Of a stretch of DNA of 31,632 nucleotides, positions 1 to 31,632 are shown piece by piece. The stretch's first letter is position 1. The number at the start of each line of letters is the position of its first letter. The DNA is from a virus. Taxonomy: Duplodnaviria; Caudoviricetes. The notes under the pieces were generated by a model, which made no database searches, was not told the DNA's origin, and saw nothing but the letters and a program-made list of their open reading frames with translations. Made by a program: the position numbers and the translations under genes. The stretch covers positions 1-31,632 of IMG/VR virus record IMGVR_UViG_3300030450_000412. One strand, given 5' to 3'.

Positions 1-485
1 TCTTCTTTAACTCTTAACCTTTCATCAAATCTTAAATCATTCTTTATGATACCTATAATATTAGCTCCTATTACGCTTTGTGTAGTAAATGGTTTAAATT
101 CATCATAGAACTTATAATCATCAACCAACGCTAATCCCCACACTTTAAATCCCCAACCATCACATAGATAAAATTGATTCTCTAGTATTTGATGTATTCT
201 ATCTTTACTTATAAACCTTTCTTTTTTACCATTTTCAAAAGAATGAAAACTTAGAGCATCATCATCCACCTGAATATGCCATTCATCTTCTGTATTGTTT
301 AATATCCAGTTTCTAGTTGATGTAATTCCTTTAACACTATCATCAACTCCTAAAACCTTATCATGATATTTTTTATAATCATCTACCTCAGAATTAGGAC
401 AAACTATTACTGATTCATGAAACAACTCGCTTGTAGTTACTCTACCTGCTCTACCTTTGCTTGGGATATATACTGTAAACTTCAT
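1..485 (-). CDS. TAGT/GREB1-related GT-A fold glycosyltransferase, allele A (truncated by window edge; not in ORF track)
   Basis: Hand translation: MKFTVYIPSKGRAGRVTT...GITSTRNWILN...IQVDDDAL...WG...RFDERLRVKE; ATG overlaps the ParB stop (ATGA); same motifs as 29163..29903. Confidence 0.8.
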   Translation of the reverse strand, partial: MKFTVYIPSKGRAGRVTTSELFHESVIVCPNSEVDDYKKYHDKVLGVDDSVKGITSTRNWILNNTEDEWHIQVDDDALSFHSFENGKKERFISKDRIHQILENQFYLCDGWGFKVWGLALVDDYKFYDEFKPFTTQSVIGANIIGIIKNDLRFDERLRVKE

Positions 486-1075
486 TTGTTTAATTTCTCT
501 ATAAGCTCAGTACCTTTTCTCACTCTACCAACTCCTAATCTTTCAAACGCTTTATTCTTTTTGTAAACAGTTTTTATATCAAATATATCCTTCATAACCT
601 GCCAATCTAATTTATTATCAAAAGTAAATACTATGTAATTATGTTCTTCTAATACTTCTTCTGTTATTTCTATCTCAGGTTTTTCACCACTTATAACTTC
701 TAATCTTTCATCTAGTATAGGTAGATCAACACCCCACTCTTTTAGCTTAGAGCTTTCCCATTCGTTTGCTATAATATCCCAATCCCATTCTCCAAAACCT
801 ACATTATCCTTTACCACAAACTCTTCTTTTTGTTCTTCTGATAATCCTTTTGCAACATCTATCCAAACTTCTTTTAAACCAGCTTCTCTACTTGCTCTTA
901 ATCTCATGTTCCCCCCAAGCACCATCATATTTTCATCAACTACTATTGGTCTTAGCTCTAACATCTCAGGAAAATCTTTAATTGATTGAACTAATTTTTG
1001 GAATTTATCGTTCTTAATAATTCTAGGGTTGTTAGGATTCCCTTTTATTTTACTTATGCTTACTTGTTCTTTCAT
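482..1075 (-). CDS. parB: ParB/Srx-like N-terminal domain protein, allele A
   Basis: NPNNPR, RPIVVDENMMVLGGNMRLRA, KDNVGFGEWD motifs typical of phage ParB-N proteins. Confidence 0.9.
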   Translation of the reverse strand: MKEQVSISKIKGNPNNPRIIKNDKFQKLVQSIKDFPEMLELRPIVVDENMMVLGGNMRLRASREAGLKEVWIDVAKGLSEEQKEEFVVKDNVGFGEWDWDIIANEWESSKLKEWGVDLPILDERLEVISGEKPEIEITEEVLEEHNYIVFTFDNKLDWQVMKDIFDIKTVYKKNKAFERLGVGRVRKGTELIEKLNK

Positions 1076-1077
1076 AA

Positions 1078-1106
1078 TATATAATAGAATTTTTTGTTAT
1101 TTATTT
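1078..1106 (-). promoter_or_regulatory. Putative phage late promoter AAATAA-N12-TCTATTATATA
   Basis: Exact bipartite motif 2 nt upstream of the ParB ATG; six copies in the window. Confidence 0.75.
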
Positions 1107-1362
1107 AGAAATCCTCATTAATTCCTCTTTCTCCAAGCAGTTTCTCTTTAGCACCATCCCAAAGATAATCACCTCTTTTCTTTTTACTTAATGATTCTTC
1201 TGTTCTTTTTAATTGTGGGAATCCCTCTACTGGTTCAGTTTTCATATATAAACCACATGGGCATTCTGATCCTTTAGTTACCCATTCATTATCACGCAAA
1301 ACAATTATTTGCTTTCTTATCTCTTTTTCGTGCTCACCACATTTGCATTTATATAGTGCCAT
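1105..1362 (-). CDS. Hypothetical Zn-ribbon-like protein (CxC...CxC)
   Basis: CKCG and CPCG; homolog at 30537..30794. Confidence 0.75.
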   Translation of the reverse strand: MALYKCKCGEHEKEIRKQIIVLRDNEWVTKGSECPCGLYMKTEPVEGFPQLKRTEESLSKKKRGDYLWDGAKEKLLGERGINEDF

Positions 1363-1634
1363 TATAAACCTGTTCTATCTAACCCTCCTGTTCTTGTTTC
1401 ACTTTCCCTATACAATCTATCTAATTCAAAATGTAAATGATTAATAGCTTTCTGTATATCTTGCTCTGCTGGGTTTCCCTCCTTATTCCCTGCTCTTAAT
1501 AAATAAGATACTGCTGTGCCTGTATTATATCCAAGCTGAAAATCCTCTATAATGTTCCTAGCTGAATAGCCATATAATTTCCCTGAATAATAATGTGGTT
1601 CAGGATGTTTTTTGTAATCTTCTTTCTTTGTCAT
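1362..1634 (-). CDS. DUF3310 family protein (T7 gp1.7 nucleotide kinase-like)
   Basis: PHYY...YNTGTAVSYLLRAGNK...DIQKAINHL pattern. Confidence 0.75.
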   Translation of the reverse strand: MTKKEDYKKHPEPHYYSGKLYGYSARNIIEDFQLGYNTGTAVSYLLRAGNKEGNPAEQDIQKAINHLHFELDRLYRESETRTGGLDRTGL

Positions 1635-1815
1635 TTTCTAAAATTTTTATTAATCCTTGTTGTGTATTTAATGTTCTAGCTTTTTTGCTTTTTCTATATT
1701 CTTCAGGTGAATAGATTAACTTCACTTCTCTAACTAATCCTTCATTGTTATATTTAACTATCCATCTTTCTGAATGATGCATCTTTGTTCTTTTTAAATG
1801 TGCTAAATAACTCAT
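1600..1815 (-). CDS. Hypothetical protein (absent from right repeat copy)
   Basis: 71-aa ORF with ATGA coupling to the upstream gene. Confidence 0.65.
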   Translation of the reverse strand: MSYLAHLKRTKMHHSERWIVKYNNEGLVREVKLIYSPEEYRKSKKARTLNTQQGLIKILENDKERRLQKTS

Positions 1816-2213
1816 TGGCTGTATTTTTTATATAGTTTTTTTATTCCATCAAAGCATGTTGCTATACATGATCCACAATTTGTTCTTGGGCTGTAACTAG
1901 TCATAAATATTGTATTATAGGTTTCTATCATGCGTTTTTTTGCTTCTATGTTTTTAGCTTTTCCTGTTTTTAAATCTTTCCACATATCTAATATTTCATC
2001 TATTATTTCTTGTGGTAAATCATCAGGTGTTTCTATCTTAGTTGTTTTCTGCCACTTCCTTTGACTACATTCCATTGGAGCGAGCCTGGCTTTAATTTTC
2101 ATGAAACAACCACAGTCCTTACATGTTCCTGTTGGTTTAAAATAATAAACACATTCTCGACAGATAGACATTCTATCCTCATACACATCATTTGGAACAA
2201 AAAATCTATTCAT
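1812..2213 (-). CDS. Cys-rich metal-binding protein (DUF6171-like N-terminus)
   Basis: RxxICxEC...CKDCGCFMKIK...C...W plus C-terminal CGSC; 124/133 identical to 31051..31452 by hand count. Confidence 0.75.
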   Translation of the reverse strand: MNRFFVPNDVYEDRMSICRECVYYFKPTGTCKDCGCFMKIKARLAPMECSQRKWQKTTKIETPDDLPQEIIDEILDMWKDLKTGKAKNIEAKKRMIETYNTIFMTSYSPRTNCGSCIATCFDGIKKLYKKYSQ

Positions 2214-2328
2214 AATGCTTGTTTCTAGGTGCTACTTTTTCAGGGTAATCAAATCCAAACATCATAACAAATGAATGTTTTTTTTTGGGATCATACATCT
2301 TAGCTCTACTCTTTGTTTTAATTTTCAT
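2206..2328 (-). CDS. Small hypothetical protein, 40 aa (not in ORF track; absent from right copy)
   Basis: MKIKTKSRAKMYDPKKKHSFVMMFGFDYPEKVAPRNKHYE; fills the gap and overlaps both neighbours. Confidence 0.55.
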   Translation of the reverse strand: MKIKTKSRAKMYDPKKKHSFVMMFGFDYPEKVAPRNKHYE

Positions 2329-2893
2329 TTAATTCTTTTCTTAATAATGTTCTTACTTTATCTATTGTTGTAAATAAACTATTTCTACTTATCTTAGTTT
2401 TTGCAGCAAGACTATCTAATGTATTGCCTTCATAATAATAGAGCTTAAATAATTCCCTATCATACCAATAAATGTCATCTAAGGCTTGGTCAATTTTTTC
2501 TAGCCTTGTCCATTGTTTAGCTACTTCTTCTTCTGCAATATTAGATATATGTTTATTATTAGCAATATTATGTGCCACATCATCATTACTAAAAGTTGTA
2601 CTACAATTGTAACTAGAACTGTCAATATGTGTATAATACTTTTCATACTTATAATAAAAATTACTTCTTGTACTTGTTAATGCTCTTCTTAATGCAACAG
2701 CTCCATATTTTTTAATACCCAGAATCCCATCTTTTTCCCAAATTGAAGATAATGTTGTTGGATTCATCTGCAAGAAATATAACATTAATTCTTGTACGGC
2801 TTCGTGGATTTTGTTTTCATCTGTTGTAATACCATAAGACATTTCTCTAAAAAAATCAGTAAGCTTTGATATCTCCTGATAAATCTTATTCAT
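2318..2893 (-). CDS. Phage RNA polymerase sigma factor (ECF/sigma70-like)
   Basis: Region-2-like EAVQELMLYF; region-4 HTH DRELFKLYYYEGNTLDSLAAKTKISRNSLFTTIDKVR; 191 aa. Confidence 0.8.
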   Translation of the reverse strand: MNKIYQEISKLTDFFREMSYGITTDENKIHEAVQELMLYFLQMNPTTLSSIWEKDGILGIKKYGAVALRRALTSTRSNFYYKYEKYYTHIDSSSYNCSTTFSNDDVAHNIANNKHISNIAEEEVAKQWTRLEKIDQALDDIYWYDRELFKLYYYEGNTLDSLAAKTKISRNSLFTTIDKVRTLLRKELNEN

Positions 2894-3242
2894 TTTCTGG
2901 ATTAATTAAATCTAGTTTATCAACTGTTTGATGTAACATTTCTTGTAATACCACTTTATAAGCTCTTATAACTGCTGCATTCTTTTTTGTTTCTAACGCT
3001 GCAAAAAAACCATTTGTTGCAACTGATAAGTTAATAGGTATGATCATAATCCAATCATAAAAATTATTCTCTCTAACTCCTTTGCCGTATCCATTGCTGT
3101 ATTCAAATATTACATTGACAACATCTAAATAATTTTCGTATTTTGTTTTGGAACTGACTTCTTCTGCAAACTCTAAACACATTCTAACATAAATATCAAC
3201 TATTGACTGATGTTCATGGCTTGAATATATTGGCTTTGTCAT
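2886..3242 (-). CDS. Hypothetical protein
   Basis: 118-aa ORF coupled to the sigma gene. Confidence 0.7.
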   Translation of the reverse strand: MTKPIYSSHEHQSIVDIYVRMCLEFAEEVSSKTKYENYLDVVNVIFEYSNGYGKGVRENNFYDWIMIIPINLSVATNGFFAALETKKNAAVIRAYKVVLQEMLHQTVDKLDLINPENE

Positions 3243-3246
3243 ATGC

Positions 3247-3254
3247 CAAATTTA
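3247..3254 (-). promoter_or_regulatory. Possible host sigma70 -7 element (TAAATTTG) upstream of the sigma operon
   Basis: Matches TAnnTTTG in a short intergenic gap; -33 element not at canonical spacing. Confidence 0.5.
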
Positions 3255-3264
3255 ACAGAAAAGT

Positions 3265-3693
3265 TTACTCAATCCCTTTTTCTTTTTTTAAGTTTTCAAC
3301 AGCCGATTTGTAATAACTTATTTTATCTTGATAATCAACTCTAGACATTTTAATTGTTGTTCTTGCTTTAACTTGCATTTGTTCTGCTGTACCTTCACCA
3401 TGTTTTTGATCTAAAGCTAATCCGAATTTGTATTGTTCTCCTTGACCAAATAAATTATCTGCTGCTGATTGTGGGGCAACATTAATCTCACACCATCTTG
3501 TTGCTAAATGTCTTCTTGACATAAAATGGCCTGCATGAATTTTTTTATAGTGATACACCCTGCCTGAAGTTATGCACTGTACCAACCCTTCATCTGTTGC
3601 ATCTTTAAGCCTTATGTAAAGGCTAAACCATTTATCTAATTCTTTTTTGAGCTTACTTATTGACTTCATATCCAAGTTCTCTTTTCCAATCAT
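3265..3693 (-). CDS. ninG: NinG/Rap-like recombination endonuclease (true start probably MKSISKL at 3669)
   Basis: LDKWFSLYIRLKD...CITSG...HAGHFMSR...TRW.E.N...Q. Confidence 0.85.
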   Translation of the reverse strand: MIGKENLDMKSISKLKKELDKWFSLYIRLKDATDEGLVQCITSGRVYHYKKIHAGHFMSRRHLATRWCEINVAPQSAADNLFGQGEQYKFGLALDQKHGEGTAEQMQVKARTTIKMSRVDYQDKISYYKSAVENLKKEKGIE

Positions 3694-3970
3694 CTTGAAT
3701 AGCTCCTTTGCGCATACTGTATATTTTACCCCTTAATTCTGGATGTTCTTCCTGTAATTTTCTACGCATTCTTTCAATGGTTTTTATATTGGTTAATTTA
3801 CTGTTAGCAAATAACTGCATAAATTCATAACCACTTAGTTTATAAGGATTTATTTGTTTCTTTTTTAATTCATTATACCAATAAGTAGCTATAAGTTTTG
3901 GATCACTATCTCTTAAATGAGGTTTGTTAATTAATAGTTCTTTTACTATATCTTTTGTTTTATCTTTCAT
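3653..3970 (-). CDS. Hypothetical protein (possible DNA-binding)
   Basis: 105 aa with LRDSD..L and TIERMRRKLQE..PELRG; AACTAAAATG leader. Confidence 0.7.
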   Translation of the reverse strand: MKDKTKDIVKELLINKPHLRDSDPKLIATYWYNELKKKQINPYKLSGYEFMQLFANSKLTNIKTIERMRRKLQEEHPELRGKIYSMRKGAIQDDWKRELGYEVNK

Positions 3971-3985
3971 TTTAGTTAATTTTAG

Positions 3986-4060
3986 TTATTCTCTGATTCT
4001 TCTTATTAACCACATTACAATTGCGGTAAAAAATACCCAGCCTACGATTGATGTTTTCAT
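3986..4060 (-). CDS. Small membrane peptide, 24 aa (not in ORF track)
   Basis: MKTSIVGWVFFTAIVMWLIRRIRE; ATGA overlap with the upstream stop. Confidence 0.55.
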   Translation of the reverse strand: MKTSIVGWVFFTAIVMWLIRRIRE

Positions 4061-4275
4061 TTCATTCCCCATTTTTTCTTTTCTTCTTCTGTAAAATAAT
4101 CATTTGCTTCTAAATCATCTGCAAATTTTCTAGCTTCTTTATATAGTTTTATATTCTTTTTTTCTATATAATTTATAAATTCTTCCATCCAATAAATCTT
4201 TTCTAAATTAGATCTATTAATACTTAATGCCATTTGTAACATTCCTAATGGGGCTGTTTCTTCTTTCTGTTTCAT
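4057..4275 (-). CDS. Hypothetical protein
   Basis: 72 aa with ATGA coupling. Confidence 0.65.
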   Translation of the reverse strand: MKQKEETAPLGMLQMALSINRSNLEKIYWMEEFINYIEKKNIKLYKEARKFADDLEANDYFTEEEKKKWGMK

Positions 4276-4664
4276 TTTAATAGTTTTAAAGGTTCTTGAT
4301 AAAATAATACTTTCTTAGGGTCTTTCCCTAATGTTTTTACTTCATACCATGCGTTGTCGATTACTTTTTTGTGGGCATATACCCATTTATAAAATGTTCT
4401 AATATTTAAAAAAGGTTCATCCTTGCCAAAACGGACACCTTGATGAAAGGCATCTTGCACTTGGTTGAACGTCATATTTCCAAACCTTTTTTCATTAATT
4501 AAATCTTCTGCAAATATCTTACTAAGACTAGCCAATGTTTGAGGATCGGTGTTGTGTCCTATCTCAACAGAGGTCTTAGCTAAAAGGTCTAAAACCTTTT
4601 CTGATAGTTCTTGTAAATTTTCTTGTTTAAGTGATTTCATAATAGTTTTTTTGCTTCTTGCCAA
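4272..4664 (-). CDS. Hypothetical replication accessory protein (possible helicase loader; true start probably 4640)
   Basis: Directly downstream of the initiator; ATGA overlap at 4637-4640. Confidence 0.55.
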   Translation of the reverse strand: MARSKKTIMKSLKQENLQELSEKVLDLLAKTSVEIGHNTDPQTLASLSKIFAEDLINEKRFGNMTFNQVQDAFHQGVRFGKDEPFLNIRTFYKWVYAHKKVIDNAWYEVKTLGKDPKKVLFYQEPLKLLK

Positions 4665-5239
4665 GCATTTATTTGTGAATCTAGCTTGGACATTGTTACT
4701 TTTTCTTTATTTCTTCTTTCCCAAGTTCTAACTGCTGCTTTCCAATCCTTCATTATTTCTTTTCCTATTTTCCACCCCTTGCTTTCATAAAAATCAATAA
4801 ATGCTTCAGCATCTATATTATTCTTGCGCAATATACAATAATCTTTAACTTCATCTAAAGTTGGTTTTTTAAAACGCTTCTTCTTATTACCATCTGTAAG
4901 ATTAGTATTAGTTATATTTATATTAGTATTATCTGTTGATATTTTTAGCATAGGGTTGTCCACCAATCTGATTGACCTAGACTCAATTTCTCTACTACCT
5001 TGTTTATATTTTACATCTCTAACAATATACTTATTATCTTCTAAAAGTTTTAACCAATTTTGAATAGATGATCTACTTACTTCATATAACTTACAAAAGT
5101 ATTGTGTGGATGCTGTACATTTTCCATTCATATTACACAAAGCAGTTATTTCTGCATAAAGAAGTTTAGCATTAGGTGTTAGCTTTTTGCTGTATCTTAC
5201 TTCAGCAGGAATAACCGCATAATAATTAGGTTTTTGCAT
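4637..5239 (-). CDS. Replication initiator / replisome organizer (N-terminal winged HTH)
   Basis: YYAVIPAEVRY..LTPNAKLLYAEI; C-terminal FKKPTLDEV...FIDFYESKGW...DWKAAVRTWE. Confidence 0.85.
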   Translation of the reverse strand: MQKPNYYAVIPAEVRYSKKLTPNAKLLYAEITALCNMNGKCTASTQYFCKLYEVSRSSIQNWLKLLEDNKYIVRDVKYKQGSREIESRSIRLVDNPMLKISTDNTNINITNTNLTDGNKKKRFKKPTLDEVKDYCILRKNNIDAEAFIDFYESKGWKIGKEIMKDWKAAVRTWERRNKEKVTMSKLDSQINAWQEAKKLL

Positions 5240-5748
5240 TATATAAGTTTTATTGTGTAATGATATTTTTCCATTGCAAACTTAACAATTTCTAATTGTT
5301 CTGAAAATTTAAAGTATGAAGTATTTAAAGTGCATCTAGCTTCACCGCTTTTAACTTCAATAAACACATCAGGGTTTTTAACCTCACTAACACCGCTTTT
5401 CAAAAGATGTCTTTTCATGTGATCACCTCTAATAAATATCTCCTTTTCATTATCTATATCTTTATAAACCTTATAAACTTTATTAAAAGTATTACGATAT
5501 TTTTCACAACTTCTATAAATATGTTTATGTTTATTTTCATAATGATACATTAAACTCCTATCACGATTTAACTCTTTAGCAATAACAGTTCTATGGATAT
5601 TTTCTTCAGTTAGACCAATATATGCTGCAACTGATCTAGCTATCTGTAATGGTCTTTTTCTGCTTTTTAATGATAGCGCACCTTCTGGCATTCCCAGAGT
5701 CCTAGTAGTTAAATTGCAGATTGCTTTAAAATTCAATTCTTCTGTCAT
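5239..5748 (-). CDS. DnaA domain-IV-like HTH protein
   Basis: KSRKRPLQIARSVAAYI...IAKELNRDRSLMYH resembles the DnaA C-terminal DNA-binding domain. Confidence 0.65.
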   Translation of the reverse strand: MTEELNFKAICNLTTRTLGMPEGALSLKSRKRPLQIARSVAAYIGLTEENIHRTVIAKELNRDRSLMYHYENKHKHIYRSCEKYRNTFNKVYKVYKDIDNEKEIFIRGDHMKRHLLKSGVSEVKNPDVFIEVKSGEARCTLNTSYFKFSEQLEIVKFAMEKYHYTIKLI

Positions 5749-5750
5749 GA

Positions 5751-6068
5751 TTAAAATGGCATATCAGCTTCAAAATCTTCATCAGCTTGGTTAGTATTAC
5801 TTTTATCTACAAAATGGTACCCATCTATATTATGATAATATTTTCCATTATATTCTCTTGAATAAACATTACAAAGAATTGAAACATCCATTCCCTCATT
5901 TAACTTATTCATTTTTAATACTTTATCTCCAAAAGCACTTACAACCACCAAGTTGTTAAACTCTGACCCTGTATCAATAACAACTGATTGCTTTTGCCAC
6001 TCCTTACCTGCTTTAGATACTCCTTTTTCTAATTCTAGTTTTTTCTTTAATTTTCCTGTAATTTCCAT
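5751..6068 (-). CDS. DUF3127 single-stranded DNA-binding protein
   Basis: GVSKAGKEWQKQ...SREYNGKYY; acidic tail ending DMPF. Confidence 0.85.
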   Translation of the reverse strand: MEITGKLKKKLELEKGVSKAGKEWQKQSVVIDTGSEFNNLVVVSAFGDKVLKMNKLNEGMDVSILCNVYSREYNGKYYHNIDGYHFVDKSNTNQADEDFEADMPF

Positions 6069-6079
6069 TTTTTTGTTTT

Positions 6080-6256
6080 TTATTTATTTGACTTTGTTTT
6101 AATTTCTTCTAAATCTCTGATGTTAAATGTATATTCTTCATTTAAATCATTTACTGCTTTGCATTTATGTATTCCACACTCAAACCATGATTTTGTTATT
6201 GTAAACCCTCCATTATAGTTTATTCTTTTTTTGTTTCTTACTCTATACTTTTCCAT
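6080..6256 (-). CDS. Small hypothetical protein, 58 aa (not in ORF track)
   Basis: MEKYRVRNKKRINYNGGFTITKSWFECGIHKCKAVNDLNEEYTFNIRDLEEIKTKSNK. Confidence 0.6.
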   Translation of the reverse strand: MEKYRVRNKKRINYNGGFTITKSWFECGIHKCKAVNDLNEEYTFNIRDLEEIKTKSNK

Positions 6257-6258
6257 GC

Positions 6259-6432
6259 TTACTTTTTTATTATGTTTAAAATCTTTTGTAATTTTAGTTT
6301 TGTTTCAATTACTTGTAGTTTTAATTTCATATTATTTTCTCTCACTCTTTGATTTTCTTTTTTAAAATGTTCAAGCTTTTCTCTATTATCTTCAGGTGTG
6401 TTAATACTGTTTTTTGGGATGTAATTTTCCAT
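6259..6432 (-). CDS. Small coiled-coil protein, 57 aa (not in ORF track)
   Basis: MENYIPKNSINTPEDNREKLEHFKKENQRVRENNMKLKLQVIETKLKLQKILNIIKK. Confidence 0.6.
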   Translation of the reverse strand: MENYIPKNSINTPEDNREKLEHFKKENQRVRENNMKLKLQVIETKLKLQKILNIIKK

Positions 6433-6451
6433 AGTTTATGTTTTAGTTAGT

Positions 6452-6537
6452 AAAAAAGAAAGTGAAAGGGAAGCGGTACATTTGCAAAGTATAACTGCTG
6501 GTTAATAAATTGTTTAATACCAACCCTCTCACAATCT
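6452..6537 (-). other. Structured intergenic element (possible multi-stem RNA or attenuator)
   Basis: Outer stem 6462-6470/6524-6532 encloses two hairpins and is followed by a U-tract on the minus strand. Confidence 0.4.
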
Positions 6538-6540
6538 ATA

Positions 6541-6924
6541 TTATTTTCGTTTAAATTCTTCTGATTCATCTTCACCAAACACTCCAAGCTCATAAAAACC
6601 TGTTAATTTGAGTACCGCCCTGCTCATAGCCCTCTTTTCTGCCATTTCAACAACATACCAGGAATTGGTTGTTCCGCTTTTAAAATCACCTTTAAGTGCA
6701 GAACCATACGTTTGTATGGATGTTTTACCTTTTGTAGCGTATGCTTTAATTACACAAAAATCTTTCTCGCATTTCTCTATGTAGTAATCTAATTTTATTT
6801 GTTCAATAGCAGCAATTTTTTCTACGCCACTTCTAGTGATGATCAAATAGTGTTGATGTTTAAATATATCTTCTTTTTCTAATCCATAGTGAAGATATTT
6901 TTCCTTAATTTTTTCTGTTTTCAT
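6541..6924 (-). CDS. Probable single-strand annealing recombinase (Rad52/Sak-like)
   Basis: MAEKRAMSRAVLKLTG helix, acidic C-terminus, proximity to SSB. Confidence 0.5.
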   Translation of the reverse strand: MKTEKIKEKYLHYGLEKEDIFKHQHYLIITRSGVEKIAAIEQIKLDYYIEKCEKDFCVIKAYATKGKTSIQTYGSALKGDFKSGTTNSWYVVEMAEKRAMSRAVLKLTGFYELGVFGEDESEEFKRK

Positions 6925-6950
6925 TTGTTTCGTTTTAGTTATTAGTTGGT

Positions 6951-6979
6951 CAAAAGTATAAAAATTTATTTACTTTCAA
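6951..6979 (-). promoter_or_regulatory. Host sigma70 promoter TTG-N18-TACTTTTG
   Basis: Bacteroidota consensus TTG-N17-21-TAnnTTTG upstream of the 6924 gene. Confidence 0.65.
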
Positions 6980-7169
6980 CATGTTTAATTATTTGCTCTT
7001 TTATATAACCAATCTGCTCAGTATTAATCCACTCTAAAAAATTATATGCATCAAAGCAAACTTGAAAATCATTCCCATATTCATCTAAACCTCTTAGGTA
7101 TATTTCTCCATCACAACATTGAAATGTGTTTATACTGTGCATAGCTTTATGTATTATATCTTTTTCCAT
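6966..7169 (-). CDS. Hypothetical early protein
   Basis: 67 aa with TAATG coupling. Confidence 0.65.
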   Translation of the reverse strand: MEKDIIHKAMHSINTFQCCDGEIYLRGLDEYGNDFQVCFDAYNFLEWINTEQIGYIKEQIIKHVESK

Positions 7170-7450
7170 TATCTTAAATTTATTATTAGTGCTTTGTTTT
7201 TATAATATTGTTTGTATTTTTTTAATGTTTCTTTATCCTCAAAATCATAAGATTCATCAAGATTTAATCCTGTTTCATCACAGTATTTATCAAGCGCTTC
7301 TGATATTTGTTTTCTAGTTCCAAATATTCTGATAGCTGTACTTACAGGAACAGGGTTTGAATTGAATCGACTAAATTCACCATTCCATTTATGTGAATCC
7401 CTATATTCTCCATTAGGATAAAAATAAAAAGTATCGCATTCTAGTTTCAT
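7169..7450 (-). CDS. Hypothetical early protein
   Basis: 93 aa, tightly packed. Confidence 0.65.
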   Translation of the reverse strand: MKLECDTFYFYPNGEYRDSHKWNGEFSRFNSNPVPVSTAIRIFGTRKQISEALDKYCDETGLNLDESYDFEDKETLKKYKQYYKNKALIINLR

Positions 7451-7452
7451 AA

Positions 7453-7683
7453 TTAGTAGTTTAAGTTAATGTGTAACAAAATTGATCCAACAAATAAAGC
7501 TACCAATCCAATACAAAGAAGTGAAAACCTTATATTATCCATAAATTTATCATCATCCTGTATAATATAATCATCAGATGTGTTAATGTATTCCCCTCTA
7601 CTGTTTTTAACATAGAAGAAATTAGCAGCTTCTTTTGGGTTTAGGTTAAAGCTATGACCTGTTTTTTTGTTTGTGATTTTCAT
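7453..7683 (-). CDS. Hypothetical early protein with C-terminal TM helix
   Basis: FSLLCIGLVALFVGSILLHI; AACTAAAATG leader. Confidence 0.65.
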   Translation of the reverse strand: MKITNKKTGHSFNLNPKEAANFFYVKNSRGEYINTSDDYIIQDDDKFMDNIRFSLLCIGLVALFVGSILLHINLNY

Positions 7684-7700
7684 TTTAGTTTTTTTTATAA

Positions 7701-7874
7701 TTAATAATTAGTGTTAGTTATAATATGAATAGTTTTATTTGTTTTCATATTAATAAAGTGTAAATAACAAGTATCTTCACACACAAAAACCTCAATATCA
7801 TCATTAGATTTCTTTTCAGTTTTATAATAATACTCGTTTAAAAATTTTGAATCTTTGTTTTTAGTAATTTTCAT
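7701..7874 (-). CDS. Small early protein, 57 aa (not in ORF track)
   Basis: MKITKNKDSKFLNEYYYKTEKKSNDDIEVFVCEDTCYLHFINMKTNKTIHIITNTNY; GCTAAAATG leader. Confidence 0.6.
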   Translation of the reverse strand: MKITKNKDSKFLNEYYYKTEKKSNDDIEVFVCEDTCYLHFINMKTNKTIHIITNTNY

Positions 7875-7884
7875 TTTAGCTTTT

Positions 7885-8094
7885 TTAGTTAATAATGTTT
7901 TTCTCTCTTATTTCAAAACAATCTTCTTTTCCATTCAGACTTATACCTAATGATTGTCCTATTCCTGATATAAAATAAACAATTTCTCCGTTTATTTCTT
8001 CAATATATTTTATTGTATTAGTTTTAGTTTTTTCTTGACCAAAAATTTTTGTCTTAAAAGTAACTGATTGACCGATATTAAATTTGTTTTTCAT
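7885..8094 (-). CDS. First early gene, hypothetical (start reassigned to MKNKFNIGQSV)
   Basis: The track start at 8154 lies inside the promoter; the ATG at 8094 has the shared AACTAAAATG leader. Confidence 0.65.
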   Translation of the reverse strand: MKNKFNIGQSVTFKTKIFGQEKTKTNTIKYIEEINGEIVYFISGIGQSLGISLNGKEDCFEIREKNIIN

Positions 8095-8121
8095 TTTAGT
8101 TTTTTTATAATTAATATGGTA

Positions 8122-8129
8122 CAAAGATA
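8122..8129 (-). promoter_or_regulatory. Host sigma70 -7 element (TATCTTTG), main early promoter
   Basis: TAnnTTTG at the head of the early gene array. Confidence 0.7.
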
Positions 8130-8142
8130 TAAAAATTAAATG

Positions 8143-8190
8143 ATATTCACACAATGATTCACAAAGTTATTAACAAAATTAGTGTTAACA
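8143..8190 (+). repeat. Four DnaA-box-like 9-mers
   Basis: ATATTCACA 8143, TGATTCACA 8155, TTATTAACA 8167, GTGTTAACA 8182; spacing 12, 12, 15. Confidence 0.5.
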
Positions 8191-8238
8191 ACCGTTTTAC
8201 TAGATAAGAGATTGTGTATGCTTTCTAGTGGGTTAGTA

Positions 8239-8319
8239 TTAAGAAAGTAAGAAAATGGCTAACATCAAGCCAAAATACAGTATAAATAAGCGTAAAGTTG
8301 CTTTATCGTGTGTATCCAT
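8239..8319 (-). CDS. Small membrane peptide, 26 aa (not in ORF track)
   Basis: MDTHDKATLRLFILYFGLMLAIFLLS; TAATG coupling. Confidence 0.5.
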   Translation of the reverse strand: MDTHDKATLRLFILYFGLMLAIFLLS

Positions 8320-9053
8320 TATAAATCCATTAGGAGGTTGATAGGTAGTGTTCCGTCATTTAATACAACAGCACATCCAATTGCTTGGCGTTTAAAATTA
8401 CGAGCATATGCAGAGGCGTAAGTGTCAGCATCCACGCCACATCCGATTTGCATGCCAAAGACTTTAAATCTTTTTCCTACAAACCATTTACAATAAGCCT
8501 CAGTATGTGTATGCCCACACACACTAGACATTAGATTATTTTTTGCTTTGGTCTGAGCTTGTGCTCCTTCACCATGTTCATACAATACACCATCATATGT
8601 AACGCTTTCCACCCAATTCCAATTTGGAGTTCCCAATACTTCGTTATAAGACTTGATCCAAGCACTAGGTATTCCCCCTGTCATTGCCTTACGTGAAGCC
8701 ATTCTATCATGGTTTCCAATACATACATCAACAGGAACATCCTCAAATGCTTTATACCAATATGAAACTTTCTCTATTGTTTTTTCTAATTCATAACCAG
8801 CAGACATCCCATCAGGGTCTGATTCATGGTAGCTAAAGGCATGATTATCAAGTATATCGCCAATAAAGATAACGTGGTTGCAGTTGTAGTTTTCGTACTG
8901 CTCTAAACACCATTCAAGATAACCGTCTAAACAAAATGGCTCATGTAAATCGCCTATACAAAGAATGTTACGCACATCATTCTCACGCATCTTTTTTAGA
9001 GCGGCTATCTCGTGGGGTTTTAATCTAAATCTATTATTTTTTTGATTTTCCAA
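8319..9053 (-). CDS. Calcineurin-like metallophosphoesterase
   Basis: GDLH, GDILD, GNHD, HG and GHTH motifs. Confidence 0.92.
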   Translation of the reverse strand: MENQKNNRFRLKPHEIAALKKMRENDVRNILCIGDLHEPFCLDGYLEWCLEQYENYNCNHVIFIGDILDNHAFSYHESDPDGMSAGYELEKTIEKVSYWYKAFEDVPVDVCIGNHDRMASRKAMTGGIPSAWIKSYNEVLGTPNWNWVESVTYDGVLYEHGEGAQAQTKAKNNLMSSVCGHTHTEAYCKWFVGKRFKVFGMQIGCGVDADTYASAYARNFKRQAIGCAVVLNDGTLPINLLMDL

Positions 9054-9222
9054 AATCTGCTGCTGATTGTCCTAGTAACATAGCTAGAAGTGAATACCAA
9101 ATTTTAGAAACTGAATCTTCGTCTACACCTAACCACGAAGCAACCATAGGTATAACAATTGAGCTAATACCTAACCATACTTTTTTTGAACTTAGTAATT
9201 GTGTTAAAATGAAATTTTTCAT
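9034..9222 (-). CDS. Putative holin (two TM helices)
   Basis: SSKKVWLGISSIVIPMVA and IWYSLLAMLLGQ; adjacent to the lysin. Confidence 0.65.
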   Translation of the reverse strand: MKNFILTQLLSSKKVWLGISSIVIPMVASWLGVDEDSVSKIWYSLLAMLLGQSAADFGKSKK

Positions 9223-9223
9223 G

Positions 9224-9709
9224 TTATTTATTTTTGATTATTAAATTAATATTTTCACCACCCAAATTTATAATTTCTTTCATAAGTAAATCCATTGCTA
9301 ACGTAGAGTTATGAACAATGTCCTGTTGGCTTCCTAGTCCTACTAGGATACAACCACGTGTGTCTTTAGCGGTATTTCCCCTATGAAATAGTATATACGA
9401 GCGGTCTTTTACCTCCTGAACTAATAAGTGAACATATTTCCTTGATGCACTTTCACGTGCAACTCTTATCCTCACAGGATATTCTCCTGCTGGTATGCAG
9501 GATATACTTCTTTGATTATCTTTCCATGGCAGTTCTAATGTATCACACATACGTTCTCCATTTAAGAACAATTCACCCATTGTTGAATTTTCTGTAAACG
9601 TATCCCTAATAATTAAAAGATTGATTTTGCTCAAATCAGATGATATAGCTTTTGTAGATTTTGCAGCCTTTAATTTCTTGAACCAACTCTTTACGCATTT
9701 TAACCACAT
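9224..9709 (-). CDS. DUF5675 family putative endolysin (L,D-peptidase-like); true start possibly TTG at 9634
   Basis: TLELPW..N...SCIPAGEY...RSYILFHRGN...DTRGCILVG. Confidence 0.85.
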   Translation of the reverse strand: MWLKCVKSWFKKLKAAKSTKAISSDLSKINLLIIRDTFTENSTMGELFLNGERMCDTLELPWKDNQRSISCIPAGEYPVRIRVARESASRKYVHLLVQEVKDRSYILFHRGNTAKDTRGCILVGLGSQQDIVHNSTLAMDLLMKEIINLGGENINLIIKNK

Positions 9710-9767
9710 TATTTTGGTTTTGGTTGTACTTAGGATTAGTGCTATTTAGTTTTCTCTTTTTTGCCAT
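9636..9767 (-). CDS. Small basic protein, 43 aa (not in ORF track)
   Basis: MAKKRKLNSTNPKYNQNQNNVVKMRKELVQEIKGCKIYKSYII; TAATG coupling. Confidence 0.5.
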   Translation of the reverse strand: MAKKRKLNSTNPKYNQNQNNVVKMRKELVQEIKGCKIYKSYII

Positions 9768-9922
9768 TACTTTTTTGCGTATTTAAAAAATTTATAAATA
9801 GTAAATACGATAGCTAAAGTTAGTGAAACAAAGGTTAGTATTTCGTTTGCCTCAACTAAAGATATTCCGATAGCTGTACTATTTGCCAGCCCTACTTGTA
9901 TTGTGTCTTGCACTTCTTTCAT
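9767..9922 (-). CDS. Holin-like membrane protein, 51 aa (not in ORF track)
   Basis: MKEVQDTIQVGLANSTAIGISLVEANEILTFVSLTLAIVFTIYKFFKYAKK; TM helix plus basic tail. Confidence 0.65.
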   Translation of the reverse strand: MKEVQDTIQVGLANSTAIGISLVEANEILTFVSLTLAIVFTIYKFFKYAKK

Positions 9923-10004
9923 TTGTATTTGATTTAGGCTTTGTATCCAAATAGGATTTCAGCTTTGTTATGTTTATTTTTTTTGTTTTATAATATTTCT
10001 TCAT
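9879..10004 (-). CDS. Small basic protein, 41 aa (not in ORF track)
   Basis: MKKYYKTKKINITKLKSYLDTKPKSNTNERSARHNTSRAGK; TAATG coupling; overlaps the next ORF. Confidence 0.35.
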   Translation of the reverse strand: MKKYYKTKKINITKLKSYLDTKPKSNTNERSARHNTSRAGK

Positions 10005-10582
10005 TAGCTATAATCACTCGGATTTAAAAAGTTTCTTAAAGTTAATTTAGTTCCTTGCTGCATTGGTCTTTCAAGGTTCATGCCATTGTAGTACGCATTT
10101 TGATCAGGATTAACATCGGCACCACTGTTTGTTGAATATTCAGGAAAACTAGCTGTATTGTTTCTTATATAGTCTATTAGTCTTTCCGTATAATATTCTG
10201 CCGTATTTCTAACTTCTTCTCTTAAATGTTGTGCTTCTTCTGTACTTAAAGCAGTTCCTGTTTCTGAAGTTTTGGAATATATATTGCCGTTCTCGATTTT
10301 AAATCTAAGGAAGGGTATGGCATGGTAAAATGCCCAATTCGGTAACATGTCGCCAATGTAATCATCTAATAAAGTTTTATATGCTTCATTACCTACATTT
10401 CCAATAGTACCAGCTACAATTAAATCTTTTAATTTTTGATTTAACTCAGTTCCTAGCTTAGTTTCTACATATAGCTTTTGTGCTTGTCGTACATAAGGCA
10501 ACAAAAGATTGACATCAACATTAAGATTTATTGCTGTTGAATCTTTTAATTTTTCTTCTGATATGAATAATACGTATGCCAT
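10004..10582 (-). CDS. Putative head-tail adaptor (DUF6712-like)
   Basis: Follows the portal; helical 192 aa with LLLPYVRQAQ..YVETKLGTEL. Confidence 0.6.
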   Translation of the reverse strand: MAYVLFISEEKLKDSTAINLNVDVNLLLPYVRQAQKLYVETKLGTELNQKLKDLIVAGTIGNVGNEAYKTLLDDYIGDMLPNWAFYHAIPFLRFKIENGNIYSKTSETGTALSTEEAQHLREEVRNTAEYYTERLIDYIRNNTASFPEYSTNSGADVNPDQNAYYNGMNLERPMQQGTKLTLRNFLNPSDYS

Positions 10583-10584
10583 AG

Positions 10585-12609
10585 TTATCTTGGTTTTAAA
10601 AATCCTTTGTTCTTCATTCTTTTTGGTGGTTTGTTTACTAAAGGACTATTTTTTTCAGCAGTAAACCCCTCACTTTTTGCTTTAGTGTATCCTATCAAAT
10701 CAGCATCTTCAATCTTAGTTGTTCTTGATTGCCCTAGTGTTGTTTTATAAATCTGGCGGAGCCAAAAATGTTGGCAGTTGCCACCACCCTTATAAAGCCA
10801 TATAGAATATTTTAAAGCTCCTTTAGGTCCCCATCCAATATTCTTTTTTTGATTTTTTGAATAGTAATAATCATTAACAACTTTATTTGACATGCTTATT
10901 ATATCTTCCTTTCTATACATTTTTTTAGCACCCATCATTTGACGGCAAAACTTTCTGTTTTGTCCTGTTTTATTTACTAAAAAAGGATCTTCAGCATATA
11001 CATAACGCACTCTAAAATAATCAGATGTTTTTTTAGAAATACCATCTTGCTCAGATTTCCTTCCAGGCAAAGCTTTTCCTGTTGATGCTAACTCTATTTT
11101 TTCACCAGCTACATCATTTAAAACTGCTTCAAAATCAAAATCTTCATGTTCTTCACCGATTTTTTCTTCATCAACTAATTCCCAATCTTCAGGAATATCT
11201 TCACCATATTCTGCAATAAATTTAGAAAGCTCAGTTGCTTCTTCATGACCCTCACAAGCCATGTAGGCCGTTCTGCCCTCATATTCATGCTCATGGTACC
11301 CCGTACACCCCAAAGTCTTTGCATGAGCTTCAGCCTCTTCTATTGTGCTAAAAACAGGCTTTCCATCAATCATACCTACTTTGCTAAAATCTTCTCTAAC
11401 CTCTACATCTGTCAACGGAGCCAATCCAACTTCTTCTCTTATTTCATCTTCTGTCATTACTGCTTTTAAATCTTCAGATGTAAATTCTACGGTAATTGGT
11501 TTTAATTGTACAAATTTGATCGGTAAATCCATATTGTTTACATCAAATATTGTTTGCAGTGTATTTTCTATGTGTAGTTGAAATGGTTTAACAACAGTAT
11601 TTAAATAAAAATTTGCAGCAGCATTAAGTTCATCTACATTTGATCCTAATCCTGTATCATTCTTGATACCCATTAGCATTGGAGAAGTAACTCTATGCCC
11701 TGTTAAAATATTTTGAACTAGCAGTTCTTGTAATGCTAAATATTGCTTGTCGGCATCAGAAACACTAATTGGTGTTATCTCAGGTGTTCTTGTTCGATCG
11801 TCACTGAACGTAAGTATGAACTTACCGCTATTTTTTGCGCCCACGAATTTATCTTTTAAGCTTTGTTCTATTTGAAATCTTTCTTCTTGTGTTGGCACAC
11901 CATTGGCGAAACTAATGAAGTAAGATCCCGAGAAGCCATTGTCTATATTGGATAGATGAAATTCGGCAACTCTTTGATCTATTAAAGCCCAATTATTAGC
12001 TGCCAAATAATCAGGTGTGTGATAAACATCCATATTTGGAGAATAAGAACCTGTATATAGTAATTGACTTGTAGCAGTTCTATCATTTCTGTTAAATGCT
12101 GAAATTGGATAAGGCTTGTGTATTCTAGTGTTTGACCAATCTGCACTAATAAAATAAGTATCAACTTGCCCCATTTCGTTTGGTCTACCTGCCCTTACCC
12201 TTTCAACAGGCACGTGATACAATTCAGCAATTTCAGTTCTTTCTCGGTTCCAAATAATGTGTAAGGCGTAAGCCCCCTGAAGTTTAAAATCAAAAGCAAC
12301 TTTTTTAATTACTTGATGTAATGATTCTTTACTATTAGGATGTCTTAAAAACTTTTTAAGCTTAACATAAGAATCTAAATTAGTATCACCATCATCATCC
12401 ACAATCAAATCCTCGCCAGCAATCATTTCTGCCGTCTGATTGATAATAGCGGCATGGGTCGAACTGTTATAATATAAATCTATGAGAAACTGAGGATAGA
12501 GGTTTTTCCAATCTTCTGTTCCGTATTCGATATAATCTTTGCCACGAACTTCTTGAATTATTGGAGCTGTTTGAGTTTCTAGATTTATACTTAAAATATT
12601 ATCTTTCAT
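10585..12609 (-). CDS. Portal protein with long C-terminal extension
   Basis: YGTEDWKNLYPQFL..LY..SSTHAAI, FVGAKNSGK and ILTGHRVTSPMLMGI motifs. Confidence 0.85.
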   Translation of the reverse strand: MKDNILSINLETQTAPIIQEVRGKDYIEYGTEDWKNLYPQFLIDLYYNSSTHAAIINQTAEMIAGEDLIVDDDGDTNLDSYVKLKKFLRHPNSKESLHQVIKKVAFDFKLQGAYALHIIWNRERTEIAELYHVPVERVRAGRPNEMGQVDTYFISADWSNTRIHKPYPISAFNRNDRTATSQLLYTGSYSPNMDVYHTPDYLAANNWALIDQRVAEFHLSNIDNGFSGSYFISFANGVPTQEERFQIEQSLKDKFVGAKNSGKFILTFSDDRTRTPEITPISVSDADKQYLALQELLVQNILTGHRVTSPMLMGIKNDTGLGSNVDELNAAANFYLNTVVKPFQLHIENTLQTIFDVNNMDLPIKFVQLKPITVEFTSEDLKAVMTEDEIREEVGLAPLTDVEVREDFSKVGMIDGKPVFSTIEEAEAHAKTLGCTGYHEHEYEGRTAYMACEGHEEATELSKFIAEYGEDIPEDWELVDEEKIGEEHEDFDFEAVLNDVAGEKIELASTGKALPGRKSEQDGISKKTSDYFRVRYVYAEDPFLVNKTGQNRKFCRQMMGAKKMYRKEDIISMSNKVVNDYYYSKNQKKNIGWGPKGALKYSIWLYKGGGNCQHFWLRQIYKTTLGQSRTTKIEDADLIGYTKAKSEGFTAEKNSPLVNKPPKRMKNKGFLKPR

Positions 12610-12620
12610 GTTTTCTTAAT

Positions 12621-12710
12621 TTATTTTCTACAACATTTTGTTTCACACCAATTGAAGCAAATTTTGTTGAAAGTTATTTTGCAGATAAATTTACATATAA
12701 TTTTTTTCAT
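12621..12710 (-). CDS. Cys-rich cationic peptide, 29 aa (not in ORF track)
   Basis: MKKIICKFICKITFNKICFNWCETKCCRK; fills the gap between the LamG gene and portal. Confidence 0.55.
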   Translation of the reverse strand: MKKIICKFICKITFNKICFNWCETKCCRK

Positions 12711-12717
12711 AGTTTTA

Positions 12718-13398
12718 TTATAGTTTTGATAAATGATTATTCACATTAGCAGTTAAAGTAGGGTTAGAGGCAGCAAATATCTGAATTTCATACATTTTTC
12801 CTTGATACGCATTAACATCTGTTTTTCTTACACCTATTGCATCAATATCTGAAGTTCCTGCTAGAGTTCCACTCCCTGTACTTTGTTCAACCCCGTTATG
12901 CCATAAAGTCAAAGTGTTTGAGCTTCTAGTAACTACTATATATCCATTTCCAAATGTTCCGCTATCTAAATCCAGGTTTCTAGTAGTTCCATCAATTTTT
13001 ACTGCTAATCTAGTGTCTGATGTAAGTTTAAAAAACTCATTTGCAGTTGTGTTGTCTCCAACAAGAACATTGTTATATGCACCAGCGTAAAATTTTATTC
13101 CTATTGTAAAGTTTGCTGGTAAAGACATTTGGCTGGTTGTTTGTAGGTTTTGTTTGTCAGCAGCAACAAAATCTAAATATTCACCACTAGCGTCATAAGC
13201 AGGTTGCTCAGATGCTGTTGCTTGTACCATATCCCTACTATTAGAAGATTGATCCCTCCATGTGCTTACATCACTACCATTTAGCACAATACCAGCACCT
13301 TTTTTATACCAAGCCTCTAGCTTAGTTTCATCAGTAGGACTCCAAGCGCCCATTGGTTTAATTGAAGCTAAACTAAATCCTAATCCTAATTTTACCAT
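12718..13398 (-). CDS. Virion protein with LamG/ConA-like beta-sandwich
   Basis: LEAWY...VSTWRDQS.N...QP.Y and YQGKMYEIQIF pattern. Confidence 0.7.
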   Translation of the reverse strand: MVKLGLGFSLASIKPMGAWSPTDETKLEAWYKKGAGIVLNGSDVSTWRDQSSNSRDMVQATASEQPAYDASGEYLDFVAADKQNLQTTSQMSLPANFTIGIKFYAGAYNNVLVGDNTTANEFFKLTSDTRLAVKIDGTTRNLDLDSGTFGNGYIVVTRSSNTLTLWHNGVEQSTGSGTLAGTSDIDAIGVRKTDVNAYQGKMYEIQIFAASNPTLTANVNNHLSKL

Positions 13399-13401
13399 AT
13401 C

Positions 13402-13677
13402 TTATGTTGTTACTCCTTCGTGATAACCTATTCCAATTCCACTCGTTAGTGTTATTGCCGTAATATTCATCAGAAGAGTTGTGCCAGCAGGTAGTGTTGT
13501 TTGTAAAGCTGATTCACCTGTTGCATCTGCTACTGTTATTGCAGATACTACGCTTTCAACAGGAAAGTAAACACAATACCAATCTTTGCTAGTTTGTGCT
13601 GCTGTTGTAAACACTTCAGTGCTGCCGTTTTTACCTAATTGCTCAGTTAAGAGTTGTTGTACATTTTCTATTGCCAT
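13402..13677 (-). CDS. Small virion (decoration-like) protein
   Basis: Thr/Ala-rich beta protein in the structural operon. Confidence 0.5.
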   Translation of the reverse strand: MAIENVQQLLTEQLGKNGSTEVFTTAAQTSKDWYCVYFPVESVVSAITVADATGESALQTTLPAGTTLLMNITAITLTSGIGIGYHEGVTT

Positions 13678-13687
13678 TTTATTTTAT

Positions 13688-14167
13688 TTATTGTCCGTAA
13701 TATATATAATTCGTTCCACTTGGTTCTTCTCTTTGTGTATATGTCACTTGTTGCGTTCCATCTTTTTCAGCAACATACATTTTTCCTTTTGTTACTAATC
13801 CCTGCACAACACCATGAGTGGGTCCCACAGGTAATACATCATCTTCTGTTACAGGAGCATTACCCACACTAATTGCTACTGCACCTGTCCAACTAACTTC
13901 AAACACTTCATATTTCCAATATCCAGCAGGTAACAAATCAATATCACCTGTATAAACATCAGGAGTTGCATTATATGTAAACACAAATTTTGTGTATCTT
14001 TCATATATTAAATGCACTGATGAATAAGCATACTGAACTGATTTATCCATATCATTAGTGAACTTCACTAAATGCCTTATCTTGCTTGAATCAACAGAAG
14101 TATCAATTCTATTATCTTCAGTTTGCAAATAAAAAGTTAAATCTGTTTTAGTTGTTGCTTGTATCAT
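13688..14167 (-). CDS. Putative head-closure/virion structural protein
   Basis: Beta-rich, GYWKYEVFE; first gene after a late-promoter copy. Confidence 0.5.
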   Translation of the reverse strand: MIQATTKTDLTFYLQTEDNRIDTSVDSSKIRHLVKFTNDMDKSVQYAYSSVHLIYERYTKFVFTYNATPDVYTGDIDLLPAGYWKYEVFEVSWTGAVAISVGNAPVTEDDVLPVGPTHGVVQGLVTKGKMYVAEKDGTQQVTYTQREEPSGTNYIYYGQ

Positions 14168-14171
14168 ATAT

Positions 14172-14200
14172 TATATAATAGAAAAACCCTGTTTTTATTT
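14172..14200 (-). promoter_or_regulatory. Putative phage late promoter
   Basis: AAATAA-N12-TCTATTATATA, 4 nt before the ATG. Confidence 0.75.
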
Positions 14201-14205
14201 GCTTA

Positions 14206-14234
14206 TAAAAGAAAAAGGTGGCAATAAAGCCACC
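14206..14234 (-). terminator. Intrinsic terminator after the putative tail tube gene
   Basis: GGTGGC-tttatt-GCCACC followed by TTTTTCTTTT. Confidence 0.8.
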
Positions 14235-14268
14235 CTAATCTGAAATATATATGAAAAAACTAAGTAGA

Positions 14269-14850
14269 TTAAGAAGTTGTAGGGAATGTTCCCGCCTCAT
14301 TAATAAAACCACTTTGATCCCAAGGCGTAGTAGTATAGTCTTCTAACATAGCAAAAGGTAATGCTTCCATGCCCTCAAACGTCAATGTGTAACCGTTTCT
14401 GTCGCCGAATCCAGCGCCTGTATCCATAGTACCAGAGTTTAGTTCCATACCATTAGCCATTCCTAATGCAATAAATACATCATGTCCATTAGCTAGTTGT
14501 TGATTTAATTGAGCAAAAATTCTTACTTTACTTTTTGCCAATAATTTTATTTCGTTTTGATCCTCTTTAGTTAATCTGTTTAATATAATATTAACAGTAG
14601 GTGTGTAAAAGATTGTGCCATTTTCTCTAGAGCCTGTAATAGTGTCAGTAATACTAGCTACGCCCAAAGGCATAACGTATTCATAAATAGTGCTACCATC
14701 CCAATCAATCGCATCAATTTCTAAAGGGTGTGTTGCGTCATAAGTATAAGAAACATCTTTATCATATACTGAGAAGAATATTTTTTTTACTCCTCCTGAT
14801 ATACGATTACAGTCGAGTCCTCTACCGCGCGTAAGTGCCGTGCATGCCAT
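14269..14850 (-). CDS. Probable major tail (tube) protein
   Basis: MAC..LTRGR.LDC...GGVK, SRENGTIFY and GDRNGYTLTFEG pattern; follows the capsid gene. Confidence 0.6.
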   Translation of the reverse strand: MACTALTRGRGLDCNRISGGVKKIFFSVYDKDVSYTYDATHPLEIDAIDWDGSTIYEYVMPLGVASITDTITGSRENGTIFYTPTVNIILNRLTKEDQNEIKLLAKSKVRIFAQLNQQLANGHDVFIALGMANGMELNSGTMDTGAGFGDRNGYTLTFEGMEALPFAMLEDYTTTPWDQSGFINEAGTFPTTS

Positions 14851-14871
14851 AAGTCGTTGATTTTAAAGGTT

Positions 14872-14903
14872 AAAGGAGCAAGGGTTTTTACACCCCTGCT
14901 TCT
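14872..14903 (-). terminator. Hairpin / leaky terminator after the capsid gene
   Basis: AGCAGGGG-tgtaaaaa-CCCTTGCT followed by CCTTT. Confidence 0.6.
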
Positions 14904-14917
14904 ATTAATTAAGTTAT

Positions 14918-15832
14918 TTATGATTGTCTAACAATATCAGCTCCAACTCCTGTTTGAACACCTGCTGAATATCTTGCAACAACTCTCATGTTGTCACTGC
15001 CGTCAAGGTTAGCCATGTCTAACATAGATATTCTAGTAGCGTCACTTAAAAGGTCAGTTCCAAAGAACATGTTTGACTTTTCTGCTGCAACTAGCTGGTT
15101 GTCTGCCATGCCTGGACAAACGGCAATTTTGTAGCCTTCAAATACAGGCTCATAATCTCCGTTCATGTTGTAAGCGTTTACATATCCTAAAGTCGATACT
15201 GCTGAAATGTAGAATGCGTAAGTTTTAGGATTCATGTAAATATGTAAATCCTCTTTTCTTAATATTGGAGAAACATTAGCAGCCATGTCAGCCGTTAAAG
15301 TTTGTAAGTTAGCAATAATGTTTGCTGCCGTGTAAGCGCCTGAAGCTGATGACTGAATTACAGTTGCATCAACACCTGGTAATAAGTACCCTGTTGCAGC
15401 TCCTAAGAATCCCTTGAATTTACCTGCTACTGCTGTACCTTCCCAAATGCTTTCTTCAGTACCATTAGCAATAATCTCACCTAAGTAAGAAATTACATAA
15501 TCCTCAAAAGATGCTGGAGGTGGAGCGCCTGCTCCTGCTCTCATTTGAAGGGCTTCCCAAGAATCAAGAAGGGTACTCTTACATAAATCAATATTTATTT
15601 GTAGGTTCTTAGGTTCTAAAACTTTTTCTGTCAGGGCAAGAGTTCCTGCATCATTAAAGTCACACGTAGCGTCAGCAATCATGCCTGATCCCGCCATACG
15701 TTGGATGTTACTCTTGTACTTAATGTTTTCGATCATTGTTAAATAGTCCAATGATTTAGCTTCTTTTAGGGCTGCCGCAATATAAAATCCCGCCGCCTTC
15801 CCCGCAAAGTTGCTCGTTGTAGTAAATGCCAT
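14918..15832 (-). CDS. Major capsid protein
   Basis: 304 aa after the scaffold gene; IENIKYK, LTEKVLEP, IWEG and FFGTDLLSD pattern. Confidence 0.85.
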   Translation of the reverse strand: MAFTTTSNFAGKAAGFYIAAALKEAKSLDYLTMIENIKYKSNIQRMAGSGMIADATCDFNDAGTLALTEKVLEPKNLQINIDLCKSTLLDSWEALQMRAGAGAPPPASFEDYVISYLGEIIANGTEESIWEGTAVAGKFKGFLGAATGYLLPGVDATVIQSSASGAYTAANIIANLQTLTADMAANVSPILRKEDLHIYMNPKTYAFYISAVSTLGYVNAYNMNGDYEPVFEGYKIAVCPGMADNQLVAAEKSNMFFGTDLLSDATRISMLDMANLDGSDNMRVVARYSAGVQTGVGADIVRQS

Positions 15833-15862
15833 AATTTTTTGTTTTTTTGGTTATTTATTAAT

Positions 15863-16582
15863 TTATAATTTATTTAAGTTGTATAAAAATTTCTCATGTT
15901 TAGAAAGTTTACTATAATCTTTTCTAGATAATGTAGGTCTTTCTGAGCTAAATTTATTAATGTTTATTGGTGAATCAGCAGGGCTTGAAGCTAATTCAGT
16001 TTTAAGTTTTTCGTTTTCAGCTTTTAATTTTTCTACTTCTTCTTCTGCTGAAAATTCTACTACTTCAGTTGTTTTAGTAGTAACTGTTTTTGGAGTATCA
16101 GATACTTCTTCAGTAGTTTCTTCTGTCATTTCTACTTCTTCTGAATCATCACCACCAACTTTATCTCTTTTTAAATCAGCAACTGCGTCTTCTAGGTTCT
16201 TGATTCTTTTTTCCATGCCCTCCCAGTCATAAACTGCTGCTTCTTCATCATAATCATCTTTATCTTCTTCAGCTAATTCTTCTTCTTTAACTTCTTCTGA
16301 AGCTTCTTCTTTTTCTTCAGTTTCAGATTCGATAACTTCACCAACAACGCCTTCTTCTTCTACTCTGAAGCTAACGCCTGTATCGGTCTTATATGTTCCG
16401 ATTGGTAAAGGTATTGTCGTGCCATCTTCTGTTAAAACAGAAATATCAACACCTGATTCTAATTCTTCAGCAGTAGAAACAAAGATCGTACCATCTTCGG
16501 ATTTCGCCTGCCATTCTAATTTAATTTCTTCTTTAGCTTTACTTAAGCCAAGAGCTACTAATATTTGTTCTTTAATGTCCAT
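15863..16582 (-). CDS. Capsid scaffolding protein
   Basis: Very acidic with coiled-coil segments; between the protease and capsid genes. Confidence 0.75.
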   Translation of the reverse strand: MDIKEQILVALGLSKAKEEIKLEWQAKSEDGTIFVSTAEELESGVDISVLTEDGTTIPLPIGTYKTDTGVSFRVEEEGVVGEVIESETEEKEEASEEVKEEELAEEDKDDYDEEAAVYDWEGMEKRIKNLEDAVADLKRDKVGGDDSEEVEMTEETTEEVSDTPKTVTTKTTEVVEFSAEEEVEKLKAENEKLKTELASSPADSPININKFSSERPTLSRKDYSKLSKHEKFLYNLNKL

Positions 16583-16594
16583 AGGTTCTTTTTT

Positions 16595-16623
16595 AATATA
16601 ATAGAATAGTTATTTATTTATTT
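16595..16623 (-). promoter_or_regulatory. Putative phage late promoter
   Basis: AAATAA-N12-TCTATTATATT, 12 nt before the scaffold ATG. Confidence 0.7.
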
Positions 16624-16628
16624 GATTT

Positions 16629-17558
16629 TTACTTTATTCCGTTTAATTTACTCAAATTTGATTTGATTCTTTTAACAATATCAGCACCTTCTAATAATCT
16701 AGCTGCTTTTTTAACTGATGGAATTTCGTTTACATTTACTCCTAATTCCTTTGCTTCTTTTTCTAATTTAGAATAAATACTACTACTTTTTTGAACGGCA
16801 TCTTCCATTCCTTTCGCTATTTCTGATAATTCTGATTCAGCATTAAAAATTTTCTTTGTTGAAGCAGTTTCTTGATTTGCCAATTTTCTAAATTTATCAG
16901 CTAATTTTTCTAAGTCATCAGCTAAACCCAACTCAAACTTTTCTGCTTTTAGTTCAGTTTTAGATTCTTGTATTATCTCATTAAGTGCTGATAGTATTTG
17001 TTCTGTTGTCGGTTTTTGTCTTTGCATAGCTTCAAATTTATTAGTAAAGTAGCCCTCTATTGAAAGCCCTTTAAGTTCTCCATCTTTTATCTTATTCCAA
17101 AGCTCTTGGTTTTCTATCTTCATTTTAACGAACCATGTGCCATTTGGTAAGTCATAGCCGTACATTTTAGATTTATCACTATCACCTTCCTTTATCCAAG
17201 ATTCAACTGTTAAAACACCTGATACTCTATCTTGATGTTCATAAGTTGCTTTATGGTGATTGTTATGTTTTAAATAAAGTTCAGAAGCCTTTCTAACCGT
17301 CTCAGGGCTAAAGTAAACATAATACTCTGAATCAGTATTTGGGTCGTATCTAAATATCTGCTTATTAGGTATTAAAGCAGGGCTAACTAACATGCGCTTT
17401 TCTTCATCTACCTTTGCAAACGTTAAGTTGTTTTTCTCTTTACCAAAAAACACAAAGTCTTGCTCTATTGCAGGTGCAGATACTAAGCTAATAGCGTCAA
17501 TTGCTAGTTCTTCATTATCATCTTGTATTACTAATTCTACTATTTTAGTTTCTTTCAT
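16629..17558 (-). CDS. XkdF-like prohead protease with C-terminal coiled coil
   Basis: AISLVSAPAIE, ALIPNKQIFR, ATYEH, VESW, GTWFV and LKGLSIEG motifs. Confidence 0.85.
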   Translation of the reverse strand: MKETKIVELVIQDDNEELAIDAISLVSAPAIEQDFVFFGKEKNNLTFAKVDEEKRMLVSPALIPNKQIFRYDPNTDSEYYVYFSPETVRKASELYLKHNNHHKATYEHQDRVSGVLTVESWIKEGDSDKSKMYGYDLPNGTWFVKMKIENQELWNKIKDGELKGLSIEGYFTNKFEAMQRQKPTTEQILSALNEIIQESKTELKAEKFELGLADDLEKLADKFRKLANQETASTKKIFNAESELSEIAKGMEDAVQKSSSIYSKLEKEAKELGVNVNEIPSVKKAARLLEGADIVKRIKSNLSKLNGIK

Positions 17559-17567
17559 AATATTATT

Positions 17568-18143
17568 TTAAAATGGTAAGTCATCAAGAAAAGCAAAGTC
17601 TAATGATTTTAATGTAGAGTTTAACTTATCTATTTCACTTAATTCTTTTGATATTACTTTTCTATCTAATCCTAATTCTTTTAGTTGTTGCTCTATTGTT
17701 GAAGCAGTTTTTTTGCTTTTTGATAATAACGACTTTGCTTCTTTTATGTTCTCTTTACCGAATTTTATAAGGTCACGAGTTTCTTTTCGCATTTTGTCTG
17801 CTTTTGCTTCTAAGGCAATATATTCACTAGCCAATTTATTTATTTCAGCCTCATCTTTTTCGGCTGCCTTATGTAATCTTTCCGCATCCTCTACTTGTTT
17901 TCTTGCTCTTTCTACATCTTTTTTTAGGTCATCTATAACACCTAACTCAACCCTTTGTGAACTTAAATTAAATTCTTTTAATTCTTTTTCGTATTCTTCA
18001 TACGTCTTTTTCCCTAGTGGTGTTGGTCTCATTTTACTATATTTTTTTGGATTAGACTTTTCACATTCTTCTTTAGTGGCGTATTTACATTCTCCTGTAT
18101 TACCCCATTTATATTTTCCGTTTTCACATTTTTTGCAAGGCAT
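17568..18143 (-). CDS. Coiled-coil head-associated protein
   Basis: N-terminal Cys motif; ELG.IDDL...KELG segment similar to the protease tail. Confidence 0.6.
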   Translation of the reverse strand: MPCKKCENGKYKWGNTGECKYATKEECEKSNPKKYSKMRPTPLGKKTYEEYEKELKEFNLSSQRVELGVIDDLKKDVERARKQVEDAERLHKAAEKDEAEINKLASEYIALEAKADKMRKETRDLIKFGKENIKEAKSLLSKSKKTASTIEQQLKELGLDRKVISKELSEIDKLNSTLKSLDFAFLDDLPF

Positions 18144-18145
18144 AT

Positions 18146-18174
18146 TATATAATAGATTAAATTAATATTTATTT
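18146..18174 (-). promoter_or_regulatory. Putative phage late promoter
   Basis: AAATAA-N12-TCTATTATATA, 2 nt before the ATG. Confidence 0.75.
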
Positions 18175-18179
18175 GATTT

Positions 18180-19736
18180 TTAAATTGTAGCTCTTCTTCT
18201 AATTGCTGCTAGTTTATCTTGATTATTTGTTATATCATCAGAAACAACGTATGCTTGAACAGGTTCAGGAGCTTGACCCCCTGCTAGTTCAAACGTTCCA
18301 CCCATCATTTGTGGTGCTGGAGTTTGAGATGCTCCTGCTGATGGTACTGATCCACCACCTCCACCCCCTTCACCAGGAATTTCAGTATCCATTATTTTCT
18401 GAACATTAGCTAAACCTGTGGCTATAATTGCTGCCACTTCTACCATAGCCCAAGGATTTCCTGCCACATTTGCTAGTGCCTTATTAGCTGCTGCATAAGT
18501 ATCCATAATAGCTTGTGCTATTGCTAATGCTTTATTTTCTCCTGCTAACTGTTGTAATGCTCCAGCTAAATTAGAATAAGCACCTAATTGCTGTTCAACT
18601 CCTGTTGCCACAACTGCTGCTTTTTGTTGTTCAAATTGTTTAGTTATAGCTGTTGTATCCATTCCCGATTTTCTAGCCATATCTAACTTTAATTTATACG
18701 AGGCTTCTAATTCTTCTAACTCCCTTTCAATACCTGATAATCCTTCAGCTCTTAATTCGTTTTGTGTTTCTAATAGTTCTTTTTCTAAAGCTACTTGATT
18801 TGTTTTTTGTTCTGATAGTTGACCTGTTATTGTTTCTTCTAGCTCTAATTGAGCCACTTTAGTTTCTTGCAGTGCTATCCAATTTTCATCAGATTGGTTG
18901 ATATTATATTGCTTTTGTGCAGCTTCCTCCATAATATTTAACTGCGCCCTTTGTAGTGCTTGTTGCTCTGCTAATACTTTATCTAAATCTTTGTTAGCTT
19001 GTATTCTTTCTGCAAAAGTTTTAGTTTCATCATCTCTCACTTGTCTGAGAACTTCAGCTTCTTGTAATTTAATTGCATTAAGTTTAGCAAATTCTACTGC
19101 TGCCTTATCTGCCGCTTTACCTGATTCTGTTACTGCTTTAGCATTGTTGTATGTTTCTTTAGTATAATTTACAACTTTTTTAGTTATTTTTTCAATTGAT
19201 TTATCTGTTCCTGTTAAAACATCATAAAATTCCACTTGTGCCTTTGCTGCCGTTTTGGCGGCTTTTGTGAATTCACCTTCAAATAAATAATTAACTGCTT
19301 CACCAAGATAACCCATAACTTCAAGCATCTGATTAAATCTATCTATAATACCATTTTTTATAGATTGACCCAAATCTGCTATTTTTTGCTGCGGGTCTTC
19401 AAACAACTCTTTAAACCACCCTACTATATCTCCAGCAGTATCACTTATAACATTAAATAAATCATTAAACACAATATCTAATGCGGTCATAGCTGTATTA
19501 AAAGCATCTATAACTTTTTGATTTTTTGAAAATACTTCAAATAACTTGGCTATCAGTGCCACAACCAATCCAATACCAGCACTCTTTAATGCAGTACCCA
19601 TTCCTTTAATTGTAGAACCTAGCGTTTTAAATCCTTGTCCAGCTTGATCCGTTGCCTTATCTAAACTTTTTACATCTTTAGTAACGCTTTTTATATTTGT
19701 TTTTACTTCTGCTTCTAGTATTGTTTTATCTGCCAT
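18180..19736 (-). CDS. Tape measure protein
   Basis: Ala/Gln-rich helical protein; ALKSAGIGLVVALI and KALAIAQAIMDTYAAANKAL segments. Confidence 0.8.
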   Translation of the reverse strand: MADKTILEAEVKTNIKSVTKDVKSLDKATDQAGQGFKTLGSTIKGMGTALKSAGIGLVVALIAKLFEVFSKNQKVIDAFNTAMTALDIVFNDLFNVISDTAGDIVGWFKELFEDPQQKIADLGQSIKNGIIDRFNQMLEVMGYLGEAVNYLFEGEFTKAAKTAAKAQVEFYDVLTGTDKSIEKITKKVVNYTKETYNNAKAVTESGKAADKAAVEFAKLNAIKLQEAEVLRQVRDDETKTFAERIQANKDLDKVLAEQQALQRAQLNIMEEAAQKQYNINQSDENWIALQETKVAQLELEETITGQLSEQKTNQVALEKELLETQNELRAEGLSGIERELEELEASYKLKLDMARKSGMDTTAITKQFEQQKAAVVATGVEQQLGAYSNLAGALQQLAGENKALAIAQAIMDTYAAANKALANVAGNPWAMVEVAAIIATGLANVQKIMDTEIPGEGGGGGGSVPSAGASQTPAPQMMGGTFELAGGQAPEPVQAYVVSDDITNNQDKLAAIRRRATI

Positions 19737-19747
19737 TTTATTTTGTT

Positions 19748-20572
19748 TTATACTTTCATTTCATAAAGGTGAAGCGTACAACTCCAACTTATATTCATAT
19801 TAGCTGCTCCTGTAACTGCAAAAAACATATCATTAGGTGCTGTAAAAATCACGTCTCCTGTCCATCCTGTAACTGTTCCATGTGATCCTAGAGTTGTTTT
19901 AGTCTGATCTACTGCACGTTCATGAGCCAATCCAGCTACATTAATAAACACCCTATCATCTACACTACCACCTGCTGTTCCACCTGTTCTAACTCCAATT
20001 AGCTTTGCTTCAAAACCTTGAAAAGAACTTGTAGATGCTCTAGCAATAACTTCAGTTGAACTGCTATTGCTTACTTTTAACTTAGTAGGAGTTGCATTAG
20101 TAGTTGTTCCTGATAAAGATATTATAGAGCTTTGTCCATACCCTTTACCTGCACCATTAAATCCACCACCTCCAAAAACTATTTCTCCATCTCTTTGTGC
20201 TACACCATACGATCCTAAAACTGTTGCATTGTTTACCCCAAGAGCAATTTCATTATTATCACCAACTATTATACTATCTTTGTTATCACCTTTTGTTGTG
20301 TTGTTTTGACCTAATATAAAAGTATTTCTAGTTCCTTTTTCTGTAAAATTATTTTGCCCTCTTATTACATTTGTGGTGTTTCTAACTCCTTCTTCAGTTG
20401 TAGGTGAATAATGAAACGCTTGACACGTTTGAGTTTCTTCATTATACGTATATCCATAAGCCTCACAATCTGCTTGATTAGGAGTCACATCATTGGTGCC
20501 ATCTGTAAAGATAACTAATCCATTTCTTTGTATTTCTTTCGGTTTAACCGATAATCCTGTTCTAAATTGCAT
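19748..20572 (-). CDS. Tail tip/fibre-associated protein
   Basis: G.NN beta-helix-like repeats; located in the tail module. Confidence 0.55.
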   Translation of the reverse strand: MQFRTGLSVKPKEIQRNGLVIFTDGTNDVTPNQADCEAYGYTYNEETQTCQAFHYSPTTEEGVRNTTNVIRGQNNFTEKGTRNTFILGQNNTTKGDNKDSIIVGDNNEIALGVNNATVLGSYGVAQRDGEIVFGGGGFNGAGKGYGQSSIISLSGTTTNATPTKLKVSNSSSTEVIARASTSSFQGFEAKLIGVRTGGTAGGSVDDRVFINVAGLAHERAVDQTKTTLGSHGTVTGWTGDVIFTAPNDMFFAVTGAANMNISWSCTLHLYEMKV

Positions 20573-23331
20573 TATACTATTAATATAAATTCAACTGTTG
20601 ATAAATCTTTTGGTTTGTAATCAATTCTATTCACTCTATATGCTCTGTTCTTAATCATCACATTGTCTGAGAATTTAAATGATGCAATATCACCTGGCTG
20701 CAAATTTACTTTTATCTGCATCACTTTAGTATCAGGATTGTAAAGCTGATTATAATAAGGGAACCAATATGTGTTAAATAAGTTATTAGGTACAGGCTGA
20801 CCTATTGGCTGTATCAACTGACATTCGCCAAAATTAAAATCTACTGTATCTGATGCTGCTGGAGGTGTACTCACAACAGTTGGTATTGTTGTTAAATGCG
20901 CAAATGTGAATCTTTTAAAAGACTGCTCTGCTGAAACTCCATTTTGTGCAGGTATATAATAGCTAGTAGTTCCCATTGTATCCGCTTCATCAGTTAGTTG
21001 ATATAATATTCTTGGGGCATTATCAAATGCACTTGTTACACCATTACTATCTGCTGTATAAATAGTAGGAACAACTAATTCAGGGAATGCTGTCCATAAC
21101 GGTTTAGATACAGTAGCTGCAAAAGGTTCTGCTACTATTTCTTCTTCTCCTTCTAATAAAGTAAATTGAGTTGCATCAAAAATTTTGCTTCCGTATAAAT
21201 GACCTCTAGTAGATTTTTTGTATATATTAAACATAAAATCTGCATCATCTTCTGCATACTTAAATATAGTTTTCTTTTTTAAATCATTTAAAGGAGTTAG
21301 CTTAATATCTTTTTCATCTATTTTATCAGTCCAATCATGCTGAATCCCTCTTGCACTTAAGCTTGTTCCTTTGCTGCTGTTTAGAAATATATCTTTATAA
21401 GGCTCTATTATAATATTTCCAGGAATTGCTTCATCTTTTAATGTGATTAAATTAAACATAGTTAAAATACCCTTAAAAAATTCCCATTGATTTAACTGAC
21501 CTCGTAATGTGTTTAAAATTGAAGATGTAACTTCAACTGTTGATACAGTAAATATAGCTGTTCCTCCAGGATATGTTTTAAGATAATTTCCTATCCCTAT
21601 ATCTTGCTGAATAGGTGTTAGCTTATCACCTGTATCTAATGTTATATAAAATTGTCCTTCATAATTCCAATTGGAATAAAATTGGATGCTGTATTCATAA
21701 AGCTCATCAATATAAGTTGTTGTACCTGCTGAAGCATCATAATATTCCCAAGCAAAATACCCGTCAGCAGAAGCGCCGATAGTAGGTCTAAATCTGATTT
21801 TGTAATCTACATTATATAGCTGATTGTCTGATGTGCTAACAATAGAATATTGATTTGCCCCTGAAGTATTATAATCAGGCGGTAATTGAGATGATGTAGC
21901 TATTCCGTAAGTACCAGGAGCATAAAACTTAATAGGTTCAGCAGTAGTTGAAACTAAAACTTGTGGAGCTGCACCCTGTGAAGAATTATACACACTTTTA
22001 TCTAATGTTGTTGGCATTCTATCACCACCCCAATTGAAATCCATATATAACTTACCAAAATCTGAACTATCAAAAAAGTTTGAAGAATATGTAAATTCTG
22101 CCTCGCTAAATATTCGATCTATTAAGTATTTTATTTTTATCCAAGGTCTAAATGCTTGTTCTAAACTTGTTAACTCAGGCATTCCTAGTGTTGCAGATGA
22201 ACCTGTTGATCCGTTTGCATATAGTATCTGACCAGTCCAATCTACAAAAGGGTATTTTAAAACATTTGTATTGTTAGCACCAATACTTGAATCGTAAGCA
22301 TAACTAGATGAAGTATTTAATGGTTGATCTAATGGTAAACCAACATCATCATCCCAACTATTCTTAATGTTTGTTATATTATATTCATGTGCTAATTCAG
22401 AAAAATCAATGTAATCAAAAGCCCTGTTTTTTAATACATCAGCTAAAGCTATTGTTTCTGCAAATAAGTTTACGTTGTAGCTTATTTCACCATCACGATC
22501 TTCTATGTTTATCAATTTAAGAATACCATCAAATAAAATAATTCCATCTTGCTTTAATACTGCTCTAGTTTTAATGTAAGGATTAAACTCATAAGGATGG
22601 TGAACACTTCTTGTTATTTCAAATATATGACTAAATAGCTGGTTGTTTCTTTTAGTGGCTGGTAAATTAAAATCTTTAGAATATGATTGAATCTTTTCTG
22701 CTACATTTTTAAAATCATCTACACTTAATGTTAGCGGTATTTCTTCATCTTCATATAAATCTACAATAACTTGCCCTTCAAATTCATCAGGAGCAGAAGT
22801 GTTTACTGTAACTTTAGAAATGACTAAATTAGAATTAGTATTGTTTTGATACTGCACAAAAAGAATATCATTCTGAGCTTGTGCTGTAAAACTCCATGTA
22901 AATGAAGTGGTTGTATCTGTTGCATAAGAAACCCATGAATGCAGTGTGGTTGTGTCTGCTTGTAAAAAATATATATATCCAGGAGCAGAGGCATAATTAG
23001 CTGTCACTGTATATTGCGCACCTGGTATTAATCCTGAAAGCTGTTGATAAATACCGCAACGTGTACCCAGAGAACTTGATGTTACCGCATTTAATGTTAA
23101 TGATCCTGTTGAAGATGTGGCAACGGCTGGAGTTCCGTTTACAATCCATCTAAATTTATACCATTGGTTAGGAATTGAAGGGTATTGAGCATTCACAATA
23201 TTAACTGTCACACCCGTAGTTGCCGAACTATCTACATTACTAGCACCAGGAACGCCAACAAAATCTTGACCATCTACCAACATGGAGTTTCTAGTGTGGG
23301 TTTGCGGAAATATGGCTAATTGTACACTCAT
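20572..23331 (-). CDS. Large tail tip/hub protein
   Basis: VDLYEDEEIPLTLSVDD..SYSKDFNLPATKRNN; C-terminal YRVNRIDY; N-terminal carbohydrate-binding-like insertion. Confidence 0.7.
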   Translation of the reverse strand: MSVQLAIFPQTHTRNSMLVDGQDFVGVPGASNVDSSATTGVTVNIVNAQYPSIPNQWYKFRWIVNGTPAVATSSTGSLTLNAVTSSSLGTRCGIYQQLSGLIPGAQYTVTANYASAPGYIYFLQADTTTLHSWVSYATDTTTSFTWSFTAQAQNDILFVQYQNNTNSNLVISKVTVNTSAPDEFEGQVIVDLYEDEEIPLTLSVDDFKNVAEKIQSYSKDFNLPATKRNNQLFSHIFEITRSVHHPYEFNPYIKTRAVLKQDGIILFDGILKLINIEDRDGEISYNVNLFAETIALADVLKNRAFDYIDFSELAHEYNITNIKNSWDDDVGLPLDQPLNTSSSYAYDSSIGANNTNVLKYPFVDWTGQILYANGSTGSSATLGMPELTSLEQAFRPWIKIKYLIDRIFSEAEFTYSSNFFDSSDFGKLYMDFNWGGDRMPTTLDKSVYNSSQGAAPQVLVSTTAEPIKFYAPGTYGIATSSQLPPDYNTSGANQYSIVSTSDNQLYNVDYKIRFRPTIGASADGYFAWEYYDASAGTTTYIDELYEYSIQFYSNWNYEGQFYITLDTGDKLTPIQQDIGIGNYLKTYPGGTAIFTVSTVEVTSSILNTLRGQLNQWEFFKGILTMFNLITLKDEAIPGNIIIEPYKDIFLNSSKGTSLSARGIQHDWTDKIDEKDIKLTPLNDLKKKTIFKYAEDDADFMFNIYKKSTRGHLYGSKIFDATQFTLLEGEEEIVAEPFAATVSKPLWTAFPELVVPTIYTADSNGVTSAFDNAPRILYQLTDEADTMGTTSYYIPAQNGVSAEQSFKRFTFAHLTTIPTVVSTPPAASDTVDFNFGECQLIQPIGQPVPNNLFNTYWFPYYNQLYNPDTKVMQIKVNLQPGDIASFKFSDNVMIKNRAYRVNRIDYKPKDLSTVEFILIV

Positions 23332-24806
23332 TATACTGTTTGTGTTCTTTGTGTTTTATTTCTTTCTAGTTCAAAAGTATATTGAATTAACTTATCGTTG
23401 GCTATTGTTTTTTCTATATAATTAGAAGTAGTCATCAAAACAGGCTCTACATATCTTCCTGTTATTGTATCATGTGGAGCTGTATCAGAACTATCAAATC
23501 CATTTAGCTTATAAACTTCAGGGCTAGCAATCAAATCTTGAAACATTCTTCCTTCTTTTTCAGTAATAAAATCTGTATTAATCTGAAATCTTTCTGTTGA
23601 ATTTACTCTGAAGTTTTTACGCCCTCCCTTGTATCCATAAATATCGAATGTACTTTCATTCCAAGTACCTGTACTTTGAGTATAAGTAGTTCTATTGGTT
23701 GTGCTTGATTTAACAGATTTTTTTGTAAAAGTATAATAATCCCATACACCCCACTGATTTAACCAACACAATCTTACACTCTCATAACCTCTTAGATCAG
23801 GACAATTAATATAAACAGTGTACATTTTTCCTGGAGATCCAGCAGAAGTATTATTAGCTTGAATTGTATAATAACTTATATCATCAATATCACTTTCAAA
23901 TGCAGTGACCCAATTTCTCAAATTTCCTGGATAAGCACCAAAATAATTAATCTTAGTTGCTGCATTATCAGAAGAACTGGATCCACTACCATTAGTCCAA
24001 TTAACATTCAACTGCTTAGTTCCTAAGAGAGACCCTGAAGAATCATACCAATTAAAAGTTATATAATTTACGTAATAACTGCCATTAGGATATTGATAAA
24101 AAGCTAATGTTCCATAATCTTCTTTGTTAGCATATAAAGTTGTAGGGGCATTAGTTATGAATTTACTGTTAAAATTAGGATAGAAATTTTTCCCATAATA
24201 CCCCATGTCATAACCATAGTTCCCAGCTTCTCTTTTTATGTAATCATTATGTTGCAACACACCATCTGTAATTAGCATATTAATTGAGTTTAATTCTGTA
24301 TTAGCTATTTCTATAACGGCTCCTGTTGCCGTTGTTGAACCCTCAATATAAAACCTAATTTTTATCCATTTAGTTCCATTTCTTGTTTGACAAAATCTAT
24401 CAATTACATGAATTGGGTGCGGTGTATCAGAACTATAATTAACTCCTTTAAACTTACTGTAAGAGCCTCCTGTTATTGTTTGTGAACTCCCTTGATTATC
24501 TGATGAAACGTAAGATTCTAAAATAGATCTAAAATCAAAAATACCATTTCCCTTGTCATTTGGTGTTGTTTTAAATGTACCTATATTATAAGTTCCAGCA
24601 GTTAAATCTGCATCTGATATTTTTCCGCTTCGTCTAACAGAAACTTCTGCTACAAATTTTACATTATAATTATTACTAACCACAGAGCTATTTGCCAATG
24701 TGAAGATTATAGGTTGACCTACAGGCATCACTCCTTCATAAATATTTTGAGAAGGCCAATTTGTTTCATTACCATATAAAGGTCGTTGTTTGAATGATGT
24801 TGCCAT
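23331..24806 (-). CDS. Distal tail/baseplate-like protein
   Basis: WLNQWGVWDYYTF, NTDFITE and LIASPEVY pattern. Confidence 0.6.
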   Translation of the reverse strand: MATSFKQRPLYGNETNWPSQNIYEGVMPVGQPIIFTLANSSVVSNNYNVKFVAEVSVRRSGKISDADLTAGTYNIGTFKTTPNDKGNGIFDFRSILESYVSSDNQGSSQTITGGSYSKFKGVNYSSDTPHPIHVIDRFCQTRNGTKWIKIRFYIEGSTTATGAVIEIANTELNSINMLITDGVLQHNDYIKREAGNYGYDMGYYGKNFYPNFNSKFITNAPTTLYANKEDYGTLAFYQYPNGSYYVNYITFNWYDSSGSLLGTKQLNVNWTNGSGSSSSDNAATKINYFGAYPGNLRNWVTAFESDIDDISYYTIQANNTSAGSPGKMYTVYINCPDLRGYESVRLCWLNQWGVWDYYTFTKKSVKSSTTNRTTYTQSTGTWNESTFDIYGYKGGRKNFRVNSTERFQINTDFITEKEGRMFQDLIASPEVYKLNGFDSSDTAPHDTITGRYVEPVLMTTSNYIEKTIANDKLIQYTFELERNKTQRTQTV

Positions 24807-25342
24807 TATTTAACTGTTATTTTTTGTGTTTTTAATCCGTTTATAATATCTTCTTTTACACCACCTAAAAGCTCATTACCAAATTGCTTTAATCCTAATG
24901 CTAAAGGTTTTTGAAAGAAGCTAATCCCTTGTATACCTTTTTTAAATATACTTCTAGCAATTAAAAATGATATGCTTTTTCTTGACATAAATCTACCTTT
25001 TTCATCTCTAGGTGCTATACCTTTTTTTACTATCCACTTATCTAACACCCTACTAGGGGGTTGCTTATTGGTGTATTTGTAAGGGGTTGGTATTACCTTA
25101 CTTTTATAGTTTTTAAAACTCCTTCTTACTTTTGTTCCTGAAACCCCTTTATCTACATACTGACCATAATCTGCCATATAGAAGTCTACTGAATATCCTG
25201 TTGGAGTATTTTTAATTTTGAAATATATAGAGCTTTCCAAAGCGGTACCACCCCCTTTTGCTTTTTGAATATTCCCTTTAGCTCGATTGACTACCTGTCT
25301 ACCAAAGCTTTCCAAGTATCTTTCTATGTTTTTAGTTTTCAT
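24806..25342 (-). CDS. Tail completion/neck protein (HK97 gp10-like)
   Basis: GTALESSI, YGQYVDKGV and FLIARSIFKKGI; basic. Confidence 0.6.
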   Translation of the reverse strand: MKTKNIERYLESFGRQVVNRAKGNIQKAKGGGTALESSIYFKIKNTPTGYSVDFYMADYGQYVDKGVSGTKVRRSFKNYKSKVIPTPYKYTNKQPPSRVLDKWIVKKGIAPRDEKGRFMSRKSISFLIARSIFKKGIQGISFFQKPLALGLKQFGNELLGGVKEDIINGLKTQKITVK

Positions 25343-25797
25343 TATACAAGAGCAACGAACACTTCAACCTGAACATCTGCTGAACCAACAGGTCTGACCT
25401 GTATATTCGCAAGAGATTCCATTGTTCCAAAACTAGGGGTTGTATCAGCTTCTGCTAATAAGATTTCTGCACCCTCACTTAGAACGTGTGAATATTCTGG
25501 TCTTAGCTTAACTTGATAAAGTGTAGCCGAACCTACAAAAGCAACCTCTATGTTTTCCGTTTCGCTAAGATTTGTCACCCTAATATATTTAGTTCTGTCT
25601 ACATCTATTGTAACATTACCTGCTGAAGCATGAGGACTTGCTGCAAAAACTGCCACAGTTGTAGTATTAGAATGGGCGCATGAAACTATTCTTTCATATA
25701 CATCAGTAATCCCTGTTTGCGTTGTACTATTTGCGCTGCCTCTAGTTTGTCCATTCAAAGCGACACTGTCCGAAATTGTTGTTGTTAAATCTGCCAT
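25342..25797 (-). CDS. Hypothetical virion protein
   Basis: Beta-rich 151 aa in the tail operon. Confidence 0.55.
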   Translation of the reverse strand: MADLTTTISDSVALNGQTRGSANSTTQTGITDVYERIVSCAHSNTTTVAVFAASPHASAGNVTIDVDRTKYIRVTNLSETENIEVAFVGSATLYQVKLRPEYSHVLSEGAEILLAEADTTPSFGTMESLANIQVRPVGSADVQVEVFVALV

Positions 25798-25798
25798 T

Positions 25799-26008
25799 TT
25801 ATTTTTTATTATTTAATAGTGTTAATATTGTGTTTATTTTTTCTTTTAATTCGTTCATATTATTTGCATTAGTTTCATGATGTTTTGAAAATGTATCTTT
25901 CACCTCTCTAATGCTAAAGAAGAAAAATTTATACAAAGCGTAACATGCGCCCATTAAAAGCACTACACTCAATCCGTAATTTTCAACCATTCGTAAAGTT
26001 TCTTCCAT
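25799..26008 (-). CDS. Small membrane protein, BhlA/UviB holin-like
   Basis: N-terminal TM helix followed by a coiled coil. Confidence 0.5.
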   Translation of the reverse strand: MEETLRMVENYGLSVVLLMGACYALYKFFFFSIREVKDTFSKHHETNANNMNELKEKINTILTLLNNKK

Positions 26009-26097
26009 TATAATCTTATTCTAATAGTTGGTGGGATTATTTGTATTTCTACTTTCCCTATTTTTATAACGTTTATTTTTTTTAATCTTTTCCACAT
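26008..26097 (-). CDS. Small basic peptide, 29 aa (not in ORF track)
   Basis: MWKRLKKINVIKIGKVEIQIIPPTIRIRL; TAATG overlaps at both ends. Confidence 0.55.
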   Translation of the reverse strand: MWKRLKKINVIKIGKVEIQIIPPTIRIRL

Positions 26098-26645
26098 TAG
26101 TACCCTGCTCCTGAATCTGTTGCTGGTATTATACAAGCATCAAAATCGTTCATTACTTTAATTCCTATTTGAAACGTCCAACCACATAGAGCATTATCAA
26201 ATCTTTCTGTAAATGGCTCTATTGTAAACTGATCTTCTGTAAAGTACAAAGGACTGTTAATATCATTAGTTCCTGCTAGTGATTGTCTTGCACTATGTCT
26301 TAACATACCAATAATATCAGTACATATTTCTAATGTTTGATTGAACACTTCTTGCTCATTGTTCTTCATATCTACTAACTTAGTTAAATCAGCATGTTGT
26401 TTGGTTTGCCAATCTTTTTTCTCAGAAACTAAATCACAAATAAAAATCTGATAGTTGTATATTAACTCACTATCCCCTGTTTCTACATTAAGTGGGTTGA
26501 TGTGCATTAACACAAATTTCTCCAGCTTTTCTAAATTAATATCATATATATCACCAACTGATACTGTTGATATTTGATCATGATACTGACCAATCCTTAT
26601 TAATGTGTTTGTAACATTGTTATATGTCTTATTGCTTACCGCCAT
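26097..26645 (-). CDS. Putative tail terminator protein
   Basis: IEPFTERFDNALCGW motif; size and position. Confidence 0.6.
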   Translation of the reverse strand: MAVSNKTYNNVTNTLIRIGQYHDQISTVSVGDIYDINLEKLEKFVLMHINPLNVETGDSELIYNYQIFICDLVSEKKDWQTKQHADLTKLVDMKNNEQEVFNQTLEICTDIIGMLRHSARQSLAGTNDINSPLYFTEDQFTIEPFTERFDNALCGWTFQIGIKVMNDFDACIIPATDSGAGY

Positions 26646-26891
26646 GTTTTACTTTATTTTGTGTACTTAAATCCGTTTCATAACTTAACCACGTTAAACA
26701 TTCTAGTAGGTTAAGGTTTGTTATTCTTTCTAAGTTTACTATTTCACCTTTTGTTAATCTATACATCACTCCGAACCATCCCCACTTTTCTGCAAAAGAT
26801 TCGGAGGCAATTCCATCTCCATCTCCTTCATTCGTTCCATTAAAAATAATGGCAAAATCTCTAGCAATTCTTTCCCTAAAGCAAAAAAAAA
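26629..26891 (-). CDS. Frameshifted (-1) C-terminal part of tail assembly chaperone (gpGT-like)
   Basis: T9 run at 26883-26891 followed by an 84-codon open -1 frame: CFRERIARDF...FAEKWGWFGVMYRLT...CLTWLSYETD. Confidence 0.7.
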
Positions 26892-27407
26892 CCGCAAGGC
26901 TCCTTGCACTTGCTCTGCTTTCATCTTCTTCATTTCTTCCGCCCTTATACTTATATTACCATCATAAGCTTCAATGGTATAAATATTGTTCTTCTTTTCT
27001 ACAATGGGTCTATACAATACCGCCATCAATTCAGCCATGTTCTTATCAACTCCATTCTTAATGAACGTTTCTATGTCTGCATATTCACCAAGAGTAATTG
27101 AATCTAAATCAGGATGAAATCCATACTCTTTTCCATCCACTTCAATTATCTTTCTCAAAGAACTTTCTGCTCCCTTTTGCGCATCACTTATTCTTTCTAA
27201 TATAATTGCAATATCTTTTATTTCCAGCTTTTTGATCAGCTTTCTCGGAATTGTAGATAGTGCTTTTATAGTTTCTAGCGCTTCTTTTGTCTTTATTTCT
27301 TTTTGGAATCCAATTAGTTTAGCCCAAGTTTCTAGAGTAACATCTGACCAACTGCTAATTAATTTAAATTCCTTTACTTCACCATCCTGCTTAATTTTTA
27401 CTTTCAT
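26766..27407 (-). CDS. Tail assembly chaperone (gpG-like)
   Basis: SWSDVTLE, YGFHPDLDSITLGEYADIE and MAVLYRP motifs; slippery FFF. Confidence 0.7.
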   Translation of the reverse strand: MKVKIKQDGEVKEFKLISSWSDVTLETWAKLIGFQKEIKTKEALETIKALSTIPRKLIKKLEIKDIAIILERISDAQKGAESSLRKIIEVDGKEYGFHPDLDSITLGEYADIETFIKNGVDKNMAELMAVLYRPIVEKKNNIYTIEAYDGNISIRAEEMKKMKAEQVQGALRFFFALGKELLEILPLFLMERMKEMEMELPPNLLQKSGDGSE

Positions 27408-27411
27408 ATAT

Positions 27412-27440
27412 TATATAATAGAAAAAGTTGTTATTTAGTT
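27412..27440 (-). promoter_or_regulatory. Putative phage late promoter for the tail operon
   Basis: AACTAA-N12-TCTATTATATA (one mismatch), 4 nt before the ATG. Confidence 0.7.
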
Positions 27441-27457
27441 TAAAATTTTTATATTTG
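27428..27457 (+). promoter_or_regulatory. Host sigma70 promoter TTG-N19-TATATTTG on the plus strand
   Basis: Exact Flavobacterium-type consensus and spacing. Confidence 0.65.
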
Positions 27458-27460
27458 CCG

Positions 27461-27520
27461 CGGTTTGTTTCATTTTAGTTATAAAAAGGGGGGTTAGTCA
27501 ATTTGGCTGCCCTCTTTTTT
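27461..27520 (+). ncRNA. Candidate antisense small RNA targeting early-gene start regions
   Basis: Promoter, ~22-nt unstructured seed, G:U-rich hairpin and U6 tail; seed complementary to early leaders. Confidence 0.55.
27483..27520 (+). terminator. Intrinsic terminator favouring the plus strand
   Basis: GGGGGGTTAGTCA-att-TGGCTGCCCTCT-TTTTT; several G:U pairs become A:C mismatches on the minus strand. Confidence 0.65.
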
Positions 27521-28829
27521 ATTGCACAAAATACTTTCCAAAATTACTATCCACTTCATAAAACATTCTCATAGCTAAAGCATCTGAATAATCAGGTGAT
27601 CTACCTAATATAGCTTTTACTGTATCTTTTGGAATGACCTGTAATTTATTATCTTTATCAGCATCTTTAGTTCTAACTTGTTCGCATTCTTCTATTATTT
27701 GTTGTTTAACATTAACATCTGAGCAGCTTATTCCTATTTGACCCTTATTAATTAGATCAGCTAACTTATAATAGCATTGTGTTTTTAAGTTTTGATAGTT
27801 CTCATTCTTCAAAGGCCTTGCATTGTTTACAAACCCCTTGCACCTTAAATAATCTTTAACACCACCACCCACTCCATCTTCATCAACTATTATATTTCTT
27901 AAATTAACTTGGTTCTCTTGTTGTAGCTTCTTTACTTCATCCACAACATCATTTACAGCCGATTTAAGCAACGTTCTTATATGTCTAAGGTGTAACCCCT
28001 GCCAAAGCATTATAACTGTCTTATCACTACCAAAACGAGCCACATCACATGTTATATACTTTTCACCATCTACACCTTGCTGGTTGAACAAACTTATAAT
28101 TGAGTTATAATCTATTAAGCTATCATCTGTTGCATCATATTCCCAATTACCATATAATAATCTTTGTTTGCTCAGTTCATCTAATTCAAATAGCTGTTTC
28201 TCATAATGCTTAGATATATAAGTATTATCACCCACTAAACTTTGTATAAACTTTCTATAAGGTTTTATTGAATTATCTTTTGCTGGTCTGTAATATTCTG
28301 TGTACACCCAATTCTTTGCTGGGTTGCAAGTCATTAGCATTTTAGGAATTAATCCATTTTCATCTAGCTTGTATCTTAATCTTGAAGCAACTACGTTCTT
28401 TGCTTTTTCTGTTATTTGATTTGCTTCATCAATAAAAGCTGATGTAATCTCTAACGAACCTAAGCTATCAAAGTTTCTATCTGATGGATATAAAAACAAA
28501 TCTTTTAGTATTATCTCTGATCCATTGTAAAAGGTTATCACATTACTTGATCCGTTAAAAGTGTAATGCTCTATTGCTTTTAGTTTCCAAGCTGTACAAA
28601 CCTCAAAGAAAGTGTTTAGTGTTGTTTTCTTTAATGCATCCAATTTAGACCTCCCCATTAAATATCTAGTCTTAGGATACTGAGTAGCCATTAGTATTAA
28701 GTAGCTTACACCCACCCAAGACTTACCACCACCTGCTGCTCCTCCAAATAATACTTCTTTTGTTTTGTTATCAAACAAATATCTTAAACACTCTTTTTGT
28801 GTTTTAGTAAATTCAGGATTAATCTCCAA
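27519..28829 (-). CDS. terL: Terminase large subunit
   Basis: Walker A GGAAGGGKS, Walker B AFIDEA, TCNP; nuclease CDVARFGSD, DEDGVG and SPDYSDA. Confidence 0.96.
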   Translation of the reverse strand: MEINPEFTKTQKECLRYLFDNKTKEVLFGGAAGGGKSWVGVSYLILMATQYPKTRYLMGRSKLDALKKTTLNTFFEVCTAWKLKAIEHYTFNGSSNVITFYNGSEIILKDLFLYPSDRNFDSLGSLEITSAFIDEANQITEKAKNVVASRLRYKLDENGLIPKMLMTCNPAKNWVYTEYYRPAKDNSIKPYRKFIQSLVGDNTYISKHYEKQLFELDELSKQRLLYGNWEYDATDDSLIDYNSIISLFNQQGVDGEKYITCDVARFGSDKTVIMLWQGLHLRHIRTLLKSAVNDVVDEVKKLQQENQVNLRNIIVDEDGVGGGVKDYLRCKGFVNNARPLKNENYQNLKTQCYYKLADLINKGQIGISCSDVNVKQQIIEECEQVRTKDADKDNKLQVIPKDTVKAILGRSPDYSDALAMRMFYEVDSNFGKYFVQ

Positions 28830-29163
28830 GATTGATGTTAATTTTGATAGGTTCGTTATCAGATGTAATATCTAATTCACTCTTCTCTACATAACCTCTT
28901 TTCTTTCCTTTTGTTTTTAAAAAGAATATTGTAGCTGATGTGCTACCATCTCGCATCTGAGAATGCAACTGACTTTCTCCAAAATCAAGAGCTATGTTCT
29001 CAATATCCTTAACTGCTTTAGCAAAATCTTCATCTTCCTTTAACCATTTATAATATGTGCTTCTAGGAACATCCGCTTGTTTACATGCAACTGTTACAAC
29101 CCCCAAGCTCTTTTCTAAAGCCTGTAACATTGATTCCTTTTTTATGTGTCTACTTTTGTCCAT
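28819..29163 (-). CDS. terS: Terminase small subunit-like HTH protein
   Basis: GVVTVACKQADVPRSTYYKW and ATIFFLKTKGKKRGY; immediately upstream of terL. Confidence 0.8.
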   Translation of the reverse strand: MDKSRHIKKESMLQALEKSLGVVTVACKQADVPRSTYYKWLKEDEDFAKAVKDIENIALDFGESQLHSQMRDGSTSATIFFLKTKGKKRGYVEKSELDITSDNEPIKININLGD

Positions 29164-29903
29164 TACATTCCTTTTATTGGTACCTTTAATACAGGATTAA
29201 AATCAAATCCCCTTTTACTGTTTTTATCACGCCTAATCACATCCTTACCCCATTTCTTTTGAAGCGCAAAGAATTGTTGTTTTTCCGTTTCTGAATTTCT
29301 ATACGTAGAACACCCTCCAATCTGTTCAGCTTGTTTAACCATATAGTGAGCATAGTTAACCCTCAAACAACCCCCATGCTTTTGTATGTGCTGTAATGTT
29401 AAATCATAATCTTCTTTTAATGGTAAGCTTTCATCATATCTTATTCTGCTGTTTTTAAGATGCGCCTGAAAGGGTCCTCCTATATACGAAAGAAAGCTAA
29501 TGGGGATATACTCTTTATATGCTTTTTTATCTTCTATTATATTGCATCCCCAAAACTTAAAATCCAGCTCTTTAGCAAGAATAGTGTTCATTATGCAAAA
29601 CTTTTCTAGTTGATCCTGATCAAACTTTATTCTTTTTTGATTTTCCCATCTTCCTATATATTTACAATCATCATCTATAATAACAATACAATCTGCATCA
29701 TCATAAAGATTATCAAGTATCCAATTCCTTACCCTGCACAAATTTCCCTGCACATTATCAGGGCAAACAACAATATCATTTCCATTTTTTATATAATCAT
29801 CTGCTTCACTTTCTTTTACAACCAATTTAACAAGAGGATATTTTTTTTGCGTTGTACTTTTCTCAGGTCTTTTATATGATGGAGCAAAAAATTTAACTTT
29901 CAT
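29163..29903 (-). CDS. TAGT/GREB1-related GT-A fold glycosyltransferase, allele B
   Basis: PSYKR, RNWILD, IIDDD (DxD), KEDYD and GGC motifs. Confidence 0.8.
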   Translation of the reverse strand: MKVKFFAPSYKRPEKSTTQKKYPLVKLVVKESEADDYIKNGNDIVVCPDNVQGNLCRVRNWILDNLYDDADCIVIIDDDCKYIGRWENQKRIKFDQDQLEKFCIMNTILAKELDFKFWGCNIIEDKKAYKEYIPISFLSYIGGPFQAHLKNSRIRYDESLPLKEDYDLTLQHIQKHGGCLRVNYAHYMVKQAEQIGGCSTYRNSETEKQQFFALQKKWGKDVIRRDKNSKRGFDFNPVLKVPIKGM

Positions 29904-30507
29904 TACGCATTGTTTTTATTGCACTAATCCCATCTAAAACCCTACCTACACCTGTACGAAAATGCTTACCTGCTTGATTTCTTGCAACAACCTTTTCCAA
30001 CTTAAACAGACTGTTTGCATATATCCAATCAATATCCTTTGTAAATTTTAATATAATATAATTACACTCTGAATCAATCTCATTTGCAAAAGGGTTCTCA
30101 CTTTCTGAATTTTCAGGATTTTTTATTTCTTCTATATCATCTTCAGTTAACCACACATCCAATCCCCACTCATTAAGCTTTTTACTATCCCATTCGTTTG
30201 CTAACATATCCCATTCCCAATCACCAAAACCTACATTATCTTTTACTACAAACTCCTGCTTCTGTTCTTCTGATAATCCTGTTGCAACATCTATCCATAC
30301 TTCTGTTAAACCAGCTTCTTTACTTGCTCTTAATCTCATGTTACCCCCAAGTACCATCATATTTTCATCAACAACTATTGGTCTTAACTCTAACATCTCA
30401 GGAAAATCTTTAATTGATTGAACTAATTTTTTAAACTTATCGTTCTTGATAACTCTTGGATTATTAGGATTCCCTTTTATTTTGCTTATGCTTACTTGTT
30501 CTTTCAT
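29893..30507 (-). CDS. parB: ParB/Srx-like N-terminal domain protein, allele B
   Basis: First ~115 aa nearly identical to 482..1075; C-terminus diverged. Confidence 0.9.
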   Translation of the reverse strand: MKEQVSISKIKGNPNNPRVIKNDKFKKLVQSIKDFPEMLELRPIVVDENMMVLGGNMRLRASKEAGLTEVWIDVATGLSEEQKQEFVVKDNVGFGDWEWDMLANEWDSKKLNEWGLDVWLTEDDIEEIKNPENSESENPFANEIDSECNYIILKFTKDIDWIYANSLFKLEKVVARNQAGKHFRTGVGRVLDGISAIKTMRNES

Positions 30508-30509
30508 AA

Positions 30510-30538
30510 TATATAATAGAAATTTTTGTTATTTATTT
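30510..30538 (-). promoter_or_regulatory. Putative phage late promoter
   Basis: AAATAA-N12-TCTATTATATA, 2 nt before the ATG. Confidence 0.75.
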
Positions 30539-30794
30539 AAAAGTCTTCATTTATACCTCTCTCACCAATTAATTTTTCTCTTGCACTATCCCACAAATAA
30601 TCACCTCTTTTCTTTTTGCTTAAAGAAGGTTCTGTTCTCTTTATAGTTGGCATTCCTTCTTCAGGTTCGCTTTCCATAAACTTTCCACATGGACATTCTG
30701 ATCCTTTAGTAACCCAAGCACCATCACGAAAAACAATCACTTGCTTATGTATTTCCTTTTGGTGTTCCCCACATTTACATTTATATAATGCCAT
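30537..30794 (-). CDS. Hypothetical Zn-ribbon-like protein
   Basis: Homolog of 1105..1362. Confidence 0.75.
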   Translation of the reverse strand: MALYKCKCGEHQKEIHKQVIVFRDGAWVTKGSECPCGKFMESEPEEGMPTIKRTEPSLSKKKRGDYLWDSAREKLIGERGINEDF

Positions 30795-31054
30795 TATAAT
30801 CCTGTTCTATCTAAACCCCCTGTTTTTATATCACTATCTTTAAAAATACGATCCAGCTCAAAGTGTAAATGGTTTATTGCTTTGCGTATATCTTGCTCAA
30901 TTGGGTTGCCTTCTTTTTTACCCGCCCTTAGTAAATAAGTAATGGCTGTGCCTAAATTATAATTATCACCTTGAAAATCTTCAACAACTTTTCTTGCTTC
31001 TATTTTATGCTTTTTACCTATGTAATAATGTGGTATTTCTTCCTTTTTTTTCAT
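30794..31054 (-). CDS. DUF3310 family protein
   Basis: PHYY...YNLGTAITYLLRAGKK...DIRKAINHL. Confidence 0.75.
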   Translation of the reverse strand: MKKKEEIPHYYIGKKHKIEARKVVEDFQGDNYNLGTAITYLLRAGKKEGNPIEQDIRKAINHLHFELDRIFKDSDIKTGGLDRTGL

Positions 31055-31452
31055 TGTGTATATTTTTTATATAATTTTTTTATTCCATCAAAACATGCTG
31101 ATAGGCATGAGCCACAATTTGTTCTTGGGCTGTAATTAGTCATAAATATCGTATTATATGTTTCAATCATTCGTTTTTTTGCTGCTTGGTTTTTAGCTTT
31201 ACCTGTTTTTAAATCTTTCCACATATCTAATATTTCATCTATTATCTCTTGTGGTAAATCATCAGGTGTTTCTATCTTAGTTGTTTTCTGCCACTTCCTT
31301 TGACTGCATTCCATTGGGGCGAGCCTGGCTTTGATTTTCATGAAACAACCACAGTCCTTACATGTTCCTGTTGGCTTAAAATAATAAACACATTCCCTGC
31401 ATATAGATATTCTATCTTCATACACATCATTTGGAACAAAAAATTTATTCAT
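31051..31452 (-). CDS. Cys-rich metal-binding protein
   Basis: Homolog of 1812..2213. Confidence 0.75.
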   Translation of the reverse strand: MNKFFVPNDVYEDRISICRECVYYFKPTGTCKDCGCFMKIKARLAPMECSQRKWQKTTKIETPDDLPQEIIDEILDMWKDLKTGKAKNQAAKKRMIETYNTIFMTNYSPRTNCGSCLSACFDGIKKLYKKYTQ

Positions 31453-31632
31453 TTAATTCTTTTTTTAATATTTCCCTAACCTTATCTATTGTGGTGAATA
31501 AACTGTTTCGGCTAATCTTTGTTTTTGCAGCAAGACTATCTAATGTGTTCCCCTCATAATAATACAACTTAAATAACTCCCTATCGTACCAATGAATATC
31601 ATCTAACACTTTATCTATTTCCTCTAGCTTTG
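31445..31632 (-). CDS. Sigma factor C-terminus (partial; not in ORF track)
   Basis: Hand translation KLEEIDKVLDDIHWYDRELFKLYYYEGNTLDSLAAKTKISRNSLFTTIDKVREILKKELNE*. Confidence 0.85.
   Translation of the reverse strand, partial: KLEEIDKVLDDIHWYDRELFKLYYYEGNTLDSLAAKTKISRNSLFTTIDKVREILKKELNE

Follow-up and report, generated by a model that had tools for sequence, protein, structure and literature searches.

A family-wide candidate small RNA behind terL with a seed that co-varies with early gene start regions in uncultured marine phages

The gap behind terL and its genomic surroundings

The window analysed here is the entire virus record IMGVR_UViG_3300030450_000412, a stretch of 31,632 nt with a GC content of about 31%. 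All of its annotated genes lie on the minus strand. The early run extends from 8094 to about 2318 and holds small genes as well as genes for SSB, a replication initiator, NinG and an ECF-sigma-like protein. Packaging genes are present besides the early run, and the late run begins at 27407. The gene for the terminase large subunit, terL, was located at 27519–28829 on the minus strand (PHROG 2, E 2e-32). The ECF-sigma-like gene, which lies towards the end of the early genes (2318–2893, minus strand), matched phrog_36 and, at an E of 4.7e-7 that is below the cut-off, TIGR02937. A faint Pfam match of the 26766–27407 protein (E 0.033) was far under the cut-off and was treated as noise.

Related genomes are labelled G and related loci L, each with a number; genome size among the relatives is about 27–32 kb. 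Positions 732–2508 and 30164–31632 of the window carry the same gene run and are 83–92% identical. The contig is possibly chimeric because its two ends are such diverged copies; it exceeds one genome length and probably joins two close genotypes. In an independent contig (G001), the seed described below and the leader at 6924 are identical to those of the window.

Nonlabens phage P12024 was the sole named relative found, with 27% identity to the protein of 14918–15832, and this phage has no gap behind terL. From the promoter motifs and this distant match, we infer that the hosts are marine Flavobacteria. Host assignment through matches to species genomes was rejected, as these matches were phage-sized contigs in unrelated bins. 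The phage-sized contigs of the family that were binned into unrelated bacterial or archaeal assemblies (L250, L543–L547) are probably contamination. An integrated copy was not found among the species genomes, where all 5 matches were phage-sized contigs of 14–36 kb. The original prediction spoke of a phage with no recognisable repressor, and this held in 50 genomes: neither an integrase (PF00589, 0/50) nor an HTH_3 (cI-type) repressor over the cut-off (PF01381, 0/50) was detected in a scan for these two Pfam families.

The gap that separates terL from the first late gene holds a candidate RNA unit in antisense orientation, on the plus strand. A host-type Bacteroidota sigma-A promoter is predicted at 27428–27457 on the plus strand and consists of TTG (27428–27430), 19 nt and the -7 box TATATTTG (27450–27457). 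It is followed on the same strand by a predicted 5' single-stranded, U-rich seed (27462–27482), which is unpaired in the fold and pairs with early start regions, and by a hairpin with a U6 tail (27483–27520). The latter is a predicted intrinsic terminator, and its end overlaps the terL stop on the other strand. The original prediction had described this unit as complete, with a seed at 27461–27482 and the U6 running to 27520, and each of these elements was confirmed. The fold of 27461–27520 reached -18.2 kcal/mol on the plus strand (z -3.7) and -7.3 kcal/mol on the minus strand (z -1.8), as expected of the plus-strand-specific hairpin that had been proposed, and the first 22 nt from the 5' end were unpaired in the plus-strand fold. 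According to PMC9723704, the Flavobacterium -7 box sits at -12 to -5, and therefore the RNA is predicted to start at 27462 and to be about 59 nt long; the length of about 60 nt given earlier stands, while the start moves from 27461. The seed of the window contains no plus-strand ATG. The cassette occupies the intergenic gap only, and the matched start regions are distant. Rfam gave no match at the gathering score in the window, and 20 loci searched at E under 1 gave 4 weak, unrelated matches.

A late-type promoter motif (AAAnnnAA, 8–13 nt, TCTATTATA) lies at 27408–27445 on the minus strand, where it would serve the 26766–27407 gene. The motif precedes this gene in 26 of 27 genomes, stands also before three other late gene groups and a ParB-like gene, and is almost absent elsewhere. 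On the minus strand of the window, the shared late-promoter-like motif was seen near an ATG at 27408–27445, 30508–30545, 1076–1110, 18144–18180, 16583–16625 and 14168–14205. It is a candidate target of the ECF-sigma-like product of 2318–2893, which likely activates the late promoters. The -33 TTG of the cassette falls within the opposite-strand late promoter of the 27407 gene. The sRNA promoter and the late-type promoter overlap divergently, and therefore the two may occlude each other.

Presence and conservation of the cassette among relatives

Searching by protein through the neighbouring 213-aa protein yielded 110 related loci. The family is very large, uncultured and marine, with an estimated 5000 or so sequence stretches. 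The whole cassette (box, U-rich seed, hairpin and U-run) was present in 56 of the 110 loci and wholly absent from 52, and the remaining 2 held another insert. Presence was all-or-none between conserved neighbours, and in most cassette-less loci the stop codon of terL abuts the late promoter. The architecture of promoter, seed and hairpin was thus conserved in relatives, as the original prediction requires. The early shut-off that had been proposed is unlikely to be obligatory, because so many loci lack the cassette. The strict -7 box TAnnTTTG was found in 41 of 51 distinct cassettes, and a TTG at a spacer of 17–22 in only 33 of the 51. This corrects the original prediction with regard to the TTG, which is the element lying in the opposite late promoter.

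The cassette strand had the stabler fold in 47 of 49 distinct cassettes, with 143 G:U pairs on this strand versus 15 on the other. Seeds and stems were highly diverse among cassettes. Alignment-based covariation was uninformative, with only 4 consensus pairs and stems that vary in length and register; one alignment row with wrong coordinates was left out. An opposite-strand minigene (MKQTAANIKILN) had been named as an alternative that would undo the RNA reading. It failed in the relatives: peptide, frame, length and ATG were not conserved, and the start was missing in about one third of the cassettes. At the level of sequence, the unit has the features of a trans-encoded base-pairing sRNA, namely a putative promoter and terminator of its own, a seed and no conserved peptide.

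On a quick tree, presence of the cassette was clustered yet scattered, with 17 changes, a count that includes L312 and L323 mislabelled as absent; at least 4 of the changes are forced by strong branches. One sequencing run contained, as contigs, joints of relatives that skip the cassette. In L328, the terL slot (194–427, minus strand) is taken up by a 77-aa gene together with its host-type promoter, A-rich leader and terminator, all in antisense to the late genes; this content is a predicted protein moron replacing the RNA. The stretch from terL to the late promoter measures about 425 nt in L258; the insert there has a host-type promoter, gave no match in Rfam and is perhaps a longer non-coding RNA. 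L304 and G051 carry a second short element, about 45 nt long, behind the first terminator, between cassette and terL. The long-stem cassettes of G004, G005, G010, G018 and G030, and of G011, G012, G025, G028, G033, G034, G043 and G052, share the loop words TTGTCGT or AACGTG. No evident phage target was found for these words, which may act as another seed or be recognised by a protein.

Predicted pairing of the seed with early start regions

All six early matches of the original prediction were recovered at their positions. Two of them fall in regions with promoters of their own, here called T1 and T2. T1 (8075–8129, minus strand) comprises the main early promoter (-7 box 8129–8122) and the leader of the first early gene (ATG 8094), with a seed match at 8089–8101. 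T2 (6905–6958, minus strand) comprises the second early promoter (-7 box 6958–6951) and the leader of a 127-aa gene; the seed covers 19 of its roughly 22 leader bases, and the match at 6924–6942 amounts to 18/19 with one A.C mismatch. T2 was the best binder among the 55 starts of the window (-17.1 kcal/mol). The four other matches, all on the minus strand, are extra targets of this lineage: the starts of a 76-aa gene (7678–7690; 13 nt, -14.3 kcal/mol), a 57-aa gene (7869–7879; 11 nt, -13.0 kcal/mol), a 105-aa gene with two tandem sites (3965–3989; 14 + 11 nt, -15.4 kcal/mol) and a 72-aa gene (4268–4279; 12 nt, -12.8 kcal/mol). The family of the 76-aa gene usually forms the first early gene, and its ortholog group shows an own-genome pairing advantage; for the ortholog group of the 105-aa gene, the family-wide own advantage reached p 0.06 only.

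The product of the T2 gene (6541–6924, minus strand) had no Pfam, PHROG or NCBIfam match. In Foldseek, its model (pLDDT 83) showed weak similarity to 80a Sak, RAD52, Red-beta and dsRBDs (E 1e-3 to 1e-2), and Atlas leads were below 0.9. As judged from the model, the protein is likely a single-strand annealing protein of the Sak/Rad52 type, with a tentative family assignment.

The 8 best-binding of the 55 start regions were all early, whereas 18 of the 55 are early. The mean of the best five was -15.2 versus -10.4 ± 1.0 for shuffles of the seed, and 0 of 300 shuffles reached the observed pairing, which upholds the claim of a seed aimed at early starts beyond chance. The CTAAAATG core occurs at 4 early starts of the window and at no other start, and two further occurrences fall inside late coding sequence. 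The absence of the core from late starts was thus correct, but not every match carries it, since that at 4268–4279 is without it. At early starts the core was counted 4 times in the window, 3 times in its twin and 0–2 times in 25 other genomes. A multi-gene tag as a rule of the family was rejected, the long exact seed matches being peculiar to the window and its twin. The family-wide targets are two start regions, T1 and T2, and the tag on 4–6 early genes is specific to the lineage of the window.

Because such long exact matches were special to the window, pairing energy was tested instead, with each seed set against its own genome and against those of others. The seeds of 24 near-complete genomes favoured the early starts of the genome from which they came (z -0.72 and p 3.5e-4 for the best three), and no own advantage was seen at own late and packaging-region starts. 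Early genes accounted for 50 of 72 top pairings versus 324 of 1130 genes. When 33 ortholog groups were screened without bias, two reached the permutation floor (p 2e-4), that of the usual first early gene and that of the 6924 gene, and one late group was also own-favoured (p 0.008). T1 was then taken to be the leader downstream of the main early promoter, irrespective of the gene it belongs to, and T2 to be the start of the 6924 family; with these definitions, made after seeing the data of the 24 genomes, and with identical seeds dropped, z was -1.1 and p 2e-5 (n=27 and 23).

The held-out set consisted of 34 new cassette genomes, for which the target rules were fixed beforehand; T1 was callable in 26 and T2 in 21 of them. 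With repeated seeds dropped, own pairing was -11.5 versus -7.6 kcal/mol with others for T1 (n=21, p 2e-5) and -11.9 versus -9.2 kcal/mol for T2 (n=16, p 2e-5). After removal of seeds already seen, p was 2e-5 and 8e-5 (n=17 and 12), respectively. One seed-target pair, in held-out genome G112, was exact over 16 bases. The check for co-variation of seed and early leaders that had been suggested for relatives was therefore positive and was replicated in held-out genomes.

When kin were ranked by their early genes, own pairing was better than that with the nearest three in 25 of 27 (T1) and 21 of 23 (T2) cases. Against the single nearest genome by cassette-flanking genes, the advantage was weak (18/27, p 0.02; 14/23, p 0.056). 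The AT-rich genome, with its low GC content, and the loss of significance under strong thinning would agree with a chance likeness of AT-rich sequence inflated by genome relatedness: p was about 0.02 with 8 and 7 lineages, and 4 lineages were not significant (p 0.22 and 0.12). However, the median p was still 0.004 and 0.002 with 15 and 14 lineages, and the shuffles and the held-out replication speak against chance, as do 21 composition-like control pseudo-seeds antisense to other own starts, which gave z between -0.50 and +0.46 and p under 0.02 in 2 of 42 tests. Chance is largely refuted, and we regard it as extremely improbable.

Duplexes touched the region from -12 to +6 in 44/44 (T1) and 32/35 (T2) cases. 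A typical own duplex was modest, at about -11 to -12 kcal/mol. In the 11 genomes whose T2 gene possesses a promoter-like element of its own, T2 pairing was somewhat stronger than in the 24 others (p 0.049). In counts that are not free of relatedness, AACTAA was present in the T2 leader in 13/20 genomes with the complement in the seed, 8/23 without it and 0/19 cassette-less genomes, and in the T1 leader in 18/26 with the seed complement versus 6/26 without. Own ranks were poor in G037 (rank 25 of 27), G030 (rank 22 of 27) and G074 (rank 20 of 21), and some seeds suit the leader of another genome better than their own. By eye, the seed of G033/G034 matches the first leader of G025/G043 over about 18 nt, and that of G030 matches the leader of G031/G059 over about 14 nt, in both cases longer than the own match. 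Such cross-genome matches could reflect recombination or targeting of kin. The mean pairing of foreign seeds was no weaker at the leaders of genomes that lack the cassette (p 0.31 and 0.54), and therefore escape from competitors finds no support. In G014, G015, G044, G071, G095, G097 and G146, the ATG of the first early gene lies 4 nt past the -7 box; these seven genomes are predicted to have a leaderless first early message.

If the RNA paired chiefly with host mRNAs, and its likeness to phage leaders were a by-product of the adaptation of both to the start-region preferences of one host, this would account for a U-rich seed suited to the generic A-rich starts of Bacteroidota. It would also suit the several seeds that lack a long exact match within the genome carrying them, and the loop words without a phage target. 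The own advantage is limited to two early positions, however, and it persists against the closest kin. Late starts, which use the same ribosomes, were avoided: own pairing there was worse than foreign pairing (z +0.66, against -0.37 to +0.35 in 13 shuffles). We therefore hold the host-mRNA explanation to be improbable. The avoidance of late starts suggests that late messages and the RNA are present together.

Seen from the coding strand, the seed is a direct repeat of the leader, the duplexes are about 94% Watson-Crick with no excess of G:U wobble over background and no signal in wobble asymmetry, and about two thirds of the seeds contain an ATG. The resemblance might accordingly be one of DNA or coding strand, with the copy of the early leader serving as an operator, as a decoy for a RegA-like protein, as a repeat for recombination or as the beginning of the minigene. 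This would not explain why there is a promoter box in antisense and a terminator specific to one strand, and it sits poorly with the lack of conservation in the minigene. Furthermore, the T1 and T2 of one genome were not alike (n=42, p 0.10), contrary to a shared operator or repeat, and therefore the seed appears to meet each of them separately. We give this reading very little credence.

The promoter itself could be what counts, with host RNA polymerase occluding the late promoter until the phage sigma appears, the terminator only shielding terL and the seed being a passive spacer. The divergent overlap favours this, as the distance from the -7 box to the late-promoter element was 9–12 or 22–23 nt in 50 of 51 distinct cassettes. 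A passive spacer, however, would not track leaders at the far end of a recombining genome, in which similarity of the flanking genes and of the early genes was only loosely related (rho 0.21). As the main explanation, occlusion is very unlikely; it may be a second effect of the cassette.

Proposed mode of action and comparison with known systems

We regard the cassette as a real, family-wide candidate sRNA with a replicated co-variation of seed and target. It probably encodes an antisense RNA of about 59 nt, made from a host sigma-A promoter, whose seed occludes the starts of the first early gene and the Sak-like gene and blocks their translation. The promoter of the RNA and the early promoters share one host type; the RNA would therefore be transcribed from phage entry onward, and as a stable RNA it would build up over the infection. 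The unpaired seed would then pair over the A-rich leader and AUG of T1 and T2 and occlude initiation. Initiation in Bacteroidota relies on upstream adenines. Since Shine-Dalgarno sites are lacking in these bacteria (PMC9723704) and the adenines are used in their place, an RNA lying over leader and AUG would be expected to block initiation. Polarity on the downstream replication and sigma genes through the first cistrons is possible. The most likely use would be a delayed lytic brake, in which the first early messages escape and later ones are damped, including the messages of a later-arriving identical or related phage. In the lineage of the window, the tag would have spread to four more early starts.

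The patchy presence and the fast divergence of seeds and leaders appear to fit an accessory role (self or kin exclusion) as well as a timer. An RNA-only immunity code, in which seed-leader pairs diversify like lambdoid immunity types and a resident silences the early genes of identical or related phages that arrive later, or keeps itself in a carrier state, is conceivable but somewhat doubtful. If it were true, competition between co-infecting relatives would have left its record in the gain and loss of cassettes and in altered seeds. The cassette bears on the little-understood ways in which phages that appear virulent and have no repressor lower their early genes or exclude competitors. Dozens of natural seed-leader pairs form a ready-made compensatory-mutation series, and therefore RNA control of starts free of Shine-Dalgarno sites is directly testable in Flavobacterium reporters. 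The cassette would also offer a compact, programmable repressor scaffold for Bacteroidota.

The c4 RNA represses by base pairing at several sites, with a specificity that differs between P1 and P7. It is named as an antisense repressor controlling Ant in P1/P7 in PMC8201110. Like c4, the cassette RNA would be a short phage RNA that targets its own early message by pairing at more than one site. However, c4 sits in the immI operon beside its targets and within a temperate protein-repressor circuit, whereas the cassette RNA is a separate unit behind terL that is remote from its targets, and no integrase or HTH_3 repressor was found in its family. The cassette had no match to the Rfam C4 model (P1/P7 c4, P4 CI), and it is not encoded in the leader of a controlled operon in a temperate circuit, as is typical of the C4 type. 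The P4 CI RNA exerts RNA-only control of an early operon through leader pairing; it is processed from the leader that it controls and causes termination. The cassette would share the RNA-only early control but, unlike CI, has its own predicted promoter and terminator and would pair over start codons.

According to PMC12197685, sar (P22) blocks translation initiation, sar, OOP and aQ (lambda) are antisense to one nearby gene, and 24B_1 (Phi24B) is Hfq-processed with a single proposed antirepressor target. The cassette RNA would resemble these as a phage sRNA that damps phage genes, and all of those, as described there, belong to temperate circuits. STnc6030 of prophage BTP1 is a cis-antisense RNA of about 786 nt against late genes in the lysogen, and it excludes the same phage, not a relative (PMC7067206). 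On that description, the cassette is likewise an accessory RNA locus antisense to late genes; unlike STnc6030, its RNA of about 60 nt would aim in trans at early starts. The long perfect overlap with the target transcript that marks cis-antisense RNAs (sar, OOP, STnc6030) was not seen for the cassette.

The literature searched, mostly open-access, did not describe such an RNA, and the consulted sections of the review PMC12197685 contained no comparable case. Six seed words had no match in the searched portion of the PMC10690425 supplements, the remainder of which may list them. Like a moron, the cassette is either complete or missing altogether at a site flanked by conserved neighbours, and it is scattered on the tree. 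Among the trans-encoded sRNAs of Bacteroidota is GibS; another is Rfp18 of the host-encoded kind. The latter is treated in PMC9723704, and the predicted cassette RNA shares with both a sigma-A promoter of its own, an exposed seed, an intrinsic terminator and several targets. Rfp18 and GibS, however, are host-encoded and have conserved seeds, whereas the cassette is phage-encoded and its seed diverges in step with its self targets. Our verdict is that the cassette represents a putative new form of phage trans-acting antisense control.
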